NCBI GenBank assembly: GCA_024654535.1
Contig: JANLHL010000016.1
Span: forward strand, 32,626 to 96,625
Origin: Candidatus Roizmanbacteria bacterium
Lineage (GTDB): Bacteria > Patescibacteriota > Microgenomatia > UBA1406
Length of the DNA stretch: 64,000 bases
Direction of reading: 5' to 3'
Shown here: positions 1-64,000 of the stretch, piece after piece
How positions within the stretch are numbered: position 1 is the first letter of the stretch
How the letters are laid out: each line of letters opens with the position of its first letter
The notes under the pieces: model-generated
Told to the model about the DNA's origin: nothing
Seen by the model: only the letters and a program-made list of their open reading frames with translations
Database searches by the model: none
Translations under genes and position numbers: made by a program

Positions 1-44
1 GAAATGGAAATCAGTATTTAAGAAACCGTTACAACATACCAGTT

Positions 45-362
45 ATGCATTCGCCAAGAGTGCACGGTTACGAGCATATGTTTCAAACTGAGAATAGACA
101 GACTATCATTAAGAATGTATTTTTCCTTGCATTTCTTTTTGCTATCAATGTATTTCTATCACAATTACTATTGGTAACTAATGTTACTATTCGGTCGAGT
201 GAATTGAAAGTGACGGAACTTGAAAAAGAAAATCAGAATTTACGAGTAAAATTGTCTCATTTTGAATCGAGTGACTATATTACGACTCAGGCAAAAAAAC
301 TAGATTTTATTACTGATCCTCCGGTCGTGTATATTATGCAGAATGAGTTTGCGCAAAAATGA
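45..362 (+). CDS. ftsL: FtsL/DivIC-like cell-division protein (septum formation initiator family)
   Basis: 105 aa; one TM helix (VFFLAFLFAINVFLSQLLLV) followed by a coiled-coil segment (ELKVTELEKENQNLRVKL); ATGA overlap with downstream ftsI, the canonical dcw position. Confidence 0.6.
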   Translation: MHSPRVHGYEHMFQTENRQTIIKNVFFLAFLFAINVFLSQLLLVTNVTIRSSELKVTELEKENQNLRVKLSHFESSDYITTQAKKLDFITDPPVVYIMQNEFAQK

Positions 363-2023
363 CCATAGTTAGGTTGGTATTTTTATTTTTTGTCATCGCG
401 TTTGGTTTTATCATGCACCGGCTATTCGTGATTCAGGTTTTAAGTTCTGACAATTACATACCTATACAAAAGTTTGTGACGGTTACAAAGGATTTATCAT
501 TGCGGGGTGAAATATTTGATACGAACAAGACGCCATTAGCAGTGAATACACAGGAGTATACCGTGTATGGTAACACTGACAGACTCCGAAAAGAGTATGA
601 CATACGAAAGAGCCTACAGAATATTCTTAAAATAAAAGACTCAACAATGAGTGCCATTCTCGATAAAAAACAATGGCAGAAAATTAAATCTGGTGTATCG
701 ACTGATACAAAAGATAAAATTGAAAAATATTATCCAACGTACATTAATATTGAAGACGAATGGGTTCGCGCTTATCCAGAAGGATCTATGTCTGCACAGG
801 TGTTAGGTTTTGTTGGTAGAGATGACATTGGTAATCCGAAAGGATATGTGGGTGTTGAGGGATATTTTGAACAAGAGCTAAGAGGTTTACCATCGGTTTC
901 CGAACGAGAGAGCGACTTAAGAGGGGTATCCTTTACCGGTGGTGCATCAAATGGTTCAAGCGGTAGGGCAGGTATGTCGCTGCGACTTACAATAGACCGT
1001 AATTTGCAAAAAATAGTCGAAGATCAGCTCTATAAAGGGGTAGAGCATTTCGATGCAAAGCAAGGGTGTGCAATAGTTATGGAGCCATACACGGGCAAGA
1101 TAAGAGCAATAGGGTGCGTTCCATCTTTTTCACCAGAAAAATATTATGAATATAAAGATGCAGATTTTACCAATGGACTTATTTCAACAATTTATGAACC
1201 TGGGTCTACCTTTAAGCCCCTCGTTGTAGCAATGGGTTTAGATACAAAATCCATAAAATCTGATCAAGTATTTGACGAAAAAGGACCGTATAGAATAGGG
1301 GAATATACTATACAAACGTGGAATAATGAATATAGTGGGAAAATAACGACAACACAAATTCTTGAAAAATCATCGAATGTAGGGATGGTTAAGATAATCG
1401 AAAAAATTAAAAAAAATTTGGTGAACGATTATTTAAATAAATTGGGTTTTCGTGAAAAAACAGGTATAGAAATTCAAGGAGAAACGACAGGTATAGTTAA
1501 AGATAGTGGTCAATGGTATCCAATTGATTATGCGACTTTATCATTTGGTCAGGGTATTGCTATAACGCCAATACAACTTGTCGCCGCGTTTTCAGCTCTT
1601 GCAAACGATGGATATGTTGTGAAACCAACAATTATTGATGATATAACAGACAGTTCTGGTAAAAAAGTCTATACAAGTAGTACCGTCAATAAGCGAACCG
1701 TATATTCTCCAAAAACTATTTCTACAATGAAAAAAATGCTGAACGATGCAATAGAACACTCAGAAGCAACGTATGCGCAAAAACCTGCCGGATACTCTTT
1801 CTGTGGAAAAACTGGCACGTCTCAAATACCTATTGAAGGACACTACGACCCAACAAAAACCATAGCTTCGTTTATAGGTTTTTTCCCTTGCGATAAGCCA
1901 AAAATGCTGATATTTGTCATGTATAAAGAACCAAAAGGATCTATATGGGGATCTGAAACTGCCGCACCTACCTTTTTTGAAATAGCTAATAGGCTGATTT
2001 TATACTATAATATAGCGCCGTAA
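359..2023 (+). CDS. ftsI: Class B penicillin-binding protein / peptidoglycan D,D-transpeptidase FtsI
   Basis: 554 aa; N-terminal TM; transpeptidase motifs STFKP (SxxK), SSN (SxN), KTGT; position after ftsL. Confidence 0.85.
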   Translation: MTIVRLVFLFFVIAFGFIMHRLFVIQVLSSDNYIPIQKFVTVTKDLSLRGEIFDTNKTPLAVNTQEYTVYGNTDRLRKEYDIRKSLQNILKIKDSTMSAILDKKQWQKIKSGVSTDTKDKIEKYYPTYINIEDEWVRAYPEGSMSAQVLGFVGRDDIGNPKGYVGVEGYFEQELRGLPSVSERESDLRGVSFTGGASNGSSGRAGMSLRLTIDRNLQKIVEDQLYKGVEHFDAKQGCAIVMEPYTGKIRAIGCVPSFSPEKYYEYKDADFTNGLISTIYEPGSTFKPLVVAMGLDTKSIKSDQVFDEKGPYRIGEYTIQTWNNEYSGKITTTQILEKSSNVGMVKIIEKIKKNLVNDYLNKLGFREKTGIEIQGETTGIVKDSGQWYPIDYATLSFGQGIAITPIQLVAAFSALANDGYVVKPTIIDDITDSSGKKVYTSSTVNKRTVYSPKTISTMKKMLNDAIEHSEATYAQKPAGYSFCGKTGTSQIPIEGHYDPTKTIASFIGFFPCDKPKMLIFVMYKEPKGSIWGSETAAPTFFEIANRLILYYNIAP

Positions 2024-2043
2024 TATATATTTGGTATGTATAT

Positions 2044-3270
2044 ATGAAAATATTTAAAAAAATGTACTGGTTTTTAAAAGCGCTTGCCGCAAATATCTGG
2101 TATGATTTTCCTTCAAAAAAAATTATAGTTGTTGGTGTAACAGGTACTGATGGTAAGACGACTACAACGACCATGATTTATCACATGCTGACAAGTCTGG
2201 GCGAAAAAGTGTCATATATTAGTACTGTTAAGGCAGTTGTCGCAGGAAAAACCTACGATTTAGGTTTCCACGTGACGACTCCATCTGCTTTTTTTATTCA
2301 AAAACAAATTAAACGTGCAGTTGATAATGGCGATAAATATGTTGTTTTGGAAGTGACTTCACACGGGCTTGACCAGCTACGTGTATGGGGCTGTACGTTC
2401 AAGGTAGGTGCAATAACAAATATAACGAAAGAACACTTAGACTACCATAAAAATATAAAAGAGTATGGCAACACGAAGCTTAAACTGTTGAACTCTTCGG
2501 AAATCGCTGTGGTGAATGCAGACAATCCAACCCACTATTTGTTTAGAAATTCTATAAAAAATAAGAGTCTTTGGTTTTGTTCGATTCAAAAGAAGGCAGA
2601 TTTTACGTTATCAGACCTGAAGGTGCATGGTCTAAATAGTGAAATTGACGGTTTTCAAGCTGAAAATATGGTTTTAGCGTATGCCGTTTTATGTGTTTTA
2701 GGTTTTGATGAAAAAAAGGCTGCACGCTCGCTTAATTCATTTAAGAATGTGAGGGGTAGATTAGATTATTTCGAAAAAAATAATAAGCGATTCTTAATAG
2801 ATTTTGCGCATACTCCCAATTCATTTAAACGACTTTTTGAATATGTAGAAAAGAATTATACCTATAGACACATAGTACATGTTTTTGGTTGTGCTGGAAA
2901 ACGCGACGCTATAAAGAGACCGGTAATGGGTCGTTACAGTGCACAAGAATGCAATACAATAATATTGACTGAAGAGGATTACAGAACAGAAAACATTGAA
3001 ACTATATTTAACGATATTGAAAAAGGGATTCGGAAGGAAAAGAAACATGAAAAAGGAAAGAACTATTTTTGTATTCCCGATAGGCTAGAGGCAATCCGTC
3101 ATGCGATACAGACAGCTACGTCGGAAGATATTATTTTGCTCACTGGAAAAGCGCATGAACAGAGTTTGGCTCGAGGTAACAAAGAATACCATTGGGATGA
3201 ATACGAAGCTGTCGATAAAGCGCTTTCAAAAAATACGCACGCTATTTCATCTGCTGGTCATGCTGTATAA
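2044..3270 (+). CDS. murE: Mur ligase, MurE-like (UDP-MurNAc-L-Ala-D-Glu:diamino acid ligase), short form lacking the usual N-terminal domain
   Basis: 408 aa; P-loop GVTGTDGKTTTT about 30 aa from the N-terminus; LTEEDYRTEN at the position of the MurE DNPR motif; follows ftsI as in dcw clusters. Confidence 0.7.
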   Translation: MKIFKKMYWFLKALAANIWYDFPSKKIIVVGVTGTDGKTTTTTMIYHMLTSLGEKVSYISTVKAVVAGKTYDLGFHVTTPSAFFIQKQIKRAVDNGDKYVVLEVTSHGLDQLRVWGCTFKVGAITNITKEHLDYHKNIKEYGNTKLKLLNSSEIAVVNADNPTHYLFRNSIKNKSLWFCSIQKKADFTLSDLKVHGLNSEIDGFQAENMVLAYAVLCVLGFDEKKAARSLNSFKNVRGRLDYFEKNNKRFLIDFAHTPNSFKRLFEYVEKNYTYRHIVHVFGCAGKRDAIKRPVMGRYSAQECNTIILTEEDYRTENIETIFNDIEKGIRKEKKHEKGKNYFCIPDRLEAIRHAIQTATSEDIILLTGKAHEQSLARGNKEYHWDEYEAVDKALSKNTHAISSAGHAV

Positions 3271-3964
3271 CCCCTCAAAAGAGATAAATTCTGAGTTGAT
3301 CAAGCCGATACATGGGGTTACTACTCGCTTTGATGGATCGTTCCAGTCACGGGAAAGCATTGTCAATTATTTATCGCATCGTATTCCAAACATTGATACA
3401 CATGCTATATTTGGAATACACCAAATCCATAGTTCTGACGTTCACGTTTTGCGCGCAACTGATAAACCAGACTATATTGACAGTCTAGATGTTGATGGAT
3501 TAATTCTAAAGAAAGGTAATGCACTCTCAAGTATATATGTTAAGGTTGCAGACTGTATTCCGCTCATTTTATGGGATGCAGAGACATTTACTTGTGCGGT
3601 GGTACATAGCGGTTGGAAGGGAACCTATGAAAATATTTCCCGTCGAACCATTGAAACAATGGTAAAGCTCGGAAGTAAACCGGCAAGCATTTATGCATTT
3701 ATTGGTCCTTATATTCATGATTGTTGCTACCAAGTAGACGACGTACGTGCACGGTTATTCAAGTCATCGTACATTCGATCAGTAGATGGTAGATTATATT
3801 TGAGTATAGGTACGGTAGTCGAAGATCAACTTATATATTTAGGCGTACCTAAAAAAAATATTGATCATTCTCCACTTTGTACGTCGTGTGATGCTCGTTT
3901 TTTTTCGTACTGGAGAGAAAATACCCACACGCATGGTACAATGGTAGCATACATAGCCGTATGA
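3260..3964 (+). CDS. pgeF: Peptidoglycan editing factor PgeF / YfiH (polyphenol-oxidase-like, DUF152)
   Basis: ATG at 3260 chosen over the 3101 ORF-track start, which lies inside murE; motifs QIHSSDV, ADCIPL, HSGWKG typical of YfiH; ATGA overlap with murC. Confidence 0.75.
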   Translation: MLYNPSKEINSELIKPIHGVTTRFDGSFQSRESIVNYLSHRIPNIDTHAIFGIHQIHSSDVHVLRATDKPDYIDSLDVDGLILKKGNALSSIYVKVADCIPLILWDAETFTCAVVHSGWKGTYENISRRTIETMVKLGSKPASIYAFIGPYIHDCCYQVDDVRARLFKSSYIRSVDGRLYLSIGTVVEDQLIYLGVPKKNIDHSPLCTSCDARFFSYWRENTHTHGTMVAYIAV

Positions 3965-5373
3965 AAACTACAATACACGCAGCGCATTTTGTTGGTATCC
4001 AAGGAGTAGGTATGAGTGCTCTTGCACTCATCTATAAAGATAAAGGTATCAATGTGAATGGTTCTGATGCGGGTGAAGAATTTGACACATTTCAAGAGCT
4101 TAGGAATCGTGGCATCACAGTATATAGCGAATTTTCACCCTCTCATGTTATGGGAGACGTTGTTATCTATGGTGGCGCACATAACGGAGAAAAAAATATA
4201 GAGGTTATGTACGCAAAGAGTAAAGGTATACCAACAGTCTCATTTGCACAAGCGCTTGGAAATCTATCAAGTGAAAAAATAACGCTTGCAATATGTGGGT
4301 GCCATGGCAAAACTACAACTTCCGCACTTTCGGCATACGTATTGGATAGTGTCTTATCGCAGGTTAGCTATGCTGTTGGAGCTGCACACTTTTCAGATAA
4401 GCCTGCTGGAAAATGGACAGAAAATTCCGCTCTTTTTGTTGTCGAGGCAGATGAATATGTCGTTGATCCACAGACAGATTCACGACCAAAATTCTCACTT
4501 CTTTCTCCACGGTATATAATTGCAACAGTTTTCGACTACGACCATGTCGATATGTATGCTTCGGTCGAAGAGCTTAGGAGTGTTTATGCACGATTTTTTG
4601 AATCTGTGCCCCAATCAGGAATAATTTTTGTTAATGCAGATGATGCAGTATTACCGAAGCTTGTTTCAAAGGTAAAGACACGTGTCGTTACGTATGGTAC
4701 GAGTCAAAAAGCAGATTATAGGACTCACTCTATAACTCGACAGAATAATCGTACAGTTTTTTCTGTAACTATAAAAGGTGGTAAGGAATATATATTTACT
4801 CTTAATCTTCATGGAAAACACAACGCTGTGAATGCAACAGGGGTCATCGCTTTTTGTAATGAATACGGACTTGATCTAAAAAAATGTGCCCAAGCACTAT
4901 CGTTATTCAGTGGTGTTCGTCGAAGACTAGAGTTGCACTATGACAAAAATGATATCGTTGTGCTCGATGATTATGCGCATCACCCCGCAGAAATAACTGC
5001 CACACTCAACGCCGTGAGGACTTCGTACAAGAACAAAAAAATAGCAGTACTTTTTCAACCGCATACTTTCTCGCGCACAAAACATTTTTTATCAGGTTTT
5101 ATCGAGAGTTTATCTGATGCGGATTATGTTGGGGTATTACCAATATTTGCTTCGAAAAGGGAGCTATTAGATGACAAGATTTCATCTGAGATGCTGGTAT
5201 CTAGAGCCCATGAATTAAGACAAGGAAACTTTAACTATATAAGAAATGAAGAAGCAATAAACTCATGGTTAAAAACTTTATCGAAAGAGAAGTTAGTCAT
5301 AGTGACTATGGGTGCTGGCGATGTCTATACCTACACGAATGCAATAAAAAAGTTTTTTGAATGTCATGAATAA
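3961..5373 (+). CDS. murC: UDP-N-acetylmuramate--L-alanine ligase
   Basis: 470 aa; HFVGIQGVGMSALA N-terminus typical of MurC; Mur ligase P-loop GCHGKTTT; DDYAHHP. Confidence 0.9.
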   Translation: MKTTIHAAHFVGIQGVGMSALALIYKDKGINVNGSDAGEEFDTFQELRNRGITVYSEFSPSHVMGDVVIYGGAHNGEKNIEVMYAKSKGIPTVSFAQALGNLSSEKITLAICGCHGKTTTSALSAYVLDSVLSQVSYAVGAAHFSDKPAGKWTENSALFVVEADEYVVDPQTDSRPKFSLLSPRYIIATVFDYDHVDMYASVEELRSVYARFFESVPQSGIIFVNADDAVLPKLVSKVKTRVVTYGTSQKADYRTHSITRQNNRTVFSVTIKGGKEYIFTLNLHGKHNAVNATGVIAFCNEYGLDLKKCAQALSLFSGVRRRLELHYDKNDIVVLDDYAHHPAEITATLNAVRTSYKNKKIAVLFQPHTFSRTKHFLSGFIESLSDADYVGVLPIFASKRELLDDKISSEMLVSRAHELRQGNFNYIRNEEAINSWLKTLSKEKLVIVTMGAGDVYTYTNAIKKFFECHE

Positions 5374-6310
5374 GGATCAAAAAGGAGCGCTTTCCAAGAT
5401 GGTTGATACTGGAAGAATCATTTACAATACACCACTAGCACCGTTAACGAGTATAAAGATTGGCGGTAGTGCAGATGCGCTTATATATGCACATAGCGAA
5501 CATGAAATTGCCCAGGTAGTTGGCTACGCAAAAAATGAGCAAATACCACTCTATATTTTAGGTGGCGGCTCAAACATTGTGTTTTCTGACGAAGGATACA
5601 GAGGTATCGTATTAAAGCTTACCGCTGGTAAAGAGCTAGTTGAACGTGACACGAGAACCTGTCGGATCACTTTTTCATCTGGATATATATCTCACTTGGC
5701 GTCTGTTCGAGCTGTACAAAATGGTTGTGGAGGATTTGAAGGAATGTATGGATTGCCAGGGACTATAGGCGGAGCGCTCTACATGAATTCAAAGTGGCCC
5801 GCAGGTCACTTCACGACGGCTGATAGACTCGTTTCTATTTTGTACATGGCTGAAGACGGTATAACAACAACGCTTACAAAGGAAGAACTTATGTTTTCCT
5901 ATGGATTTAGTATGTTGCAAAATCGATCTGGGATAGTCCTTTCGGCCACATTTGAGTTTGAACTCGAAGATCCGAAGAATATTCAACATAAGTGTGATTT
6001 AGTTATGAATTATCGTCAGACAACACAGCCCATAGGAGTACACACAGCAGGCTGTGTATTCAAGAATATATCCCTCGAAGAAATGGAGCATGCTCATCTT
6101 CCAACGCGTTCTGCAGGTTATTTTATAGATAAGTGTGGTTTAAAGGGTGAACGAAAAAATGGCTTGGTCATTTCCGATATACATGCAAATTTCTTTATAA
6201 ACGAGTCGGGCGCAACAGCAAAAGATTTCATATACTTAAAGGAGAAAGTGAAAGACAGGGTATATAAAAAATTTAATGTGTTATTGCGAGAAGAAGTATT
6301 AGTAGTTTAA
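5366..6310 (+). CDS. murB: UDP-N-acetylenolpyruvoylglucosamine reductase
   Basis: FAD-binding PCMH-type N-terminus (TSIKIGGSADALIY, ILGGGSNIV) and MurB C-terminal domain; ATG at 5366 preferred to the TTG at 5357. Confidence 0.85.
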   Translation: MNKDQKGALSKMVDTGRIIYNTPLAPLTSIKIGGSADALIYAHSEHEIAQVVGYAKNEQIPLYILGGGSNIVFSDEGYRGIVLKLTAGKELVERDTRTCRITFSSGYISHLASVRAVQNGCGGFEGMYGLPGTIGGALYMNSKWPAGHFTTADRLVSILYMAEDGITTTLTKEELMFSYGFSMLQNRSGIVLSATFEFELEDPKNIQHKCDLVMNYRQTTQPIGVHTAGCVFKNISLEEMEHAHLPTRSAGYFIDKCGLKGERKNGLVISDIHANFFINESGATAKDFIYLKEKVKDRVYKKFNVLLREEVLVV

Positions 6311-6321
6311 AGTTAGGAAAA

Positions 6322-7641
6322 ATGTTTTATGTCATAAATGGAGGAGCAAAATTAAAGGGAGAGGTTGAAGTTTCAGGTGCTAAGAATGTAGCACTAAAAA
6401 TGATTGTTGCAGCACTCCTTTTAAAAGGTATGTCGAGAATAGAAAATGTGCCAAAGATAAGCGATGTTATTTCGCTCATAGATATTATTAACAGACTTGG
6501 AGGTCATGCCACATTTGTTGATAAAAATGTTGTTGAAGTTGAAAATACGCTTACTCACAGTGCTGTTTCTATTGCGGATGCTACTCGTACTCGAGTATCT
6601 TTTTTGCTGATAGCACCACTTTTGTATACCTTTAAAAAAGTTACTATACCAAACCCTGGGGGATGTCGTTTGGGTGCTCGACCTGTCGATAGGCTTGTCG
6701 AGAGTCTACGTACCCTTGGTGCAGAAATAAACTATGATTCCGACGATGGTTGCTATCATGCTTCATATACATCTTTACATTGCGGCACGATAACATTCGA
6801 AAAAAAGACGCATACCGGAACAGAGCTCGCTATTATGGCAAGCGCTTGTATAGAAGGTGAAACTATTATACAGAACAGTGCACTTGAGCCTGAAATAGAT
6901 GAACTTATTTATTTTTTTAATCTTGCAGGAGCTAAGGTGTTTCGTCGGGGCGACGATATCGTAGTAAATGGTAAAGATACACTCACATCTGTCCATGCCA
7001 CTGTTTCTCCGGATAGAAATGAAGCTATTTCATTTTTAGTGCTCTCAGCTCTAACAAATGGATCGGTCGGTGTACGAGGCGTGCAGAAAAAGACAATAAA
7101 AACTTTTTTAACGTATGTTGAGAAAGCAGATCTAGTCTATGAAGAGAAATCAGATGTATCACGTATAAAAAAAAGAGGGATGATACAGCCGACTAATATT
7201 GTTACTGCACCACACCCCGGGTTTATGACTGATTGGCAGCCACTATGGGCAATTCTGATGACGCAGGCACACGGAGTAAGCACTATTCATGAAACAGTTT
7301 TTGAAGATAGATTTGGCTATGTGAACGAGCTCAATAAGTTTGGTGCCCATCTTGCATTTTGGGATCCAAAACAATCGAATACAGCGGCAATATACCAATT
7401 TGAAACAAACGAACAAAGCGATCTATCAAAGCAAGCTATACGTATTAGTGGCCCTACCAAATTGCATAATGCTTCAGCTCGAATGACCGATTTACGGGCA
7501 GGTGCATGTTTAGTCCTCGCTGCACTATTAGCAGAAGGAAAGAGCGTTATCAGTGGAGCTGAACAGATAGAGCGTGGGTATGAACAGCTGCTACACAAGC
7601 TTCGGACTATCGGTGCTTCAATAGATAAGATCGAAGACTAA
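6322..7641 (+). CDS. murA: UDP-N-acetylglucosamine 1-carboxyvinyltransferase
   Basis: 439 aa; EPSP-synthase-fold; active-site loop PGGCRLGARPVD; AGGA 7 nt upstream of the ATG. Confidence 0.9.
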   Translation: MFYVINGGAKLKGEVEVSGAKNVALKMIVAALLLKGMSRIENVPKISDVISLIDIINRLGGHATFVDKNVVEVENTLTHSAVSIADATRTRVSFLLIAPLLYTFKKVTIPNPGGCRLGARPVDRLVESLRTLGAEINYDSDDGCYHASYTSLHCGTITFEKKTHTGTELAIMASACIEGETIIQNSALEPEIDELIYFFNLAGAKVFRRGDDIVVNGKDTLTSVHATVSPDRNEAISFLVLSALTNGSVGVRGVQKKTIKTFLTYVEKADLVYEEKSDVSRIKKRGMIQPTNIVTAPHPGFMTDWQPLWAILMTQAHGVSTIHETVFEDRFGYVNELNKFGAHLAFWDPKQSNTAAIYQFETNEQSDLSKQAIRISGPTKLHNASARMTDLRAGACLVLAALLAEGKSVISGAEQIERGYEQLLHKLRTIGASIDKIED

Positions 7642-7684
7642 GCTCGTCTCTTGCTTTTTTCACGCATTTACTCAATAATGTGAT

Positions 7685-8293
7685 ATGCATATGCAAAGGG
7701 TATTTTTATTGTGTAAGAAAACAATCCTATGGGTAAGTATGTTTGCATTACTAACAGTTGTACAATTTTCAGTAGTGCTTGCGACGTATTCATATGTACA
7801 CAAGAGCTCGGTAGTCATGTCTGCGTTATTTCTTCGTACTGGGGATGGATACAACAAACAAAAGAGCGCACTCATCTTGGGAGAAGAAACGGGACCTGGA
7901 TCGACTGATGCACGCAAAGCTATCATCCAAGATTTTATACAGAGATATAACCCTAATTCACCACTGTTAGCGTATATAGATACTATGATGAGTGCTTCGG
8001 ATAAATATAATTTACATTATGGACTATTGCCAGCAATTGCTATGGTTGAATCTGGGTTGTGTCGGAAAATACCTGAATATTCATATAACTGTTGGGGGTG
8101 GGGTATTTATGGAAAAAATGTTATACGGTTTAGTTCGTACAACAATGCTATCGAGACTGTCGCAAAGGGTTTGGGAGAACGCTATGTACAGCAAGGATTA
8201 TCAACGCCTGAAGACATAGTCCGTAAGTACAATCCGACAAACCATAACGATTGGTCAGGTTCTGTTCGGTATTTTTTGAATATATTTGAATAA
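7685..8293 (+). CDS. Membrane-anchored glucosaminidase/lysozyme-like cell-wall hydrolase
   Basis: 202 aa; N-terminal TM; AMVESGLC...NCWGWGIYG...FSSYNNAIETVAKGL pattern resembles the mannosyl-glycoprotein endo-beta-N-acetylglucosaminidase domain. Confidence 0.5.
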   Translation: MHMQRVFLLCKKTILWVSMFALLTVVQFSVVLATYSYVHKSSVVMSALFLRTGDGYNKQKSALILGEETGPGSTDARKAIIQDFIQRYNPNSPLLAYIDTMMSASDKYNLHYGLLPAIAMVESGLCRKIPEYSYNCWGWGIYGKNVIRFSSYNNAIETVAKGLGERYVQQGLSTPEDIVRKYNPTNHNDWSGSVRYFLNIFE

Positions 8294-8348
8294 TTAGCAG
8301 ACAAAATTTTTGCTTGCCAATTTATTAAGTATTCGATACTATATAAGC

Positions 8349-10496
8349 ATGCAAATGAATTATGAGCCGCCACAAGAGACTGGTTCGATGCTCGAAATGC
8401 ATGTGCTGAATTTTACGAAACTTGCTCGCGAAAATAAGCTCGATCCGGTCATCGGTAGAGACAGCGAAGTGCGCCGCATTATGCAGATTCTTACCCGTCG
8501 TACGAAAAATAATCCAGTGCTTCTTGGTGACCCAGGCGTTGGTAAAACGGCGCTCGTTGAGGGCCTTGCACAGAGAATAGCAATAGGCGACGTTCCGAGT
8601 ATTTTAAAGAATAAAGAAGTTATTAGTCTAGATTTAGCATCTATGCTAGCTGGGGCAGCGTATAGGGGTGAATTTGAAAAACGCTTGAAGGGTTTGTTGA
8701 AGGAGATACAGCAATCAAATGGAAAATATATTTTGTTTATAGACGAAATACATACTCTCGTTGGCGCTGGTGGGGCTGAAGGTACTATGGATGCAGCAAA
8801 TATGTTGAAACCAGCGCTCGCTCGGGGAGATTTACGCGCAATTGGTGCGACGACACTGCGTGAATATAGAACCTACATTGAAAAAGACGTTGCCCTTGCA
8901 CGCAGATTTCAGCCAGTGTTTGTTGAAGAACCAACCCAAGAAGATTCTATTGCCATACTACGTGGATTAAAACAGAAATATGAGATACACCATGGTATTC
9001 GTATAGCGGATTCCGCTCTTATAGCTGCCGTTGGGCTTTCAAAGCGGTATATACCAGATAGGTTTTTACCAGATAAAGCAATAGACCTTGTCGATGAGGC
9101 AGCCTCTGCGTTGAAAATAGAAATAGATTCATCTCCGCTTAGTATAGACGAACTGCGACGCACACTCACGCAAGAAGAAATAGAGGTAACAGCACTCAAA
9201 CGCGAAAAAGACAGTGCAACAAAAAAAAGTGTAATTGAGAAGCAAGAAAGTATTAAAAAGAAGCGCGAAAAGTTGACTATTTTGGAATCTCGTTGGAACA
9301 GTCAAAAAAAACTGTTGCAAGAAACAACGAAACTGAGAACAGAGCTAGAAAAGAAAAACCAGGAACTTGAAGATGCGCAACGTGAAGCGATCTTGGATAA
9401 AGCGGCAGAGTTGAAATATGGTGCCATTCCACAGTTGAAAGAAAAACTAAAACAATCTACTGAAGAATGGGAACGGATACCGAAAGACGAACGATTACTA
9501 AAAGAAGAAGTTACGGAAGATGACATTGCTACCATTGTTGCGCGATGGACCGGAATACCAGTCAAGCGAATGCTCCAGTCAGAACGTGAAAAACTGCTTC
9601 ATCTAGAAGAGGATATGCACAAGCGTGTCATTGATCAGGTTGACGCTATAGAGAAAATCGCACGCGCGATTCGTCGCTCTCGAGCAGGATTTTCTAAAGG
9701 AACAAAACCTATGGGCGTTTTTTTGTTTGTTGGACCTACCGGTGTGGGTAAAACAGAAACGGCAAAAGCGTTAGCGTACAGTTTGTTTAACGATGAGCAT
9801 GCACTCATTCGTATAGATATGAGTGAATATAGTGAGGCGCATACAATTTCGCGCCTCATCGGCGCACCACCAGGGTATATTGGATTTGAGCAAGGCGGAC
9901 AGCTTACCGAGGCAGTGCGTAGAAAGCCATATTCGATAGTGCTCTTTGATGAAGTTGAAAAAGCGCATCAACAGATATTTAATATTTTTTTACAGATATT
10001 TGATGACGGTCAGCTCACCGATGGCCAGGGAAGGGTGGTTAGTTTTACAAACACGATAATCATTATGACATCAAACCTAGGAAGTGAAGACATTATTGAA
10101 GCCGGAAAAGTTGATAAAGCAGTGGCTGAAAAGATTAGTGCACGGATTCAGAAGTATTTCAAACCTGAAATCCTTAATAGAATTGATGCACAAATATTGT
10201 TTGAACCGCTTACCAAAGCAATGATGAAGGATATTGTTGCTTTGCAGCTCGGTGAAATAAAGAAAGATATGCAGGGAAAGAATATAGATGTGCACTTTAC
10301 TGATAGTCTTATCACACATTTGGTAGAAACGGGTTTTGACCCGCTCTTTGGGGCTCGCCCAGTGCAAAGGCTTATCAATGAAGAGGTTTTAGATGAACTT
10401 GCATACCGATTTATAGAAGGCAAAATTGTGGAAGGAAGTTCGCTTTCAATCGGGTTCGAAAAAAATAAGATCGTTATAATTGACCGTCATGCATGA
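8349..10496 (+). CDS. clpB: ClpB-type AAA+ disaggregase, natively lacking the N-terminal domain
   Basis: Two AAA+ modules (GDPGVGKTA and GPTGVGKTE Walker A) separated by a long coiled-coil M-domain; sequence starts at the equivalent of about residue 145 of E. coli ClpB (KLDPVIGRDSEVRR); ATG 8349 preferred to TTG 8310. Confidence 0.85.
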   Translation: MQMNYEPPQETGSMLEMHVLNFTKLARENKLDPVIGRDSEVRRIMQILTRRTKNNPVLLGDPGVGKTALVEGLAQRIAIGDVPSILKNKEVISLDLASMLAGAAYRGEFEKRLKGLLKEIQQSNGKYILFIDEIHTLVGAGGAEGTMDAANMLKPALARGDLRAIGATTLREYRTYIEKDVALARRFQPVFVEEPTQEDSIAILRGLKQKYEIHHGIRIADSALIAAVGLSKRYIPDRFLPDKAIDLVDEAASALKIEIDSSPLSIDELRRTLTQEEIEVTALKREKDSATKKSVIEKQESIKKKREKLTILESRWNSQKKLLQETTKLRTELEKKNQELEDAQREAILDKAAELKYGAIPQLKEKLKQSTEEWERIPKDERLLKEEVTEDDIATIVARWTGIPVKRMLQSEREKLLHLEEDMHKRVIDQVDAIEKIARAIRRSRAGFSKGTKPMGVFLFVGPTGVGKTETAKALAYSLFNDEHALIRIDMSEYSEAHTISRLIGAPPGYIGFEQGGQLTEAVRRKPYSIVLFDEVEKAHQQIFNIFLQIFDDGQLTDGQGRVVSFTNTIIIMTSNLGSEDIIEAGKVDKAVAEKISARIQKYFKPEILNRIDAQILFEPLTKAMMKDIVALQLGEIKKDMQGKNIDVHFTDSLITHLVETGFDPLFGARPVQRLINEEVLDELAYRFIEGKIVEGSSLSIGFEKNKIVIIDRHA

Positions 10497-11770
10497 GAAT
10501 AGCCGAAGGTGTTGCAAAGCTTGTTCATAGTATCTCTACACGTCTATTTCATAGAGGAGGTGAAACCTGGCCTGGTGAAATCGCACGTTATTTTTTATCA
10601 AGCCCTAAGGATATAGCCCATCTCTTTAGCTCAGTTATTTATGTGGTAGGGACAAATGGTAAAACATCGACGACAAAAATGGTAGTGCAGGTAATGAGAG
10701 ATAATGGCTTTGATGTACTGACAAATGCATCGGGAGCGAATATGCTCAATGGGGTATTAAGTAGTATTTTAGTTCAAAAGAAATATTCAAAAAACACTGG
10801 CTATATAGGCATATTTGAAGTTGATGAATTTGCATTACAAAGCGTTACAGAGGTTCTTGCACCGACACATATTCTTTTTTTGAATGTACTGCGTGATCAG
10901 CTCGACAGGTATGGCGAGGTAAGAAATGTACTCGGTCTGTGGAAAAGGATTTTAAGTAAGCACGTTCAATGTTCGGTGGTAGCGAATGCATACGATCCTG
11001 GATTGTCATGGGTGTGCGAAAATGTGAAAAAAAACAAGCTTCACTGGTATGGTATCCCAGAGCAGTTTTTAAAAAAAGATAGCACAGTACTTGGTGACTC
11101 ATCGTATTGTTTTTTTTGTAACCACAAGTTGCACTATAACGGTATGTATATTTCACACTTGGGTAAGTGGTATTGTCCCTCATGCAAGAAAAAAAGCGAA
11201 AAAGCCTTTACGTGGGACAAGCAAGATATACATAGTTTGGTTACTATGCCAGATTATATGACTACCAACATGCAAGGTGTATATCTATTAGCACGGCTAT
11301 TTAATATATCAAGAGATCAATTTTTTACTTCAGCTTCTTTGTGGGAGCCAGCGTATGGTAGGGGAGAGACTAAAAAATCTGGGAATGCACTAGTTACGTT
11401 TGTACTTGGAAAGAACCCTGCGAGCTGGACTGTCGCATTGCGAGATTCTCTAAAAAAGAATAAATATAAGACGGTTGTGTTAGGACTCAATAATCAAATT
11501 CCAGACGGACAGGACGTTTCGTGGATTTGGGATGCAGATATAGATAGCATAAACTTAAAGCACGTTAAGCATATTTGGACATTTGGTGACAGAGCACACG
11601 ATATGGCAGTTCGTTTACACATGGAAGGCATAGAAGTTGAGAAAGTATATACAAATGCAAATCTTTGTTTTGCTGACGTTAAAATGAAATCCGAAGAGGT
11701 GTTGATGCTATCCAATTACACTGCTATGCTCGATTCGCGACGTGCCCTCTTAGGGAAAGCTATTTTGTAA
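10493..11770 (+). CDS. murT: Lipid II isoglutaminyl synthase subunit MurT (Mur-ligase family with DUF1727)
   Basis: 425 aa; GTNGKTSTT P-loop; Cys4 ribbon CFFCNHKL...WYCPSCKK; C-terminal DGQDVSWIWDAD motif; ATGA overlap with the clpB stop. Confidence 0.8.
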   Translation: MRIAEGVAKLVHSISTRLFHRGGETWPGEIARYFLSSPKDIAHLFSSVIYVVGTNGKTSTTKMVVQVMRDNGFDVLTNASGANMLNGVLSSILVQKKYSKNTGYIGIFEVDEFALQSVTEVLAPTHILFLNVLRDQLDRYGEVRNVLGLWKRILSKHVQCSVVANAYDPGLSWVCENVKKNKLHWYGIPEQFLKKDSTVLGDSSYCFFCNHKLHYNGMYISHLGKWYCPSCKKKSEKAFTWDKQDIHSLVTMPDYMTTNMQGVYLLARLFNISRDQFFTSASLWEPAYGRGETKKSGNALVTFVLGKNPASWTVALRDSLKKNKYKTVVLGLNNQIPDGQDVSWIWDADIDSINLKHVKHIWTFGDRAHDMAVRLHMEGIEVEKVYTNANLCFADVKMKSEEVLMLSNYTAMLDSRRALLGKAIL

Positions 11771-11856
11771 TGTGTGCATTGCATAGGCTATTGTATATGC
11801 GATATGTTAAAATTCATTCTGTGCTTGATTAGAGCTGATAGCTAACAGCTAATCTT

Positions 11857-11941
11857 GCCGCGGTGGCGGAATTGGTAGACGCGTAGGTCTCAAAAACCTA
11901 TGGTGCAAAACATCGTGTGGGTTCGATTCCCACCCGCGGCA
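11857..11941 (+). tRNA. tRNA-Leu (anticodon CAA), long variable arm
   Basis: Cloverleaf read by eye: acceptor GCCGCGG/CCGCGGC, anticodon loop CT-CAA-AA, T-loop GGTTCGATTCC, 85 nt, CCA not encoded. Confidence 0.9.
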
Positions 11942-11974
11942 CACCCTAGTATAAATGTCGAGGAAATTATTCTT

Positions 11975-13273
11975 CTACCAGACCTCTTTGACTGCCGATA
12001 CAAGCTCGCTGTAGCGCGTATAGGAAAGTAATTCTTCTTGCCAATTAGGGTCTGTAATATTGACATCGGGAATAACTCCTTTGCCTTCGATAGGCTGGCC
12101 GTCATCACGGAGTGTTAAGCTGTGCACTAAAAATATCGAGAACGTTTCTGTTTTATCAAGCTGATGTTTGAGTGGGAATACTTTTTCTACAGTACCCCAA
12201 CCTTTACTCGGTGTACCAACTACCGTACCGACGTTATATTTCTTTAGGCTTGCAGCCATCACTTCTGCACTCGATTGCGAATTGCCATTTATGAGAACTA
12301 CAACTTGCTTATACTTGGTAAGGCTTGGCAAAAGACCCGCTTGTGTTTTGAAATCTTGTTTTTCTCCATGATGTAAAAACTGATATGCGTATTGATCAGG
12401 ACCTATAAATGGCCCCAAAAAATAGGGTAAGCCGTCTATAAGCCCCCCTATGTTGTCACGGAGATCAAATATAAGCGCATCGACCGCACTGTTGTCTTTG
12501 TATGTGTCTGCAGCGCTTACTATGTCGTCAAGTGTTGTTGGAGAAAAACGGGTTAGGTGCATATAGAGGACACTACCATTGACAACTTTCGATACTATAG
12601 TAGATTCTACCCCTGTATTGTCATACCGATCTCTATTTTGCTGTGTGCTCAATGTCTCATATGCTTGTTCAACTTCAGCGAGCTTTTCTTTTGCCTCTGG
12701 TGTTTTTTGTGCTTCTAAATCTTGTTTTTTCTTTTCGTAGGCTTTCGCAATCTCTTGTTGCGAAGCTTTTTTTGTTGTGCCAATGGTCTTATACCTGTCA
12801 ATAGTAGGGTTTTTATTCTCAACTTCATTTTTCAAGTTTGCTTCTTCTTTTTTGCTGTAGAGCCTGCTCCTTCCAGCAGGTTGCAAGCTGGCAAGTACAG
12901 TGTCTGCTAATGTTACGGTATATTGCTTTTTTTTCACCGTTGTATCAAAGGCATTGAGGGTTTTTTCAAGTATTTTTTTGAGACCCTTTTTATCTTTTGT
13001 TAGATTTTGGGAAAATTGACCTGTAACTTTTTGATTTGCAAGGAGGTATATATCGATGAGTTGACTATCAGTTAGCTTATCCCAATAATTTTTTTGAATA
13101 GTATCGAATTCCTCCATTAGTAATGCAGAATATATATTTTCTTTCTGGGGAATTTTTACGGGGAATCTACTTCCCCACAAGTACCCGCCTATGGCAGCTA
13201 TTGCAATGATGGAAAAGATGGTTATTACAATAAGTGCTCTTTTAGAGAATAGAGTTTTGAATCGCTTAAGCAT
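11975..13273 (-). CDS. S41 family C-terminal processing peptidase with an inserted HPD-less J-like module
   Basis: 432 aa; N-terminal TM; S41 motifs DLRDNIGG, NGNSQSSAEV, GTPSKGWG; residues about 158-221 align to the DnaJ J-domain pattern but lack HPD. Confidence 0.8.
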   Translation of the reverse strand: MLKRFKTLFSKRALIVITIFSIIAIAAIGGYLWGSRFPVKIPQKENIYSALLMEEFDTIQKNYWDKLTDSQLIDIYLLANQKVTGQFSQNLTKDKKGLKKILEKTLNAFDTTVKKKQYTVTLADTVLASLQPAGRSRLYSKKEEANLKNEVENKNPTIDRYKTIGTTKKASQQEIAKAYEKKKQDLEAQKTPEAKEKLAEVEQAYETLSTQQNRDRYDNTGVESTIVSKVVNGSVLYMHLTRFSPTTLDDIVSAADTYKDNSAVDALIFDLRDNIGGLIDGLPYFLGPFIGPDQYAYQFLHHGEKQDFKTQAGLLPSLTKYKQVVVLINGNSQSSAEVMAASLKKYNVGTVVGTPSKGWGTVEKVFPLKHQLDKTETFSIFLVHSLTLRDDGQPIEGKGVIPDVNITDPNWQEELLSYTRYSELVSAVKEVW

Positions 13274-13919
13274 GTGTTATTTTTCTATTATTTTTTCTAT
13301 GATACGCAAAAACAAATAGCGCAGAACTTGCACCCAGAAGCGACCCGCCGATAACGTCGGTTATCCAGTGTTCACCCAAACTCACTCTGCTATAGAGCAT
13401 TAAAAAAGCTACTACGCCTATAAGTATAAACAATACTTTTCTTTTTAAACCTTGTATTTTGGAATACCACAGAAACAAAAATATGATGACAAGTAGAAAT
13501 ATAGATCTCATGCTATGACCAGATGGATATGAACCGTTTGTTTGTACATATGAGCTTGGAAAAAGAAATAAAGAATAGGTTCTATGGAATAAGAACGGCG
13601 GAGCGGGTTGCAGTAAAAAGTTTTTGCCAACAAGTTCAAATAAATGTGAAATACCAAACAGTACAATACTCAGCGACAGGAAGAAATACTTTCGTATAAG
13701 AAGTGCAAATAGTATGAGTATCGTTATGGTTACTTCAAAACTGCCAAAGAAACTAAAATACGATAAAAATGGGTCGAGCATGCGCGGCGTATGATTTTGA
13801 ATTCGTACCGTCGTATTAAAATCAAATGACCGTAGCGAATCTGTACGTACTATAAGCGTCACAATAATGAATGAGACAAATAGCAGACCAGAAGCTAAGT
13901 ACATGTATTTCTTTCTCAT
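13266..13919 (-). CDS. PAP2-family lipid phosphatase (undecaprenyl-diphosphatase/phosphatidic acid phosphatase type 2)
   Basis: Multi-TM; PAP2 motifs SYPSGHSM and SRVSLGEHWITDV; ATG at 13919 preferred (ORF-track start 13970 would overlap tig); 8-nt overlap with the downstream S41 gene. Confidence 0.75.
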   Translation of the reverse strand: MRKKYMYLASGLLFVSFIIVTLIVRTDSLRSFDFNTTVRIQNHTPRMLDPFLSYFSFFGSFEVTITILILFALLIRKYFFLSLSIVLFGISHLFELVGKNFLLQPAPPFLFHRTYSLFLFPSSYVQTNGSYPSGHSMRSIFLLVIIFLFLWYSKIQGLKRKVLFILIGVVAFLMLYSRVSLGEHWITDVIGGSLLGASSALFVFAYHRKNNRKITHA

Positions 13920-13964
13920 TGTATAAGTATAGCGTAAACATGGATCATGTTGTATAATCCTTTT

Positions 13965-14840
13965 ATGCAATTCACAGATACATTCGAAAATAAAAACGAA
14001 ACCAGCTTTGTTACCGTAACGGTAAAGTGGAGCGATATAGACAAATCCAAGGAAGAGACACTACTAAAGATTCAAAAAGATTTTGAATCAGAAGGTTTTA
14101 GAAAAGGGAAAGTGCCGGTAAAAGTAGTGCGTGAGAAGGTTGGTGAAAGCAAGCTCTTAGAAGAAGCATCTCGTTATTTTTTGAGCGATGTCTATTCCCA
14201 AATAATTAAGAAATACGATCTGCACCCTGTTATAGACCCTGCCATTAGGGTAAAACAGGCAGAAGCCAACAAAGACTGGATAGTCATATTTGAAATTGCC
14301 CACGCACCTGCTATAAAAACAATGCCTGATGTAAAAAAAATAGTAGCAGATATTCGTGCACAGGCAAAAAAAGAAACTATTTGGGTACCCGGTAAAGACG
14401 AAAAAGAGAAGACTGCTGAAAAACCTGAAGAGAAGAAAGAAGAGCAATTACAAAAAATTATGGATGCTCTTGTCAATAAAGCTGAGATTACTATAGCACC
14501 AGGAATAATGGAACAAGAGGTTAATAGGCGCATGGCTTCGCTTCTCGACGAGGTAAAAAAACTTGGTATGAACTTAGATCAATACATGCAGGCAAAAGGG
14601 GAAACAACCGATTCTATGAGAAAGAAGGCGGAAAAAGAGATAGTCGAAGTGTATACTGTTGAGCTTTTGCTGCAACAGATAGCAGAGAACGAAAAAATTA
14701 CGATAGACGACAAAGAGCTCGAGGCGATTTTCTCTCGTATGAAAACCGAAAAAGAGCGCGAAGAAGCGAAGAAAAATGCATATTTTTATGCAAGTTTAAT
14801 GAGAAAGCAGAAGACACTTGATTATTTGAGTAGCTTATAG
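13965..14840 (+). CDS. tig: Trigger factor lacking the PPIase (FKBP) domain
   Basis: N-terminal ribosome-binding domain with signature GFRKGKVP; C-terminal chaperone-arm-like helices; K/E-rich linker where the PPIase domain normally sits; TATAAT at 13953-13958. Confidence 0.7.
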   Translation: MQFTDTFENKNETSFVTVTVKWSDIDKSKEETLLKIQKDFESEGFRKGKVPVKVVREKVGESKLLEEASRYFLSDVYSQIIKKYDLHPVIDPAIRVKQAEANKDWIVIFEIAHAPAIKTMPDVKKIVADIRAQAKKETIWVPGKDEKEKTAEKPEEKKEEQLQKIMDALVNKAEITIAPGIMEQEVNRRMASLLDEVKKLGMNLDQYMQAKGETTDSMRKKAEKEIVEVYTVELLLQQIAENEKITIDDKELEAIFSRMKTEKEREEAKKNAYFYASLMRKQKTLDYLSSL

Positions 14841-14852
14841 TAAAATAAGCAC

Positions 14853-15455
14853 ATGGTAGCCGCAAAAAAGAAAACATCAAGCGGCATAGCAGAGCAACTC
14901 AAGAGTCTTGGAAACGATTTTTTCGAGCAAGGAAGAGACGCAGTAAAAGGCGCAAGAAATGACGTTGCTTCGCAGCTCTTGGATGATGATAACTTCGATT
15001 CCCCAGACATCTATGGAGAAAATCCTTTTGCATCTGTGTCGAGTATGGACAAAAAAGATCGTAAAGAGCCTATTCGAGTGATCAAATCTGAAATTCTCTT
15101 TAATAGGCAAGAGGTACAAGAAAAGCAAAGCATACGTCAAGAGTTAAATAGCTTAATAGAAAATGTACGCAGAGAGCTCGAGCTTTTGAAAGTACAAGAC
15201 AAAGGCCTTAGCGAAGATATTTCCAAGCTTGTATTGCAAAACAACCCTGAAAAGCCAGGTATATATCACATTCGATTTTTTCAATTTGTCATAAAATTGC
15301 TTCATGCTCTCAGAAAGCGTATTTCAGAGGGTCGTATGTGGCTTGACGTGGCGTTTGAAAAAAAGAAAAAGAAAAAATTCTGGGGTCTTGCCAAGAAAAA
15401 AGGTACTTCTTTCTCACGCTCAAGTGAGCTTTCACAGTCTAATCTTCCAGGGTAG
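14853..15455 (+). CDS. Hypothetical protein, coiled-coil, Lys-rich C-terminus
   Basis: 200-aa ORF with no competing frame; no recognisable motif. Confidence 0.4.
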   Translation: MVAAKKKTSSGIAEQLKSLGNDFFEQGRDAVKGARNDVASQLLDDDNFDSPDIYGENPFASVSSMDKKDRKEPIRVIKSEILFNRQEVQEKQSIRQELNSLIENVRRELELLKVQDKGLSEDISKLVLQNNPEKPGIYHIRFFQFVIKLLHALRKRISEGRMWLDVAFEKKKKKKFWGLAKKKGTSFSRSSELSQSNLPG

Positions 15456-15495
15456 TCGTCTATAGAAAATTTCCATTTTTTCGCTTGCTCTCCTT

Positions 15496-15504
15496 TGGTA
15501 TAAT
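15496..15504 (+). promoter_or_regulatory. Extended -10 promoter element TGGTATAAT for tRNA-Val
   Basis: Perfect TGnTATAAT 12 nt upstream of the tRNA 5' end; TTGCTC lies 6 nt upstream of the TG, i.e. 9 nt upstream of the -10 hexamer, too close to be a spaced -35. Confidence 0.55.
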
Positions 15505-15515
15505 GGTGCCTATAT

Positions 15516-15589
15516 GGAGCCATAGCTCAGTTGGCTAGAGCGTCGCATTGACATTGCGAAGGTCTGTGGTTCAAGTCCACATGGCTCCA
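15516..15589 (+). tRNA. tRNA-Val (anticodon GAC)
   Basis: Acceptor GGAGCCA/TGGCTCC, D-arm AGCTCAGTTGGCTAGAGC, anticodon loop TT-GAC-AT, T-loop GGTTCAAGTCC; 74 nt. Confidence 0.9.
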
Positions 15590-15626
15590 CATAATTTCTA
15601 TAGTGATAACTTCATCCAAGTAATTA

Positions 15627-16208
15627 ATGGATTTCACCGAACAGATAAACATAAATCACGATGGCTTGGTTGTTACAGATGCTCGATGGCTTGATGGTTT
15701 TAGAGTGCAGGTTGCAGATACGTTTGGGCAGTGTAAGACTGCGAGTGAATTTCTAGTACGCTATAACTATCTCATTCCAGAATTTGATAGGGAAACATCT
15801 ACTGCATACCTAAATTTAAATACGGCCCTACAGACTAAAACAGGCCATTGTCTTACTGCGGCTCTTAGTTTGGGAGAGTGGGGAGTACAAAATGGTATGT
15901 ATGTTAGCTATTTTCCTCGTTCAGTTGTACAGCACGCTGTCGTAGGACTGTCGGAGAAACAAATAATTGTTCCCGACGATTCGTTAGATATGTTGCGGTT
16001 TACCGATTTGTGGCAGAGAAATGCTAGAAAAGGACTCGCCCTGTATGAGCATAAGCAACATATGGTAGGTTTAGATCCATTTCATAGGTTGAACTTTACT
16101 ATGTTAACAAATAGAGAAGATAGATTTGTTAGAGAACCCCCACAGTTATCTTCTCAGGCCTTTTTACAGCGAATGGGGTGGTGGCAGGGAGAACATATGG
16201 CTGAGTAA
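15627..16208 (+). CDS. Hypothetical protein, possible transglutaminase-like/papain-like cysteine peptidase fold
   Basis: 193 aa; spacing KTGHC...(about 34 aa)...QHAVV...(about 13 aa)...PDD resembles the Cys-His-Asp core of transglutaminase-like proteins; assignment tentative. Confidence 0.45.
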   Translation: MDFTEQININHDGLVVTDARWLDGFRVQVADTFGQCKTASEFLVRYNYLIPEFDRETSTAYLNLNTALQTKTGHCLTAALSLGEWGVQNGMYVSYFPRSVVQHAVVGLSEKQIIVPDDSLDMLRFTDLWQRNARKGLALYEHKQHMVGLDPFHRLNFTMLTNREDRFVREPPQLSSQAFLQRMGWWQGEHMAE

Positions 16209-16583
16209 ATTTACATTTGTCAGGCATATAAACAAAGTAAATATTAAAGAAAGGAGCGATTCGCTCTAGGGTCACACAGTTTGTTTCAAGGAAACCTTGA
16301 AAATCTTAAACGGTGCGACAAAATATGGAGAAGGGATATTCGTAGGACTATTTGAATCTATGGATAAAGATGAAAAAAACCTTGAATCTATAGTTCGAAG
16401 ATTAGCAAAAGGGAAATAACATACCTGTCAGTTTTCGAATTCGAAACATAAAACCTGCACAAATTTCTGCTTCAGGGAAGCGCGCATTGGGGTCGGTAAT
16501 AAATGTTTCTGTATCGCAAATCTGTATTTTTTGACAGCCTTAAAGAAATGTGGGGATAGAGACATCGCTCGGATTATGTAGTT

Positions 16584-16967
16584 TCACTGTTTGCTAGAGT
16601 GTTGTTTGTACTTTTCTATTTCTTCTGTGTAAAACTCGTTCCCTGCTAAATAGGCAAGAAGATTGCTGGTTTTTTCTATCGGGTCTTTGTTGAGAAGCGT
16701 GCACAACTTCGCTATTGCAATACGATTTTCTTCGCTGTAGGTATATTCTATTAGCGTACCGTCTGGCATCTTAAATATAAAATAGATTAGGTCAGTTCCG
16801 ACTATGTCATTCCAAAACCCGTTATCGAGCTTTTCACGTATTAGGTTTTTATAAAGCTCAAGTGACCGCTTTGGTACAAAGAGTTTTCTGCTCGTACTGT
16901 CTTTTATATGCTTAACCGTTATGGCAAGTGCGGTCAGCTCGTCGTTGGAAATCTTAAGCGCTCCCAT
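16584..16967 (-). CDS. Hypothetical protein
   Basis: ORF 16584-17033; internal ATG at 16967 (MGALKISNDEL...) more plausible; no recognisable motif. Confidence 0.4.
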   Translation of the reverse strand: MGALKISNDELTALAITVKHIKDSTSRKLFVPKRSLELYKNLIREKLDNGFWNDIVGTDLIYFIFKMPDGTLIEYTYSEENRIAIAKLCTLLNKDPIEKTSNLLAYLAGNEFYTEEIEKYKQHSSKQ

Positions 16968-17034
16968 AAGATAGCTTCTGTAGTTGTGCATATATCTGTA
17001 TATATTTATACAAAATTGAGTGTAGCAATGCAAT

Positions 17035-17063
17035 TTGCATGTATAAGGTTTTGCGTGTATACT
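17035..17063 (+). promoter_or_regulatory. Sigma70-type promoter of the thrS leader (TTGCAT-17 nt-TATACT)
   Basis: TTGCAT 17035-17040, 17-nt spacer, TATACT 17058-17063 preceded by TG; leader ATG lies 7 nt downstream of the -10. Confidence 0.55.
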
Positions 17064-17069
17064 TAGGTC

Positions 17070-17114
17070 ATGTATATGAAAAGCGTTTTTACCACAACTA
17101 CCACCACTATTTAG
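17070..17114 (+). CDS. thrS leader peptide MYMKSVFTTTTTTI (six consecutive Thr codons)
   Basis: ATG TAT ATG AAA AGC GTT TTT ACC ACA ACT ACC ACC ACT ATT TAG read directly; below the ORF-track size cutoff; immediately followed by alternative hairpins. Confidence 0.6.
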   Translation: MYMKSVFTTTTTTI

Positions 17115-17115
17115 T

Positions 17116-17160
17116 GCGGGGTACTTGTGTGTGTATACCCCGCAGATCGCGGGGTTTTTT
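17116..17160 (+). promoter_or_regulatory. Transcription attenuator: antiterminator (17116-17143) overlapping an intrinsic terminator (17138-17160)
   Basis: GCGGGGTA/TACCCCGC 8-bp helix shares CCCCGC with the terminator helix CCCCGC/GCGGGG, which is followed by TTTTTT; 39 nt upstream of the thrS ATG. Confidence 0.65.
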
Positions 17161-17198
17161 AGTACCTAAAAATTATTAATAAGTTATACAATAAACAC

Positions 17199-19004
17199 AT
17201 GAACGACAAAAAAGATTATCTTCACAAACTGCGCCATTCAGCAGAACACGTACTGCATCAGGCGATGAAAGAGCTGTATCCACAAATATTACTTGCCATG
17301 GGCCCTGCTACAGATGATGGATTTTATTTTGATTTTGATAGTAAACCAGAAGGCAAAGAAGCAGTAACCATAACTGAGGCAGATTTTCCCAAAATAGAAA
17401 AGCGTATGCAGGAAATCATAGACCAAAATCTGCCTATTACTCGCCATGAAATAAATGTGATCGAAGCCAAAAAAATGTTTGGTGAGAATCCGTACAAAAT
17501 GGAATGGATAGAGCAAGCCAAAGAGCGAGGAGACGCAATTTCTATCTATTGGACAGGGAAACCAGATGAAAAAGGTTCTATGGTAGATCTCTGCGCAGGG
17601 CCACACGTAGATTCTACTGGCGAGATCAAGGCATTCAAGTTGCTTTCAGTTGCAGGCGCTTATTGGCACGGCGATGAAAAGAATAAAATGCTTACCCGTA
17701 TTTATGGCACGGCTTTTAGTTCCCAAAAAGAGCTTGATGAACACCTGAATCTTCTTGAAGAAGCAAGAAAGAGAGATCACAGAAAACTTGGTAAAGAACT
17801 GGGCCTATTTACTTTTTCAGATATGGTTGGAAAAGGTTTGCCACTCTTTACATCAAAGGGCGCGACGATATGGCGTGAACTTGAACGGTATGTGGTAGAC
17901 GAAGAGATAAAACACGGTTATCAGCATGTTCGCACGCCAAATTTGGCAAAGACCGATCTATATAAAAAATCTGGCCACTATCCATACTATAAAGATACGA
18001 TGTACCCTGCGATGAAGATAGATGAGGAAGAGCTTATTTTGCGTCCCATGACGTGTCCGCACCACTTTGCTCTCTATATGGATAAGCCGAGAAGTTACCG
18101 AGAACTACCAATGCGGCTCGCCGAGATGGCACGGTTGTATCGGTACGAAAAATCTGGAGAGCTTACCGGTCTTATTCGCGTTCGTGAATTTACTTTAGCT
18201 GATGCTCACAACTTTGTGAGAAAAGATCAAGCAGCAGAAGAAGTTGGAAATGTGCTTGATTTAATAGAGAAAATTGCGGGAGTTTTGGGTTTGGAGAAAG
18301 GCAAAGATTACGTGTATCGACTTTCGTTGGGTGATCGTGAAAATAAAGAAAAGTACTATGATTCACCTGAGAATTGGGAGTATGGTGAAAAATTATTACG
18401 CACAGTTTTAGAGGAAAGAAAAGCTCCTTATTACGATGCAAAGGGTGAAGCAGCTTTTTATGGGCCAAAAATAGACGTACAGATGAAAAATGTGTTGGGT
18501 AAGGAAGATACGGCCTTTACTGTACAATATGATTTTTGTTTACCAGAACGATTCGGATTGTCATATAGGAACGAAGAAGGTGAGCAGGAACAACCCATAG
18601 TGATACATCGCTCATCTATTGGGGCACTTGAACGTTCAATGGGTTTCTTGATAGAGCGGTATGCAGGGTTATTTCCATTGTGGCTATCTCCTATTCAAGT
18701 TGGTGTGGTCCCTGTATCCGATCAGGTGAGTGCATATGCGAAGAGCGTCCATGATGCGTTTATCGGCGCTGGTATTCGCTCGGAGTTAAATGTTGAGAAC
18801 AAAACATTGGGTGCAAAAATACGCGACTTTACATTGCAAAAGGTACCATACCTGTGTATAATTGGAGCTAGTGAAGAGAAAAGAGCTAGGGAAGAGGGTA
18901 AAGCCTACGTTTCGGTGCGAACAAGAGAAGGTAAGAATCGAGGAGTAGTTGTATTATCAGAGTTTTTAGCGGAGCTAACAAAACACATTGAGAAGAAAGC
19001 CTAG
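17199..19004 (+). CDS. thrS: Threonine--tRNA ligase (no N-terminal TGS domain)
   Basis: 601 aa; starts at the editing/SAD domain (HSAEHVLHQA, HxxxH), class II catalytic core and C-terminal anticodon-binding domain. Confidence 0.95.
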   Translation: MNDKKDYLHKLRHSAEHVLHQAMKELYPQILLAMGPATDDGFYFDFDSKPEGKEAVTITEADFPKIEKRMQEIIDQNLPITRHEINVIEAKKMFGENPYKMEWIEQAKERGDAISIYWTGKPDEKGSMVDLCAGPHVDSTGEIKAFKLLSVAGAYWHGDEKNKMLTRIYGTAFSSQKELDEHLNLLEEARKRDHRKLGKELGLFTFSDMVGKGLPLFTSKGATIWRELERYVVDEEIKHGYQHVRTPNLAKTDLYKKSGHYPYYKDTMYPAMKIDEEELILRPMTCPHHFALYMDKPRSYRELPMRLAEMARLYRYEKSGELTGLIRVREFTLADAHNFVRKDQAAEEVGNVLDLIEKIAGVLGLEKGKDYVYRLSLGDRENKEKYYDSPENWEYGEKLLRTVLEERKAPYYDAKGEAAFYGPKIDVQMKNVLGKEDTAFTVQYDFCLPERFGLSYRNEEGEQEQPIVIHRSSIGALERSMGFLIERYAGLFPLWLSPIQVGVVPVSDQVSAYAKSVHDAFIGAGIRSELNVENKTLGAKIRDFTLQKVPYLCIIGASEEKRAREEGKAYVSVRTREGKNRGVVVLSEFLAELTKHIEKKA

Positions 19005-19563
19005 TAAAAAGGACTTACGAAAAAGAGCAATACGAACAAACGAGTATATTCCGCATGCAAAGATGCGGGTTTTAGCTGCTGATAATGTACAAATAGGTGT
19101 GTTGACACGTATAGAAGCACTGAACCTTGCGAAAGAGCAGGGTGTAGACTTGGTTGAAGTTGCGCCAAAAGCGGTACCGCCAGTGGCAAAACTGATAGAG
19201 TTTAATAAGTATTTGTATCAGCTTGCAAAGAAAGAAAAGTCGGAATTAAAAGGACGAACGGAGGTAAAAGAGGTTAAGATAGGACTGTTTATGGCAGAGA
19301 ATGACTTGGGGAGGATGGTAGAGAGAGTACAAGACTTTCTCAAAAAGAACCATCAGGTAAAAATAAGCTTGTGGCTCAAAGGTCGCCAGCTCGATAAGAA
19401 GCAAGATGCGCGAGTATTTATGCAGACATTTATACAGCGAGCAAGTTTTGCGAAAATAGTAAGCGAGCCGGTGATGCAAGGAAAAGTAATGCGAGCAGTT
19501 ATAACGTTCGATAAGGACAAAAAAAATGAAAAAGCCCAAAGTAATAAAATTGAGAAAGCTTAA
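18988..19563 (+). CDS. infC: Translation initiation factor IF-3
   Basis: IRTNEYI...VRVL-like N-domain and VDLVEVAPKAVPPVAKLIEFNKYLYQ; ORF-track start is TTG inside the thrS 3' end; true start uncertain (in-frame ATA at 19030 is an alternative, infC commonly uses atypical starts). Confidence 0.85.
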   Translation: MRRKPSKKDLRKRAIRTNEYIPHAKMRVLAADNVQIGVLTRIEALNLAKEQGVDLVEVAPKAVPPVAKLIEFNKYLYQLAKKEKSELKGRTEVKEVKIGLFMAENDLGRMVERVQDFLKKNHQVKISLWLKGRQLDKKQDARVFMQTFIQRASFAKIVSEPVMQGKVMRAVITFDKDKKNEKAQSNKIEKA

Positions 19564-19747
19564 GATTAAGAAATCTGTCAGTAAGCGTTTTAAAGTAACA
19601 CCAACGGGCAAAGTAATGCACCGTAGTCAGAATATACGCCACTTGAGTAGTAATAAGTCTAAAAACCAGCTCAGAAGATTGCGAAAGAAAAAGAGCTTGT
19701 TTTCAACAGATGCAATAAAAATTAAAAAATTATTAGGAGTAGGATGA
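19526..19747 (+). CDS. rpmI: 50S ribosomal protein L35
   Basis: KSVSKRFKVTPTGKVMHRSQNIRHL pattern; position between infC and rplT. Confidence 0.85.
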   Translation: MKKPKVIKLRKLKIKKSVSKRFKVTPTGKVMHRSQNIRHLSSNKSKNQLRRLRKKKSLFSTDAIKIKKLLGVG

Positions 19748-20094
19748 CACGAGTTAAAAGAGGTGTAGTCACACGAAGAAAACATAAAAAACTTTTGGGT
19801 CTTGCAAAAGGTTATGAAATGAGCCGCAGTAGCAGGCTTAGTGTAGCAAAAGAGACCGTGTTGCATGCTGGTGAATACGCATTTGCAGGAAGACGAAAAA
19901 GAAAGGGCGATTTTAGAAGGACATGGATTGTTCGTATCAATGCGGCTCTTCGTGGCATGGATATGACCTATTCTTCCTTTATAGCACTTATGAAGAAAAA
20001 AAACATTGGCCTGGATAGAAAAATTTTGAGCGCATTAGCTCAAAAGGAACAGATTTTCAAAAATGTAGTCGATGCAGTAAAAAAACAAAAATAA
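19744..20094 (+). CDS. rplT: 50S ribosomal protein L20
   Basis: MTRVKRGVVTRRKHKKLLGLAKGY N-terminus; ATGA overlap with rpmI. Confidence 0.95.
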   Translation: MTRVKRGVVTRRKHKKLLGLAKGYEMSRSSRLSVAKETVLHAGEYAFAGRRKRKGDFRRTWIVRINAALRGMDMTYSSFIALMKKKNIGLDRKILSALAQKEQIFKNVVDAVKKQK

Positions 20095-20098
20095 ACTC

Positions 20099-21142
20099 AT
20101 GGATTCACACATACAGTCAAGACTCAACTTGTATGTTCGTTCGCTAGAAAATGCGTCTTCCCTCGAGGATCTTCTGAAAATTCATATAGAAATCTTTGGT
20201 AAAAAAGGATATTTTGCACACCTTTTTCAAACTCTTGCACAAGAGAGCGATATGGAAAAGAAAAAGACTATGGGTGCTTTTTTCAATACAGAGAAACAAA
20301 AACTCGAACATGTTTTCAGTAAAAGACAAGACGAATTTTTACAGACAAAACAAGATGTTGTGGGCGATGTTACCGTGCCTGGTATTGGGCCAAAGTTGGG
20401 CAGTATGCATATTGTTACGAGCGCTATTGAAGAAATACGTCGTATCTATTCGCGTATAGGTTTTTATCAATATTCATATCCAGAAGTTGAGTGGGAATAC
20501 TTTTCATTTGAAGCCCTTAATATGCCTGCCGATCACCCAGCACGTGATGATTTTGAAACTTTTTTTGTCGATGGTCCAGTATCTAAAAAATATGGCAGAA
20601 TGGTACTAACTCCTCATACTTCAAACGGTCAAGTACGTGAGATGTTGCGACTTGGAAAGCCGCCGATACGTATGATTAATATTGCTCGTTGTTATAGGCC
20701 CAATTGGGATGTTACCCACGTGCCGATGATGCATCAGTTCGAGGGTTTATGCGTTGATAAAGGGATATCAATACAACACCTTAAAGGTACGATGAGTTAT
20801 TTCGCACGAGAATTTTTTGGTTACGATGTAAAAACGCGTCTTCGACCCCACAACTTTGAATTTACTGAACCGTCATTTGAGGTTGATATAAGCTGCATTC
20901 ACTGCAATGGGACAGGTATCACAAAGGAAGGCAAATGTCGTATCTGTAAAAGTGGCTGGTTAGAACTGGGTGGTTCTGGCTTAGTCCACCCAAACGTGCT
21001 CAAAGCTGGTGGTATAGATAGCTCTGTCTATAGTGGTTGGGCATTTGGTTTTGGTATTGAGCGTGTTGCTATGATTAAATATCAAATTGACGATATACGT
21101 AAGTTATATAGCGGTGAATTACGCTACGTTTTAGAGAGCTAA
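20099..21142 (+). CDS. pheS: Phenylalanine--tRNA ligase alpha subunit
   Basis: 347 aa; class II motifs (HPARD, FRPHNFEFTEPS, GWAFGFGIERVAM); Cys4 ribbon CIHCNG...CRICKSG in the catalytic domain. Confidence 0.95.
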   Translation: MDSHIQSRLNLYVRSLENASSLEDLLKIHIEIFGKKGYFAHLFQTLAQESDMEKKKTMGAFFNTEKQKLEHVFSKRQDEFLQTKQDVVGDVTVPGIGPKLGSMHIVTSAIEEIRRIYSRIGFYQYSYPEVEWEYFSFEALNMPADHPARDDFETFFVDGPVSKKYGRMVLTPHTSNGQVREMLRLGKPPIRMINIARCYRPNWDVTHVPMMHQFEGLCVDKGISIQHLKGTMSYFAREFFGYDVKTRLRPHNFEFTEPSFEVDISCIHCNGTGITKEGKCRICKSGWLELGGSGLVHPNVLKAGGIDSSVYSGWAFGFGIERVAMIKYQIDDIRKLYSGELRYVLES

Positions 21143-21143
21143 C

Positions 21144-23129
21144 ATGAATATACTATTACCATACTCGAGCATTAAGAAACGCCTGACTACAGATACCACC
21201 GTTGAAGAATTTCAACGTTTTCTTTCGTTGTGTGGCCCTTCAATAGAGCGTATTGAAAAGATAGGTAATGACTACGTCATGGATATCGAAGTGACTACAA
21301 ATCGCATCGATATGGCGTGTGTGGCAGGAATAGTACAAGAAGCAAACGCAATTCTGCCACTTTTTGATAAAAAGGTTTCTGTATCAGAAAATTTACTGAC
21401 CGATTATTCATTGTCTCAACTTAATTTTCCAAAAGAGGATTTGTTACACGTCATCAATGACTTTTCGTTGAGCCCTCGTATTACCGCGGTGGTATTTGAA
21501 AATATTATTTTGCAAGAATCTTCAGAAGAAATACGGACATTTTTAGAAAAGGTAGGTGTTCGACCAATAAATAACGTTGTTGATATATCGAATTATCTTA
21601 TGTATTTGTTCGGTCAACCGGTCCATATATTTGATTACGATAAAATTGGTGGTGGAATTATCAAATTACGAAAAAGCAAAAAAGGTGAAAAAATTGAGCT
21701 TTTGGATGAAAAAACCTACACATTGCCTGGTAACGATATAGTTATAGAAGATGGGAATGGCAAACTCATCGATCTTTGTGGCATTATGGGAGGTAAGGTA
21801 AGCGAGGTAGACGAGCACACAAAGCGTATAGTGCTTTTTGTTCCCTCGTACAGTAAGAAATATATTCGAAAAACATCTATGCTGACAGCTGCGCGCAGCA
21901 CTGCTTCTTCATACTATGAGAAGGGGATAGACACAGCACGTGTTGAACCTACCTTTACGTACGGTGTGAAATTGCTTACAGAGCACGCGCAGGCTCACAT
22001 GTCATCGCGCTTGGTAGATGTTCATGAGGGGCTGTATACGCCTCGATCAATTTCAGTTACTGCGCAGTATATTATAGATACGATTGGTGAATCAGTCGAT
22101 GAACACGTCGTAGAAAATATATTGTCTTCACTTGGATTTGGTGTTACGAAAAGTGGAAAGTCAATACAGGTGACGGTGCCATTTTGGCGTCAGTTTGACG
22201 TTTTTGAACCGCACGATATTGTTGAAGAAGTAGCACGTATATATGGTTATCATACGATTAATGAGGTCATGTCTCCGTTTTCTCTCGTGCGTGATGAAAA
22301 AATACGTGAGTTTGAAGAATCGTACAGAGCAGAAACAGCGGTAAAAACATACCTTTGTAATACAGGTTTCATAGAAATGTATAACTACTCTATGGAGTCT
22401 TTGGAAATGCTCGGTTACTTTTCATCTGATCCGAAATGCCATTTGCGTATATCAAACCCAATATCTGAAGATCTTGTCTATATGCGGCAGTCAATTATCC
22501 CGTCGCTTTATAAAAATATGCTTGATAATACTCAGTTTGAACACTTGTCACTTTTTGAAATAGCAAACATATATATACCGCGCGCAGCAGATTTACCCAA
22601 TGAAGTACGCACACTTGGCATACTTGTTCAAGATTCACTATCTTCATTAAAAATGACACTACAGAATTGCGTTACACAACTTAATACCTCTATAGAATAT
22701 AAAAAAGGGTCCCTTGACTACGCAACAAACGAATGTATAGAGCTTTATAGCAATGGTACTTTTGTAGGGTACGCCGGTCGATTGTTACCGGCACTTGAAC
22801 AAAGAATAGGAAAAAAATTGGTATTTGCTGAGTTGAAGTGGGACGCACTAGTAACGAGAACTCGCGCAAAACAAACTTTATTAAAGAAAAAACCACAATA
22901 CGTTATCGAAGATATTACCTATACATACAAAGCTGGTTTAGAATGGTTTGAGCTTACTTCTAATGTGCAAAAGAAATTTTCGGAAATACAGAGAATAGAG
23001 TATAGGGATGAGTACAAAGATAATATTACAATGAGGCTCTATACACTACCAGAAAAAGGACAATCGATTGTAAAGAAATGTGTGGAATATATGCGAAATG
23101 AACTTGGAATTGTGGTAAAGGCGAAATAA
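21144..23129 (+). CDS. pheT: Phenylalanine--tRNA ligase beta subunit (no N-terminal OB-fold tRNA-binding domain)
   Basis: 661 aa; B3/4, B5, FDX-ACB-like arrangement; directly follows pheS. Confidence 0.9.
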   Translation: MNILLPYSSIKKRLTTDTTVEEFQRFLSLCGPSIERIEKIGNDYVMDIEVTTNRIDMACVAGIVQEANAILPLFDKKVSVSENLLTDYSLSQLNFPKEDLLHVINDFSLSPRITAVVFENIILQESSEEIRTFLEKVGVRPINNVVDISNYLMYLFGQPVHIFDYDKIGGGIIKLRKSKKGEKIELLDEKTYTLPGNDIVIEDGNGKLIDLCGIMGGKVSEVDEHTKRIVLFVPSYSKKYIRKTSMLTAARSTASSYYEKGIDTARVEPTFTYGVKLLTEHAQAHMSSRLVDVHEGLYTPRSISVTAQYIIDTIGESVDEHVVENILSSLGFGVTKSGKSIQVTVPFWRQFDVFEPHDIVEEVARIYGYHTINEVMSPFSLVRDEKIREFEESYRAETAVKTYLCNTGFIEMYNYSMESLEMLGYFSSDPKCHLRISNPISEDLVYMRQSIIPSLYKNMLDNTQFEHLSLFEIANIYIPRAADLPNEVRTLGILVQDSLSSLKMTLQNCVTQLNTSIEYKKGSLDYATNECIELYSNGTFVGYAGRLLPALEQRIGKKLVFAELKWDALVTRTRAKQTLLKKKPQYVIEDITYTYKAGLEWFELTSNVQKKFSEIQRIEYRDEYKDNITMRLYTLPEKGQSIVKKCVEYMRNELGIVVKAK

Positions 23130-23675
23130 TTACACTCGATAGAAATACGTTTTGAAGTTTCCTTCTCTAATAGTATGCCAGCATTTGTTGTTCCAGTTTT
23201 TTATTTTAAACCCGTGTGAGATGATGAGAGTATTTTTTTTACACTCAGTGAGTAATTTAGCAGAGAGTTGTGCAACTATTTCAGGATAAAGAAAAAAATA
23301 AATAACGGTTGCCTGTTTGAGATCCGTAGCATATATATCTTCATGAATAAACTCTGATTTATTTGGAGGCTCAAAGTATTTTTTTCGAAATAGACAAAAG
23401 GTATACAAAAGCTTATTAAGCTCTACACCAATGCATCGCGCTTGTGAATGCTGAGCAACAAAAAAAACAACATTACCATTACCACTGCCCAAATCGTAGA
23501 AAATGTCAGTCGAGCTGAGTGGTATAGAGGAAAAAATTCGTGTTAAATCTTTCCTTCTCGTTGGTACGAAGGGAACTCCTATTTGCTGAGAAATAAAAAG
23601 CGCTAAGAAAAAGAGGATAAAAAATACGAGGATAATTGTTAACAGGAAAAGAGCGATAATACTAGAGATTTCCAT
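23130..23675 (-). CDS. Membrane-anchored class I SAM-dependent methyltransferase
   Basis: 181 aa; N-terminal TM; motif I DLGSGNGNVVFFVA. Confidence 0.65.
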   Translation of the reverse strand: MEISSIIALFLLTIILVFFILFFLALFISQQIGVPFVPTRRKDLTRIFSSIPLSSTDIFYDLGSGNGNVVFFVAQHSQARCIGVELNKLLYTFCLFRKKYFEPPNKSEFIHEDIYATDLKQATVIYFFLYPEIVAQLSAKLLTECKKNTLIISHGFKIKNWNNKCWHTIREGNFKTYFYRV

Positions 23676-23763
23676 TGTGTGAATAATTATATGTACTTTT
23701 CTTTATTATTTGTTGTACTGCTATTCTATACATTTTATGTACAAGTGGTATAAAATTGTATCA

Positions 23764-25098
23764 ATGGATATTGAGAGAATAGCTGAGGAGTTTAAAAATA
23801 AGAATATTGTATTAGTCGGATTGGGGTTGCAGGGTGGTGCCGTTGGCGTTGCAAAATTTTTATCTCGTTTTGTATCTCTCTGTACTGTTACCGATTTGAG
23901 AAAAGAGACGGAACTTCGCCCATCAATAGATGCGCTACAATACTTTAAAAATATACAGTTTGAGTTAGGCGAGCATAGACCTTCAACTTTTTTATCTGCT
24001 GATTGTATAGTGATTGGTCCGTCTGTGCGCTTAGATATGCCACAGTTGGTGAGCGCACGAGAAAAAGGTATCCCCATAGTAAGCGAGATGGAACTTTTTT
24101 TTAAATACAATTCGCGACCTGTTATCGGTGTTACTGGAACTCGTGGGAAGACCACCACAACGACACTTATATACGAAATGCTCAAAATGGACAAGAGAAA
24201 TGTTCTTCTCGGTGGAAATATCCCAGGTAGCTCTACTTTGTCTCTTTTGGAAAAAGAGTGCGATTTGGTTTTGCTGGAACTATCCTCGTGGCAATTGTCC
24301 GGGTTGCATAGAATAGGTATAAGTCCGCATATAGCTGTATTCACCAATTTCTTTCCTGATCACCTTAATTTTTACTCTTCTATGGATGATTATTTGTTCG
24401 ATAAACAGGCAATCTATACTTTTCAGAACGACAAAGACCACCTTGTCGTAAATAAATCGCTGCAAAAAATTATTGAAAAAAATATGCCACGATCACGCGT
24501 TCATTATTTTACTCAAAACACGTATACCAAAAAAATTGCATTACTAGGTGATCATAATCGAGAAAATGTCTCTGCAGCTTTTACCGTTGGAGAAATTTTG
24601 GGCGTTTCGCCACAAGCACTTTCAGTATTAAGCACATTCAAAGGCGTATCTTTTCGGCTTGAGAATATCGAAACGATTAATGGCGTAGATATATACAACG
24701 ATACAACCTCTACGACACCTATCGCAGGCATACGGGCTCTTGAAGCAATCCACGATCGTTACAAGCGGATAATACTTATCACAGGGGGTAACAGTAAGGG
24801 CTTACCCGTTGAGGAGTGGTTGGGAACCGTACAGTCGTTTGCAACAAGAGTGGTATGCATGGAGGGAACGTTTACTGATAGTATTTTGCCAAGGCTTGAT
24901 AAAAGTAAGTTATTGGCTTTAATTCCTATGAGTAATTTAAAGTCAATACTTTCGCTTGCGATGAAGTATTCGCAACCGGGAGATGCTATTCTATTTTCAC
25001 CATCTGCTACTTCATTCGCTATGTTTAAAAATGAATTCGATAGGGGAGAGCAATTTAATAAAATTGTAGAGGAGTATAGTAAGCAGTACGATAAATAG
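23764..25098 (+). CDS. murD: UDP-N-acetylmuramoylalanine--D-glutamate ligase
   Basis: Rossmann N-domain VLVGLGLQGGAVG, P-loop GVTGTRGKTTTT; ATG 23764 preferred, preceded by TGGTATAAA (23746-23754). Confidence 0.85.
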   Translation: MDIERIAEEFKNKNIVLVGLGLQGGAVGVAKFLSRFVSLCTVTDLRKETELRPSIDALQYFKNIQFELGEHRPSTFLSADCIVIGPSVRLDMPQLVSAREKGIPIVSEMELFFKYNSRPVIGVTGTRGKTTTTTLIYEMLKMDKRNVLLGGNIPGSSTLSLLEKECDLVLLELSSWQLSGLHRIGISPHIAVFTNFFPDHLNFYSSMDDYLFDKQAIYTFQNDKDHLVVNKSLQKIIEKNMPRSRVHYFTQNTYTKKIALLGDHNRENVSAAFTVGEILGVSPQALSVLSTFKGVSFRLENIETINGVDIYNDTTSTTPIAGIRALEAIHDRYKRIILITGGNSKGLPVEEWLGTVQSFATRVVCMEGTFTDSILPRLDKSKLLALIPMSNLKSILSLAMKYSQPGDAILFSPSATSFAMFKNEFDRGEQFNKIVEEYSKQYDK

Positions 25099-25137
25099 GG
25101 CGAATCTATCTATTTGCTATAATGGGAGGTAGACTAT

Positions 25138-25209
25138 GCCTCTGTAGCTTAACGGATAGAGTAGCGGTCTTCGGAACCGCTGGTAGAGGTTCGATTCCTC
25201 TCAGAGGCA
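25138..25209 (+). tRNA. tRNA-Arg (anticodon TCG)
   Basis: Acceptor GCCTCTG/CAGAGGC, anticodon loop CT-TCG-GA, T-loop GGTTCGATTCC, discriminator A; TGCTATAAT at 25115-25123. Confidence 0.9.
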
Positions 25210-25276
25210 CAAGGGAATTTAAAGTTGAAAATTAAAAATTTAGAATTTGAAACAGCGCACTGTTTAATACAAAAAC

Positions 25277-26860
25277 ATGGGAATTTCACAGTTTACGCGA
25301 TCGCTAATCGACGAAACCCAGCGCGTCAGCACAGAGGCCGTGCAGGATGAGGGCGATTTTATTGAAGTTTCTAAAACAGTTTCTTTCTTTGCAATTGCGT
25401 ACGAAAAAATTCGAAACGTAATTGAATTTAAAGATGACCACATTATTCGTCGTAATGCAATAAATAGAATTGTACGCAGACGGCTTGCTTTTAATCCATC
25501 CTTAACTAACGAAAGCCTATCAATTGCCAAAGAGATAGTATGGGCAGGGTATGTGTCTAGTAATAGAATTCCTGAGCAGAAAATAGACCGTCTGGACAAA
25601 ATAATTCGATGGTATATCGGTCTTAGAAATGAGATAGTCAAAGCACAAACATCGAGTCGACGTTCGTACTATATACAGTTCGTATATGATTTGCTAGTTT
25701 CACAAATCGAAGAATTGTTTGCTGAAAAAGAGTTTAGTATTCGTAAATTTTTTACCTTTTATATTTATCAAGTGCTTAATCCACAGATTGAGATTCAAGG
25801 ACTTGATGAGTCTGAAAAGAATCTCTATTTTTATATAGCAACCGAGAAGGTACTTTTAAAAAGTGATACGCCATATTTGCGTTTTCACTTAATGAAACTT
25901 TTATCTGAGCAGCTGCTTCGTGTTGCGCCTGACTCATTTAGTGAACACGTGGAGCAATTTAAACGCGCATTTTCGTATATAGACAGCAAAATAGAGCAGC
26001 CGATCAATCAAAAAGTTCTCCAGTATTTACGCAATCAACGTCCCGCGTTTCTTATTTTTCAGGAATTTATTATGCGTCATCAGGGGAAACTTGCAGAAAT
26101 CATGGATGACCCTGTGAAGTTCAAGGGATCAATTGAAGCAATTTGCCGAGATAAGTATGAGAACGCAAAAGAAAAATTGAGAAGAGCTGGATTTAGAAGT
26201 ATTATCTATATTTTCCTAACAAAAATGTTGTTTGTACTCGCCGCAGAATACCCGCTTATGTTGCGGCTTGGGGAAAAAATAGACTATATGACGTTAGGCA
26301 TAAATGCGCTGTTCCCTGTACTTCTTATGGTTTTATTTGTTGGGTTGGTTGAAGTACCAGATGATGAAAATACCGCTCGCATTTATGAAAAAATAAATGC
26401 ATTTGTTTACGGTGAGAAAATGCAAATAGCAGTCTTTCGAGAGAGAAAGAAAGCAAAACGTGGTTTCATAGCTCAGATTTTGTTTTGGTTATTCTACGTT
26501 GTAACATTTGGTACAACGTTTTATTCGATAGATCTCGTTTTAGATATGCTGAACTTCCAGCTGATGAGTAAGGCTATATTCTTCTTTTTTGTAACCGCTG
26601 TTAGTTTCTTTGGTTACAGAGTGCGTCAAATTGCCAAGGAATATATAATAAAAGAAAAAGATTCTGTACTAACCCCTGTCTATGATTTTTTTATGATTCC
26701 ACTTATTTCAGTAGGAAAATGGCTTAGTAGCGAAATATCCAAGATAAACGTACTTATATTTATATTCGATTTCCTTATTGAAGCTCCGTTTAAAGTGCTC
26801 TTTGAGGTAATAGAGGAGTGGATTGGCTTTTTGAAGCATCGGAAAGAGGAAATGGTATAA
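25277..26860 (+). CDS. Hypothetical polytopic membrane protein
   Basis: 527 aa; soluble N-terminal half, several TM helices in the C-terminal half; no motif recognised. Confidence 0.5.
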   Translation: MGISQFTRSLIDETQRVSTEAVQDEGDFIEVSKTVSFFAIAYEKIRNVIEFKDDHIIRRNAINRIVRRRLAFNPSLTNESLSIAKEIVWAGYVSSNRIPEQKIDRLDKIIRWYIGLRNEIVKAQTSSRRSYYIQFVYDLLVSQIEELFAEKEFSIRKFFTFYIYQVLNPQIEIQGLDESEKNLYFYIATEKVLLKSDTPYLRFHLMKLLSEQLLRVAPDSFSEHVEQFKRAFSYIDSKIEQPINQKVLQYLRNQRPAFLIFQEFIMRHQGKLAEIMDDPVKFKGSIEAICRDKYENAKEKLRRAGFRSIIYIFLTKMLFVLAAEYPLMLRLGEKIDYMTLGINALFPVLLMVLFVGLVEVPDDENTARIYEKINAFVYGEKMQIAVFRERKKAKRGFIAQILFWLFYVVTFGTTFYSIDLVLDMLNFQLMSKAIFFFFVTAVSFFGYRVRQIAKEYIIKEKDSVLTPVYDFFMIPLISVGKWLSSEISKINVLIFIFDFLIEAPFKVLFEVIEEWIGFLKHRKEEMV

Positions 26861-26861
26861 T
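26831..26861 (+). promoter_or_regulatory. Promoter of the T-box leader (TTGAAG ... TGGTATAAT)
   Basis: TTGAAG 26831-26836; extended -10 TGGTATAAT 26853-26861, overlapping the stop of the upstream gene. Confidence 0.55.
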
Positions 26862-26867
26862 TAACTA

Positions 26868-27092
26868 TTACATCCGTTATTAAAGAGAGTCGCGCCTCTT
26901 GAATCGTAAGATACGGATCGTGCAAAATACACGACGGAATAGTGCCCGTAATAGCACGAAGCTCTTGTCACCAAATCGGTAAACAGAGAGAGCGTAAGGT
27001 TCTATCGGCAACGGTGGAATAAAGCACAGTGGTACCACGGCAAAGCCGTCTGTGTTTGTCTAGAAAACTAGGCAGACATAGGCGGCTTTTTT
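26868..27092 (+). promoter_or_regulatory. T-box riboswitch leader (tRNA-sensing transcription attenuator)
   Basis: Canonical antiterminator: A1 CACAG(27025-29)/CUGUG(27050-54), 7-nt bulge UGGUACC (27030-36), A2 ACGG/CCGU, loop CAAAG; competing 19-bp terminator 27045-27063/27068-27086 plus U6. Stem I and the specifier could not be assigned by eye. Confidence 0.8.
27045..27092 (+). terminator. Intrinsic terminator of the T-box expression platform
   Basis: 19-bp stem (4 G-U pairs), AAAA loop, TTTTTT at 27087-27092; 5' arm overlaps the antiterminator 3' strands. Confidence 0.8.
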
Positions 27093-27106
27093 AGTTGGGG
27101 AAAAAT

Positions 27107-27676
27107 ATGAATATTGAACAAAAAGATATACAGTATGTAGTGGTCGATCAAACGCATTTTGGGCTCCTTGCCCAAGCAAGTGCACTTATTGGTTCGTATG
27201 CAGAAAAGGGTCTTATGCTCGAACAGACTGAAGAAGCTTTAGCGAGGATGTCGCAAGAAGGGTCACTTGTGGTTGCACTTTTATCTGAAAACGGCAATCG
27301 GCATGTTGTGGGAAGTATTGCTATAACGACACAGTGGCCAGACGGAAAGCGAGAGCTGGGTGCGTGGGCAGTGCATGAAGAATTACGACGCCATGGTATT
27401 GGTATACAGCTTCTAGAGGCACTCGCAGTGCATCTTAGTGGTACGCGAGAAGGGTTACAACAAGTGATAGCATTTGCCAATAATAACTCTGGGCCAATAT
27501 TTGAAAGTCTTGGAGCTACTCCACTACCACATGCTAAAATGCATCCAGATGCATTTGTTCCGTGTCAATCGTGTCATTGCGATAAAGTGTGCCTCGCTCC
27601 TGGCCAAATGTGTGTCGATACTATATTTAATCTATCGCCAGTCATGCAGGAGCTTTCAGAAGGGTATAATAAATGA
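27107..27676 (+). CDS. GNAT N-acetyltransferase, ArgA/short-NAGS-like, with a Cys-rich C-terminal tail
   Basis: 189 aa from ATG 27107; pattern LMLEQTEEALARM...VGSIAI...AVHEELRRHGIGIQLLEAL resembles amino-acid N-acetyltransferase GNAT domains; tail CQSCHCDKVC...C. Confidence 0.65.
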   Translation: MNIEQKDIQYVVVDQTHFGLLAQASALIGSYAEKGLMLEQTEEALARMSQEGSLVVALLSENGNRHVVGSIAITTQWPDGKRELGAWAVHEELRRHGIGIQLLEALAVHLSGTREGLQQVIAFANNNSGPIFESLGATPLPHAKMHPDAFVPCQSCHCDKVCLAPGQMCVDTIFNLSPVMQELSEGYNK

Positions 27677-27695
27677 TTACAAGTTAGATAAACAT

Positions 27696-28796
27696 ATGAA
27701 TTACATTGAAAAACTAATAGCCATACAGTCTGTGTCGGGTAGTGAACAAAAGATCCAGGAATATATAGTCAATGAATTAAAAAAGTTTGGTATAGTACCG
27801 CAGAAAATAGGCGAAAATGTTGTTGCTAAAATAACGGGGAAGAACAATAAAAAAGCACTTCTTTTTAATGCTCACGTAGACACAGTACCGGAGGGAAATA
27901 GGAAACTATGGAAAGCCGACCCATTTGTACCAACGGTACGAGGTGACAAAGTCTATGGTCTTGGTGCCAGCGATGAAAAGGGAGGTGTTGCAAGTCTTCT
28001 TTTACTCGCGAAGACGCTGGTCACTTCAATACCAGCGTGTGATGTATGGTTTCATTTTGTTGTGTACGAAGAGTTAGACGGCTCAGGAACGAGAGAAACT
28101 ATGCGGTGGTTTATGAAACAGTACGGGAATGCATATGCGAGTATGGCTGGCATATTAGTTGAGCCAACTGGGCTTGAAGAGATTCAAATAGGCCACAAGG
28201 GAAACATTTTTTTGAAACTGACGTCATATGGTGATAGCGGACATGGTTCACGACCTGAATTGGTTAAGAATCATGCAGTATTTGTCATGTATGAAGCATT
28301 TAAAAAGTTAAAAAAACTTGAAAAAAAGTGGAGCGTTTATAAAGACAATATACTTGGTAGTCCAAGTATTGCTTTGGCAACAAGCATGCATGCGGGCGAT
28401 GAACACGCACCGAATAAATTTCCCGATACGTGCAGCTCTACCGTAGATATCCGTACTACTCCTGCCATGCATGATATAGCTTTACAGCAAGTAAATAAGG
28501 CACTACGTGGTTTGGGTGTTTCAGTAGATACGATGTACGCTCCAGCCTCATATGGGAGAACTTTCGAAACAGATCCACTGGTCAAAGTGTCACGGACCGT
28601 ATTTTCAAACGCTGCAATTACTGTATCAGCCGGATCAACAGATCAGTGTTTTTTTACAGATGTGGGTATAGCGGCAATCATTATAGGACCAGGTGAGAAA
28701 GAATGTATGCATATACCAAACGAATATTGTATTTTGGAAAAGATCCAGCAAGCTTCCGGTGGGTATTATCAGATAGTACAAGCGTGGGGAAAATAG
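27696..28796 (+). CDS. M20 family metallopeptidase/deacylase (ArgE/DapE-like)
   Basis: 366 aa from ATG 27696 (the ORF-track 5' extension overlaps the GNAT gene); metal-ligand motifs AHVDTVP, GASDEKGG, YEELDGSG. Confidence 0.8.
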   Translation: MNYIEKLIAIQSVSGSEQKIQEYIVNELKKFGIVPQKIGENVVAKITGKNNKKALLFNAHVDTVPEGNRKLWKADPFVPTVRGDKVYGLGASDEKGGVASLLLLAKTLVTSIPACDVWFHFVVYEELDGSGTRETMRWFMKQYGNAYASMAGILVEPTGLEEIQIGHKGNIFLKLTSYGDSGHGSRPELVKNHAVFVMYEAFKKLKKLEKKWSVYKDNILGSPSIALATSMHAGDEHAPNKFPDTCSSTVDIRTTPAMHDIALQQVNKALRGLGVSVDTMYAPASYGRTFETDPLVKVSRTVFSNAAITVSAGSTDQCFFTDVGIAAIIIGPGEKECMHIPNEYCILEKIQQASGGYYQIVQAWGK

Positions 28797-28838
28797 AGCA
28801 CTGGTCTTAGTGATATTTCTTAGTATACTGTACGATAT

Positions 28839-29657
28839 ATGCTTGCGACATTTATCATAGGATTTCGTGAATTTCTAGAGGCATTTCTGATAGCGGGAGT
28901 GTTTTTGGGTATGTCTAGAAAACTGAAGCTCAAAAAAGAATTTGAGATTGGTCTTGCTGTAGCGGTTGGTATTTGTATATCGCTTACGCTGGTTGTTGCT
29001 ATGTTTTTCTTTAGCGAACAAGCTCGTTCTGTATTTAGTCAAAGGAATACAGAGCTTCTAGAAAGCTACCTCATGATTTTTTCGGGATTCTTTATAGCTT
29101 ATGTCATTTTTTCGCTTCATTCACTATTTCACAAACACAACGGTGGCACTATATTGCAGGCACACAAAAAACTCCAGGCGCAGGCTTTTGATATGACGCT
29201 GTTTACGACCATTGTTTTTTTGATTCTGCGAGAAGGTGTTGAAATAGCACTTTTTACAGCGAGTACTTCGCTATTTTCTCAATTTTCACAAAACGTACTC
29301 GGACTGTGTATTGCTTTTATATCAGCGGCGCTTGTGGGGATGGGCACATTTGCTGCCTATATAAAAATACCAATCGGCAAAATATTTAGAGTAACTGAGT
29401 ATATGATAGTGCTTTTGGGAGCTTCTATGGTGCAAAATGGCATCACAGAATTACTTGAGCACCAGTGGGGAATAAATATAGAAAATATATTTTCATTTGG
29501 GTGGCATTTTTTACCAGGTAAAGAAACAATTGCAGGCCACTTTTTACAAAGCTTTCTTGGTATTGATAGTGCTATGAGTTTACCGAGACTTGTAATAATG
29601 GTTACATATATAGGTGTCGTGTATGTACTGTTTTTACGAAAAAAGCTGACTAGTTAG
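28839..29657 (+). CDS. FTR1/EfeU-family high-affinity iron permease
   Basis: 272 aa, about 7 TM; two REXXE motifs (REFLE, REGVE). Confidence 0.75.
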   Translation: MLATFIIGFREFLEAFLIAGVFLGMSRKLKLKKEFEIGLAVAVGICISLTLVVAMFFFSEQARSVFSQRNTELLESYLMIFSGFFIAYVIFSLHSLFHKHNGGTILQAHKKLQAQAFDMTLFTTIVFLILREGVEIALFTASTSLFSQFSQNVLGLCIAFISAALVGMGTFAAYIKIPIGKIFRVTEYMIVLLGASMVQNGITELLEHQWGINIENIFSFGWHFLPGKETIAGHFLQSFLGIDSAMSLPRLVIMVTYIGVVYVLFLRKKLTS

Positions 29658-29675
29658 AAAATTTACATATTTTTT

Positions 29676-29963
29676 ATGACAACAGATTCAATATTTCGGG
29701 CAAGTAAGAAAATCACAAAGGATGGTTTTGGATCGTGCGTGGTTTATTACATGAAGCCAAATACCGTAGAACAAAAACATTTTCATGATTGCACAGAGGT
29801 ACTCTATATAGTGAAAGGTAGTTGCAAAACCCATACACAAGGTAATGTATACCTATATAAGAAAGGTCAAGTGCATCAAGTAATAAATGACTCGAACGAA
29901 GAGCTTGTATTTGTGTGTCTGACAATCCCGCCAGAGACCGAAAAAAACACGCACTATGTTTAG
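29676..29963 (+). CDS. Cupin domain protein
   Basis: 95 aa; single cupin barrel pattern (HFHDCTEVLYIVKG...G..H.V.N). Confidence 0.6.
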   Translation: MTTDSIFRASKKITKDGFGSCVVYYMKPNTVEQKHFHDCTEVLYIVKGSCKTHTQGNVYLYKKGQVHQVINDSNEELVFVCLTIPPETEKNTHYV

Positions 29964-29990
29964 AATTATCTGTAGGTGAATGAACGTCTA

Positions 29991-30566
29991 TTACAGTGAC
30001 TTAGCTTGGGATTGTGGTCTTATAACGAGCAGTACAATAATCAAGTTTATTAGCATAATGTAGACTGGATATGCATATTGATCTACCACCCAGACTTTTA
30101 TTGCCATAAGGCTAAAGAGAGCAGCAAAGATGCCGAGCATATAGTATGTCCAGACTTCGGTGTGAGGTAGTCGATACGTTTTCAATATCGTTGGGATTAC
30201 GCCAGTAAAATCTGCACCAATTGCGAAATATAAAGCGATGCGTGGATTGTCGGTAATTTTCCACAATAGAATACCTAGTAGCGCCAAAAGTAAGCATAGT
30301 ACGTCGGTTTTTCCCCACCCTCCCATGCCATACTTTATACTGAGTATAAAAATAGCTATAGATTGGAGTGTCAATACGGCAGCAAGGTATATGGCAACAG
30401 TATTGTGCTGAGCAAACAAAGAAGCGGTGGTGAGACTTGTAATTATCAGCAGCACTAGCCGTGTGGTTCGGTGTGGTTTTGCTTTTCCTTTAAAAATAGC
30501 TATCGAATATACAATTGGGGATATAAGAGCGATAGTGCTACTTATCAAGATAAATATATGCTGCAT
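29991..30566 (-). CDS. Hypothetical integral membrane protein (about 6 TM)
   Basis: ORF 29991-30623; ATG at 30566 (MQHIFILISS) preferred; uniformly hydrophobic. Confidence 0.5.
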   Translation of the reverse strand: MQHIFILISSTIALISPIVYSIAIFKGKAKPHRTTRLVLLIITSLTTASLFAQHNTVAIYLAAVLTLQSIAIFILSIKYGMGGWGKTDVLCLLLALLGILLWKITDNPRIALYFAIGADFTGVIPTILKTYRLPHTEVWTYYMLGIFAALFSLMAIKVWVVDQYAYPVYIMLINLIIVLLVIRPQSQAKSL

Positions 30567-30686
30567 ACTCTTTAGTATACACTGAGGTAGTGTAACTATA
30601 TAAGAGCGTATGCAGCTACACACATTCCGGTTACTATAGTAAGCCTATAGTATTGATATTGCTGTTCAATTTCTATATACTATAGT

Positions 30687-31967
30687 ATGGCAATACTATC
30701 TGAAAATGGACAGTCGATTATGAATAGGAGAGTAGCTTGTCAACTTCCATTCTATTTAGCAGGGCTTGCTATTGGTGGATTTTGGAAAGATGATACTGCT
30801 GAAGCAGCTGGATTGGCACCTGTGCAGCAAGCTGATATCTCGTTCCCAGAGCCAAATCCAGAGGCGTACTTGTATGAACCGTATCGCGTATTTCTTCCCG
30901 GATTTTCGGGCGGTGGTAGATCTTTAACCGCTATTCGTAGCCACCTGCATACTGAGTTTGGTAACAATGTTTTTGTTCCTTCATCGATATCAACCAATGT
31001 TTCAGTAAAAGCTGGTGAAGTAGATCTTACTGATCACTCTAGGGTATTAGGGCATACTATTGCGACAGGCGCGCATAACACGAATATACACATTGTTGCA
31101 CATTCATTGGGAAGCGTAGAAAATGCATTGATACTTGATGCCTTATTAGACGACCCTGATTGGAGTGGTAAAGAGATTAAACTGACGTTTATGGCAGGGC
31201 TAGGTTTTGCAGAAAATGGCATGTCTGGAATATCTCAAACAGCGTACAGAGTGTTTGAGATGGTAAACAATGTTACTGCAGTTGAACAACATATGGCGTA
31301 TCCACTACCTGAAGCATATTATAGTGTTAATCCACCCGAAGATCCTGAAGATTCAGAAATTGAAACTATATTTACTGATTCACCTGAACAAAGATTCCAA
31401 AGAAGAGCGTGGTTTGAAAAACAGCTAGAAATTATGGAACCAGATATGAAAGACGATATTCTCACCAATCTAGCGAATATTGACGGTATGATTGCAATGG
31501 CAATTACTGAAAATAACGATGAAGAACTAAACGACGCTTTGTCACAGAGAGAAAAGATACTCAAGTCACTTATCCAGCTTTTTTTCGACGAAAAGAATAT
31601 TTCTGAGGAGTTGCACGGAAAGTATAGAGATTTGTATGGCGAGACCAAGGATAACCTTGCAACAACAATACAGTACTACACTGCTGCATTAGCTTTTTTT
31701 GCTAGAACCGCATCCATCGTGAATGAAGGTATGTATACGAAACTCAGGGAGCTTATAGAAAAAGCAGAGGCAAGGGGAGTAGATATTAAAATAGATTTTG
31801 CACTTTTGGAAAGGGATTTTATCGTGCAAGAAAGTGATATTTTAATGATAAGAGAGGGTTTTGAAGAGGCTGGAATTTCAGATAATCTTGGTCAATTTTC
31901 ATTCTTACAACAGTATGCTCATGCATCAATTGCGTACATGCCAGACGTATTGGGTAAAATTTTTTAA
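30687..31967 (+). CDS. Alpha/beta-hydrolase (lipase/esterase-like) with a helical C-terminal domain
   Basis: 426 aa; N-terminal hydrophobic segment; nucleophile elbow HIVAHSLGS (GxSxG); acidic helical C-terminal half of unknown function. Confidence 0.55.
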   Translation: MAILSENGQSIMNRRVACQLPFYLAGLAIGGFWKDDTAEAAGLAPVQQADISFPEPNPEAYLYEPYRVFLPGFSGGGRSLTAIRSHLHTEFGNNVFVPSSISTNVSVKAGEVDLTDHSRVLGHTIATGAHNTNIHIVAHSLGSVENALILDALLDDPDWSGKEIKLTFMAGLGFAENGMSGISQTAYRVFEMVNNVTAVEQHMAYPLPEAYYSVNPPEDPEDSEIETIFTDSPEQRFQRRAWFEKQLEIMEPDMKDDILTNLANIDGMIAMAITENNDEELNDALSQREKILKSLIQLFFDEKNISEELHGKYRDLYGETKDNLATTIQYYTAALAFFARTASIVNEGMYTKLRELIEKAEARGVDIKIDFALLERDFIVQESDILMIREGFEEAGISDNLGQFSFLQQYAHASIAYMPDVLGKIF

Positions 31968-31998
31968 GGCTAAACTAGCCTAGTGTTATAATAATTTT

Positions 31999-32832
31999 AT
32001 GGAAGCTAATGACGTTAGTGTAAATCTACAGATAAAAAAGTGTATAAACTTACTTAAAATTATCTTAAAGGATGATTTGCTCGGTTTTTATTTGTATGGT
32101 TCTTTACTTTTCGGCGGACTTCAAAAATATAGCGATATAGATTTATTTGCTATTTCAAAGAGAGAAGCTACCAGGAGTGAAAAAGCACAATTAGAAAAAA
32201 CTTTACTGAATATTTCAGGAATTTACGCAGTAAGTAAAGACCAGAAACCAATCGAACTTACGGTTGTTGTTCGATCTGATATTTACCCTTGGCAATATCC
32301 GCCTAAATTTGATTTTCTCTATGGAGATTGGCTTCGTGGTGAATTTGAAGCTGGAAATATAGAACCTTGGCACTCTAAAGTTTTGCCTAATCTTGCTTTA
32401 GTAATAACCCAGCTTTTGCTTTCAAACAGAGTATTATTTGGCCCAAGTCCAAATCAACTTCTTGCGGCTGTTCCATACAAAGATTTTTTTATTGCAACTA
32501 CCTCAGAAATTGATAGCTTGATGGCAGATCTTAACAACGATACTCGCAATGTCTTATTAACACTTGCAAGGATATGGTATACAGTTGAAACAGATACAAT
32601 AGCTTCTAAGTCTACAGCTGCAGCGTGGGCAATTGATAAATTAACTGATAAATACAAGCCTCTGATGCAGAGAGCTCGAGCTATTTATTTAGGAATAGAA
32701 CAAGAGCACTGGGGCGATATGTCAACGCAGCTGCAACCGTGTGCAGATTATATTGTGAAGAAAATCAGAGAACAAACGTCGCACTTAAATACTTATGATT
32801 ATCAAAACAGAACTATCTCGTTGGCCAAATAA
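31999..32832 (+). CDS. aadA: Aminoglycoside nucleotidyltransferase, ANT(3'')/AadA family
   Basis: 277 aa; NTase motif YLYGSLLFGGLQKYSDIDLF; C-terminal NVLLTLARIWYTVETDTIASKSTAAAWA...ARAIYLG closely parallels AadA (NVVLTLSRIWYSAVTGKIAPKDVAADWA). Confidence 0.8.
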   Translation: MEANDVSVNLQIKKCINLLKIILKDDLLGFYLYGSLLFGGLQKYSDIDLFAISKREATRSEKAQLEKTLLNISGIYAVSKDQKPIELTVVVRSDIYPWQYPPKFDFLYGDWLRGEFEAGNIEPWHSKVLPNLALVITQLLLSNRVLFGPSPNQLLAAVPYKDFFIATTSEIDSLMADLNNDTRNVLLTLARIWYTVETDTIASKSTAAAWAIDKLTDKYKPLMQRARAIYLGIEQEHWGDMSTQLQPCADYIVKKIREQTSHLNTYDYQNRTISLAK

Positions 32833-32952
32833 AAATGTAAATGCTTTGGGGGTGGGTTAGCGAACGATGTTCGGACCTATTACAGCAATTTATCGCTAAA
32901 AGAAATTGAGTTTTATAGAAAAGCCTATTTAACTATTTGATATGCTTAGAGC

Positions 32953-33774
32953 ATGAAGAAATTAACAGATTATCCAGAATTAGACAAAGTATTTTATGAA
33001 TTGGCTTATGCCTATAAAATGGCACTCGGTGAAAATTTTGTAGGACTCTATATACAAGGTTCACTTGCAGTTGGAGATTTTGATATGACAAGCGATGTAG
33101 ATTTTACCGTGATAATAAATCACGATTTAACAGAAGAAGAAGTAAGAAAAGTTCAGGAAGTGCATACCAAATTTATAAATAGGGATATCAGATGGGTAAA
33201 GCATCTAGAATATTCATTCTTTCCATTACCAAAATTTAAGATACATTCTTCCCGCTTTGAAAATGGCAAAGAAAATAACACAGAGGAACGAAAGCTTTGG
33301 TACTTTGATAATGGGCATAAAGAAATTGAAAGAAATGATCATGATAATACTTTAGTAGTTCGCTGGGAAGTTAGAGAAAAGGGAATTACTGTTCTAGGTC
33401 CTGATCCTAAAACTTTAATAGACCCAGTAACACCAGACGATTTGCGAAAAGAGATAAAAGAATTTCATGAAGTATGGACTCCTGGTTTCTTGGCTAATCC
33501 TGATGAATGGGAGAACAGATTTTACCAAGTCTTCTTCGTTTTGCATTTTTGTAGAGCTTTACAAGATTTAGAAGAGGGAAAAATCACTTCAAAAAAGGAA
33601 GCCATGGAATGGGGTAAGAAAAACCTTGATTCCAAATGGCATGATCTTATAGATTATTCATGGAACGAACGAAAAGATGAAAATATCTCTAACAAACAGC
33701 CAGCAAATCATGAAAGATGGTTAGAAACACTCGAATTTGTAAAATATGCTTTAGAAAAAATAAAAGAACAATAG
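32953..33774 (+). CDS. Second nucleotidyltransferase-domain protein (ANT-like, NTase plus helical C-domain)
   Basis: 273 aa; NTase motif IQGSLAVGDFDMTSDVDFTVI; helical C-terminal domain; substrate unknown. Confidence 0.6.
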   Translation: MKKLTDYPELDKVFYELAYAYKMALGENFVGLYIQGSLAVGDFDMTSDVDFTVIINHDLTEEEVRKVQEVHTKFINRDIRWVKHLEYSFFPLPKFKIHSSRFENGKENNTEERKLWYFDNGHKEIERNDHDNTLVVRWEVREKGITVLGPDPKTLIDPVTPDDLRKEIKEFHEVWTPGFLANPDEWENRFYQVFFVLHFCRALQDLEEGKITSKKEAMEWGKKNLDSKWHDLIDYSWNERKDENISNKQPANHERWLETLEFVKYALEKIKEQ

Positions 33775-33834
33775 TATAGCTCAAAAAGGTTCGAACTTAA
33801 CATTCTGGGTGGCAAAAATCGAGGCGAAATTTCT

Positions 33835-33912
33835 TGGGGTGGCTGACCGGACTTGAACCGGCAACCTCCTGCTTCACAGGCAGGCGCTCTAACCAATTGA
33901 GCTACAGCCACC
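33835..33912 (-). tRNA. tRNA-His (anticodon GTG) with encoded G-1 and encoded CCA
   Basis: Minus strand G-GTGGCTG-TA-GCTC...; anticodon loop CT-GTG-AA; T-loop GGTTCAAGTCC; C73 opposite the extra 5' G; CCA present. Confidence 0.9.
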
Positions 33913-33916
33913 AATA
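33888..33916. repeat. Direct repeat R1 (29 nt), copy 1, within tRNA-His
   Basis: TCTAACCAATTGAGCTACAGCCACCAATA identical to 34191-34219. Confidence 0.9.
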
Positions 33917-34158
33917 GAATCTGCAATCTGTTTTCTTATTAACTCTCTGCCCTTTCCTGACTTTAAAAACTTCTCTCTTTTTCTAGCGTCTTTCTCACTT
34001 AAATATGCCTCATAGTATATCAATTTTAAAGGCAATCTGCTTTTAGTTGATTCATTTAAGCCGTTGTTATGAGCTTCAATTCTTCTTTTCAGATTTTTAC
34101 TAAAACCAGTATATTGTTTGTTATCCCTTTGTGACAATAATATGTAAACGTAAAACAT
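33889..34158 (-). CDS. Stand-alone GIY-YIG nuclease (YhbQ/UPF0213-like)
   Basis: 89 aa from ATG 34158 (MFYVYILLS...YTGFS...RRIEAHN); the last 8 codons plus the TAG stop are encoded by the 5' half of tRNA-His. Confidence 0.75.
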   Translation of the reverse strand: MFYVYILLSQRDNKQYTGFSKNLKRRIEAHNNGLNESTKSRLPLKLIYYEAYLSEKDARKREKFLKSGKGRELIRKQIADSIGGCSSIG

Positions 34159-34161
34159 TGT

Positions 34162-34215
34162 CTCCTGCTTCACAGCCCGCCTCAGGCGGGTCTAACCAAT
34201 TGAGCTACAGCCACC
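34162..34215 (-). pseudogene. Degenerate duplicate of the tRNA-His 5' half (G-1 to anticodon arm) with a GC hairpin replacing 8 nt
   Basis: 29-nt and 14-nt blocks identical to the intact gene; GCGCCTGC replaced by CCCGCCTGAGGCGGG; no T-arm or 3' acceptor. Confidence 0.65.
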
Positions 34216-34219
34216 AATA
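34191..34219. repeat. Direct repeat R1 (29 nt), copy 2
   Basis: Identical to 33888-33916; a second 14-nt block CTCCTGCTTCACAG repeats at 33866-33879 and 34162-34175. Confidence 0.9.
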
Positions 34220-34288
34220 ACAGTATATTTTACCATGAACCTTTTCGTTACGCTTGTTCGGAAATGTGTCTGCTATAATATCTGTAGT

Positions 34289-34362
34289 GCTCCTATAGCT
34301 CAGGTGGATAGAGCGACCGCCTTCTAAGCGGTAGGTCAGAGGTTCGAGTCCTCTTGGGAGCA
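34289..34362 (+). tRNA. tRNA-Arg (anticodon TCT)
   Basis: Acceptor GCTCCTA/TGGGAGC, anticodon loop CT-TCT-AA, T-loop GGTTCGAGTCC; TGCTATAAT at 34271-34279. Confidence 0.9.
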
Positions 34363-34363
34363 C

Positions 34364-35056
34364 CTATCTCATTTGTATGTCGAATTCGGTATCTGGCGGC
34401 TGAATTGAAACAAGTGCGTTTGTTACCTCATCTATAGCAGGGTAAAACCCATGACCGTATATATCACCACTCTTAGGACCAAATATATGAGAATAAGTAT
34501 CTTCTTTACTCGGTATAAAGATAGCCCATGACGCCTGGTCACGTAATTCATCATTTTTTCCAAGTACCATGGATGCGGTATTAAATAATCTACCAAATGG
34601 ATAATTTGCTAAAAGAAAATAGTCACTTGATCTGGCATAAACATAACCGATTCTTCCATCTCCATGTGTATTACTTCTAGCTCTCGCACCATTTTGTTCA
34701 AGTACTCCTATACCATACACGGTTGGAATAGTTTTAACTTTATACATAGAACTTACTGGGTTTTCTGGGAATGATATACTATCGCCATCAGCATATCCAA
34801 GATTTTCTGCTATATCCATTCCAATTCCTAGTGCTAACGCCGCTTTTGCTGCTGCATCAATATACGCATACATATGAGGGAAATTTAATTTCTTAATTTG
34901 CCTATATGCATCTGCAACTAATGTTGGTTTATCATGGGTAAATAGTAAATCAGGACTAAATGCTATGTTACTCTCACCCGATGGCACTCCAGAAGGATCT
35001 GGTCCATTCATGTATCTTGATCGTAGATAATTTTCAACATCATCAATTATAGTCAT
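34364..35056 (-). CDS. Hypothetical protein
   Basis: 230-aa ORF between tRNA-Arg and tRNA-Lys; no motif recognised. Confidence 0.45.
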   Translation of the reverse strand: MTIIDDVENYLRSRYMNGPDPSGVPSGESNIAFSPDLLFTHDKPTLVADAYRQIKKLNFPHMYAYIDAAAKAALALGIGMDIAENLGYADGDSISFPENPVSSMYKVKTIPTVYGIGVLEQNGARARSNTHGDGRIGYVYARSSDYFLLANYPFGRLFNTASMVLGKNDELRDQASWAIFIPSKEDTYSHIFGPKSGDIYGHGFYPAIDEVTNALVSIQPPDTEFDIQMR

Positions 35057-35124
35057 ATCCTATAGTTTACATCATTTTCTATTCTATTACAATAGTTGCG
35101 TATGGATTGGTATAATTATGTATC

Positions 35125-35199
35125 GGGTCTGTAGCTCAATGGTAGAGCAGCGGCCTCTTAAGCCGTTGGTTGAGGGTTCGAGCCCCTCCGGACCCACCA
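35125..35199 (+). tRNA. tRNA-Lys (anticodon CTT), CCA encoded
   Basis: Acceptor GGGTCTG/CGGACCC, anticodon loop CT-CTT-AA, T-loop GGTTCGAGCCC; TGGTATAAT at 35108-35116. Confidence 0.9.
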
Positions 35200-35225
35200 C
35201 CACTATTGCAAGAATGCAATAGTGG
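35200..35225 (+). other. Perfect 11-bp hairpin immediately 3' of tRNA-Lys
   Basis: CCACTATTGCA-AGAA-TGCAATAGTGG; no U-tract, so a processing or terminator role is uncertain. Confidence 0.4.
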
Positions 35226-35366
35226 AATGTCCAATATCAAATATCCAATATCCAAACTTCGCTAATTCTTTGGTGAGAGAGCCACTACCCGGCTTACGTT
35301 ATATTGTTTGCATACGGCAATTTGTCCTGTTTGTTTCTTATCTGAATTTTATCTATAATGGAGTGC

Positions 35367-36755
35367 ATGGATAAGCTTGAACGCAATACACTCGACAATC
35401 CACCTGCATTTAAGAAACTTCTTGGTCCGAGTTTTATACTGCTAGGCTTAGGTTTAGGAAGTGGAGAATTGATTTTGTGGCCATTTCTGACAAGTAATTA
35501 TGGGCTCGGTATTATATGGGGTGCAGTAATTGGAATAACCCTTCAGTTTTTTATAAACATGGAAATAAGCCGCTATAGCCTTGTCAACGGTGAAAGTATA
35601 TTTGTAGGTTATGCACGAAAATTGAAATACTTACCTGTGTGGTTTTTACTATCTACTTTTTTACCCTGGATATGGCCCGGCATAATAGCTTCAAGTGCTA
35701 AAGTAATTGTAACTGTCTTAAATACAGGAACCGTAGCTCAGGTTGCTATTATAGAGCTTATAGCAATAGGATTGCTCTTATCTCTTGGTCCATCGCTGTA
35801 TAAAACAGTAGAGAAATTTCAAAAGATCCTTATAGGGTTTGGTGTGCCTACAATTGCGCTATTTGCATTGTATTTGGCCTCCTCAACCGATTTTTTGTCT
35901 TTGGCAAAGGGGATAGTTGGCGTAGGAAATAATTACATGTTTTTACCTGAAGGGATTTCAATCGCAACTTTCTTGGCTGCCTTTGCATATTCTGGTGCAG
36001 GTGGAAACCTAAATCTTGCACAGTCGTTTTATATCAAAGAGAAGGAATATGGAATGGGAAAATATTCTGGAAAAATATCGAGCCTTATTACTGGGAAGTC
36101 TCAGGGGAGCTCAATTACCGGTTCAACCTATGAAGATACTCCTGAAAACAGATTGAAGATGAAAGAGTGGTGGAATAAAATAAATGTTGAGCATCTTGTC
36201 GTATTCTGGTTTACTGGTGCAATCACGATTTTGTTACTCGCATTGCTCGCTTATTCCACAACGTATGGGTTGAAATCAAATATTACAGGGATTAATTTTG
36301 TTATTAGTGAGGCCGCAGTTATTGGTTCTAGAACGTTTGAATTTTTTGGGTTTCTGTTTTTAATACTTGTAGGACTTATGCTTTTTGGAACTCAGCTGAC
36401 TGTACTCGATGCTACGAGTAGAATTTTGACAGAAAACGTACTTATTCTTAAAAGTAGATTGAAGACACTGAGCGCATCAAAAATGTATTATCTGTTCCTG
36501 TGGTTTCAAATAGTAAGTGGCATAACGGTGTTTATGTTAGGTTTTACAGAGCCGTTACAACTTTTAATCATATCTGCGGTTCTCAATGCATTCGCTATGT
36601 TTGTGCACGTTTCTTTAACATTGTGGGTCAATACTACACTTTTAAATAAAAGCATCATGCCAAGCATGTTTAGAATAAGTATGCTAGTACTAGCAATTTG
36701 TTTCTATGGTGGGTTTAGTTTATACATACTACTGAACTATCTTAAAATCGTATAA
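35367..36755 (+). CDS. Nramp-fold (MntH-like) transporter with non-canonical metal-site residues
   Basis: About 11 TM; LLGPSF...GSGELILWP aligns to the Nramp GP....DPGN segment, and AYSGAGGNLNL to A..MPHNL; start 35367 or 35358 (TATAAT at 35354-35359). Confidence 0.55.
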   Translation: MDKLERNTLDNPPAFKKLLGPSFILLGLGLGSGELILWPFLTSNYGLGIIWGAVIGITLQFFINMEISRYSLVNGESIFVGYARKLKYLPVWFLLSTFLPWIWPGIIASSAKVIVTVLNTGTVAQVAIIELIAIGLLLSLGPSLYKTVEKFQKILIGFGVPTIALFALYLASSTDFLSLAKGIVGVGNNYMFLPEGISIATFLAAFAYSGAGGNLNLAQSFYIKEKEYGMGKYSGKISSLITGKSQGSSITGSTYEDTPENRLKMKEWWNKINVEHLVVFWFTGAITILLLALLAYSTTYGLKSNITGINFVISEAAVIGSRTFEFFGFLFLILVGLMLFGTQLTVLDATSRILTENVLILKSRLKTLSASKMYYLFLWFQIVSGITVFMLGFTEPLQLLIISAVLNAFAMFVHVSLTLWVNTTLLNKSIMPSMFRISMLVLAICFYGGFSLYILLNYLKIV

Positions 36756-36776
36756 ATATTATTTTGCTGAATTGCT

Positions 36777-38291
36777 ATGAACAAAAAAATATTACACATA
36801 CTACTTTTTGTAGGGATTGTGCTCAATGCGTGCATAGCGACAATTATCCTCTTCAAACAAAATATCATCTATTATCCAGACGCAGCGCGTGATTTTTTGT
36901 TGCTTCGAGAGATCGTCACAACTAACCCGATCATGCTTATTGGTGAACGAACTGGTTTGGCAAGCATTTATCATGGACCATTGTGGTTGTATCTCAATGT
37001 ACCCGCTTTTATTTTGGGTAAAGGTAATCCGGTAGTAATGGGGTGGTTTTGGTTTATTTTATATTGTGCTCTGATAGGCATTGTTTATAGTGTTGCTAAG
37101 AGGATGTATACAACAACTGCAGGTCTGCTTGCAGCTTTTTTGGTATCGGGCATGTATGCATACCATGTACCGTTTATGTATAATCCGCACGGTGCCCTTT
37201 TAGTAATGCCGATATTCTTTTATTTTTTTGTTGCGTTTGTAAGAAAACACACCGTAAAGCTTGCGTTTCTTTCTTTTTTCTTCTTGGGTTTGATCTTTCA
37301 GTTTGAAATGGCTTTTGCGATACCCATACTTTTTCTTTCAAGTATCATCTGTCTGGCCACGGCTATAAAAGTGAAAAACTACAAACTTATACCTTTTGCT
37401 TTTCTTGGTATGTTGCCCGGTTTAAGTACATTTATACTGTTTGATAGTACTCATGATTTTTTACAATCAAAAGGCTTCCTCGCGTTTTTGTTTCATTCGG
37501 GGAATAGTAGACCCCTATTTACATACGGGGGATTTCTATCTGAGCGTTTACATTTGGCGCTGACAACAGGGCTAGGAGATTTCACCGGTGGGAATGTAGT
37601 ACTAGCAGTTAGTCTGATCGCGTTTTTTGTTTGGTATTTTGTAAAAGGAAAAAGGAATACAAACTTATATTCAGGATTAAAGGTTGGCATTACTTTTTAT
37701 ATAGGTTTTTGGATTACAACGCTTTTGTATGGTGGCATGATGTGGCCATTTTATCATTGGCCAATTGCGCTCATGTTCATAATTGTTTTTTCTGGAATTG
37801 TTACGAGTAATATGAACAAGTATGTATGGATTGCTGTAATACCGTTTATTATAGTAGTCTTGTTTCGTCAAGCAAACACTGCATACAGTTCGTATTTGTT
37901 TTCAGATGCATCACCTAGTTCTTGGAAATTATATCGTTCTATAGCAGAAAAGAGCCTTCAGAGTGTGAAAGGGGAGAGTGGTTATTTTGTGTTTAACACT
38001 GATCTAGTAGGATATACTGTTCGATATGCGATGGAGTATGCTGCCAAAGAGCAAGCTAAAAGTACACTGTACAATACAAAAATGAAGAACACTTTTTTAA
38101 TTGAATTGTCCGTAAGCGATCCTTCGTTAGATTTTAATTGGTGGCGCAAAAATATGGTCCGCATTACTAAAAAACCTCAAAATAGCACCAAATATTCACA
38201 ATCAATACGGGTGTATCAGTATGAATTGACGAAAGAAGAACAAAACTTCGCTGCAGACAGTTCTCTAACAAATAACTTGCTATTTAGATAG
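36777..38291 (+). CDS. Polytopic membrane protein, GT-C-like glycosyltransferase (ArnT/PMT-like)
   Basis: 504 aa; more than 10 TM then a soluble C-terminal domain; family call by architecture only. Confidence 0.4.
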   Translation: MNKKILHILLFVGIVLNACIATIILFKQNIIYYPDAARDFLLLREIVTTNPIMLIGERTGLASIYHGPLWLYLNVPAFILGKGNPVVMGWFWFILYCALIGIVYSVAKRMYTTTAGLLAAFLVSGMYAYHVPFMYNPHGALLVMPIFFYFFVAFVRKHTVKLAFLSFFFLGLIFQFEMAFAIPILFLSSIICLATAIKVKNYKLIPFAFLGMLPGLSTFILFDSTHDFLQSKGFLAFLFHSGNSRPLFTYGGFLSERLHLALTTGLGDFTGGNVVLAVSLIAFFVWYFVKGKRNTNLYSGLKVGITFYIGFWITTLLYGGMMWPFYHWPIALMFIIVFSGIVTSNMNKYVWIAVIPFIIVVLFRQANTAYSSYLFSDASPSSWKLYRSIAEKSLQSVKGESGYFVFNTDLVGYTVRYAMEYAAKEQAKSTLYNTKMKNTFLIELSVSDPSLDFNWWRKNMVRITKKPQNSTKYSQSIRVYQYELTKEEQNFAADSSLTNNLLFR

Positions 38292-38324
38292 CTATAATAT
38301 TCGTTGTAGTTCACTAGTACTGTA

Positions 38325-39548
38325 TTACTGAGCTGCACCAAAAGAGCCAGTGAGGCTATAGATAGGCGTCAAAACCGAGATGACGAGAAACCCAACGCCA
38401 ACGCCCAAAAATACCAATATAAGTGGTTCTATAAGCGTCGTGGCTGCTTTTATTGCTAATTCAGATTCCATTTGAAAATACTTGGACAAACGAAGAAGAG
38501 TATCATCTAGTTTTCCAGTTTTTTCGCCAACACCAGTCATTTGCACAAATATTTCTGGGAATACGTTTTCCTCTGACAGAGCGTCACCTAGGGAAGCACC
38601 GCGTTCTACTCGTTCTTGGATACTCTTTAGAGATTTTTGATAAACCAAATTACCGGTTGTTTTTGTTGCAATCTCAAGACCTTCAAGCAAAGGAACACCG
38701 GAATGGAGTAAAATAGCCAACGTACGTGTCGTTTCTACAAGTACCGATTTTTGAACAACATCTCCGAATACTGGTAATTTCAATAAAAATCTATCAATTT
38801 TCTCCCGTGTTTTTTTATTAGTCAACATTATGCGAACATACATAATGAACAGCACGACCGCTAAAATAATGAGTGGCCAGAATTGTGATGAAAAATTAGA
38901 AACTGCTATCAGTATTTTTGTAGAGATCGGTAAATCAACTTTGAATGTTTTGTATAAATCGAGAAGCTTTGGTAATACAAAGGTAGCCATAATAAAACCT
39001 ACCACAAAGATTGCACCCACAACGGTCATTGGGTACAAAAGTGCGTTCGTTATCTTTCCTCGAAACTCACGAGCTCTTTCCAAGTTTTCAGCCAGTCGAA
39101 GTAGCACGTCATCTAGCTTTCCAGATGATTCTCCAGCTTTAACGAGTGCAATATAAAAATTTTGAAATGTATCTGGATAGTCTTCTAATGCATCTGAAAA
39201 AGACTCACCTCCCTTTATCTTATCTAAGATTGCACCTATGAGTTGTTTCTGAGATGGATCTTTTGTTTGTCTGATCATGATACTTAATGCATCTACTAAG
39301 CTCAAACCTGCGTTTACCATGATACCGAGTTGTCGTGTAAAATCGACTAATCTGCTGAAGGGGAGCTTTAGTTTTGTTTGTGGGAAGTATTTGTAGTAGA
39401 TATCGCTCAAATTTATCTTTTCTTTGAGCGTTACTATAAAGTAGCCCTTTTCTTTTAGAATACGAATAGCTTCTTTTTTGCTAGAAACATCAAGACTACC
39501 AGCAGTTTTTTTGTGAGCTTGATCAGAGACGGTATATTCAAAAATCAT
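38325..39548 (-). CDS. pilC: Type IV pilus platform protein PilC (T2SS-F family)
   Basis: 407 aa; duplicated T2SSF domains, 3 TM; adjacent to pilT and pilB. Confidence 0.85.
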   Translation of the reverse strand: MIFEYTVSDQAHKKTAGSLDVSSKKEAIRILKEKGYFIVTLKEKINLSDIYYKYFPQTKLKLPFSRLVDFTRQLGIMVNAGLSLVDALSIMIRQTKDPSQKQLIGAILDKIKGGESFSDALEDYPDTFQNFYIALVKAGESSGKLDDVLLRLAENLERAREFRGKITNALLYPMTVVGAIFVVGFIMATFVLPKLLDLYKTFKVDLPISTKILIAVSNFSSQFWPLIILAVVLFIMYVRIMLTNKKTREKIDRFLLKLPVFGDVVQKSVLVETTRTLAILLHSGVPLLEGLEIATKTTGNLVYQKSLKSIQERVERGASLGDALSEENVFPEIFVQMTGVGEKTGKLDDTLLRLSKYFQMESELAIKAATTLIEPLILVFLGVGVGFLVISVLTPIYSLTGSFGAAQ

Positions 39549-39550
39549 AT

Positions 39551-40609
39551 TTATTTTAAAAGCTCTTTAATGAGATGTGGACGATAGGCGTATTTTATAG
39601 CAGTTTCATAGGTAATGGATTTAGCAAGAACCAAATCTTTTAAATGCGACTCGAATAATACCATACCTTCCTGAGCACTTGTTTGCATAACGTTGTCTAT
39701 TTGATGTGTTTTTCCTTCGCGAATGAGCGAGGAAATTGCCGAGTTATTTATGAGAATCTCGCACGCTGGTATCCGTTTTCTTTCAGAAGCATGAGGAATA
39801 AGTCTTTGGCTAAATATTACTTTTAATACAGCTGAAAGTTGTGTTCTTATCTGCATTTGTTGTTCTTCGGGAAAGACATCAACAATACGATCGATAGTTT
39901 GTGATGCGTTACTTGTATGTAGCGTTGAGAAAACAAGATGCCCTGTTTCAGCCAGTGTCATTGCTGAGGCAATTGTTTCATAATCTCTCATTTCTCCCAA
40001 TACGACAACATCTGGATCTTCACGTAATATTGCACGGAGCGCATTATGGAAGGATAGCGTATCTCTTTTCAACTCTCGTTGTGCTACTATAGACCTGGAT
40101 CGTGGATAGGTGAACTCAATTGGGTCTTCAATAGTTAGAATATTACTTGCTGAATTTTCGTTTATTTCGTTCAACATAGCAGCAAGAGTGGTTGATTTGC
40201 CTTCACCTGTCTGGCCAGTAATAAGAATAAGTCCTTGTTTTAAAGAGGTAAATTCGTGCAAACAACTGGGCAACCCCAGTTGTTCGATAGTGGGTATTTT
40301 TTTGGGAATGAGGCGTAGTGAAAGGGCAATGGCATTTCTTTCATAGTATGCATTTGCACGAAAGCGCTGCTCTTCATAGTCGATACTAAAGTCGAGCTCT
40401 TTGTTTAAAAAGAAAAATTCCTGTTGCTCTTTTGTTGTAAATGAGAGAAAAAGCTGTGAGACAGTATCTGCACTTAATGCATTATAATCAATTAATTGGT
40501 ATAGATCTCCATTGATTCTTAAGGTTGGTTTGTATCCTACATTAATATGCAAGTCGCTTGCACTTCTCTGAATCACTTCTTGTAAAAGATTGTTTAGATT
40601 GCTGTCCAT
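39551..40609 (-). CDS. pilT: Type IV pilus retraction ATPase PilT
   Basis: 352 aa; Walker A GQTGEGKST, Asp box, His box (TGHLVFSTLHT). Confidence 0.85.
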   Translation of the reverse strand: MDSNLNNLLQEVIQRSASDLHINVGYKPTLRINGDLYQLIDYNALSADTVSQLFLSFTTKEQQEFFFLNKELDFSIDYEEQRFRANAYYERNAIALSLRLIPKKIPTIEQLGLPSCLHEFTSLKQGLILITGQTGEGKSTTLAAMLNEINENSASNILTIEDPIEFTYPRSRSIVAQRELKRDTLSFHNALRAILREDPDVVVLGEMRDYETIASAMTLAETGHLVFSTLHTSNASQTIDRIVDVFPEEQQMQIRTQLSAVLKVIFSQRLIPHASERKRIPACEILINNSAISSLIREGKTHQIDNVMQTSAQEGMVLFESHLKDLVLAKSITYETAIKYAYRPHLIKELLK

Positions 40610-40610
40610 A

Positions 40611-42332
40611 TTATGATTCTGATACTCTTAAAATTTCTTCAACCGTTGTCAATCCATCGAGTACTTTAAGATAACCGTCTTGCTGCATAATAATCATACC
40701 GTTTTTTCTAGCTTCTTGTGAAATATCAGCAGCATTTGCACGCTGAAGTACAAGTTTATTTATGGCACCATTGACAACCAATATTTCATAAATACCTATT
40801 CTTCCGAAGTATCCAGTTCCTTGACATTCGCTACATCCCTTGCCTTTATATAATGTTAACGGTTTATCTCTGTAGACGTTTGGCAAATACTGTCCTAAGG
40901 TTGTTCTAATAGCATTATCAACCTCTTTATCGGGTGCATAGCTGTATTTACACGAAGAGCAGATCCTTCGTACTATACGTTGTGCAATGGCGGCATTTAA
41001 TATGGATGCTATTAAGAAAGGCTCAGCGCCTAAGTCGAGCAAACGCGGTATGGAGGTTGCCGAGTCGTTTGTATGTAGTGTCGAAAAAACTAAATGACCA
41101 GTAAGCGCAGCCTGAATGGCAAGTGAGGTTGTTTCTTCATCACGGATTTCTCCAACGAGAATAATGTTCGGATCTTGACGCAAAAATGAGCGTAGTCCAT
41201 TTGCAAATGTCAGACCTGCTTGAGGATTAATTTGGACTTGATTAATGCCAGCAATTTCATATTCTACCGGGTCTTCGAGCGTCATAATATTGACTGTCGC
41301 CTGATTGAGACGTGTTAGCACTGAATAGAGTGTCGTTGTTTTACCAGATCCAGTCGGTCCAGTGACGAGCACTATTCCGTACGGTTTTGCTATTTCGGTC
41401 TCAAGACTTTTTAGTGCAACGTCTCTCAAACCGAGATCTGGCAAAGAGGGGATACCGCCTGTTTTCTTTAATAATCTCATTACTATTTTTTCACCATGAA
41501 CAGTCGGAAGTGTTGAAACACGCAAGTCTACTTCTTGCTCACCAATTGTAAAAGTAAATCTACCGTCCTGAGGTATGCGCTTTTCATCTATGCGCATTTG
41601 AGCGAGGATTTTGATTCTCGACACAAGAGATTCATGAAGCGAACTTGGTAAAATGAGTTTTTCGTATAAAATACCATCAATGCGATACCGTACTCTTGTT
41701 TTGCTGTCCTGAGGCTCGATATGTATATCGGATGCGCGTGATCGTACAGCAAATTCTAGAATAGTATTTACTATTTTTGCTATAGGTGGTTCTTTTACAA
41801 TGATTCTCTTTTTCTTTAAAGCATCAGAGGCTTCTGTTTTGCGTCTCGTTGAAAACTCCTCGAGTGCACTGGTGACCGTAGGGGATATATTTTGCCTATA
41901 CTGGATATCGATGGCTTCAACTATATCGGTTGACGCAGCGAGAAATGGAATAATTTTTCTTCCGGTTTTTTTTTCTAAAAAACTTATATTTTCCAGATTT
42001 AGTGGTTGGTCTGTTGCAACTTTTATAGAGTTTTCCTTTGGGTCGAATTCAAATGGGAAAATTGAGTATTGTCGCGCAACGCCTTCTGTAATAAGGGCAA
42101 GAGCTTGTGGTGATGCTGCTCTATTGGTGAGATTTATATACTCAACCTGCATCGCAAATGCTTTTGCTTGTAGTAAATTTTCCTCTGTCAGTAGATGTTT
42201 TTGTCGGAAATATTCTTCTGGGTCTTCTTCAGACTTTAAAATTCCTATTTTCGTTGCTTCGAGCGTTTGTGCGTCGAGTAGGTTGTTTTTTTCAATATAA
42301 CTAAAAAAACGCTGTGCTGAATAGCTGCTCAT
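40611..42332 (-). CDS. pilB: Type IV pilus assembly ATPase PilB (GspE family)
   Basis: 573 aa; Walker A GPTGSGKTT, TGHLVFSTLHTN, tetracysteine CSSC...CSEC motif. Confidence 0.9.
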   Translation of the reverse strand: MSSYSAQRFFSYIEKNNLLDAQTLEATKIGILKSEEDPEEYFRQKHLLTEENLLQAKAFAMQVEYINLTNRAASPQALALITEGVARQYSIFPFEFDPKENSIKVATDQPLNLENISFLEKKTGRKIIPFLAASTDIVEAIDIQYRQNISPTVTSALEEFSTRRKTEASDALKKKRIIVKEPPIAKIVNTILEFAVRSRASDIHIEPQDSKTRVRYRIDGILYEKLILPSSLHESLVSRIKILAQMRIDEKRIPQDGRFTFTIGEQEVDLRVSTLPTVHGEKIVMRLLKKTGGIPSLPDLGLRDVALKSLETEIAKPYGIVLVTGPTGSGKTTTLYSVLTRLNQATVNIMTLEDPVEYEIAGINQVQINPQAGLTFANGLRSFLRQDPNIILVGEIRDEETTSLAIQAALTGHLVFSTLHTNDSATSIPRLLDLGAEPFLIASILNAAIAQRIVRRICSSCKYSYAPDKEVDNAIRTTLGQYLPNVYRDKPLTLYKGKGCSECQGTGYFGRIGIYEILVVNGAINKLVLQRANAADISQEARKNGMIIMQQDGYLKVLDGLTTVEEILRVSES

Positions 42333-42391
42333 ATACTCATTCTACGTGATAGCCAACGAATGTCAATTTCTAAATGATAGACAGATAGCCC

Positions 42392-42420
42392 TTGACAAAA
42401 TATTAAACATATTCTATTCT
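42392..42420 (+). promoter_or_regulatory. Putative pilin promoter TTGACA-17 nt-TATTCT
   Basis: Consensus -35 at 42392-42397; -10-like hexamer at 42415-42420. Confidence 0.4.
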
Positions 42421-42476
42421 GATTATATAAGCACCATTAAGTAGTTATATAAATTTAGATAAGTTAGTAAACGAAT

Positions 42477-43007
42477 ATGAAAATGCAAAAACAAAAGAAA
42501 GGGTTCACTCTTATAGAGCTTCTGATAGTCATTGCGCTTTTAGGTACATTAGCGGTTGCACTTTTAGCTGCTATTGATCCTTTTGAGCAGTTTAGAAAAG
42601 GTACCGATACGGCTATTCGAAATACTGCGCAAGAGTACTACAACGCTCTCATTCGATTTTATGCACAAAGGAGCGCGTTTCCGACAGACTTTCCTCAAAT
42701 AACTCCAGATGGGCTTGGATATCCACTTACAACCACTTCTTTTGTCACCGGTGTTATTGAAGCTGGTGAACTTAAGTCAAACTTTTTGGAAATTGCACAA
42801 GATCAGTTAGCTAACATCTATGTAGCACGAGCTGGTGTGTCAAAATTACTTGTCTGCTTCCAACCACAGTCAAAATCATTCCAAAAAGCAGATAAGAATA
42901 CTAAGTATTCTTCCTATAATTTTACTAGTTCAAGTGATGATGCAACTGTAAATACAGATTCTGCTACGTGTTCTGCTACGAATAGCTGCTACTGGTGTGT
43001 CTATTAA
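42477..43007 (+). CDS. pilA: Type IV pilin (probable major pilin), Ser/Thr-rich C-terminus
   Basis: Class III signal KKGFTLIELLIVIALLG (G-1/F+1/E+5); own promoter and strong terminator. Confidence 0.85.
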   Translation: MKMQKQKKGFTLIELLIVIALLGTLAVALLAAIDPFEQFRKGTDTAIRNTAQEYYNALIRFYAQRSAFPTDFPQITPDGLGYPLTTTSFVTGVIEAGELKSNFLEIAQDQLANIYVARAGVSKLLVCFQPQSKSFQKADKNTKYSSYNFTSSSDDATVNTDSATCSATNSCYWCVY

Positions 43008-43029
43008 ATTTTTGAAAATGTAAGTAAAA

Positions 43030-43053
43030 CCCTGTCGAAAGGCAGGGTTTTTT
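43030..43053 (+). terminator. Intrinsic terminator after the major pilin
   Basis: CCCTGTC-GAAA-GGCAGGG followed by TTTTTT. Confidence 0.8.
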
Positions 43054-43096
43054 AGTGCTCGCTTGTATTTAGGAAATATTTGAGTACAATTGGCTC

Positions 43097-45022
43097 ATGT
43101 ATCCATATATTTGGGCTGCTGACGCAGGAGATTTGATAACATCTTCATTTTTAGGTGTCTTACCTCATCCACCTGGATTTCCTATTTATTGGTTACTTTT
43201 GCGTTTAGCATACCTAATTCCATTTGGCTCAATCGCTTTGAGAGCATCGTTGGTATCGATGTTTTTTGGCATTGCGACAGCGTGTATTTCTCTGATAAGC
43301 GTTTTTGAACTTTTGAAATACATGAAGAGAACGTCTTATTTAGATAAGGTAATCGGATTATCATCGGTCATACTAACATATTCTTCTTTTGTTTTTCTAT
43401 TGTATAGTTCTGTTCAGGAAGTATATACGTTATCTCTATTTTTACTGACACTGAGTACTTATTTCTTATTAAAACTTTCGCTCTACGAAAGAGATAAAGA
43501 TCACCTGCTGTTTCTACTCGTTTTTCTTATAGCATGCATGCATCACACATTATTGGCTATTTCATTTGGACCATACTTGTATATATTTATTCGTAATAAG
43601 AAAAAATATTTAAAATTTTATAGAAAATATTTACTATTTATCATTTTGTTTGTGTGTGTTTCAGTTGCACCGTACATTTTGCAGTATGTACTTATACACG
43701 AATCTGCACTCATATATTGGGAACCAAAAAGTATCGAGGGTGTAGTGAGAACAATATTCAGAATGAGGTACGACACCTTTAATACCGGTGGGAGTTTTGG
43801 GAGTTATAGTCTAAAGCTATACCATTTATATAGTTATGGTGCACACTTATTAGCAAATTATTCCATTTTGATCACTTTTTTCTTGGGTGGCTTACTATAT
43901 CTCTATAAAAAACAAAAAAAAATATTCTACATATTTGGATTAGGGTATATCCTTTTTGGTCCGATATTAATCTTCTATATGAATACGAGTGGCCAGTTGG
44001 ATAACAACAGTGGCATTCTTGAGCGGTACTATCTATTTTCCTATGTATTTCTACCGGTACTGTTTGTTGCAACGTACGTACAGTTTGAAAATATGTACTT
44101 TAAAATAATATTTCTCAAAAATTTACATTTGCGAAAACTTCTTTTCAAAGGTATTGTGATCTTGTTTTTTGTGCTCTATCCAACAATATTGTTTTATAGG
44201 AATTTCTCTAACGTTTCAAAAGCGTTAAGTAAGCCTGTCTTTGAAGATCATGCAAAGAATATCCTTAATGTTGTTCCTCATAAGTCTGTGATCATACTCA
44301 AGGGAGATCTTGATTTATTTACTGTAGAATATGCACATCATGTGCTAGGCGTTCAAAAAGATGTCATCGTTCTATCTAATAGAAATTTGTTTAATCCAGA
44401 TTATCATAGCCTAGTTGCTCGTGACTATACTAAATTGCGCTATACTCCAAAATTCAAGGACCCACTAAAAATGGCTGACAACCTCGTCATGCAAGCAATG
44501 AAAGAAGGGTATAGCGTATTCACAAATATACCATTTCCATCAGAGCACTATTCGTTCCGTAGAGTTGGTTATTTATTTAAATTGTATTATTCTACAAAAA
44601 AGGAAATGACCATAGCTCAGATTCCTGTTTCAAGAGTAAAAAAATACAACACATTACCTGAAATTGTATACTCAAATTTCAATCCGAGTGTTTATTTTTT
44701 TACAGAACTTAGAAATCAATATGCAAAAGGATTACTTGAGATCGCCGATAAATACTACTCGTTAAATAACTATAAAAGTGCAAATGGAGTAGTTGATATG
44801 GCTTACTTGTATCAGCCATATAATCCAGATATTATTTATTTGCGAACGATATTATTAAAAAATACTGGCAAATGTATGCAATCGGTGCCGATGCTCACAA
44901 ACTATTTCTATTATTCAAAATCTGCAAAAGCAGCATATACACTTTCACGAGTATATGCGATATGTGCAAAGGATATAATTAAATACTCTTACTGGGATTC
45001 GATTTATGAAAAATTAAGGTGA
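43097..45022 (+). CDS. DUF2723/TMEM260-like GT-C glycosyltransferase with a TPR-like C-terminus
   Basis: 641 aa; N-terminal AADAGDLITSSFLGVLPHPPGFPIY matches the family hallmark (GDSGEL...HPPGYPLY); many TM. Confidence 0.6.
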   Translation: MYPYIWAADAGDLITSSFLGVLPHPPGFPIYWLLLRLAYLIPFGSIALRASLVSMFFGIATACISLISVFELLKYMKRTSYLDKVIGLSSVILTYSSFVFLLYSSVQEVYTLSLFLLTLSTYFLLKLSLYERDKDHLLFLLVFLIACMHHTLLAISFGPYLYIFIRNKKKYLKFYRKYLLFIILFVCVSVAPYILQYVLIHESALIYWEPKSIEGVVRTIFRMRYDTFNTGGSFGSYSLKLYHLYSYGAHLLANYSILITFFLGGLLYLYKKQKKIFYIFGLGYILFGPILIFYMNTSGQLDNNSGILERYYLFSYVFLPVLFVATYVQFENMYFKIIFLKNLHLRKLLFKGIVILFFVLYPTILFYRNFSNVSKALSKPVFEDHAKNILNVVPHKSVIILKGDLDLFTVEYAHHVLGVQKDVIVLSNRNLFNPDYHSLVARDYTKLRYTPKFKDPLKMADNLVMQAMKEGYSVFTNIPFPSEHYSFRRVGYLFKLYYSTKKEMTIAQIPVSRVKKYNTLPEIVYSNFNPSVYFFTELRNQYAKGLLEIADKYYSLNNYKSANGVVDMAYLYQPYNPDIIYLRTILLKNTGKCMQSVPMLTNYFYYSKSAKAAYTLSRVYAICAKDIIKYSYWDSIYEKLR

Positions 45023-47129
45023 GAAGTAGTACTAAGTAAAAGAGGAGTGAAGCTGCGACTGATTCTTTCCAAAATGGAGCACTATATATAAATGAAACTG
45101 TGTGTTTACCTTGTGGCATACGGACTGACATATATAGTAAGTCTGCTCTTTCAATTTTTACTTCTTTGTCGTCAATATATGCATGCCAGCCTGGATAGTT
45201 GAGGATCCGAACAAAAAAATAGCTTTCCGTAGTTGCATTAATAGAGTAGCGGAGTTTAGTATCCGTTTGGATAAGAGGCCTACTAGTGCCAGTCGCATTG
45301 CGAATAGAGGGCAGTGCGGTAGTGTCGTATACATACAGTTTTCTAAAATCGTACGAACTATTTTCTATCTGTTGCAGTAGCGTAACTTCATCCAAACTAG
45401 ATATATAGGATGTGTACAGTTTATACCGAGGGACTTGTTCCTGTATTATAGATATATATACGCCGTCTTTAACTTTTTGAGATGTTTTAGAAAGAGGTTT
45501 TGAAGAAATGATATGTGTACAGCCGAGGATCCCAAGTTTGGTTTTAATCGATTGTGGAAAAGTCATTGAGTTTTCATTATTCAAATAGAGCGAAATTTTG
45601 AGCGCCAAATCTTGGTATAGTTCTGGATTAAAATTTGAATATATAAATAAACCGCACGTATCTCCACCATATATAAGATTTGAATAAGGGTAGAGAGACG
45701 TGTGAAGGGCTATGTATTTGCTTGTTCCTGTGTAGCCTTTTGAGTGAAAAATATCATAATAATTTTTAGCAAAATTTAAAGAGTAGTAAGATGTATTTTT
45801 TTTTAATATGTTTGCTGTCATTGGTGCCGAAAGGAGTTTATCTTTTACTACAACAGGATGAAGTGGATAAAATATATAGAATGAAGTTATCAATTGAATA
45901 GCAATAATTGCAACAAATATATATATCTTTTTAGGAGCTTTATGAAATCTAAATCCATTCTTTACTACATATAAGATAATTATTATTAAGTAGAGCGATG
46001 TAAAGATCACAAATCTGCTATGTGCTCTAAAACCTGCGAGTAGTGGTAAGTAGCCAATAAAATTAATAATAGGATAATTTCCGAGCATCAGAACAGCAAA
46101 AACGAGAACAAGCACTTTGTATATGCTTGGCACTTTTTTAAAATTTTTCTTGATGTTTTTACTCATCATTAATAACAACAAAGGTGCATACCCGAGAAAG
46201 AGATTGGATTCCCATGTTGCTGACACTAATTTTTGAGAATTTCTAAATATTGAGCCGTCTTTAAGCGAACCAAATATATTTGGTTCGAGTAAAGTAAATA
46301 CATACCTTAAATCAAACATCCCAATTGAGAGAGTGTTTTGCCTTGTTGAATTCATATAAAATATAAATGACTGAACGAGTTGAGGTAGTGATACAAGCAC
46401 TGTCGCAGCTGTAAACAGTACATAAAAATACAGTTCATTTTGACGATTGTTACGTTTTGTTATAAATGAATGCAAGAAAATTGTAGTAATACTAATGCAC
46501 GTACCTACCGCAACAAAGAATTGCCCAAATAAATATTGTTGACCACACGTAAACCCTGCTAGCAATGCAAATCGTAAATCATAATTCAGTTTGCCGCGAT
46601 TATATAGATAGAGTACAACCGGAAGCAGAAAGATGGCTTGAAGAATATCTTGATGGGTTATTTTCAAGATCACTATACCACAGAAAGAATAAGAAATAGC
46701 AAGTATGTATGCTAAAAAACGATCATTATATAAAATCCTACCGAGTAGATAGAGGAATATACTCATACCTATAAAGCCACATAGATAGGTTACATTAAAA
46801 GCCATAACAGGGTCAAGAAATCGGTATAGTAGTATGTTAAAAATACTTAATGCACCGATTTGGCTTTCTGCAAGTAGTGGAAAGCCATTCGCTATCTGTT
46901 GTGTGATAAATGGAAGATGACCTGTCTTCAGCATACTGGACAGATAAAATTTTTGACTAAAATTCACATGGAACATATCCGAATTAAAAGAATCTGGTAT
47001 ATAAAACATCGATATGTGAGGTAAAAATAATCGTGCAAAAAACGCTACGAAGACGATAATGAGAGACGCAATAGCCAGTATATCCCACCCATACTTATGT
47101 AGAAAATGATATATACTGTTTTTATGCAT
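44979..47129 (-). CDS. YfhO-like GT-C membrane glycosyltransferase
   Basis: 716 aa; more than 12 TM plus a C-terminal beta-rich domain and terminal TM; N-terminal pattern ...LKTGHLPF...GFPLLAESQIGALSIFN resembles YfhO. Confidence 0.55.
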   Translation of the reverse strand: MHKNSIYHFLHKYGWDILAIASLIIVFVAFFARLFLPHISMFYIPDSFNSDMFHVNFSQKFYLSSMLKTGHLPFITQQIANGFPLLAESQIGALSIFNILLYRFLDPVMAFNVTYLCGFIGMSIFLYLLGRILYNDRFLAYILAISYSFCGIVILKITHQDILQAIFLLPVVLYLYNRGKLNYDLRFALLAGFTCGQQYLFGQFFVAVGTCISITTIFLHSFITKRNNRQNELYFYVLFTAATVLVSLPQLVQSFIFYMNSTRQNTLSIGMFDLRYVFTLLEPNIFGSLKDGSIFRNSQKLVSATWESNLFLGYAPLLLLMMSKNIKKNFKKVPSIYKVLVLVFAVLMLGNYPIINFIGYLPLLAGFRAHSRFVIFTSLYLIIIILYVVKNGFRFHKAPKKIYIFVAIIAIQLITSFYIFYPLHPVVVKDKLLSAPMTANILKKNTSYYSLNFAKNYYDIFHSKGYTGTSKYIALHTSLYPYSNLIYGGDTCGLFIYSNFNPELYQDLALKISLYLNNENSMTFPQSIKTKLGILGCTHIISSKPLSKTSQKVKDGVYISIIQEQVPRYKLYTSYISSLDEVTLLQQIENSSYDFRKLYVYDTTALPSIRNATGTSRPLIQTDTKLRYSINATTESYFFVRILNYPGWHAYIDDKEVKIERADLLYMSVRMPQGKHTVSFIYSAPFWKESVAASLLFYLVLLLTLIFHKSNPSKSI

Positions 47130-47849
47130 AGTTGGATTATAGCAGTTTGGTTTCTATTTTTAGGGTTGGGCGTAGGGTCTTTTTTGAATGTTGTCATAGA
47201 TAGAGCACAATCTAATAGAGGTTTGGGAGGTAGATCTGCCTGCGACTTTTGCCACAAGACTTTACTTTGGTTTGATCTTATTCCTGTGCTTTCGTATGTA
47301 TTTTTAGGTGGAAAATGTCGTTTTTGTAGCAAAAGACTGTCATTACAATATCCATTGGTTGAAGCCCTTACTGGTTTACTCTATGTATTGGTTTTTCTTT
47401 TCTTTTGGCAGGCACAACCATTGTATTTTATCTCTATGCTTTGCATAGTCACCTTATCTGTTGTAATTGCTATTACCGATATGAAATATCAAATAATTCC
47501 TGATTGGGCTGTTGTTCTGTTATTTCTGATTGGCATATCAATCAATATAGATAGAATTTTTTACTACTTTGCTGGTTCATTAATTGGTGTTTTTTTCCTT
47601 TGGATTATTTATCATTTAAGCCAAGGAAAAGCAATGGGCTATGGTGACGTTAAATTGATAGCTGCTCAAGGAATGATACTTTCTCTGCCTTTTTTGTTTA
47701 TATCGTTATATATTTCGTTTCTCTTGGGTGGCCTATATTCAGTACCCTTACTTGCTATGCGTAAAAAGAAAATGACGTCCCAGATACCTTTTGGTCCTTT
47801 TCTCGTTATTGGTTTCCTTATAAGTACATTTGTAAGCTATGGGTGGTAA
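47106..47849 (+). CDS. pilD: Prepilin peptidase / N-methyltransferase PilD (A24 family)
   Basis: CDFC...CRFC zinc motif, catalytic GYGDVKL; about 7 TM. Confidence 0.85.
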   Translation: MIYTVFMHSWIIAVWFLFLGLGVGSFLNVVIDRAQSNRGLGGRSACDFCHKTLLWFDLIPVLSYVFLGGKCRFCSKRLSLQYPLVEALTGLLYVLVFLFFWQAQPLYFISMLCIVTLSVVIAITDMKYQIIPDWAVVLLFLIGISINIDRIFYYFAGSLIGVFFLWIIYHLSQGKAMGYGDVKLIAAQGMILSLPFLFISLYISFLLGGLYSVPLLAMRKKKMTSQIPFGPFLVIGFLISTFVSYGW

Positions 47850-48522
47850 AAGTAGAATTGCAGGATTTACGTTGATAGAAGTTTTTATAACATTTACTAT
47901 TCTCATAGTGTTATTAACACTTATGAACTATACGGATATACTGACGTATATTCAAAGGAGTCATGATAGTGTATCTAAGGCAGATTTGAACAAAGCGAGA
48001 AGTATTTTTGAATCTTTTCAAAAGGATCATGGTCGGTATCCAACGGTTGCTGAGGTTACGTATGATATTCAAAACGATACATCGCTTGCAGGGAAGATGT
48101 GTGGAAAACGTTATACAGACGATATATTAAAAGAATATAGTAGTGAGCTTCCGTGTAATTCACAATCGCCTGCAGTTGATTATGTTTACTTTACCTATAA
48201 TAACAACCAAGACTTTGTACTATTTACACTGCTTGAGCGACCTGACGATCAAGCCATTCAGGCTAGCGGATGTAGTGGTGGCTGTAGTTATTTTACTAAT
48301 AGTGATAACCCTACCGATAGTTTGTCTACAAACTATTTTAATTATGCAGTATACAGTTCCTTGGATTATTTAAATTGTGCATTAGACAATCAATGGTACT
48401 GTCAGTCGGTCGGCGGTACTAATCTATGTAACACCTGTTCTGGAAGGACGTCTGGACCATGTTTTGATCCCGTTGTCAGAAAGTATTGCCGCCCAAGTTG
48501 GTGTGAAGTACAATGTAATTAA
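47839..48522 (+). CDS. Pilin-like protein with a 12-Cys C-terminal domain
   Basis: Prepilin motif IAGFTLIEVFITF; 12 cysteines, eight within the last 60 aa. Confidence 0.7.
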   Translation: MGGKSRIAGFTLIEVFITFTILIVLLTLMNYTDILTYIQRSHDSVSKADLNKARSIFESFQKDHGRYPTVAEVTYDIQNDTSLAGKMCGKRYTDDILKEYSSELPCNSQSPAVDYVYFTYNNNQDFVLFTLLERPDDQAIQASGCSGGCSYFTNSDNPTDSLSTNYFNYAVYSSLDYLNCALDNQWYCQSVGGTNLCNTCSGRTSGPCFDPVVRKYCRPSWCEVQCN

Positions 48523-48996
48523 ATGATAAGAAATAAAGGTTTTACACTAATGGAACTGCTTATAGTTATAACGCTATTGGGCATATTATCTGGGCTTATA
48601 TTCAGCATGCTTAGAAATGCATCTCCAGCTGCAAGAGACATCAAGAGAAAGCAAGATGTTGAGGCGGTAAAAAAATCGTTAGAGATTTACTATTCTGACG
48701 TTGAAGCGTACCCTACGGTGACATCTGCAATGGGTATGCTTTGGGGTGGAAATATTAGTCACCCAACTGCAGCGAAGACGTATATGCAAGTATTACCACG
48801 CGATCCTGTAAGTGCGATGAACTATTTTTATTTCGTTTCTGCTGATAAACAATCGTATAAGTTGTACACTTGTTTAGAGAATACATCAGATAGTGCCTAT
48901 TCAGCAAGTATTGGGACTGTTGAAGGAGCAAATTGTGGAGTTGGGTGTTCAGGAATTTGCAATTATGGAATATCAAGTGAAAACACAACACCGTAA
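48523..48996 (+). CDS. Type IV pilin-like protein
   Basis: NKGFTLMELLIVITLLGIL prepilin motif. Confidence 0.8.
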   Translation: MIRNKGFTLMELLIVITLLGILSGLIFSMLRNASPAARDIKRKQDVEAVKKSLEIYYSDVEAYPTVTSAMGMLWGGNISHPTAAKTYMQVLPRDPVSAMNYFYFVSADKQSYKLYTCLENTSDSAYSASIGTVEGANCGVGCSGICNYGISSENTTP

Positions 48997-49462
48997 AAAA
49001 GGTCTTACATTAATAGAGCTTTTAATTGTAGTATCTATATTGTCTATTTTAATTGGGCTTTTACTACCTAATTTAAATGATGTGCGAAAGCAAGCAAGAG
49101 ATAAGAGAAGAAAGGCAGATATTGCAGCAATCCGTCAAGCATTGGAGTTGTATAAAATGGATCAAAACCCACCTGCATATCCAACAACAACTTCACCTAA
49201 CCCAGAAAAGATTTTAATTACTCCAGGTAACTCTTGGACAGTGAACTCAGTCACCTATATGAATAAATTTCCAACTGACCCATTGAATACATCGGCGCCT
49301 GATCCATACAGTTACTACTACACGTATGTAAATCAAAATAGTTACTATATAGGAGCTTGTCTTGAAAATCCTGCAGATTCCGACAGAAGGGTAGCTCCAT
49401 TAGGTGTTTCGTGGAGCAGTACAGAATGCACTGGTAATTGGTATTATTTAACGCAACCATAA
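48965..49462 (+). CDS. Type IV pilin-like protein
   Basis: ATG 48965 gives MEYQVKTQHRKKGLTLIELLIVVSIL; the ORF-track 5' extension lies inside the previous gene. Confidence 0.75.
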   Translation: MEYQVKTQHRKKGLTLIELLIVVSILSILIGLLLPNLNDVRKQARDKRRKADIAAIRQALELYKMDQNPPAYPTTTSPNPEKILITPGNSWTVNSVTYMNKFPTDPLNTSAPDPYSYYYTYVNQNSYYIGACLENPADSDRRVAPLGVSWSSTECTGNWYYLTQP

Positions 49463-49469
49463 AATAATC

Positions 49470-49868
49470 ATGCACTTTAAAACAGCACTCGTGAATAAAA
49501 AAGGATTTACATTACTCGAATTGCTTGTTGTAATGTCTGTTATAGGCATTCTCTTGGGGATAAGCACTATAAGTTACGCTACGGCTCAAGTGCGTGCGAG
49601 AGATGCTCGAAGAAAAGGTGATTTAAAGTATTTGCAAGATGCAGCAGAGCAGTATTTTAGCGTGTGTGGCTTTACCTATCCGTATACGACAGGTACTATT
49701 CCAACTGCTGTTTTTTGTACGGATCCTTCTGTAGCTGTCGCTCCAACTGTTCCAATGGACCCTAATGCGACAGGATATATATGTACAACCTGTTCAAGCT
49801 CTGCCTATAGGATTTGTGTTACACTGGAGCAAGGTGCATCAAGTTACTGTGTACAAAGTCAACAATGA
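49470..49868 (+). CDS. Type IV pilin-like protein
   Basis: KKGFTLLELLVVMSVIGIL prepilin motif. Confidence 0.8.
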   Translation: MHFKTALVNKKGFTLLELLVVMSVIGILLGISTISYATAQVRARDARRKGDLKYLQDAAEQYFSVCGFTYPYTTGTIPTAVFCTDPSVAVAPTVPMDPNATGYICTTCSSSAYRICVTLEQGASSYCVQSQQ

Positions 49869-50299
49869 AAAAAGGTTTTACATTACTCGAATTATTGGTT
49901 GCGGTTGGTATAATTTCGCTGTTATTTGCACTCGGTGTTAATAGTTATTCTACCCTAACAAAACAATCTCGTGACGCAAAGCGTGTGTCAGATATACAGA
50001 ATATACGATCCGCATTGGAGCTTTATAGAACAAGAAATGATACTTATCCAACTGATTACAACAGTCTTTTAACAGGATATATTAATAGATGGCCTACTGA
50101 TCCTCTAAATTGGTCATATAGGTATATACCAATTACCAGTGCTGTTGTAGCGGGAAGTGTCGTTGATTATAAAATATGCGGAAAAAAAGAGCTCAATTCC
50201 ACTCCTGTGGTCACCGACTCCGAGTGTTATGTTAATTGTCTGCCTGCCGCAAGCCCAACGGCATACTGTTCCTATCAATTATCCCCACTTGGAGAGTGA
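49865..50299 (+). CDS. Type IV pilin-like protein
   Basis: MKKGFTLLELLVAVGIISLL; ATGA overlap with the previous pilin. Confidence 0.8.
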   Translation: MKKGFTLLELLVAVGIISLLFALGVNSYSTLTKQSRDAKRVSDIQNIRSALELYRTRNDTYPTDYNSLLTGYINRWPTDPLNWSYRYIPITSAVVAGSVVDYKICGKKELNSTPVVTDSECYVNCLPAASPTAYCSYQLSPLGE

Positions 50300-50793
50300 A
50301 AAAAGGATTTACGCTTATTGAGCTTATTATAGTTATAAGCATCATACTAATGAGTGGTTTTGGATTTGCAAACTATGTGGCTTATCAAGAGAGACTTCGA
50401 TTATCAACTGGTGCAGGGCACATTGTAGATCTGCTGCAACAAGCACGGTCGCAGGCAGTAAATGTAGAATTACCGGTCGGATGCGCGTACGATCAATACG
50501 TAGGATCAGGAATTGAAGTGAGTAGTGCAAACAGTATAAATATAATAATCCTATGCCCCCCGCTATCACAGACTATTAGAACTGAATCGTTAACCGCATT
50601 TCCTCATGTTTCTTTTGACACTTCTTCAGTCGGTACAGTCATTTACTTTGATAAATTTTATGGCAAAGCCCATATTACAGGTTCTTCTCTTTGTCTTAAG
50701 TCAAGCGCCTTCACATCAAATAATTATGCGGCTATTCATATCACAGATTCATGGGCTTTATCATTGAACGAAAATATTTCAGCATGTCCATAG
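50296..50793 (+). CDS. Minor pilin-like protein
   Basis: GTG start 50296 gives (M)KKGFTLIELIIVISI; GTGA overlap with the previous stop. Confidence 0.7.
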   Translation: MKKGFTLIELIIVISIILMSGFGFANYVAYQERLRLSTGAGHIVDLLQQARSQAVNVELPVGCAYDQYVGSGIEVSSANSINIIILCPPLSQTIRTESLTAFPHVSFDTSSVGTVIYFDKFYGKAHITGSSLCLKSSAFTSNNYAAIHITDSWALSLNENISACP

Positions 50794-50798
50794 TAGAT

Positions 50799-51257
50799 AT
50801 GAAACACACAAATAAGGGTTTTACAATCATAGAAATAATAGTGTTTGTTGCTGTATTTTCATTTTCTATTGTATATATTTTGTCTGCGGTGATATATACC
50901 ACAAACAGTATGAAGCAATCACAGATGATGACTGTAGCGAATCATGAAAATGGCGAGCTTATTGAGTGGTTGCTTTATAGAAAAAATGTTTTGGCGTATA
51001 ACAATTTTGTATTAGAAATTTGGCCAGCAGGCGATACACAAAATGCGAAAACGTATTGTTTTAATGATGTGTTGGATGAGTCTGCAGTATGGCCTGGTAG
51101 CGAAGGTGCGTGCAGTGGATTTGACCTTAATAGTCTATTTAAAAGGGAAGCTGTATTTACTATGTCAGATACAATAGTTATAAATATCGTGTCTTCATGG
51201 CTAGTATCGTCGACTACGAGTTCTTCTAGTGCACAAATATATATTGCAGATTACTAA
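50799..51257 (+). CDS. Minor pilin-like protein
   Basis: MKHTNKGFTIIEIIVFVAV; alternative ATG at 50784. Confidence 0.7.
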   Translation: MKHTNKGFTIIEIIVFVAVFSFSIVYILSAVIYTTNSMKQSQMMTVANHENGELIEWLLYRKNVLAYNNFVLEIWPAGDTQNAKTYCFNDVLDESAVWPGSEGACSGFDLNSLFKREAVFTMSDTIVINIVSSWLVSSTTSSSSAQIYIADY

Positions 51258-51261
51258 TGAA

Positions 51262-51810
51262 ATGAAAAAAGGTTTTACAATTATTGAGCTCGTTGTCTCA
51301 ATGGGCATTTTTGCAATGCTTGTGCCACTTTTATTCCTTGTGTTTTTTTCGACAATTACTCTATATACGCAAAATAGCGCGCTGCAAAAAGTAAAAAATC
51401 AGGGTGATTACATGCGTACTACTATAATTAACAAAATAAGAAATACCGCAACTGGGATTATCCCTGATTGTCAGTTAACAATATCTGAGATGGGAGGTTC
51501 GCCCTGTTTTCAATCAACCATTGATAAGATTTATTTTGGCTATAAGACAGATTCGAGTGGAAATATTTACTATTATGAGAATAATAACTATCCGACGGTT
51601 ACAAGCGCAACAAACATATCACTGTTACTAGATGCAGCAACTAACACTGATTTCCCATTACGGTCACGAAATGTTGGAAACTTAATAACGCATGTTACTC
51701 CCAATAATAGAACAGTAATATTGAGTTACATAATAGACTTTGTACCGAAGACAAAGATTTCTGTAGCTCAAAGTCTATCTTATACTTTTTACGTTACACT
51801 TCGACAATAA
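51262..51810 (+). CDS. Minor pilin-like protein
   Basis: MKKGFTIIELVVSMGIFAML from ATG 51262. Confidence 0.7.
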   Translation: MKKGFTIIELVVSMGIFAMLVPLLFLVFFSTITLYTQNSALQKVKNQGDYMRTTIINKIRNTATGIIPDCQLTISEMGGSPCFQSTIDKIYFGYKTDSSGNIYYYENNNYPTVTSATNISLLLDAATNTDFPLRSRNVGNLITHVTPNNRTVILSYIIDFVPKTKISVAQSLSYTFYVTLRQ

Positions 51811-51835
51811 TTTAATTTTATGTATACTCTTTAGT

Positions 51836-52867
51836 ATGAGCAAAGTGTTGGGTGTTAGTATATACGAAAATAATATCGTATTTATGCGTTTGTCGAATGA
51901 TACCAAGCCGTATACGATCGATAAGATAGTGCACTTCGACAATAAAATACCTCATTTTTTTGAACAAATTACAAAAGCTAAATCGAAAGAAACTACTCAG
52001 GCCGTTAATATTATTCGTGACACTCTTAAAAAAGAAGGTATGAGTGAGCTCGAAGCTCACATCGTATTGCCAGATCATACGTCTTCAACTCAAATTTTGA
52101 GCCTTCCACTCATTACAGAGAAAGAGATTGTTTCGGCTATAGAATTACAGGCAGATGAATTTATTCCATATCCAATAGAGAAGGCAACATACGACTATCA
52201 GGTTTTATCTGTCGATAAAGAAAAGGGCAGTATGTCTGTATTGGTTGCAGTTATGCTTAAAGAGTTGGTGAATAGTATTGAAGGATTTATTCTAGACATT
52301 GGGCTGTATCCTCTGAGTGTTGAGCCAGTAACGACATCTTTTTATAGACTCTTATTTGGCAAGTATATGAAAGACAATGAAAACATAGTTTTGTTTTTAA
52401 ATATAGATAATCGATCTACTCAAGCTTCAATAATTAACCTTTCGCAACAACTCTTGCTTATGACCTATAGCTTTAGTATTGGTAATGATTTTTTTCTCAG
52501 AGGTATACAAAGTTACCAAAATATTAGTGAAAAAGATGCTTCTGATCATTTCATGAAAATTTCTGAAGATACAAGTATTCAGCCTATTTCCGCATCATTG
52601 TTTGCAGAATTTAACAAAGAAATACGAAAGATATTTTTAAGCTCTACGGAAAAAATAGGGACGACGCCTAAGCACATTATTCTCTACAGTCAGTATTTAA
52701 ATGCGTTTCAATGGCTTTTCACGAACGATAATGCTTCTATCCTACCAAAAACAACTCTCATAGATTTTGAAGACTTGAAAAAGTCTGGGGTAGTAAAGCT
52801 TGATTCTGCAATAAAATCAGAAGAAATGCTCTTATATTTTCCAGCTTTTACGACATGTCTGCAATAA
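51836..52867 (+). CDS. pilM: Type IV pilus assembly protein PilM (actin-like ATPase fold)
   Basis: 343 aa cytoplasmic protein directly upstream of two single-TM proteins; call mainly by size and gene order. Confidence 0.6.
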   Translation: MSKVLGVSIYENNIVFMRLSNDTKPYTIDKIVHFDNKIPHFFEQITKAKSKETTQAVNIIRDTLKKEGMSELEAHIVLPDHTSSTQILSLPLITEKEIVSAIELQADEFIPYPIEKATYDYQVLSVDKEKGSMSVLVAVMLKELVNSIEGFILDIGLYPLSVEPVTTSFYRLLFGKYMKDNENIVLFLNIDNRSTQASIINLSQQLLLMTYSFSIGNDFFLRGIQSYQNISEKDASDHFMKISEDTSIQPISASLFAEFNKEIRKIFLSSTEKIGTTPKHIILYSQYLNAFQWLFTNDNASILPKTTLIDFEDLKKSGVVKLDSAIKSEEMLLYFPAFTTCLQ

Positions 52868-53439
52868 CAATTAACCTCATTCATAATAGTGAACGATATA
52901 AGAAGGTTGCAAAGTATACCTATAGAACAAAAATTATTTCCTACTTTGTGCTGTTTGTATTACTTATTGCTAACTTCGCACTTTTTATTGGGAAAACGTC
53001 AATACTAAAGAAAGTTGAAGAATTGAATATTCAGTATCAAACTTTTTTAACAGCGAACAGCAAATTGACGACTTCTACTGCTAAAGTGGCATATTCATAT
53101 ACTAAATTACAAAAAATAAAAGAGGTCGTTGCAAACAGCCCGCAATATTACCAACAGTATGAGTATCTTTTAAGTACTGTACTTTCAGACGCTGATGTAC
53201 AAGTCGAAGATCTCTCATTTGATGGTAAAAATGGAAGCACTCTGCGTATTTCAAGCATAAGTGTTGATGAAATATTATTAGTTTTGGAACGTATAGAAAA
53301 CGAAGTTGGAAAAAAGACATTTTCTGAATTGTCACTATCCTCTTTCCAAATGATCGATAAAAAAGACGAGCTTCCAAAAATGTACACTGCCTCATTTACA
53401 TTTCATTTTACAAATATCTTCAATGAAAATACAAATTGA
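52855..53439 (+). CDS. pilN: PilN-like pilus alignment protein
   Basis: 194 aa; one TM (IISYFVLFVLLIANFALFIG) then coiled-coil; overlaps pilM and pilO ends. Confidence 0.5.
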   Translation: MSAITINLIHNSERYKKVAKYTYRTKIISYFVLFVLLIANFALFIGKTSILKKVEELNIQYQTFLTANSKLTTSTAKVAYSYTKLQKIKEVVANSPQYYQQYEYLLSTVLSDADVQVEDLSFDGKNGSTLRISSISVDEILLVLERIENEVGKKTFSELSLSSFQMIDKKDELPKMYTASFTFHFTNIFNENTN

Positions 53440-54115
53440 TACATTTATAGTAAAAACTCTTACTAAGAAATTGGGGCTATTCCTTGCTATAGTGATAATT
53501 GTAAGCACTATAAGTATAGCCTATGCAATCAGTTCCAGTACCGTGTTGTATCAAAGTTATATTTCACAAAAAGAGAAATCTCAACAGATTAGTGATTTAA
53601 AACAAAAAATACAAAGTTTAAGTCCAAATACCGTACAGACTCTACAAGATAGTAAGGATTTTGTTGAGACATTTCTGCCTGCTAAATTTGACTTGTTTTC
53701 TACAGTTGGCTTTATTGACGCTATTGGTAGGAGAAGTGGATTTAAGGTTGGAAGCCTCAATATATCAGAAGATAATTTGAATAAAGATACATTAAGTACT
53801 AAAAGCGTGACACTAACGGCAGATATGACTTTTGATGAGTTCTTTGATTTCTTAAAGCAGTATAAATATAGTTCGAGTAGGATACTCGATGTGGGCGCTA
53901 TTAGCGTAAAGGCGCTAAAGAATCAGAATATTAATTTAACAGCGACGATTTATACTTACGATCCTACCGTAGATCTAGAACATTTGCATATCAGCGATTT
54001 GGATGCATCAGATAGAAAGGCTTTGGAATCTATGAAAGAATATGCGTCTACTCAGAAACAATCCGAAGCATCAATATCTGATTCCTACACTAACAGAGAA
54101 GACCCTTTCCAATAA
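53423..54115 (+). CDS. pilO: PilO-like pilus alignment protein
   Basis: 230 aa; one TM then coiled-coil and an alpha/beta domain; position after pilN. Confidence 0.45.
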   Translation: MKIQIDTFIVKTLTKKLGLFLAIVIIVSTISIAYAISSSTVLYQSYISQKEKSQQISDLKQKIQSLSPNTVQTLQDSKDFVETFLPAKFDLFSTVGFIDAIGRRSGFKVGSLNISEDNLNKDTLSTKSVTLTADMTFDEFFDFLKQYKYSSSRILDVGAISVKALKNQNINLTATIYTYDPTVDLEHLHISDLDASDRKALESMKEYASTQKQSEASISDSYTNREDPFQ

Positions 54116-54116
54116 T

Positions 54117-54350
54117 TTATTTGTGGGCAAGAAGTTTGCGTGCACCTTCAGACAACTGGGCACCCTTTTGAATCCAGGATTTAATTTTAACACTGTCTAT
54201 GGTTACTGTATGTGGTTCCGTAAGAGGATCATAAAATCCAACTTGTTCAATATATCTACCGTCTCTTTTTTTTCGTTCATCAATTACAATGATGCGATAT
54301 TTTGGCGAGTGTTTTTTTCCAACTCTCATCAATCTAATTTTTACTGACAT
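54117..54350 (-). CDS. rpsP: 30S ribosomal protein S16
   Basis: MSVKIRLMRVGKKHSPKYRIIVIDERKKRDGRYIEQVGFYDP. Confidence 0.95.
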   Translation of the reverse strand: MSVKIRLMRVGKKHSPKYRIIVIDERKKRDGRYIEQVGFYDPLTEPHTVTIDSVKIKSWIQKGAQLSEGARKLLAHK

Positions 54351-54370
54351 TTGTATATGTTATCATACTT

Positions 54371-55048
54371 TTAATTGTCTGCCAAGGCTTTTTTAGCAGC
54401 TTCTTGCTGCGCACTTTTTTTACTTTTTCCTTGTCCTTTTGAAATAAGCTTAGATCCAAGATACAGTCCTACGGTAAAATTCTTTTTTATTTCATCATAA
54501 GCAAGCAAATCATATCGTGGAGTTCTTTTATAATGTGCCTGGGCAAATTCCTGAAATGTTGTTTTAGGATCAACATATAGTTTATTTTTCATTATGCTAT
54601 CTAATTCGCTTGCCACGTGTAAAAGAAAAAAGTTTTTTGCGTATTCATATCCGCTATTTAGGTAGACGGCGGCTATGATTGCCTCTAGTACGTCTGCAAG
54701 AATTTTTTCGTTCTCATAACCTTCATTACTCATTTCTCCTTTGCTCAAATGAATATATTTGCCAATTCCTAATCTTCTCGATATTTTGGCGAGCGTTTCA
54801 GTTCGAACGAGTGCTGCTCTAATATCGGTAAGCAATCCCTCATCTATTTCTGTAAATGTCAAAAAAATGTATTCTGAAGCAAGTAAAGACAATACTGAAT
54901 CTCCCAGAAACTCAAGTCGTTGGTAAGACAAGTTAGTTTCAGGTGTTTCGTTTACAAATGACGGATGTGTGAGCGCCTGATTTAAAAGCCCCTCAGGGAC
55001 TTTATCTATGTGAAGTTTTACTTTAAGCTCTACGAGGTTGTTGTTCAT
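54371..55048 (-). CDS. rnc: Ribonuclease III
   Basis: Signature ERLEFLGDSVL, C-terminal dsRBD (GKSKKSAQQEAAKKAL); ATG 55048 preferred to 55075. Confidence 0.9.
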   Translation of the reverse strand: MNNNLVELKVKLHIDKVPEGLLNQALTHPSFVNETPETNLSYQRLEFLGDSVLSLLASEYIFLTFTEIDEGLLTDIRAALVRTETLAKISRRLGIGKYIHLSKGEMSNEGYENEKILADVLEAIIAAVYLNSGYEYAKNFFLLHVASELDSIMKNKLYVDPKTTFQEFAQAHYKRTPRYDLLAYDEIKKNFTVGLYLGSKLISKGQGKSKKSAQQEAAKKALADN

Positions 55049-55415
55049 TTTCTTGTGCTTTTGCAAGAATACCATTTATAAGTTTAGGTGACTTTTCACT
55101 TCCAAATTCTTTTGCCAATTCAACGCACTCATCAATACTTACTTTATAGGGAACACTTATTTTAGAAAAAAAAAGTTCATAAATACCTAGTTGTAGTAGG
55201 CTATAATCAATTTTTGACATTTTAGCATGGCTGAATGTCAAAGCGTATGAATCGATAATGGTATCAATTTTTTCAACGAAAGAATTAATGTCCTCAAGTA
55301 CTTTTTTTTGATCGGGTTTCAGACGTGGCATTCTCGTTCCTTCAAACTTACACGAATAGAGTGCTTCAAGAATTCTTTGCCTATTAATATGGCGAGGATC
55401 ACTAGATTTTTTCAT
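55023..55415 (-). CDS. nusB: Transcription antitermination factor NusB
   Basis: 130 aa all-helical; R..AR..ALQ-like N-terminus (RHINRQRILEALY); size and context. Confidence 0.7.
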   Translation of the reverse strand: MKKSSDPRHINRQRILEALYSCKFEGTRMPRLKPDQKKVLEDINSFVEKIDTIIDSYALTFSHAKMSKIDYSLLQLGIYELFFSKISVPYKVSIDECVELAKEFGSEKSPKLINGILAKAQENEQQPRRA

Positions 55416-55419
55416 GACG

Positions 55420-55569
55420 TTACTTCTTGCAATGCGGGCAACGATAGTGAGGTCTTTTCATTTTTTTACAGTTTGCACAAACAACCATACCAGGTATCGA
55501 TAGTTTTCGCTCAGCAAAACGTTTTCCTTTTCTTTGAGTAGATCCTTTTTTCTTAGGTAGTGCTGCCAT
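55420..55569 (-). CDS. rpmF: 50S ribosomal protein L32 (missed by the ORF track, 49 aa)
   Basis: Manual translation MAALPKKKGSTQRKGKRFAERKLSIPGMVVCANCKKMKRPHYRCPHCKK*; L32 N-terminus plus CxxC...CxxC ribbon. Confidence 0.8.
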   Translation of the reverse strand: MAALPKKKGSTQRKGKRFAERKLSIPGMVVCANCKKMKRPHYRCPHCKK

Positions 55570-55570
55570 A

Positions 55571-57619
55571 TTAGTTTAAATATTGTATATCCTCCGATTC
55601 GGTTTCGATTGGAGCTATAAGTGAATTATAGGTAAACGTTGGGTTGTTTGCAAGCACTTTCTCAACATCCGCTCTAATATCCTCCAGAAGTTGAATATTA
55701 AGTACATTTTTTGCATAGTGAAGTATGTATCCTTTCTGTTGAAGTCCAATCAAATTTCCTGGCCCTCTCAATTCTAAATCTTTTTGCGCAAGGTAAAAAC
55801 CATCTGAACTTTTTTCCATCAGTTTTATTCTATCCATCGAAGACACATCATTTTCGTCGGTAAATAAGAAACAATACCCTTTTTTTTCAGCTCTACCCAC
55901 TCTTCCACGCAACTGATGTAATTGGGCAAGACCAAACTGTTGTGCAGACTCAATCATCATAATTGTTGCATTAGGTATATCAATGCCGACCTCTATAACG
56001 GTAGTTGAAACCAAAATATCAATAGCATGTTCTTTAAATGCATGCAATATTCGTTCTTTGTGCTTTAGTCTCCCATGCAGATAGTCAACTATTAAATCCG
56101 GAAACCTTCTTTTAAGGCTTTCAAATACATTTTCTACTGACATGGTTGGATTATCGCTTTGTTCTATAAGTGGACAGACGACAAATACCTGCTCTTTATT
56201 GTTTCTTATCCTGTCATATATCCATACATATGCTTTCTCTTTATTTACTTGCTCGACAAACTTTGTTACTACGGATGCCTTTATTTTGGGCATCGTATGT
56301 ATATATGAGCAATCAACAGAACCGTACAGTGTTAGCGCAAGCGTTCTAGGAATAGGTGTTGCGGATAACGAAATCATATGTGGTATATATTTTGAGTCTT
56401 TAGTACGCTCGAGGAGTAATTCTCTTTGCTTGGTACCAAATTTATGTTGCTCATCGACAATAACGAGCGCAACATTTTTATAGTCAAGTTTTGTATGGAA
56501 GAAAGCGTGAGTAGCTATCAAAATCTGAGCAGATTGTTGTACACCCTCAGTTACGGCACTATTTATGCTTGTTTTTTGCTCGGCTGACGTCATGAGTCCA
56601 ATTTCTATGTTTTGTGCTGCAAAAATTTTTGTAAGAGTTTCAAAATGCTGTTTAGCTAGTACAGACGTCGGTACTAGGAATATTGTTTTGAAGCCCTGCT
56701 TAGCAGCAGCGTATGCGCTACAGGCAGCAACGACAGTTTTACCACAGCCTACATCGCCAATGACTAATCTATTCATAGGATTCGTTTTCATCATATCGGC
56801 TGATAGTTCATCTATAACGTAAGACTGGTCTTTTGTAAGAACAAATGGAAGTGTTTTTTCAAATATATCCCTATACTTTTCTATAGAAATAGTACGGGAT
56901 AAGCTATTTTTGCGTTTCTTACTTATGCGTACATTTGTGAGTAACAACTGAAAAAGTTCTTCATATACTAATCTATATCTACTTAAAGCGAGCGTTTGTT
57001 TTGAGTTTGGATGATGTAACGTTTTGATTGTTTCCAAAAGTGTAGGAAGGCGATTTTTTTTGACAATCAATTGAGGAAGTGTCTCTGTAAACATTGTCTT
57101 AGGCACAAGTTTCAGTGTTTTTTGAATAAGTGTTCGAATATACCGGACGCTCATTTTATCAATAGTGCTGTAGTATGGAACGAGTGTTGAAGTATGAATT
57201 GCATCTGAATCTTGAGCTTGAGCATACTCAGCAACCTTAAATACAAGAGAGCCACTAAATTTGTCCACAGTACCACTGAAATAGTAATCCGAACCCCTCA
57301 ATAAGGTGGAACAAATATATGGCTGATTAAAAAATAATGCCGTAATAGACTTTGTGTTGTCTTGAATGAGGACGCGCTGCATAGTTAGATTTCTTTTTTT
57401 TGTCCGCATGGAAATACATGATTGCACTATGCCGCGTATTGATACGTCATCTCCAGGTTGAAGAGATTGGATCGTACTTACTTGAGAAAAATCTTTATAT
57501 CGTATAGGAAAGAACATCAATAAGTTGCTAACAGTTTCGATGTTTTTTGTTGCTAATTTAATAGCTGTAGACGGACCTATCCCGGGCAATTCCAAGAGGT
57601 TTGACTGTAAATCAAGCAT
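55571..57619 (-). CDS. recG: ATP-dependent DNA helicase RecG
   Basis: 682 aa; wedge/OB N-domain, SF2 motifs GDVGCGKT, DEQH, SATPIPRT, QLRGRVGR. Confidence 0.9.
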   Translation of the reverse strand: MLDLQSNLLELPGIGPSTAIKLATKNIETVSNLLMFFPIRYKDFSQVSTIQSLQPGDDVSIRGIVQSCISMRTKKRNLTMQRVLIQDNTKSITALFFNQPYICSTLLRGSDYYFSGTVDKFSGSLVFKVAEYAQAQDSDAIHTSTLVPYYSTIDKMSVRYIRTLIQKTLKLVPKTMFTETLPQLIVKKNRLPTLLETIKTLHHPNSKQTLALSRYRLVYEELFQLLLTNVRISKKRKNSLSRTISIEKYRDIFEKTLPFVLTKDQSYVIDELSADMMKTNPMNRLVIGDVGCGKTVVAACSAYAAAKQGFKTIFLVPTSVLAKQHFETLTKIFAAQNIEIGLMTSAEQKTSINSAVTEGVQQSAQILIATHAFFHTKLDYKNVALVIVDEQHKFGTKQRELLLERTKDSKYIPHMISLSATPIPRTLALTLYGSVDCSYIHTMPKIKASVVTKFVEQVNKEKAYVWIYDRIRNNKEQVFVVCPLIEQSDNPTMSVENVFESLKRRFPDLIVDYLHGRLKHKERILHAFKEHAIDILVSTTVIEVGIDIPNATIMMIESAQQFGLAQLHQLRGRVGRAEKKGYCFLFTDENDVSSMDRIKLMEKSSDGFYLAQKDLELRGPGNLIGLQQKGYILHYAKNVLNIQLLEDIRADVEKVLANNPTFTYNSLIAPIETESEDIQYLN

Positions 57620-57753
57620 TTTTTAATACAGAAAATAGGGGACAATTGATGAAAGAAGTAAGATCAAAAAAAGAATGATAATGACTATTTTTGACAATCT
57701 CTTACGTATAAATTTCATTCCAATAGTGTATTATATGAGTATGCTTTTAGCAA

Positions 57754-60324
57754 ATGAGAGATTATGCACGTTCAATAAAAAATACTAGAAGAAGAAAGTC
57801 TATTAATATTGGAGTAATAGTTCGTTCTATTTTCTTAAAGCTAGGAGTTAAGGGAACTGTGCTTTTTATTACTGTGTTTGTTTTTTTTATCATTGGTTTT
57901 ATTTTTTGGATTACAAAAGATCTTCCGACACCAGACTCTATAATTAAAAATACAAAATACAGTACCACTTTGCTCGATAGAAACGATAAGGTGATTTACC
58001 AAGTGTATACCGATAAAAATATAGTCCCAGTTACATATTCTGATATTCCAAAGACACTCATACAAGCAACGATAGCAACAGAGGACAAAGAATTTTATAC
58101 GCATAAAGGATTTTCTCTGTGGGGAATTTTTCGTGCAGCAGTTCGAGATATTATTTTTCATAAAAGAGAAGGAGGATCTACCATAACTCAACAATTAGTG
58201 AAGAATACTCTACTTACTCCTGAAAAGAGCATTCCTCGTAAAATGAAAGAATTTATACTTGCAGTTGAGTTAGAGCGTCGGTATACAAAAGACCAGATAC
58301 TTGAAATGTATTTCAACCAAACACCCTATGGAGGAACGACCTACGGCGTGGGTTCGGCAGCAAAGTACTACTTTGATAAAACTCCACAAAAACTGACGAC
58401 GGTCGAAAGTGCTATATTGGCTGGATTACCGCAGAGCCCTTCGGTCTACTCGCCGTACTCAGGAGTAAAAGATGCCTATATTTCACGCACAAAAGAAGTA
58501 CTGCGTCGAATGAGAGAGGATGGATATATAACCAAAACACAAGAAGTTGATTTAGGAAATTCTATTAAGAAGGTTAAATTTTTTGGAAATTCAGAGGATA
58601 ATATACAGGCAACCCATTTTGTTTTTTATGTTAAAGATGAGCTCGATAAAATGTTAAGTGACAACGCATTGTACCAGCGAGGATTAGTAATCAGAACAAC
58701 GCTCGATCTCGACTTACAAAAGGAAGTAGAAGAAATTGTTAAAGAAGAAATAAAAAACGCTAAAAGCCTTGACATATCAAATGGAGCGGTCGTTGTTATG
58801 AAAGCTAGTACTGGTGAGATACTGGCGATGGTTGGATCATACGACTATAACGACAAGCAGTTTGGTAAATTCAATGCTACTCTAGGACTGCGCCAACCAG
58901 GATCAACGTTGAAACCATTTACTTATGCGCTTGCATTTGAAAATAACTACTCACCTGCAAGTACGATAATGGACGTCAAGACTACCTTTCAGTCGGGTCA
59001 AAACACCGACGAAAAACCATACGAGCCAGTCAATTACGACGGGAAGTATAATGGTCCAGTCCAAATGCGTTTTGCATTAGGGAGCTCTTTAAACATTCCG
59101 GCGGTAAAGACGCTCGCATCGGTAGGAATAGAGAATTTACTTCAAAAATTATACGATGCTGGCCTTAAAACTCTCGAACCAACGAACGAAAACATGAAAC
59201 GTTTTGGGCTTTCCCTGACACTGGGTGGCGGTGAAGTTACGTTACTTGATCTTACGAGCGCTTATACTACGTTTGCCAATGGAGGATTTGCTACAAGTCC
59301 GAGTGGATTAGTAGATGTTCAAACATATGGAAATAAGAAGCTTTTTACACAGCCAAAAACAGTTAAGAAACAGGTATTCTCCAAAGAAGTGTCATTCCTC
59401 ATTTCTCACATACTTTCAGATAACATTGCTCGAAATATAACTTTTGGCCCGAATAACTACCTTGTTATTCCTGGTAAGACAGTCGCTGCCAAAACAGGGA
59501 CTACCGATGACAAAAGAGATAACTGGACCATTGGCTATACAAAAGATATAGTTGTAGGCGTATGGGTAGGGAACAACGACAACACAAAAATGAATCCGAA
59601 CCTTACTTCTGGTGTTAGTGGAGCTGCGCCAATATGGCGACGAGTGTTTATATACGCATTATCACACGGTTATAAAGATGGAATTATCGATAAACCTTCA
59701 ACGGTTGATGCACTAACTATTGATTCACAGTTTGGGGGTTTGCCATATAAAGATTTTCCTACAAGATCAGAGTATTTTATAAAAGGGACTGAGCCAAGTG
59801 ACACATCACCAAGTTACAAGTTACTAAAGATTTCCAAATCAACTGGAAAATTGGCGAATGATTACGAGGTTAGTCATAATGATTTCGATGAAAAATTGTT
59901 TTTTGTTGTCAATGAAACCGATCCACTATCTCTCGATGGCACTAATCGCTGGCAAGAAGGTATAGATTCTTGGGCACGAGAGCAGTCTGATGATCGTTGG
60001 AAGCCGCCAACAGAGATATCAGACAGTAATAAGGACGCTATATCGATCTCAGTATCTGGTATTTCTGATAAGGAAAATATTGAAAACACTCCTTTTGATA
60101 TTACGGCAAATGTGTCGTCGAGTAGAAATATAGAATATTTCCGTTTTTTGATTAACAACGTTCTAGAAAAAGAAACGAAAGATAAAAAAATACAAGTTTC
60201 TATTTCGAAAGATCCTGGGATTTATACATTTACATTTATTGCGAAAAATGAGGCAGGAAATGAATCAAAGCAAGAGTTTACCGTTGGAATAAAAACCGAT
60301 CCTAACCAAACACCGACTCCATAA
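57754..60324 (+). CDS. ponA: Class A penicillin-binding protein (glycosyltransferase GT51 plus transpeptidase) with a C-terminal Ig-like extension
   Basis: GT51 motifs ATEDKEFYTHKG, GGSTITQQL, RKMKE; TPase STLKP, SLN, KTGTT. Confidence 0.9.
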   Translation: MRDYARSIKNTRRRKSINIGVIVRSIFLKLGVKGTVLFITVFVFFIIGFIFWITKDLPTPDSIIKNTKYSTTLLDRNDKVIYQVYTDKNIVPVTYSDIPKTLIQATIATEDKEFYTHKGFSLWGIFRAAVRDIIFHKREGGSTITQQLVKNTLLTPEKSIPRKMKEFILAVELERRYTKDQILEMYFNQTPYGGTTYGVGSAAKYYFDKTPQKLTTVESAILAGLPQSPSVYSPYSGVKDAYISRTKEVLRRMREDGYITKTQEVDLGNSIKKVKFFGNSEDNIQATHFVFYVKDELDKMLSDNALYQRGLVIRTTLDLDLQKEVEEIVKEEIKNAKSLDISNGAVVVMKASTGEILAMVGSYDYNDKQFGKFNATLGLRQPGSTLKPFTYALAFENNYSPASTIMDVKTTFQSGQNTDEKPYEPVNYDGKYNGPVQMRFALGSSLNIPAVKTLASVGIENLLQKLYDAGLKTLEPTNENMKRFGLSLTLGGGEVTLLDLTSAYTTFANGGFATSPSGLVDVQTYGNKKLFTQPKTVKKQVFSKEVSFLISHILSDNIARNITFGPNNYLVIPGKTVAAKTGTTDDKRDNWTIGYTKDIVVGVWVGNNDNTKMNPNLTSGVSGAAPIWRRVFIYALSHGYKDGIIDKPSTVDALTIDSQFGGLPYKDFPTRSEYFIKGTEPSDTSPSYKLLKISKSTGKLANDYEVSHNDFDEKLFFVVNETDPLSLDGTNRWQEGIDSWAREQSDDRWKPPTEISDSNKDAISISVSGISDKENIENTPFDITANVSSSRNIEYFRFLINNVLEKETKDKKIQVSISKDPGIYTFTFIAKNEAGNESKQEFTVGIKTDPNQTPTP

Positions 60325-60339
60325 GTTTATTTTCCTGTA

Positions 60340-60368
60340 TTGTCTTATACTAGTTTGTAGACTATAAT
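60340..60368 (+). promoter_or_regulatory. Promoter TTGTCT-17 nt-TATAAT immediately upstream of secE
   Basis: -10 ends 6 nt before the secE ATG and there is no SD, suggesting a leaderless mRNA. Confidence 0.45.
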
Positions 60369-60374
60369 GTAAAA

Positions 60375-60575
60375 ATGGCAGATAAAGCTATTAATCCGAA
60401 TATATTTAAAGGTATCATAAGTGAGTTAAAGAAAGTTACTTGGCCTAGTCGTAAAGAGACCTTGCATCTTTCTCTCGTGGTTGTTATAATTTCAGTTCTA
60501 CTGGGCTTCTATATAGGTTTTTTTGATTATATTTTTGCAAAATTGGTCGCTTTTCTCATTAGTTTAAAGAAATAA
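60375..60575 (+). CDS. secE: Preprotein translocase subunit SecE
   Basis: 66 aa; ELKKVTWPSRKE motif plus a single TM; precedes nusG. Confidence 0.85.
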   Translation: MADKAINPNIFKGIISELKKVTWPSRKETLHLSLVVVIISVLLGFYIGFFDYIFAKLVAFLISLKK

Positions 60576-60577
60576 TT

Positions 60578-61171
60578 ATGAATCAGACAGATACTGCAGT
60601 AACAGTCGATGAGGTCCCTCAAGAGGTTGTTAATGCTCAAATACATCCAGACGCGAAATGGTATGTGGTACATACGCAAGCTGGATACGAACAACGTACA
60701 AAAAAAGCACTTGAAGAACGTGTGAAAACCTTAGGCTATGCTCATCAGATATTCGAGACCATAGTTCCTATGCGTAATGTTATTACTATTAAGCAAGGAA
60801 AAAAGAAACAAGTGAAGGAGAAGTTATTTCCAGGCTATCTTCTTGTTAGTATGATATTGAACGATGATAGTTGGCTCGTAGTGAGAACAACAGAAGGTGT
60901 TACTGGGTTTGTCGGTGCTGGGAATAAACCGACACCTATTTCTGAAAAGGAAGTTGCTGCAATACTTAAATTCACGACACAACAGACCCCTAAATTTAAG
61001 ACGAAGTTTTCAGTATCTGAAGCGGTTAAGATAGTTGATGGACCTTTTTCAGATTTTCTTGGTACGATTCAAAAAGTTGATGAGGAACAAGGAAAAGTCA
61101 AGGTGCTCATCTCTATTTTTGGTAGAGAAACACCCGTCGAATTAGATTTTTTACAGGTTGAAAAAATATAA
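60578..61171 (+). CDS. nusG: Transcription termination/antitermination factor NusG
   Basis: NGN domain (WYVVHTQAGYE) and KOW (VKIVDGPFSDFLGTI). Confidence 0.9.
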   Translation: MNQTDTAVTVDEVPQEVVNAQIHPDAKWYVVHTQAGYEQRTKKALEERVKTLGYAHQIFETIVPMRNVITIKQGKKKQVKEKLFPGYLLVSMILNDDSWLVVRTTEGVTGFVGAGNKPTPISEKEVAAILKFTTQQTPKFKTKFSVSEAVKIVDGPFSDFLGTIQKVDEEQGKVKVLISIFGRETPVELDFLQVEKI

Positions 61172-61594
61172 ATGGCAAAAGAAGTAAAAGCACTCATAAA
61201 ATTGAATCTACAAGCAGGTCAGGCGACAGCGGCTCCGCCAGCTGGACCAGCCTTAGGACAGCAAGGTGTACCAATTATGGACTTTATTAGGCAGTATAAC
61301 GAAAGAACAGCGCAAGATAAGGGTAAGATTATCCCAGTGGTTATTACTGTGTATGATGACCGCTCATTTACGTTTGTCACAAAGCTACCTCCTGCGTCAG
61401 CGCTTATAAAGGAAAAACTAGGCCTAAAAAAAGCAGCGACAAACCCAGGAAAAGAAGTAGTAGCGACAATGACTAAGCAGCAAGTGACTGAGATTGCAGA
61501 GTCAAAAATGAAGGACTTAAATGCTAGAACAGTGAAACAAGCAATACGAGTTATTGAAGGTACCGCCCGCAGTATGGGTATTCAAATTAAGTAA
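61172..61594 (+). CDS. rplK: 50S ribosomal protein L11
   Basis: [24 protein letters not shown] signature. Confidence 0.95.
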
Positions 61595-61596
61595 AT

Positions 61597-62307
61597 ATGG
61601 GAAAGAAAAAACAAATAACTGTCGGTGTACAGGAAAAAAAGAAGGATGTCCAAGTGATGGATATGAGCGTGAGTACTAAAAAGCCAAACAAAATGATCAA
61701 AAAGGCGGTAAAAACAAGAGGGACTCTATATAAAAAGGCTAAATTAGAGACTATGAAGAAGAAGTTGTACAGTATTAAGGATGCTGTTACTCTCTTAAAA
61801 AAAGTCGCTCATGAAAAATTTCCTTCTCCTGTTGAGCTACATTTAAATGTTCAAGAAGTTGGATTAAGGGGAGAAGTTGCTTTGCCGCATGGAACTGGAA
61901 AGACTATAAATGTAGTAATATTTGACGACTCAGTAGAAAAAGACATTAAGGGAGGTACGATATCATTTGATATCCTTATTGCTCGTCCAGATGATATGAA
62001 GCGATTGGTTCCTTATGCACGACTTTTAGGACCAAAAGGATTAATGCCATCACCAAAAAAAGGCACAGTTAGTGAAACGCCAGAGAAGGCATTAAAAAAG
62101 TTCCAGAAGGGTGCGGTGCACTATAAGACAGAAGCTAAGGCCCCTATTGTGCATCAGGTTGTGGGTCTGGTCTCATTCAATGAGACACAACTCATAGAGA
62201 ATGTATCGACATTTATACGGGCAGTAGAGACTAAGAATATTCGCAAGGCATTTATATGCACAGCTATGAGTCCATCGCTAATACTTGATCTTTCAAGTAT
62301 TGTATGA
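61597..62307 (+). CDS. rplA: 50S ribosomal protein L1
   Basis: 236 aa; LPHGTGKT, LGPKGLMPSPKKGTV. Confidence 0.95.
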   Translation: MGKKKQITVGVQEKKKDVQVMDMSVSTKKPNKMIKKAVKTRGTLYKKAKLETMKKKLYSIKDAVTLLKKVAHEKFPSPVELHLNVQEVGLRGEVALPHGTGKTINVVIFDDSVEKDIKGGTISFDILIARPDDMKRLVPYARLLGPKGLMPSPKKGTVSETPEKALKKFQKGAVHYKTEAKAPIVHQVVGLVSFNETQLIENVSTFIRAVETKNIRKAFICTAMSPSLILDLSSIV

Positions 62308-63386
62308 AAATTTACCTGTCTGTTCAAGAAGCTGGAAAATCCATAAAGAATAGTATTATCCGAACAATTGGTAAAAGTAAAAATACTTTATTCGAGTATG
62401 CTCCTCAGGAAAAGAAAAGTAGTGAGAAACTTTTTGAAATCAATAAGAAATACATTGACGAATCCGACTGTGTTATTGCAGAAATCACCTCTGCGACTAT
62501 GGATAGTGGTGGAATCATTGTTTATGCACTAACCAGGAAAAAACCTGTACTTGCGTTGATTTTAGGTGAGGCAGAAAATAAATTGACTCCACTCTTACAC
62601 GGAAATCCATCCGAATGGTTATTCTTGGAACACTATTCACAGGAAAGTGTTCCGTATATATTGAGGAATTTCATTGATCACTGCACTAATCTAGCTACTA
62701 GAAGTGGTAAACTTGTGGTTATAGATGGTGGCGATGGTTCTGGTAAAGCAACTCAGTCTGCACTTCTTTCTGAATATTTTAATGCAAAAGGAATAAATCA
62801 TAGAATGTATGATTTTCCGCGCTATTATAATTCATTTCATGGTTCTATTGTTGGTAGGATGCTGAAGGGAGAATTTGGTCCATTTGATTCTATTTCACCC
62901 TATTTAGCTTCATTAGCGTATGCATTAGATAGAGCATCTGTCCGAGAGGAAATGTCCGACTATCTGCAAAAGGGCGGTATAATAATCTCAAATAGATATG
63001 CAACATCAAGTATGGCACATCAGAGTGCAAAATTTAAAAAAAAGAAAGATTCAATAGATTTCCTTGATTGGATATATGATCTTGAATATAAAAAGCATAA
63101 GATACCGAAAGAAGACATTGTTATCTATCTGTATGTACCGTGGAAATATGGTCTAGAATTAGATAAAAAAAAGGCAAAAAGAGGTTACTTGGGTAAAAAA
63201 AAGCTTGATTTAGCAGAGAAAAATATTGAACATAGGAAAGCCTCAGAGAAAATGTATCTCACTTTGTGTAGAAAACATAAGCATTGGGTGAAGATAGATT
63301 GTGTAGAGAATGATAGACTTCGTTCACGAGAAAGCATCCATGCAGAAATGCTGAGTGTACTTAAAAATAATGGTATTTTGATTTAA
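62304..63386 (+). CDS. tmk: Fusion: nucleoside 2-deoxyribosyltransferase-like N-domain plus thymidylate kinase-like domain
   Basis: C-terminal 230 aa: P-loop VVIDGGDGSGKATQ, DRY-like NRYATSSMAHQ; N-terminal 125 aa: IYLS...D.VIAEI...DSGG...YAL..KKPVLAL Rossmann-like NDT/TIR-type pattern; ATGA overlap with rplA. Confidence 0.65.
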   Translation: MKIYLSVQEAGKSIKNSIIRTIGKSKNTLFEYAPQEKKSSEKLFEINKKYIDESDCVIAEITSATMDSGGIIVYALTRKKPVLALILGEAENKLTPLLHGNPSEWLFLEHYSQESVPYILRNFIDHCTNLATRSGKLVVIDGGDGSGKATQSALLSEYFNAKGINHRMYDFPRYYNSFHGSIVGRMLKGEFGPFDSISPYLASLAYALDRASVREEMSDYLQKGGIIISNRYATSSMAHQSAKFKKKKDSIDFLDWIYDLEYKKHKIPKEDIVIYLYVPWKYGLELDKKKAKRGYLGKKKLDLAEKNIEHRKASEKMYLTLCRKHKHWVKIDCVENDRLRSRESIHAEMLSVLKNNGILI

Positions 63387-63440
63387 TAAATAAGCAGTAC
63401 AACGCTTGCATATTTTTTTTATTCATGGTATTGTCCAAGC

Positions 63441-64000
63441 ATGAAGTATCTTAAGAAAGTAGATTCTGCAGTATACGATATTATCCGCAAAGAAGATAAG
63501 CGTCTTTCAACGACACTTATGATGATTCCTTCCGAAAATTATGCATCACGTGCCGTCGAAGAGGCAGTTGGATCTAAATTTGGCGACAAATATGCCGAAG
63601 GATATCCACAGAAACGATATTATCAGGGACAGAGAAATGCAGATATGCTTGAATTGTTAGTGATAGACCGTGCGAAAGCGTTGTTCGGTGTTCCCCATGT
63701 TAATGTGCAACCGTACTCTGGCTCGCCAGCAAACCTTGCTGTATATAATGCACTGCTTCAACCTGGTGATACAATTTTAGGGTTATCGCTTGCATTTGGT
63801 GGGCATCTTACACACGGTGCATCCGCTTCGGCAACAAGTAAGTTTTTTCATTCTGTTCAGTACAGCCTAGATGATGCGGGTATGATAAATTTTAGTGAAA
63901 TAGAAAGTCTTGTTAAAAAGCATAAGCCGAAAATCATAGTGGCAGGAACGACAGCATATCCTCGATTTTTGGATTGGAAACGTTTTTCGCAAATCGCTGA
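63441..64000 (+). CDS. glyA: Serine hydroxymethyltransferase (5' part, runs off the window)
   Basis: Manual translation MKYLKKVDSAVYDIIRKEDKRLSTTLMMIPSENYASRAVEEAVGSKFGDKYAEGYPQKRYYQGQ; open to the window end. Confidence 0.9.
   Translation, partial: MKYLKKVDSAVYDIIRKEDKRLSTTLMMIPSENYASRAVEEAVGSKFGDKYAEGYPQKRYYQGQRNADMLELLVIDRAKALFGVPHVNVQPYSGSPANLAVYNALLQPGDTILGLSLAFGGHLTHGASASATSKFFHSVQYSLDDAGMINFSEIESLVKKHKPKIIVAGTTAYPRFLDWKRFSQIA

Follow-up and report, generated by a model that had tools for sequence, protein, structure and literature searches.

The stretch of DNA analysed here (the window, 64 kb, with a GC content of about 38%) comes from an uncultivated bacterium of the Microgenomates group (CPR/Patescibacteria). 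The nearest homologues of its threonyl-tRNA synthetase (ThrRS) are found in Microgenomates-group CPR, e.g. Roizmanbacteria and Woesebacteria. The profile search that identified thrS also placed infC, rpmI, rplT, pheS and pheT after it. ThrRS homologues carry PF03129, PF00587 and PF07973 only, and no TGS domain was detected in the window ThrRS. Upstream of thrS lies a compact element, the parts of which are listed below together with thrS itself (coordinates are positions in the window).

17035-17040, plus strand: -35 box TTGCAT of the putative leader promoter P1, read from the sequence
17058-17063, plus strand: -10 box TATACT of P1, 17-nt spacer after TTGCAT
17070-17114, plus strand: leader ORF of 14 codons, read from the sequence, encoding MYMKSVFTTTTTTI, with its stop codon at 17112-17114
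17091-17108, plus strand: region 1, six consecutive Thr codons (ACC ACA ACT ACC ACC ACT), the proposed stalling site
17113-17133, plus strand: region 2, with the core GCGGGGTA at 17116-17123 and a GU-rich tail at 17124-17133
17136-17143, plus strand: region 3, TACCCCGC, which is both the 3' arm of the antiterminator and the 5' arm of the terminator
17137-17143 and 17149-17155, plus strand: terminator arms ACCCCGC and GCGGGGT (the latter being region 4), from the terminator scan and folding
17155-17160, plus strand: T6 tract, directly after region 4
17187-17192, plus strand: -10-like TACAAT of a candidate second promoter, P2, 6 nt before the thrS ATG
17199-19004, plus strand: thrS, threonine--tRNA ligase, 601 amino acids (TIGR00418, 623 bits; cutoff 383.65)

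The original prediction had described the leader promoter, the leader ORF with its six Thr codons, both hairpins and the T tract, and all of these were confirmed on the sequence, coordinates included. In the promoter scan P1 appears as TTTGCA (17034-17039), an 18-nt spacer and TATACT, with 9 of 12 consensus matches. The leader ATG (17070) is 6 nt downstream of the -10 box, the GCGGGG core of region 2 starts 1 nt past the leader stop, and 38 nt separate the T-tract from the thrS ATG. Region 2 is built of NGU triplets (UGU, GGU). Over both strands of the 64-kb window there is a single run of six ACN triplets, and none of 100 dinucleotide-preserving shuffles contains one. According to the terminator scan, in which it ranks first over 14000-24000, the terminator has a stem of 7 pairs, of which 6 are G-C. 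That it should be the terminator of the upstream gene is ruled out, since the neighbouring ORF (16584-16991) is divergent, being located on the minus strand with its 5' end toward the element. A scan of the 64-kb window for other attenuator-like leaders gave only weaker ORFs enriched in a single residue (4 of 7), which we judged to be noise.

The segment between the T-tract and thrS (17161-17198) is AT-rich, folding gives no stable hairpin at the thrS start codon, and a Shine-Dalgarno sequence is absent at thrS. A read-through transcript therefore needs internal initiation that is independent of a Shine-Dalgarno site. Such initiation appears, judging from the gene starts, to be the norm in this genome: a Shine-Dalgarno-like motif was found in 1 of the 37 genes of the window gene set.

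Folding of the element yields three helices, each made of two of four consecutive segments. The antiterminator (2:3), in which 17116-17123 pair with 17136-17143, has a folding energy of -12.9 kcal/mol, and the terminator (3:4) one of -13.7 kcal/mol. The third helix (1:2) was overlooked in the original prediction; here the Thr codons (17090-17108) pair with 17113-17133, which include the GU-rich stretch, at -15.1 kcal/mol and with the stop codon at the loop. The addition of this hairpin completes the four-segment layout of a classical attenuator. The stabilities of the antiterminator and of the terminator are nearly equal, thus the choice between them must be kinetic. As an equilibrium sketch of this choice we folded the window sequence with the bases covered by a ribosome (the A-site codon plus 12 nt) masked. 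With the A site on any of the Thr codons 2-5 the minimum-energy structure is the antiterminator, while with the ribosome at Thr codon 6, at the Ile codon, at the stop codon, or absent, it is the terminator. The masked folding thus reproduces the switch that had been anticipated from the sequence. The 1:2 pairing of the window is no better than that obtained with shuffles of the GU-rich segment (z = -0.5); the mean z across the family described below is -1.2, hence this pairing, as predicted by folding, is only a family-level trend, weaker than 2:3.

The regions upstream of thrS in related genomes, to which the original prediction had pointed, carry the same arrangement. The comparison started from 160 thrS loci of species-representative genomes and of metagenomes, among which there are 122 distinct Patescibacteria upstream regions. 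A terminator-like hairpin (dG of -7 kcal/mol or lower, followed by a U-tract, within 300 nt of thrS) is present in 58 of the 122. Among these 58, 29 also have a leader, defined as a short ORF in which 3 or more of 7 residues are Thr and whose end lies at most 70 nt upstream of the terminator. With two more leaders spotted by eye (in loci L041 and L086) a Thr mini-ORF is found in 31/122 regions, and all leader-bearing relatives have a terminator. The enrichment is specific for Thr: runs of at least four Thr were found at 21 of the 58 thrS-upstream terminators, where runs of this length of the other 19 amino acids number 0. Runs of at least three Thr precede 26/58 of these terminators, as against 9 of the 1190 (0.8%) terminator-like sites located elsewhere in the same loci.

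The leaders of this family have 3-7 tandem Thr codons each. The locus L081, whose ThrRS is 90% identical to that of the window, has a leader ending in MFENQIFITTTTTI before the stop, and L086 (66% ThrRS identity) has the leader MYEKSVFTTTTTTI, with a synonymous ACT-to-ACG change within the Thr run. In relatives with 69% ThrRS identity the leader is MFSPTICITIKTTFR or MFSHLVCTTITTAFR, and the stems are the same GCGGGG/CCCCGC. The leader subfamilies have the architecture in common and little sequence. Codon usage in the leaders differs from that of the genes they precede, as ACC and ACT together make up 74% of the Thr codons of the leaders and 51% of those of the thrS ORFs that follow them, while ACG accounts for 4% and 24%, respectively. 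In the window genes no Thr codon is rarer than ACC (16%), which nonetheless provides 3 of the 6 Thr codons of the window leader. On a neighbour-joining tree of ThrRS the leaders, present in 31 loci, are distributed over about 12 blocks; as the loci are phylogenetically related, the p-values obtained from them overstate independence.

In each locus the segment after the leader stop repeats the 3' arm of the terminator, while the arms themselves vary between subfamilies (GCGGGG, GGAGGG, GGGAGG, GGGGCG and AGAGG are examples of the region 2 arm). When regions 2 and 3 were paired within their own loci, the pairings summed to -376 kcal/mol, compared to -289 +/- 12 kcal/mol after permutation across loci (0/10,000 permutations). 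The unguided RNAalifold consensus computed on a MAFFT alignment of 21 leaders is the 2:3 helix. In these 21 leaders 83.9% of its cells are paired, versus 69.2 +/- 2.2% in shuffles, and its covariation score is 0.350 versus 0.133 (0/500 shuffles in both comparisons). Registers slid along the same helix are paired at 43-60%, and in 6 of its 9 pairs both sides change. In the MAFFT alignment the subfamilies are 1-3 columns out of register at the terminator and at the 1:2 helix, therefore these two helices were tested per locus only. The position of the antiterminator is fixed relative to translation as well. Counted from where the stop codon ends, region 2 starts at -16 to +2 nt in 29/29 loci, which implies that a terminating ribosome always masks region 2. 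The terminator ends 40-58 nt past the leader stop.

The -10 boxes of the window genes peak 6 nt ahead of the start codons. This, together with the paucity of Shine-Dalgarno motifs, suggests that leaderless mRNAs are common in this genome. Promoters equivalent to P1 precede the leaders of the relatives, many of them with a perfect TTGACA -35 box. We picked the best promoter of each locus blind to the ORFs and located the first start codon 6-10 nt past its -10 box. In 22 of 23 loci the start codon located in this way, with the -10 box 6-8 nt ahead of it, shares the reading frame of the Thr run, against a chance expectation of one in three (p about 5e-10, a value that overstates independence because the loci are related). 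The suspicion voiced in the original prediction, that the leader may be translated from a leaderless transcript, is strengthened by these in-frame starts at leaderless distance. Since its ATG sits 6 nt after the -10 box, the leader ORF of the window is probably translated as well from a start codon at the very 5' end of the transcript.

We conclude that the element is very probably a classical, ribosome-mediated leader-peptide transcription attenuator of thrS that senses charged tRNA-Thr. The mechanism originally envisaged, in which stalling on the Thr codons decides between antiterminator and terminator, is supported by the Thr-specific mini-ORFs, the co-varying antiterminator, the geometry of the stop codon, the in-frame starts and the masked folding. 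We propose that the first transcribed nucleotide is the A of the leader ATG (17070) or one adjacent to it, and that a ribosome would load onto the leaderless 5' end and translate MYMKSVFTTTTTTI. When Thr-tRNA is plentiful, the ribosome would reach the stop codon (17112-17114) and cover the GCGGGG core of region 2. Regions 3 and 4 would then pair, and RNA polymerase would terminate at the T-tract (around 17160), releasing a transcript of about 90 nt. When Thr-tRNA is scarce, for instance if ThrRS activity is too low, the ribosome would stall at the early or middle Thr codons and leave region 2 (GCGGGGTA) free to pair with region 3 (TACCCCGC). The terminator would thereby be blocked and the polymerase would enter thrS, probably continuing into infC-rpmI-rplT-pheST. 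If the leader is not translated at all, the Thr codons of region 1 would pair with region 2 and the terminator would form. The predicted outcome is a homeostatic feedback on the synthetase, a logic shared with E. coli pheM-pheST and with T-boxes.

T-boxes themselves occur in the sister lineages. On the ThrRS neighbour-joining tree the 31 leader loci are interleaved with 12 loci that have the T-box-like motif GGNUGGNACC and with 58 loci that have neither. The locus L033 matches the Rfam T-box model with 71.6 bits (E = 7e-16), which is below the Rfam gathering score of 93; its specifier position reads GAAU-ACC-A, ACC being a Thr codon, and this is the sole T-box alignment that was read for the specifier. 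L100 possesses the T-box-like motif GGATGGAACC, yet it gives no Rfam T-box match even at E <= 1. The Rfam T-box model under-calls the T-boxes of CPR. As the T-box of L033, with its Thr specifier, occupies the position of the leader, the sequences indicate that two different sensors of tRNA-Thr charging are found at one and the same site in sister lineages. The hisS genes of Firmicutes have been described as showing this pattern, too (PMC2965389).

The presence of T-box or T-box-like leaders on thrS of relatives raises the question whether the element of the window, too, senses uncharged tRNA-Thr or a metabolite, as a T-box or as some other riboswitch. An Rfam scan of 16900-17300 at E <= 10 returned only noise driven by the terminator hairpin (GcvB at 18.7 bits, istR, SNORA4, Hrs1), with no family above this noise and with no match to either the T-box (RF00230) or Thr_leader (RF00506). 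The 17070-17160 transcript of about 90 nt is under half the size of a T-box, and the GGNUGGNACC motif is absent, so that this explanation is effectively refuted by the Rfam scan and the sequence. The same scan, with noise as its only matches, also rules out identity with a known sRNA. The hairpins could alternatively be bound by ThrRS or another trans-acting factor in an operator-like manner, in which case the factor would pick the terminator or the antiterminator and the ACN run would be a mere pairing partner at the RNA level. E. coli ThrRS does autoregulate by mimicry of the anticodon arm (PMC2965389), and the NGU triplets of region 2 resemble Thr anticodons and sit in the loop of the antiterminator. 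NGU repeats, however, follow automatically from the complementarity of region 2 to the ACN codons, and the in-frame starts (22/23) and the stop codon fixed against region 2 (29/29) point to translation. The thrS start codon lacks a hairpin, and in 17161-17198 we found neither an anticodon-arm-like hairpin nor a Shine-Dalgarno sequence of the kind used by the E. coli thrS operator. We therefore regard control by such a factor in place of the ribosome as extremely unlikely. A dual-input switch, in which stalling would be combined with binding of ThrRS to the NGU repeats that resemble Thr anticodons and are displayed by the loop of the antiterminator (17124-17135), is a very unlikely extension of the attenuator, and so is an action in trans of the abundant terminated leader RNA or of the Thr-rich peptide. 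If true, the dual input would unite leader-peptide attenuation and operator mimicry of the E. coli kind within a single RNA of 90 nt.

The mini-ORF and the terminator might also constitute an independent unit, encoding an sRNA of about 90 nt or a Thr-rich micropeptide, next to a thrS gene that would have a leaderless promoter to itself (TACAAT, 17187-17192) and be free of regulation in cis. According to two reports on Sinorhizobium (PMC6614838, PMC7298713), released attenuator RNAs and leader peptides can work in trans. Boxes such as the -10-like one located 6 nt ahead of the thrS ATG are moreover enriched across loci: a strict -10 box 5-8 nt before the thrS ATG is present in 13/29 leader-bearing and in 22/93 other loci, over a background of 0-1 per offset. 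An independent unit, however, leaves unexplained the link to thrS and the specificity for Thr codons, the co-varying alternative helix that overlaps the terminator, the stop codon locked to region 2, and the T-boxes at the same position in sister lineages. In the window the candidate P2 has no recognisable -35 box. In the group of loci L001, L084 and L121 only about 17 nt separate the end of the T-tract from the thrS ATG, which leaves no space for a full separate promoter, and thrS must there depend on read-through. We consider an independent unit improbable. The enrichment of -10-like boxes before the thrS ATG nevertheless suggests that part of thrS transcription may escape the attenuator, as thrS may also be made as its own leaderless mRNA from P2, a partial bypass that, if real, dilutes the control exerted by attenuation.

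Leader-peptide attenuation is a textbook mechanism, operating at trp, his, thr, leu and pheST. The probable thrS attenuator is a new family of this mechanism, not a new mechanism, and it extends known biology. It most resembles E. coli pheM-pheST, where a leader of 14 residues, rich in the cognate amino acid, is likewise followed by a terminator and an alternative antiterminator ahead of a synthetase gene, and where the charging of the synthetase's own tRNA is sensed homeostatically; the gene neighbourhood thrS-infC-rpmI-rplT-pheST is a further point of likeness. The two systems differ in that thrS is regulated here and not pheST, in the CPR host, in the lack of sequence homology, and in the start of the leader, which has a Shine-Dalgarno site in E. 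coli and is apparently on a leaderless mRNA here. The leader peptide encoded by E. coli thrL (RF00506) is also rich in Thr codons and has the same 1:2/2:3/3:4 architecture; unlike the leader described here, it controls the biosynthesis genes thrABC and senses Ile as well, and there is no detectable homology of sequence or structure between the two. The thrS T-boxes of Bacillus and L033 share with the leader the position, the output (terminator versus antiterminator) and the signal (charging of tRNA-Thr), but a T-box is an RNA of about 200 nt that senses uncharged tRNA directly, without a translating ribosome. The thrS operator of E. coli, too, exerts feedback on thrS through the 5' region; there ThrRS binds beside the Shine-Dalgarno sequence and acts on the initiation of translation, whereas the output here is a terminator.

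Attenuators of the leader-peptide type have been described for synthetase genes, namely for leuS and trpS of Streptomyces (PMC1262725) and for hisS paralogues of Bacillus (PMC2965389). In S. lividans leaderless leaders were proposed from RNA-seq for leuL2-leuS, trpL2-trpS, alaL-alaS and thrL-thrS (PMC8079986). The claim of the original prediction that a Thr leader on thrS had not been described was thus too strong, as S. lividans thrL-thrS had been proposed (PMC8079986). The actinobacterial leaders of Streptomyces resemble those of the present family in that the leader ORF has no 5' UTR and its cognate codons are upstream of the matching synthetase gene. S. lividans thrL, however, contains just two Thr codons, lacks a clear U-tract terminator and was proposed on RNA-seq alone (PMC8079986), whereas the leaders described here, from another phylum, have 3-7 tandem Thr codons, a canonical terminator and an antiterminator that co-varies across many genomes. 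For thrS leader peptides the literature searched yielded S. lividans thrL only, plus general papers on attenuators, and no report of leader-peptide attenuation in CPR/Patescibacteria was found in it.

The family described here makes a well-supported case, drawn from multiple genomes, for a Thr-leader attenuator of thrS; the sole earlier thrS case found (Streptomyces) is weak. The family also flags a class of ORFs of 10-25 codons that are overlooked by gene callers. The occurrence of either a T-box or a leader peptide at one gene in close lineages makes thrS a useful system for the study of sensor replacement. An attenuator conserved in CPR implies that transcription and translation are coupled tightly enough for the ribosome to control RNA polymerase; in these uncultivated bacteria with tiny genomes, ribosome-coupled control would thus be exerted on leaderless mRNAs.

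Codon choice in the Thr leaders, the short threonine-rich ORFs that precede a terminator in front of thrS, departs from that of the genes they precede. In the 29 leader-bearing loci counted, among them the window with its six Thr codons at 17091-17108, ACC and ACT make up 74% of the leader Thr codons versus 51% of those in thrS itself at these loci, while ACG accounts for only 4% versus 24%. This bias suggests either that a single isoacceptor, tRNA-Thr(GGU), is sensed, or that the codons are constrained by pairing with the GU-rich region 2, the segment that follows the leader stop codon.

The surroundings of the Thr leader in the window comprise the following features.

16991, minus strand: ATG start of the divergent gene
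17028-17040: ATGCAA-T-TTGCAT, a perfect inverted repeat in the interval from the divergent gene to the Thr leader
17199-19004: thrS, encoding ThrRS (601 aa)
18834-18862: strong promoter-like site TTGCAA-17-TATAAT (10/12 matches), inside the 3' end of thrS and just 5' of infC
21144-23129: pheT, encoding PheT (661 aa)

A GGAG, GAGG or AGGA motif lies upstream of only 1 of the 37 long ORFs of the whole window, and strict -10 boxes are most frequent exactly 6 nt 5' of the ATG, with 6 of the 37 genes at that single offset (examples: box to start 17058-17070 and 17187-17199; gene starts 31999, 40611 on the minus strand, 43097, and 44979 on the minus strand). The host genome thus looks largely leaderless and devoid of Shine-Dalgarno sequences. 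The two halves of the inverted repeat could be -35 boxes placed back-to-back, one for each of a pair of divergent leaderless promoters; alternatively, the repeat could be a site bound by a dimeric regulator. E. coli thrS contains internal infC promoters, and the promoter-like site within thrS of the window is reminiscent of them. The ORF listed for infC overlaps the 3' end of thrS (18988-19004) and begins there with TTG, hence its actual start codon is uncertain. The Pfam domains given for the ThrRS homologues are PF03129, PF00587 and PF07973 only, and an N-terminal TGS domain was not detected for the ThrRS of the window. For PheT, the match to the bacterial profile of 798 positions covers 158-751 only, so that the N-terminal part of the protein appears to be missing.

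Among the relatives, L086 carries at 2060-2494 a Thr leader and terminator nearly identical to those of the window (ThrRS 66% identical), and an ORF of about 90 aa (MKEVFHGTTENNAINIV...) is inserted between them and thrS; here the attenuator would control this additional gene along with thrS. In two other related Patescibacteria thrS has a T-box leader, both scoring below the 93-bit gathering cutoff of the Rfam T-box model.

L033:2735-2920: T-box leader with an ACC specifier, 71.6 bits
L060:2683-2940: T-box leader, 37 bits
L100, about 2360-2420: GGATGGAACC motif upstream of thrS

The GGATGGAACC region of L100 gave no match at all in the Rfam scan, and CPR T-boxes seem to be under-called by this model. 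Away from thrS, a short ORF with a run of at least three Thr precedes 9 of the 1190 control terminator-like sites of the fetched loci (L001-L160), part of which could belong to further Thr-regulated genes. In 21 loci (e.g. L012, L043, L059, L130 and L131) a good terminator lies upstream of thrS with neither a Thr-rich ORF nor a T-box motif by the criteria used; these may hold diverged forms of the Thr leader or the T-box, or a third type of sensor.

Follow-up and report, generated by a model that had tools for sequence, protein, structure and literature searches.

T-box riboswitches pair a UGGN bulge in the leader RNA with the NCCA end of uncharged tRNA. To our knowledge, the S-turn of T-box Stem II is conserved and is missing only from glycine T-boxes. 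The class I transcriptional T-boxes (RF00230; B. subtilis tyrS and glyQS) share many elements with the leader described here. Specifically, both have the 7-nt bulge UGGNACC, helices A1 and A2 with a competing intrinsic terminator, a Stem III with purine flanks, a IIA/B pseudoknot with an F-box-like CCGUAA, and a specifier composed of a codon plus a purine, and both control genes related to amino acids, including an aminoacyl-tRNA synthetase (argS in the sister operons of this locus). The leader departs from class I T-boxes in that it has neither the AG bulge nor the distal loop, which together form a platform of two interdigitated T-loops that stacks on the tRNA elbow. In addition, its predicted specifier lies in a terminal loop, whereas theirs lies in an internal loop; its Stem II is a hairpin without an S-turn; an extra linker hairpin is added; and its host belongs to the CPR (Microgenomates), not to the Bacillota.

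The actinobacterial translational ileS T-boxes (M. tuberculosis, M. smegmatis, and N. farcinica; PDB 6UFG) have the same ultrashort, ~30-nt Stem I without an elbow platform, and their codon is likewise near the middle of the Stem I hairpin. The reliance on Stem II and the IIA/B pseudoknot and the discriminator core are also common to both. Sherwood and colleagues reportedly located the ileS specifier in the terminal loop in 2015. In N. farcinica ileS, the third codon base is C18 and the next purine is A19 (PMC7583486); in L108, one of the leaders related to the one described here, CGC occupies positions 17–19 of a 30-nt Stem I. Other than that, the two differ. The ileS T-boxes respond to Ile, control ileS, and work by sequestering the Shine-Dalgarno sequence, whereas the leader has an intrinsic terminator, with its Shine-Dalgarno sequence outside both alternative structures, and is predicted to sense Arg and to regulate the GNAT and M20 genes with or without argS. 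The ileS T-boxes have a long Stem II, the conserved S-turn of which clamps the codon-anticodon duplex, whereas Stem II of the leader is a 4–5-bp hairpin with an A-rich loop. In the solved T-boxes with short Stem I, the S-turn is the main compensation for the missing elbow contact, and transcriptional T-boxes are held to require a long Stem I (PMC7583486).

The leader and its terminator switch

The leader is located in a 64,000-nt stretch of Candidatus Roizmanbacteria DNA (the window, i.e. the whole stretch that was analysed). The features of the locus are as follows.

25138–25210, + strand: tRNA-Arg(UCG), discriminator A73, 1.7 kb upstream of the leader
26831–26861, + strand: promoter region, with a weak −35-like TTGAAG (26831–26836), a 19-nt spacer, and the extended −10 element TGGTATAAT (26853–26861)
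26868–27092, + strand: T-box leader RNA, ~225 nt, beginning at the predicted transcription start and ending with the terminator U-tract
26872–26918, + strand: ultrashort Stem I (helix tabulation, covariation)
26888–26895, + strand: putative specifier loop AGUCGCGC, with CGC (Arg) at 26891–26893 followed by the purine G26894
26903–26912, + strand: insertion AUCGUAAGAU, lineage-specific, on the 3’ side of Stem I, variable in sequence, not the specifier
26919–26933, + strand: miniature Stem II, CGUG/CACG with the A-rich loop CAAAAUA
26934–26957, + strand: Stem IIA/B pseudoknot; IIA, ACGG/CCGU (26934–37/26946–49); IIB, GUGC (26942–45)/GCAC (26954–57)
26961–26993, + strand: extra, class-specific linker hairpin between IIA/B and Stem III (RNAfold)
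26996–27024, + strand: Stem III, UUCUAUCG-GCAA-CGGUGGAA (27000–27019), with purine flanks AAGG (26996–99) and AAAG (27021–24)
27025–27054, + strand: antiterminator; A1, CACAG (27025–27029)/CUGUG (27050–27054); bulge UGGUACC (27030–36); A2, ACGGC-AAA-GCCGU
27044–27092, + strand: intrinsic terminator, 20-bp hairpin (27044–63/27068–87) with loop AAAA and U6 (27087–92) (terminator scan)
27107–27676, + strand: GNAT acetyltransferase, 189 aa, first regulated gene (Pfam Acetyltransf_1)
27696–28796, + strand: M20 metallo-deacylase, 366 aa, second regulated gene (Pfam Peptidase_M20 and M20_dimer; start codon checked)

The leader is a T-box of the transcriptional kind whose Stem I is ultrashort and whose host belongs to the CPR; standard database searches miss this stripped-down form. 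Because the specifier position carries CGC or CGA and argS is found in five sister operons, we consider with high confidence that it would act as an arginine-specific riboswitch controlling the GNAT-M20 operon by transcription attenuation. In a 501-nt search, RF00230 matched the leader over its full length (26870–27056; 29.1 bits, E = 1e-4), and posterior probabilities were high at IIA/F-box and the T-box sequence; no match was obtained at the gathering threshold of 93 bits, the shortfall being 64 bits. The score is low because Stem I is a 5-bp hairpin without the elbow-binding platform and Stem II is a 4–5-bp hairpin with an A-rich loop. A family model (R1) gave 221.6 bits for the leader and detected one copy in the window, and the leader fold has a z-score of −5.6 versus shuffles. 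The original prediction described the locus as a canonical T-box, a term that suits the discriminator half only, since the RF00230 score is below threshold and neither the Stem I distal platform nor the Stem II S-turn is present.

The antiterminator/terminator switch itself was predicted correctly, with every listed sequence element at its proposed position. Specifically, TGGTATAAT fits the extended −10 pattern TGnTATAAT; A1, the 7-nt bulge, and A2 are present, with A2 now read as 5 bp closed by AAA, equivalent to the earlier reading of 4 bp with loop CAAAG; and the terminator hairpin, now 20 bp rather than 19 bp, is followed by U6 and ends 14 nt before the GNAT ATG (27107). The antiterminator 3’ strand (27045–27054) sits within the 5’ arm of the terminator, and the two helices are mutually exclusive, with folding energies of −34.4 kcal/mol for the terminator versus −9.3 kcal/mol for the antiterminator.

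The promoter region overlaps the 3’ end of an upstream 527-aa ORF (stop codon at 26858–26860). A consensus promoter scan called no promoter at 26831–26861 because the spacer is 19 nt. Orthologous leaders keep a −10-like element at the same position, and related leaders have clear TTGACA/TATAAT-like promoters 25–45 nt upstream of Stem I. In all lineages, the promoter immediately precedes the short Stem I, which leaves no room for a long one.

In the proposed mechanism, transcription would start ~7 nt past the extended −10 element, and the nascent leader would fold into a compact decoding module, followed by the class-specific linker hairpin, Stem III, and the antiterminator with its UGGUACC bulge. 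The anticodon of tRNA-Arg would bind to the Stem I loop, and the ACCA-3’ end (A73) of an uncharged tRNA would pair with UGGU of the bulge. This pairing would stabilise the weak antiterminator and let RNA polymerase continue into the GNAT and M20 genes. Uncharged tRNA-Arg most likely switches the operon on.

Stem I and the predicted specifier and tRNA ligand

Stem I is composed of a basal helix (AUCCGU/ACGGAU, 26872–77/26913–18), a K-turn-like internal loop (5’ UAUUA, 26878–82; 3’ GA, 26901–02), an upper helix (AAGAG/CUCUU, 26883–87/26896–900), and an 8-nt terminal loop. No AG bulge and no distal loop were found in Stem I by helix tabulation or in the RF00230 alignment, in which 74 Stem I model positions collapse onto 6 nt. 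The suspicion that Stem I is shortened and non-canonical was therefore well founded. The K-turn site reads UA/GA in the window, versus canonical GA/GA, and carries the 10-nt insertion on its non-bulged 3’ strand. Elsewhere, the site reads GA/AA (L005 and L096) or forms a canonical GA/GA K-turn (L136). The insertion varies among the Roizmanbacteria leaders and is absent in L009, L096, L108, L133, L135, L140, L143, and L144.

The predicted specifier is CGC at 26891–26893, located in the terminal loop of Stem I instead of the usual internal loop. The triplets first proposed, CGA-A at 26957 and GAA-GCU at 26958, were both wrong and are rejected; their positions belong to the linker and to the 3’ strand of helix IIB in the pseudoknot. 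The specifier loop is invariant in six Roizmanbacteria leaders. Aligned loops in other lineages read GU-CGC-GA, AUU-CGC-ACA, CGC-A, and U-CGA-G, always with a purine directly after the triplet. The specifier position carries CGC (window type, L135, L108, L140, L006, L133, L143, and L144) or CGA (L136 and L138) in ten of the eleven leader types, the exception being L096 with AGC. In three lineages, the formal Stem I loop has only 4 nt (CGCA) and looks too small for codon presentation unless the top pairs open.

A CGC or CGA triplet with a purine after it conforms to both the purine rule and the C rule for T-box specifiers (PMC7583486), and also to the preference of Arg T-box specifiers for 3’-C or 3’-A in TBDB, the entries of which come from RF00230 or an Actinobacteria-trained model (PMC7778990). 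The TBDB Arg family thus resembles the leader in a specifier that ends in C or A, as reported for Arg, Leu, and Ser, and has its target argS in common with the sister lineages.

UGGU in the bulge calls for a cognate tRNA with A73, as had been anticipated, and both tRNA-Arg genes in the window have A73. The tRNA-Arg(UCG) gene to which the original prediction drew attention is indeed present 1.7 kb upstream, and it is syntenic at this distance in all Roizmanbacteria loci. Its discriminator and two codon positions fit CGC, while U34 is mismatched opposite the third C; no tRNA-Arg with an anticodon matching CGC is encoded within the 64-kb window. A tRNA-Arg that reads CGC (ACG/ICG or GCG) is predicted to be the better ligand, and tRNA-Arg(UCG) is a possible but imperfect one.

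We consider it unlikely that the syntenic tRNA-Arg(UCG), rather than tRNA-Arg(ICG/GCG), is the physiological ligand through tolerance of the U34-C mismatch or superwobble. The conserved location of its A73-bearing gene in every Roizmanbacteria locus and the exact pairing of its anticodon with CGA of L136 and L138 would fit such a role, and some T-boxes accept isoacceptors mismatched at the third position, as reported for S. aureus glyS (PMC4574755). However, T-boxes usually need Watson-Crick pairing at all three codon positions (PMC7778990). Moreover, CGU and CGC make up 35% of the Arg codons in the long ORFs of the window, and therefore a CGY-reading tRNA-Arg must exist. Finally, L136 and L138 combine CGA with UGGC, not UGGU, which suggests co-variation of codon and discriminator with different isoacceptors.

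Conservation of the leader and competing readings

The decisive support for the T-box assignment is comparative: every helix is kept with compensatory changes in orthologous leaders. Related leaders of eleven types, from Roizman-, Woese-, Levybacteria, and other Microgenomates, have an ordered set of helices in common, with heavy covariation that includes the IIA/B pseudoknot. Helices P1, P1a, II, IIA, IIB, III, A1, and A2 follow each other in ten leaders and, where scored, are fully paired except for Stem IIA of L001, which has two mismatches in leaders of this type, and the outermost P1 pair in L004, L005, and L010. In a MAFFT alignment, 93.1% of cells pair, versus 33–51% with the partners slid, and 15 pairs change on both sides, versus 1–7 in controls; none of 500 shuffles reaches the observed values. 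In a model-built alignment of 13 leaders, 94.7% of cells pair versus 34–48%, and 34 of 48 pairs are compensatory.

The Stem I hairpin occurs as AAGAG/CUCUU, AGGG/CCCU, GCAGA/UCUGC, CUGGA/UCCAG, GUGGA/UUCAC, and GUCUAC/GUAGAC, with the loop conserved. The Stem II helix also covaries (CGUGC/GCACG, GCUUGA/UCAAGC, CAGAU/AUCUG) under a loop that stays A-rich (AAAAAU, CAAAAU); Stem II of L108 (GAGAGC/GCUCU) was left unscored, its strands having been entered unequal. No S-turn internal loop was found in Stem II of the window by helix tabulation, and the A-rich loop may take its place; an S-turn-like Stem II (AGUA/GAA) is present in L136. IIA carries the F-box-like CCGUAA. IIB is formed by seven different complementary sequence pairs across the leaders; in the MAFFT alignment all of its cells pair, and three of its four pairs change on both sides. 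All leaders of the class have the linker hairpin, conserved with compensatory changes; it lacks a counterpart in the RF00230 consensus and is aligned as an insertion.

Stem III is an 8-bp helix with a GNRA loop, with 100% of cells paired and two-sided changes at all eight pairs; L006 has a wholly different 9-bp helix, also with a GNRA loop. The purine flanks of Stem III are as described for T-box discriminators (PMC7583486). A1 occurs as CACAG/CUGUG, AAAGG/CCUUU, and CAAGG/CCUUG, and A2 in four forms; both covary, and the expected conservation of the helices at 27025–27054 is thus seen in the orthologous leaders.

This pattern bears on the possibility that the leader is a decaying, non-functional T-box, with the terminator serving as a constitutive attenuator or as the terminator of the upstream gene. 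The sub-threshold Rfam score, the degenerate K-turn, the truncated Stems I and II, the two Stem IIA mismatches in L001, the AGC variant in L096, and the reductive nature of CPR genomes are all compatible with a relic. Yet in relics, compensatory changes are not maintained in each of the helices over several candidate phyla. The conserved loop sequence here is carried by at least six helix sequences that differ from each other, and, without anti-termination, a conserved operon would be silenced by a strong terminator placed 14 nt ahead of its start codon. We therefore consider decay very unlikely.

A translational switch is just as improbable. All ultrashort and intermediate Stem I T-boxes described earlier are translational (PMC7583486), and the leader could by analogy act by Shine-Dalgarno sequestration. 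However, the alternative helix is a 20-bp GC-containing hairpin with U6 immediately after it, i.e. an intrinsic terminator; the Shine-Dalgarno sequence (GGGG, 27096–27099) is downstream of the terminator and unpaired in both alternative conformations; and the arrangement of hairpin plus U-run is common to all related leaders.

Reading the loop specifier one base later would give GCG or GCA and an alanine T-box. Such a triplet can be read in every leader type with CGC and even in L096, and tRNA-Ala has the expected A73. This reading is, however, slightly less probable still: the UCGAG loops of L136 and L138 offer no GCN to read, the next base would be C, A, C, or G and so follow no purine rule, and no operon contains an alanine-related gene, while five contain argS. 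Least probable is a serine T-box with its specifier in the Stem I 3’ internal loop (GAA-UCG-U, 26901–26907), which has the register of the canonical GAA-NNN motif and Ser codons in five Roizmanbacteria leaders (UCG, UCG, UCG, UCU, and UCA), but whose segment is missing from L009, otherwise intact, and from the other leaders without the insertion, whose next base is U rather than a purine in four of five cases, whose UGGU predicts A73 while bacterial tRNA-Ser normally has G73, and whose operons contain argS, not serS.

The leader class and the GNAT-M20 operon

Structural and kinetic work has led to the rule that only translational T-boxes dispense with the long Stem I and its platform. The family described here, conserved and covarying, has an ultrashort Stem I together with an intrinsic terminator and is a natural counter-example. 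We put at about even the chance that the Microgenomates leaders constitute a distinct, undescribed class of transcriptional T-boxes that makes no contact with the tRNA elbow and, in the window type, has no S-turn. The switch would then operate with a minimal decoding module, consisting of the terminal-loop codon, the A-rich miniature Stem II, and IIA/B, and the linker hairpin may provide a new tRNA contact. Such a class would contradict the view that transcriptional T-boxes need a long Stem I for fast tRNA capture, would include the smallest natural transcriptional T-box, and would be linked to an arginine-supply module that has gone unrecognised (NAGS-like GNAT plus M20) and that shares operons with argS across CPR lineages. 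At ~190 nt through the antiterminator, the leader is attractive for structural and engineering work.

Orthologous leaders before the same gene pair (80% column identity) are all weak RF00230 matches of 26–36 bits, and the related leaders together span 26–52 bits versus the 93-bit threshold. Annotation pipelines are therefore blind to these leaders, and censuses have probably undercounted the riboswitches of CPR/Patescibacteria.

The first regulated gene had been called ArgA-like and the second ArgE/DapE-like, labels that name only the nearest families; no equivalog cut-off is reached. For the GNAT, scores against the NCBIfam equivalogs for NAGS and amino-acid N-acetyltransferases are 41 versus a cut-off of 154 (PRK07757), 21 versus 180 (PRK07922), and 20 versus 280 (CG3035 NAGS). 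The AlphaFold model of the GNAT (pLDDT 85) superposes best, among PDB relatives, on the short NAGS M. tuberculosis Rv2747/ArgA and on NAGS GNAT domains, with rmsd of 2.8–3.7 Å and 19–22% identity, generic GNATs scoring almost equally. The model thus suggests a weak similarity to short N-acetylglutamate synthases, but the conserved C-terminal Cys cluster of the GNAT (PCxxCxC...C) is absent from NAGS. The M20 protein scores 189.6 bits against TIGR01910 (ArgE/DapE subfamily; cut-off 217.6), reaches no ArgE or DapE equivalog cut-off in NCBIfam, and has 3ct9, annotated as ‘acetylornithine deacetylase’, as its best PDB sequence match. By family resemblance to these ArgE/DapE M20 deacylases, it appears to be a member of the ArgE/DapE family.

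CPR organisms are regarded as nearly devoid of amino-acid metabolism. The suggested link of the operon with arginine is borne out by the CGC/CGA specifier and by argS, which follows the M20 gene of the same T-box-GNAT-M20 operon in five lineages (L135, L136/137, L138/139, L140/141, and L142/143). None of the operons examined contains argB, argC, or argD. The GNAT/M20 pair was also rightly judged an unusual target. The searchable literature yielded no account of T-boxes with GNAT/M20 targets or in CPR hosts. Most likely, the operon is what remains of an ancestral Microgenomates T-box-GNAT-M20-argS operon, and it probably raises arginine supply when arginine is limiting.

The conserved regulon (GNAT, M20, argS, and sometimes a B3/4 editing-domain protein) points to an uncharacterised arginine-homeostasis module. 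The M20 gene is common to all T-box operons of the class except that of L108. In L006, the T-box is directly upstream of the M20 gene, and an ADI/DDAH-family gene, a further link to arginine, is present as well. The B3/4 protein is encoded in L135 and is another such link; the B3/4 family includes canavanyl-tRNA-Arg deacylase (PMC11477304). In L142/143, the M20 and argS reading frames overlap.

The antiterminator–terminator switch of the window leader

The leader upstream of the GNAT and M20 genes (26868-27092) was inspected for the sequence features listed in the original prediction, which had described a T-box from the window sequence alone. All of them are present.

Switch elements of the window leader
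26853-26861, + strand: extended −10 element, TGGTATAAT
27025-29 / 27050-54, + strand: helix A1, CACAG/CUGUG
27030-36, + strand: 7-base bulge, UGGUACC
Within the antiterminator, + strand: helix A2, ACGGC-AAA-GCCGU
27044-27087, + strand: terminator of 20 bp, followed by U6 at 27087-92
3' of the terminator, + strand: GGGG ribosome-binding site, then the GNAT ATG at 27107

The 5' arm of the terminator contains the 3' strand of the antiterminator. The folding energies are −34.4 kcal/mol for the terminator and −9.3 kcal/mol for the antiterminator alone, which is the classical asymmetry of T-boxes. The whole leader folds far better than shuffled sequence (z = −5.6). The K-turn of Stem I (P1 and P1a) is non-canonical.

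The match to the Rfam T-box family RF00230, proposed as a check of the T-box assignment, was obtained in part. Specifically, a permissive search of 26700-27200 gave a full-length alignment (26870-27056, E = 1e-4), but its 29.1 bits miss the gathering score of 93, and at the gathering threshold there is no RF00230 match anywhere in the window. Posterior probability is high for the T-box sequence, A1, A2 and the Stem IIA/F-box element (ACGG...CCGUAA). The low score arises because only 6 nucleotides cover the 74 model positions of Stem I and because about 40 nt from IIA/B to Stem III are handled as an insertion. Thus, the discriminator half of the leader is canonical, while the decoding half is not.

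Related leaders and the compact architecture

The window's GNAT and M20 proteins match those of a Candidatus Roizmanbacteria MAG (CPR/Microgenomates) at 100% identity. The GNAT family is small, comprising seven clusters. On the contigs encoding its members, the Roizmanbacteria gene order is kept (tRNA-Arg(UCG), a 527-aa ORF, the leader, GNAT and M20), and the orthologous leaders of Roizmanbacteria type all give the same weak full-length RF00230 match (26–36 bits). Comparison of the leaders on these contigs, whose alignment has 80% column identity, bears out the proposed antiterminator, which is invariant. At every Roizmanbacteria locus, the 527-aa ORF (window 25277-26860), apparently a membrane protein with no Pfam or NCBIfam match, stands in strict synteny between tRNA-Arg(UCG) and the T-box, whose promoter sits inside the last codons of this ORF.

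Further leaders came from other loci, designated here by L numbers. In a genome-wide pattern scan, the matches listed are mostly canonical T-boxes of Bacillota and Chloroflexota, with at least four in CPR. The scan and Rfam together gave two compact leaders, L096 (Levyibacteriota) and L108 (Woesebacteria); the L096 leader precedes a GNAT-M20 pair, the GNATs being 28% identical. A metagenome scan with the GNAT alignment returned five loci and gained L133. M20 homologues are widespread in Microgenomates, and their contigs added L135, L136/137, L138/139, L140/141, L142/143 and L144, with a T-box upstream in each. R1, a covariance model of the compact family, has a single match in the window. Its matches among 98 other T-box-containing loci sampled are canonical long-Stem-I leaders (RF00230, 102–137 bits). 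Weak R1 matches in Clostridia, considered as short-Stem-I leaders, are shown by Rfam to be canonical long-Stem-I T-boxes misaligned by R1.

The ordered helices P1, P1a, II, IIA, IIB, III, A1 and A2 were located by script in ten leaders. All scored helices are fully paired except Stem IIA of L001 and the outermost P1 pair of L004, L005 and L010; Stem II of L108 was left out of the pairing score, its strands having been entered unequal. The pseudoknot helix IIB occurs as GUGC/GCAC, GUGU/GCAC, UUGC/GCAG, UUGC/GCAA, AUGAUAA/UUAUCAU, CUAA/UUAG, GUCA/UGAC and GCA/UGC. Stem III is UUCUAUCG/CGGUGGAA in the window and AAAUAAUAA/UUAUUAUUU in L006, each capped by a GNRA loop, and A1 occurs as CACAG/CUGUG, AAAGG/CCUUU and CAAGG/CCUUG.

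Pairs were also counted for the window's helices, including the pseudoknot, in a plain MAFFT alignment of seven leaders. In this alignment 93.1% of cells pair, compared with 33–51% when partners are slid, and 15 pairs have changed on both sides, compared with 1–7 in the controls; none of 500 shuffles reached the observed values. Because MAFFT fails on the divergent Stem I and Stem III regions, hand tabulation and the covariance model were used as well. The R1-built alignment of 13 leaders, which leans towards the model by construction and agrees with the hand tabulation, gives 94.7% (34–48% in controls), with 34 of 48 pairs compensatory. Pairing and covariation therefore exclude, for practical purposes, that the structure is due to chance or is a relic. 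The window element is a real T-box.

In L001 (3829-3844; the same in L003 and L130, thus in three independent assemblies), Stem IIA has two mismatches (ACGG/ACGA) and the F-box is altered (ACGAAA), while IIB is intact. In the L135 antiterminator (L135:1600-1632), the A2 loop has an insertion of about 26 nt that folds as its own hairpin (CCUUGCAAGGAG...CUCCUUGCAAG).

According to the review literature, transcriptional T-boxes generally require a long Stem I with an interdigitated T-loop platform (PMC7583486). In all lineages of the compact family, promoters lie 25–45 nt upstream of Stem I, and a hidden long Stem I is therefore not possible. The compact leaders resemble the ileS class in having a Stem I of about equal size and a codon at nearly the same place: it occupies positions 17-19 in L108, whose Stem I is 30 nt long, and 16-18 in N. 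farcinica. Unlike that class, the window leader carries an intrinsic terminator and lacks an SD sequestrator, Stem II of the window type, L108 and L140 is only a 4–6-bp hairpin with an A-rich loop, and the linker of the compact leaders has an extra conserved hairpin. The window leader is a structural variant of the T-box, not a new kind of regulator. The Saccharibacteria locus L027 has a canonical long-Stem-I T-box above the RF00230 gathering score (95.8 bits), so T-boxes as such are not new to CPR; on its minus strand this T-box and an AdoCbl-II riboswitch lie within 1.3 kb (5658-5847 and 6896-6982). The searchable literature, whose coverage is incomplete, yielded no description of a compact transcriptional T-box or of any T-box in CPR/Patescibacteria. 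The novelty is the compact transcriptional architecture, not the presence of a T-box in CPR: this family is missed by current models and runs against the field's stated rule of a long Stem I.

The specifier and the predicted tRNA ligand

The specifier candidates of the original prediction, CGA-A (26957) and GAA-GCU (26958), map to the 3' strand of IIB and to the linker, and do not hold. An apparent GAA-NNN site in the 3' part of Stem I (26903-26912) varies from one Roizmanbacteria leader to another and is missing from L009 and all other lineages except L006, whose insertion there is unrelated; GAA-UCG-U or CGU-A in this internal loop was rejected as specifier on that ground. Conservation is seen in the loop at the tip of the short Stem I hairpin.

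Terminal loop of Stem I, with the candidate specifier triplet in parentheses
Window type (Roizmanbacteria form): AGU(CGC)GC
L135, L108, L140: GU(CGC)GA
L006: AUU(CGC)ACA
L133, L143, L144: (CGC)A, four bases only
L136, L138: U(CGA)G; in L138 at the 3' end of an internal loop, immediately next to the basal helix
L096: (AGC)A

At least six different sequences form the helix beneath this loop; what is conserved is therefore the loop itself, not a stem inherited from a common ancestor. In every case a purine follows the triplet, and the third base is C, or A in two lineages, as in the known specifier rules of a following purine and a third-position C (PMC7583486). The last base also matches the preference reported in TBDB for Arg-family T-boxes (PMC7778990). 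Two other frames fail: the loop UCGAG in L136 and L138 rules out alanine (GCN), and L133, L143, L144 and L096 rule out serine (UCG). From this we conclude that CGC (26891-26893), followed by the 3' purine G26894, is the predicted specifier of the window leader. In L096 (5620-5623) the triplet is the Ser codon AGC, followed by A, where every other lineage has CGC or CGA; its hairpin is otherwise the same (GUCUAC-NGCA-GUAGAC). The specificity may have switched, the mismatch may be tolerated, the copy may be inactive, or the assembly may be wrong here.

Evidence independent of the RNA comes from argS (arginyl-tRNA synthetase), which lies 3' of M20 in five lineages (L135, L136/137, L138/139, L140/141 and L142/143); in the complete Woesebacteria genome CP066686.1 the M20 and argS reading frames overlap. 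No ArgS was found in the window. A CGN specifier ahead of an operon ending in argS is standard T-box logic. Other links to arginine are an ADI/DDAH-family gene in L006 and a standalone B3/4-domain protein in L135. With good confidence, the window T-box is predicted to be arginine-specific and to respond to tRNA.

The UGGU of the bulge predicts a tRNA with discriminator A73, which is present in both tRNA-Arg genes of the window. Only a GCG or ICG anticodon pairs perfectly with CGC, and no tRNA with either is encoded in the 64-kb window. Of 700 Arg codons in the long ORFs of the window, 247 are CGU or CGC, and the genome should therefore encode a CGY-reading tRNA-Arg at another place. The syntenic tRNA-Arg(UCG) at 25138-25210, which has A73, is a secondary candidate, but it would form a U34-C mismatch on CGC. 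Both CGA lineages (L136 and L138) carry UGGC in the bulge, suggesting that codon and discriminator change together with the isoacceptor.

Genes under predicted T-box control and their neighbours

The first gene encodes a 189-aa GNAT. Among NCBIfam models it comes nearest to short NAGS-like acetyltransferases, with scores far under the cut-off in every case, and it has no sequence-level match in the PDB. Its structure model is confident (pLDDT 85) and superposes best on M. tuberculosis Rv2747/ArgA and NAGS GNAT domains (rmsd 2.8–3.7 Å, 19–22% identity), with nearly equal E-values for generic GNATs. The second encodes a 366-aa M20 deacylase of the ArgE/DapE family that reaches no equivalog (TIGR01910, 189.6 versus a cutoff of 217.6); its nearest relatives are a structural-genomics 'acetylornithine deacetylase' and DapE enzymes. 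Formally, the pair matches steps one and five of the linear pathway to arginine, and the intervening steps are in none of the operons. Judging from the regulation and the argS linkage, GNAT-M20 most likely raises the supply of arginine (or ornithine) when tRNA-Arg is uncharged.

Operon content varies. In the window, M20 is followed on its own strand, after short gaps, by genes for an FTR1/EfeU-like iron permease and a 95-aa cupin (28839-29963), which may share the transcript of the T-box operon; other lineages have argS or an aminotransferase there. In L006 (4001-5511), GNAT and then a 306-aa ADI/DDAH-family guanidino-modifying enzyme precede the T-box, which is directly upstream of M20; both are therefore outside T-box control, and M20 alone is predicted to be regulated. 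In L135, GNAT is apparently split into two 91-aa ORFs (1885-2475), possibly by a frameshift or as a pseudogene. The 234-aa B3/4-domain protein of its T-box(Arg)-controlled operon (L135:3682-4386) lies between M20 and argS. The B3/4 family includes the canavanyl-tRNA-Arg deacylase CtdA (PMC11477304), which hints that this CPR bacterium may subject tRNA-Arg to editing or quality control.

In L108 the compact Arg-type T-box (5984-6230; loop GUCGCGA) is followed by the gene (6234-7997) for a protein longer than 588 aa that is unrelated to GNAT, M20 or ArgS. This protein ends in a HAD (Hydrolase_3) domain, its N-terminal half, about 360 aa long, is without domain assignment, and it is a putative further member of the Arg regulon. 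It was considered as a homologue of a 605-aa protein of L138 and is not homologous; the L138 protein is ArgS.

In L140 (1991-2027; identical in L141), a tRNA-like minihelix, not called by ARAGORN, lies between GNAT and the 82-aa ORF next to the T-box. It consists of a 7-bp acceptor stem (GCGCUUG/CAAGCGC), a 5-nt linker, a T-arm (GUGGG-UUCGAUU-CCCAC) and then A, lacks both the D arm and the anticodon arm, and folds at −18.3 kcal/mol. Elsewhere in the window, this CPR genome has a predicted resistance-type gene like ANT(3''), whose 277-aa product (31999-32832) combines a nucleotidyltransferase domain with an aminoglycoside adenylyltransferase C-terminal domain (AadA_C, E = 2e-30).

Follow-up and report, generated by a model that had tools for sequence, protein, structure and literature searches.

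Here, we describe a small GIY-YIG nuclease gene that lies nested in the transcription unit of a tRNA-His gene in a metagenome-assembled genome of a Candidatus Roizmanbacteria bacterium. The locus reads best as a tRNA-nesting nuclease cassette similar to the mORFs of fungal mitochondria, which would have entered by target duplication, would be read from the tRNA promoter and would by now be fixed. We give this reading a probability of roughly 0.5. The window, i.e., the whole stretch of DNA analysed, comprises 64,000 nt, and all coordinates refer to it. In the order of the minus strand, an extended -10 element, a partial tRNA-His copy (R1), a palindrome, a second partial copy (R2), an ORF of 89 aa and an intact tRNA-His follow one another:

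34220..34288, no strand assigned: spacer from the divergent tRNA-Arg(TCT) to the pseudo-tRNA; fully conserved, holds the promoter(s)
34227..34235, minus strand: extended -10 promoter-like element TGGTAAAAT, read directly and taken as the putative native tRNA-His promoter
34191..34219, minus strand: R1, comprising the tRNA-His leader (TATT), G-1, the acceptor 5' strand and the D-arm to canonical position 23
34176..34190, no strand assigned: perfect palindrome CCCGCCT-N-AGGCGGG with a CTNAG centre, 15 nt, in place of tRNA positions 24-31
34162..34175, minus strand: R2, comprising the anticodon loop, the anticodon-stem 3' strand and the start of the variable loop (positions 32-45)
33889..34158, minus strand: 89-aa stand-alone GIY-YIG nuclease ORF (UPF0213/Slx1-like), Pfam PF01541
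33835..33912, minus strand: intact tRNA-His(GTG) with G-1 and CCA encoded (ARAGORN, Rfam RF00005)

Apart from the spacer, all of these elements had been read from the letters in an earlier note, and each was recovered at its position. R1 agrees with the intact tRNA-His at its 5' end (33916-33888) in 29 out of 29 nucleotides, including four nucleotides of the leader (blastn within the window, E = 1.6e-11), and R2 agrees with positions 32-45 in 14 out of 14. Between them, CCCGCCTGAGGCGGG stands for the displaced eight nucleotides GCGCCTGC of canonical positions 24-31. The downstream tRNA-His(GTG) is complete according to both ARAGORN (33835-33911) and Rfam RF00005 (33838-33911, 74 bits), with the encoded G-1 at 33912; R1 received no score from the Rfam tRNA model at E <= 1. 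A group I intron or a split tRNA was rejected, as Rfam at E <= 1 gives two tRNAs only, a ribozyme would not fit into the space available and the downstream tRNA lacks no part. From R2 to the ATG of the ORF there are just 3 nt, and at the other end codons 82-89 (IGGCSSIG) together with the TAG stop are tRNA-His sequence inside the intact gene, as had been proposed. The AGGAG within R2, which the earlier note had read as a Shine-Dalgarno sequence borrowed from the tRNA, probably serves as such in this genome, but the feature is not conserved, the related contig L001 having AGGTAACAC instead. The insert amounts to approximately 380 bp with the GIY-YIG ORF as its only gene, and the repeated part of the tRNA-His is the 5' half, not the 3' end. 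Since the same arrangement is present on seven independent contigs (the window, L001-L005 and L086, from ENA, Logan and JGI assemblies), it is not an assembly artefact. Samples with these contigs are ERZ27293362, ERZ27293392, ERZ27293395, SRR5487654, SRR6241618 and Ga0210050.

The sole promoter-like element of the unit is located 5' of the partial tRNA-His copy. It was not picked up by a two-hexamer consensus scan. A near-identical motif (CATGRTAAAATATA) occurs ahead of the tRNA-His units in two other Microgenomates loci, L090 and L093, where the extended -10 element 5' of the unit reads TGGTAAAATATACT and CATGATAAAATATAGC, respectively. The upstream half thus looks like the native 5' end of the gene, and the insert like the ORF plus a fresh tRNA-His 5' part.

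The assignment of the ORF as a GIY-YIG nuclease gene holds with a Pfam PF01541 match of E = 2.8e-16 (60 bits against a cut-off of 22.6). The catalytic residues Y5, Y16, G18, R26, H30 and E62 are invariant across 28 homologues, and the alignment of these homologues shows no invariant Asn after E62. The AlphaFold2 model (pLDDT 88.9) predicts strands at residues 2-9, 15-20 and 44-52 and helices at 23-31, 55-66 and 68-83; residues 86-89 of the tRNA-encoded tail lie below pLDDT 50. Motifs, catalytic residues and the beta-beta-alpha-beta-alpha core place the protein in the GIY-YIG superfamily. A profile search of the PDB retrieved 1zg2 (E = 7.9e-11) and 1ywl (E = 8.5e-9), and Foldseek ranked 1zg2 at the top, followed by Slx1 chains (e.g., 7cq3 with an rmsd of 1.5 A over 71 columns); I-TevI and UvrC ranked below these. 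The Slx1 lineage is recognised by the C-terminal Asn of the UvrC/HEase lineage not being conserved (PMC1564403). With its minimal domain, the proximity to 1zg2 and 1ywl and the absent Asn, the protein falls into the UPF0213/Slx1 lineage as a minimal, stand-alone GIY-YIG domain. The term 'homing-type' used in the earlier note had to be given up in its I-TevI/Seg sense: the 89-aa protein consists of a single domain (residues 1-83), lacks the C-terminal DNA-binding domain of these enzymes of about 200-250 aa, and has its nearest relatives in UPF0213 and Slx1. With an estimated dN/dS of approximately 0.05 against L001, the ORF is under strong purifying selection. To our knowledge, no GIY-YIG enzyme of the Slx1/UPF0213 lineage is known to mobilise DNA. 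An integrase island or prophage in the tRNA gene was rejected on the basis of the missing recombinase, the small insert, the repeat of the 5' half, the missing matches in PHROG and PADLOC, and relatives at only two loci in 2.9 million viral contigs.

The design recurs far beyond the window. A tRNA gene lies within 150 nt on the same strand in 40 of 84 homologous ORFs and on the opposite strand in one, at a tRNA background of 1 per 12.4 kb, and the co-oriented tRNAs are of many isotypes. At least 15 ORFs carry a partial copy of the adjoining tRNA on their far side; direct repeats of at least 11 nt flank 30 of 86 ORFs versus 3 of 86 after shuffling. The tRNA-His architecture is shared by the diverged lineages L006, L007, L008, L011, L089 and L093 (59-70% ORF identity), and the His-associated ORFs form one clade across host lineages, in which the pseudo-copy is 97.6% identical to its own tRNA and 79% to the tRNA-His of other loci. 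ORFs that are 80-90% identical to each other adjoin tRNAs for Lys, Arg and Glu. A mirror form, with the intact tRNA followed by the ORF and a palindrome-bearing 3' pseudo-copy, is found at tRNAs for Lys (L026, L091), Met (L024) and Phe (L049), and L093, L086 and L081 contain stacked or tandem insertions in which the second ORF has decayed. At L023, the design is located at the 3' end of the gene for a 969-aa protein and shows a 105-nt duplication without a palindrome. Because the design recurs at many tRNAs and at the 3' end of a protein gene, we favour insertion with target duplication, and in this respect the invasion of the tRNA-His gene suggested earlier is supported. In the 84-aa clade, which makes up about half of the wider family, no tRNA was found nearby. 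The palindrome-bearing pseudo-copy of L090 lies beyond the tRNA and does not adjoin the ORF; in L090 as well as in L007, a palindrome-bearing tRNA copy stands in tandem with the tRNA, away from the ORF. The placement in L090 is not predicted by simple insertion models.

The hairpin between R1 and R2 had been taken as incidental. We find instead that it is the most conserved and diagnostic feature of the element lineage. In the His and Lys loci of one clade, the stretch lost to a GC-rich palindrome is exactly tRNA positions 24-31; in this clade, 9 of 13 loci have the palindrome there. Within 160 nt of the ORFs, palindromes show an enrichment of about 10-fold relative to the remainder of the loci, and 42 of 44 of these have CTNAG or GANTC centres, compared with 10 of 51 elsewhere. 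Palindrome type tracks the ORF clade and the sequence is conserved within ORF clades; the palindrome belongs to the element lineage. In some cases (L045, L021 and CACC...GGTG arms after tRNAs) the palindromes are made from the tRNA's own end sequence. Near-identical contigs agree in the arms and differ in the centre base, which is G, C or T. The stems are built from Watson-Crick pairs, with almost no G:T pairs (depleted versus control stems), and covariation occurs on both sides only. Such Watson-Crick-only stems with flipping loop centres are typical of DNA palindromes, not of RNA helices. Folding z-scores for RNA structure of the leader were not significant. The palindrome is probably a DNA-level cis site. 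Within the window it is unique (one exact copy in 64 kb), and a dispersed repeat of the REP or MITE type was rejected there on this ground; odd GC-rich palindromes in the window show no excess (3 observed, shuffled mean 1.2).

All seven related contigs are occupied with an identical arrangement, and the cassette is fixed in two species-level relatives. The upstream half shows 2 differences in about 200 nt among relatives, and the 77-nt spacer that holds the extended -10 element is 100% identical, without a single difference, to L001, L003 and L086; in the adjoining ORF, 17% of the nucleotides differ. Neighbouring genes have synonymous divergences of 0.3-0.7 (transporter pS 0.315, second neighbour pS 0.73), a background range that includes the ORF (pS 0.64). 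A recent swap of the ORF between conserved flanks was ruled out, as the second neighbour is more diverged than the ORF. Pseudo-copy and spacer stand out by a conservation far above that of neutral sites, which would also fit a host function.

An empty or excised site would lead from the promoter straight into the intact tRNA (...TGGTAAAATATACTGTTATTGGTGGCTGTAGCTCAAYTGGTTAGAGCGCC), and a circle or tandem would have the ORF 3' end run onto the palindrome (...GATTCTATTGG...TTAGACCCGCC). The comparison with relatives proposed in the earlier note yielded no empty site, all close relatives being alike, and no presence/absence polymorphism was observed at the window locus (seven contigs, a small sampling) or, among the matches listed, at any other locus. 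A pattern search for the intact tRNA-His in metagenome contigs returned one locus among the matches listed, which is occupied. Synteny via the neighbouring 230-aa protein gave no relatives, as the protein is an orphan; among the transporter homologues, synteny is gone at 65% identity, and the one at 94% is located on a contig that is too short. In the syntenic Omnitrophota trio L017, L070 and L076, three out of three are occupied. Since the relatives are all occupied and the upstream half has hardly drifted, the refuting condition named in the earlier note speaks against a recent invasion at this locus. In the best reading of these sequence comparisons, the cassette at the window locus is old and fixed, and its nuclease is kept by purifying selection.

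For the cassette, we propose the following sequence of events. Its anatomy, the recurrence across the family, the conservation and the fold are shown by the data; transcription, nuclease activity, mobility and what the palindrome does are inferred. The upstream remnant would be the disabled 5' part of the native tRNA-His (positions -5 to 23 and 32 to 45), and the 5' part of the complete downstream tRNA-His would have been brought by the insertion or regenerated through it. The downstream copy is complete, and therefore the tRNA should stay functional. Expression of the ORF would rely on read-through from the tRNA promoter across the pseudo-tRNA leader, with RNase P and RNase Z presumably freeing the tRNA-His from the 3' end of the shared transcript. 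The cassette might spread through copying induced by a break, for which the pseudo-tRNA would supply a homology arm that travels with it; an excised circle that undergoes a single crossover would be an equivalent alternative. The palindrome may act as a branched or hairpin substrate, or as a recognition site, of a nuclease of the structure-specific type. As it splits the 48-nt direct repeat into pieces of 25 nt and 14 nt, it may also stand in the way of re-cleavage and of repeat recombination that would remove the cassette. Several observations speak against the cassette reading. The adjoining intact tRNA keeps the presumed target, and self-cleavage would need to be avoided; an 83-residue domain has no obvious means of target recognition, and its lineage is not known to mobilise DNA. 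The lack of an empty site in the comparisons above, the fixation and strong conservation of the locus, the displaced pseudo-copy of L090 and the many family members with no tRNA nearby count against it as well.

Several other explanations have to be weighed. The fixation in all close relatives, the low dN/dS of the ORF and the near invariance of leader, hairpin and spacer against the divergence of the neighbouring genes would be expected of a domesticated host nuclease that acts in repair or recombination at highly transcribed tRNA loci, or in RNA metabolism, and resides permanently in tRNA operons. Pseudo-tRNA and hairpin would then form a cis-acting 5' or 3' UTR element for mRNA stability, processing or translational control. 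The covarying hairpin arms, a predicted pairing of R2 with the start-codon region in three loci, and the published case of a TrmH-type tRNA methyltransferase fused with a Slx1-like domain in prokaryotes, which hints at an RNA link (PMC1564403), fit this picture as well. However, the hairpin changes its position (5' of the ORF, 3' of the ORF, or beyond the tRNA in L090), the partial tRNA copies are unable to fold as substrates of RNase P or RNase Z, and both the G:T-depleted stems with their flipping loop centres and the insignificant folding z-scores argue against an RNA element. Without insertion events, it is difficult to account for stacked insertions, decayed tandem copies and the duplicated end of a protein gene, and we consider a domesticated gene unlikely. 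If, on the other hand, GC-rich palindromes stall replication in tRNA arrays and thereby cause template switching and partial tandem tRNA duplications, the ORF could be a passenger that accumulates in unstable, highly expressed spots. Hypervariable and flipping loop centres do indicate extrusion of DNA hairpins, some palindromes derive from the tRNA's own end, and L090 and L007 carry the palindrome-bearing copy next to the tRNA rather than the ORF. Nevertheless, a rearrangement driven by palindromes alone appears very unlikely to us, given that the two core types are tied to ORFs and enriched around them, that the type follows the ORF clade, that the duplication in L023 has no palindrome, and that no second copy exists in the window.

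A classical, sequence-specific free-standing homing endonuclease, i.e., a bacterial SegB analogue, would cut ORF-less tRNA-His alleles and be copied in by double-strand-break repair, leaving the hairpin as a scar that inactivates the old target. SegB indeed recognises a conserved motif of tRNA genes and sits among many tRNA isotypes (PMC2330249, PMC13096335). The single clade of His-associated ORFs across hosts, and the replacement of the same eight nucleotides in His and Lys pseudo-copies, as expected of a cleavage or recognition region, agree with such an enzyme. It is nonetheless very unlikely in our view: the whole protein is one catalytic domain without a DNA-binding domain, its fold is nearer to Slx1/UPF0213 than to I-TevI, the group I intron endonuclease model TIGR01453 scores 21.4 bits against a cut-off of 56, and PHROG and the viral contigs offer next to no relatives. 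Moreover, the putative site is retained in the intact tRNA-His, and a palindrome that is conserved within ORF clades and has CTNAG or GANTC centres is not a random scar. Most speculative, and improbable in our view, is a targeting module in which the two tRNA-matching arms (1-23 and 32-45/76) of the pseudo-tRNA, as RNA or single-stranded DNA, anneal to a tRNA gene that shares their identity; the hairpin would be forced out opposite eight unpaired target nucleotides (24-31), and the Slx1-like mini-nuclease would cut the resulting branched junction. If true, it would explain why the arms match the resident tRNA while the hairpin matches the ORF clade, why the position of the hairpin within the tRNA is the same in either orientation, and how a protein of such small size locates tRNA genes. 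Targeting would then be guided by nucleic acid, read as a structure by an 83-residue enzyme, and retargetable by copying a new tRNA fragment.

The cassette reading finds its closest parallel in fungal mitochondria, where mORFs make 'hybrid genes' of Glomus atp6, atp9, cox2 and nad3 and of Allomyces macrogynus atp6: an endonuclease ORF (GIY-YIG in atp9) at the end of a host gene carries a duplicate of the terminal segment and so keeps the gene intact, the native remnant persists beyond the ORF, and ORF and gene are co-transcribed (PMC3630166; Allomyces as cited there). L023 and the mirror-form loci match this design exactly, and the window represents its mirror image with the 5' end duplicated. 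Remnant (-5..23, 32..45), ORF and intact tRNA make up a hybrid gene in the window, as do their counterparts in L024, L026, L049, L091 and L023. Unlike the diverged pieces of mORFs, which are foreign and polymorphic, the duplicated pieces here are identical (100% in the window, on average 97.6% in the His clade), and no ORF-less allele was seen on the seven related contigs or among the matches listed in the synteny searches. The host gene is, furthermore, a bacterial chromosomal tRNA, the enzyme a bare domain, and the remnant bears a lineage-specific palindrome at a fixed tRNA position.

SegB of phage T4 is a free-standing GIY-YIG homing endonuclease within a tRNA gene cluster, which targets conserved tRNA-gene motifs or a structural element and is associated with tRNA-linked amplification, including tandem repeats of tRNA and nuclease via microhomology at the tRNA 5' end (PMC2330249, PMC13096335). 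Our loci share with it the GIY-YIG gene among tRNA genes of many isotypes and the tandem tRNA-nuclease repeats. SegB, however, is phage-borne and of the UvrC/HEase lineage, with a DNA-binding region besides its catalytic domain, whereas the protein described here is of the Slx1/UPF0213 lineage, has no extra domains, is nearly absent from viral contigs and is without a match in PHROG; pseudo-tRNAs disrupted by palindromes are not described at SegB loci. The best matches in sequence and fold are found in the minimal domains of Slx1/UPF0213 proteins without the C-terminal Asn (YhbQ, YazA, BH0048, EF2693). Since Slx1 cuts branched DNA (PMC1564403, PMC7017083), this analogy suggests hairpin, cruciform or junction DNA as substrates. 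Earlier work took the prokaryotic Slx1-like members for candidate repair proteins with vertical inheritance (PMC1564403), and in a literature search short on subscription journals, nesting in tRNA genes, target duplications and cognate palindromes were unreported for them.

A lead only comes from R.Hpy188I, a GIY-YIG restriction enzyme that recognises TCN^GA, a 5-bp interrupted palindrome with a free central base, and cuts it in the middle (PMC2630997), which recalls the CTNAG and GANTC centres with their hypervariable middle base. That enzyme is larger; insertions give it a DNA-binding surface, and it belongs to a restriction-modification system. The mobile clusters and double-hairpin elements of fungal mitochondria are likewise short GC-rich palindromes that lie near tRNA genes and at the borders of mobile ORFs, in genomes that are AT-rich. 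These are dispersed multi-copy repeats, whereas the palindrome described here occurs once in the 64-kb window and goes with a single ORF.

As prior descriptions, the same literature search turned up no more than the mitochondrial and phage analogues, and the recurring tRNA-nested design is apparently an undescribed kind of gene-invading element. In bacteria, it would be the counterpart of mitochondrial mORFs and of SegB in phages, and the cassettes would be the smallest self-contained nuclease units known that colonise essential genes without killing them. They would account for some of the pseudo-tRNA fragments and miscalled tRNAs in MAGs, those of CPR included, and would provide a tractable system for target choice by a bare catalytic domain via DNA structure, a palindromic site or a nucleic-acid guide. 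The stand-alone Slx1-like GIY-YIG family, very large and of unknown function, would gain a concrete, testable biology from its nesting in tRNA genes; at E <= 1e-10, it comprises 5,487 clusters at 50% identity.

On the minus strand of the window, a small GIY-YIG gene is nested in the tRNA-His transcription unit behind a partial tRNA copy (pseudo-copy). We regard this cassette as a member of a widespread and apparently undescribed class of minimal GIY-YIG cassettes that nest at tRNA genes. Its elements are as follows.

34235-34227, minus strand: extended -10 TGGTAAAAT, read from the sequence
34219-34191, minus strand: R1, first piece of the pseudo-copy, with four leader nucleotides, G-1, acceptor 5' strand and D-arm to canonical position 23; 29 of 29 nt identical to the intact gene
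34190-34176: palindrome CCCGCCTGAGGCGGG, standing where the tRNA has GCGCCTGC (positions 24-31)
34175-34162, minus strand: R2, second piece of the pseudo-copy, positions 32-45; 14 of 14 nt identical to the intact tRNA-His
34158-33889, minus strand: 89-aa GIY-YIG ORF, preceded by ACA
33835-33911, minus strand: intact tRNA-His(GTG), called by ARAGORN, 74 bits in Rfam

An earlier note had proposed this layout, and sequence reading, ARAGORN and Rfam agree with its elements and coordinates in every detail. The pseudo G-1 lies 11 nt 3' of TGGTAAAAT, and the palindrome occurs only once in the 64 kb. Both G-1 (33912) and CCA of the intact tRNA are encoded, and the tRNA sequence supplies the final eight codons of the ORF as well as its TAG stop. 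Only the intact copy is recognised as a tRNA; the upstream partial copy received no tRNA score in the Rfam search, which also found no intron family at the tRNA-His locus.

Homologues of the ORF were collected from 80 loci (49-67% identity) of species-representative genomes, with an extra set from metagenome contigs; these loci carry L numbers. A same-strand tRNA lies within 150 nt of 40 of 84 ORFs and an opposite-strand tRNA near one; the background tRNA density in the same loci is 1 per 12.4 kb. The adjoining tRNAs represent at least 14 amino-acid isotypes. Direct repeats of at least 11 nt flank 30 of 86 ORFs, compared with 3 of 86 after shuffling.

Three arrangements recur. Type A, the form seen in the window, consists of a 5' pseudo-copy, the ORF and the intact tRNA, and is found at tRNA-His (L006, L007, L008, L011, L089, L093), Phe (L037), Met (L076, L081, L070), Arg (L078), Gln (L079), Trp (L029) and Pro (L045). 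Type B is its mirror image: the intact tRNA is followed after 0-3 nt by the ORF and then by a 3' pseudo-copy, as observed at Lys (L026, L091), Met (L024) and Phe (L049). In type C, one or two palindromes separate the tRNA from the ORF and often recur past it. Insertions can also be stacked, since L093 (440-1254) carries two unrelated GIY-YIG ORFs (32% identical) 5' of a single tRNA-His, each behind a partial tRNA-His copy of its own, with different hairpins at different tRNA positions. A protein gene is affected as well: in L023 (2860-3380) a GIY-YIG ORF directly follows a 969-aa gene, and the final ~105 nt of this gene reappear 3' of the ORF as a duplicate (58 + 45 nt identical), here without a palindrome. 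Target switching is seen in the type C clade, where ORFs 80-90% identical adjoin different tRNAs (Lys, Arg, Glu); ORFs co-resident in one locus are just 32-55% identical. Neighbour-joining places the His-associated ORFs in one group beside Phe and Lys loci of the same palindrome type, and a large clade comprises 84-aa proteins without a nearby tRNA.

Some individual loci deviate from these patterns. Directly 3' of the real tRNA-His of L007 lies a 93-nt tRNA-His-like gene (3334-3426), in which two GANTC-centred palindromes replace the anticodon arm and which ARAGORN miscalls as tRNA-Arg(TCG). L090 (279-720) has the promoter motif TGGTAAAATATACT directly 5' of the ORF and no 5' pseudo-copy; the ORF overlaps the intact tRNA-His, and a palindrome-bearing pseudo-copy (positions 12-23, hairpin, 32-76) is placed 3' of the tRNA. 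The tRNA-Met that follows the ORF of L017 (~3085-3260) is split in its anticodon loop by a group I intron-like sequence and was therefore missed by ARAGORN; in the syntenic L076 it is uninterrupted.

The palindrome, which the earlier note had treated as incidental, is the diagnostic feature of the cassette. Within the His/Lys/Phe clade, 9 of 13 loci have a palindrome of 15-17 nt in place of exactly the 8 nt of tRNA positions 24-31, in type A and type B alike. The pseudo-tRNA segments around it share 97.6% identity with the resident tRNA versus 79% with the tRNA-His of other loci. Over all loci, the density of odd GC-rich palindromes within 160 nt of ORFs is about 10 times that in the remaining parts of the loci, and the centres of those near ORFs are CTNAG, the window type, or GANTC in 42 of 44 cases, compared with 10 of 51 in control regions, where such palindromes are few and short and have no GIY-YIG-like reading frame within 500 nt. 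The stems show covariation, with 98.2% of cells paired, four pairs changed on both sides and none on one side only, and a covariation score of 0.439 versus 0.127 in shuffles (reached by 0 of 500). G:T pairs make up 11 of 409 near ORFs, several of them in tRNA T-arms, versus 52 of 435 in control stems, and loop centres are hypervariable or flipped. Taken together, these traits are typical of DNA palindromes and not of RNA helices. When folded as RNA, the leaders show no significant gain in stability over shuffled sequence. At 34150-34175 (minus strand), R2 (GUGAAGCA) is predicted to pair with the start-codon region (UGUUUUAC), which would occlude the AUG; the same pairing is predicted in L001 and L006, with folding z-scores that are not significant.

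The ORF product matches the Pfam GIY-YIG model with E = 2.8e-16. All 28 homologues compared retain its catalytic residues (Tyr, Tyr, Gly, Arg, His, Glu), and in their alignment a conserved Asn after the catalytic Glu is absent. The family comprises 5,487 clusters at 50% identity (E <= 1e-10). A PDB profile search returned the UPF0213 proteins BH0048 (E = 8e-11) and EF2693, followed by an Slx1 homologue. AlphaFold2 predicts one domain (residues 1-83; model pLDDT 88.9), while residues 86-89, the last four of the tRNA-encoded tail, stay below 50. In Foldseek, the best match is 1zg2, followed by Slx1 nuclease domains (rmsd 1.5-2.2 A over ~70 columns) and, behind these, I-TevI and UvrC. The model of group I intron endonucleases scores far below its cut-off, PHROG and PADLOC give no matches, and only two relatives occur among 2.9 million viral contigs. 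Following the classification of PMC1564403, the protein is a prokaryotic stand-alone Slx1-like domain and not a member of the homing-endonuclease/UvrC lineage. It has no DNA-binding domain, and the label "homing-type" given to it earlier does not hold.

The cassette at the window locus is old and fixed. Its ORF encodes a protein identical to the GIY-YIG protein of a Candidatus Roizmanbacteria MAG, and a relative with 88% protein identity is present on six more contigs (L001-L005 and L086), all with a divergent tRNA-Arg(TCT), a 77-nt spacer, a pseudo-copy with palindrome, the ORF and tRNA-His. The window and the related genome have diverged considerably: the protein of the adjacent transporter is 92% identical, with a synonymous p-distance (pS) of 0.315, and that of the gene beyond it 75%, with pS 0.73. 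In the same comparison, the GIY-YIG ORF shows 83% nucleotide identity, pS 0.64 and dN/dS ~0.05, and is a protein-coding gene under selection. tRNA-Arg, spacer and pseudo-copy together differ at just two positions in ~200 nt, one in the D-loop and one at the central base of the palindrome. This base is G, C or T among otherwise near-identical contigs; the arms are constant. In L086, another pseudo-copy with palindrome separates ORF and tRNA and is followed by a decayed remnant of an ORF 3' end; the locus thus represents a tandem pair whose second ORF was deleted. An empty site, i.e., tRNA-His without the cassette, was not found among related contigs or in synteny searches, and the recent invasion implied earlier is not sustained.

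Expression of the ORF/tRNA unit is something we infer only from sequence. Motifs nearly identical to the extended -10 of the window precede the tRNA-His units of L090 and L093, and other TGnTATAAT-type elements lie 5' of the pseudo-copies in L007 and L008. No terminator-like site was found between promoter and tRNA-His in the window, and ORF and tRNA overlap, so the tRNA must be transcribed by read-through of the ORF, unless an internal promoter-like site drives it. Such a site lies within the ORF (34108-34137, minus strand; TTGTCA, 18 nt, TATACT; 10 of 12 matches) and could support tRNA-His transcription without the upstream promoter; the region is AT-rich and has 6 promoter-like sites versus 1.5 expected. 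RNase P cleavage at G-1 would strip the last codons and the stop from the ORF. In L006, L008 and L089 the ORF has its own stop before the tRNA, and the overlap is therefore not essential. The AGGAG Shine-Dalgarno sequence, which the tRNA copy supplies, is not conserved in the related genome.

Types A and B and the case of L023 are most simply explained by an inserted ORF cassette that duplicated the neighbouring end of its target gene, which would leave one intact copy alive. This could proceed through break-induced copying, in which the pseudo-copy would supply a portable homology arm, or by a single crossover of a circle that carries the ORF and a target fragment. The arrangement is the same as in fungal mitochondrial mobile ORFs that carry the replacement end of the invaded gene (PMC3630166). 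The palindrome divides a direct repeat of 48 nt into stretches of 25 and 14 nt and would thereby hinder cassette loss by repeat recombination. Nesting and regeneration of the 5' half, as interpreted earlier, are supported; the homing character, the recency and the neglect of the palindrome are not. As the main rival, a host-level or RNA-level role of the conserved cassette is left room by the strong conservation of spacer, pseudo-copy and ORF at the window locus.

A GIY-YIG enzyme with generic affinity for tRNA genes has a precedent in phage T4 SegB, which recognises the T-psi-C motif of these genes, is found with many isotypes and gives rise to tandem tRNA+segB repeats (PMC2330249, PMC13096335). 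In contrast to SegB, the enzyme described here comes from another GIY-YIG lineage and lacks a DNA-binding domain. Because of this lack, the Slx1-like fold and the cognate palindrome with a free central base, recognition of the target or cis-site may be structural (hairpin, cruciform, junction) or via a short interrupted palindrome. For the latter, R.Hpy188I, which cuts TCN^GA (PMC2630997), provides a GIY-YIG precedent.

Just past tRNA-His, the plus strand carries a tandem pair of AadA-like nucleotidyltransferase genes at 31999-33774 (277 and 273 aa); in the related genome their slot holds other genes (PIG-L, NAGPA), and synteny thus breaks at the tRNA cluster. Between tRNA-Lys(CTT) and tRNA-Arg(TCT), the window has a 230-aa orphan ORF (34364-35056, minus strand) whose sole database match is itself. 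The same slot in L001 (3123-3785) holds an unrelated 220-aa ORF, with flanking tRNAs and spacer 90-100% identical; this interval between tRNA genes appears to accept exchangeable cassettes. Directly 3' of tRNA-Lys (~35201-35226) lies a hairpin, CCACTATTGCA-TTCT-TGCAATAGTGG, whose L001 counterpart has the loop AGAA, the reverse complement of TTCT. Such a loop flip is typical of DNA-level hairpin inversion. Beside this hairpin, window and L001 differ by a 7-nt indel in a TTGGATA-like repeat.
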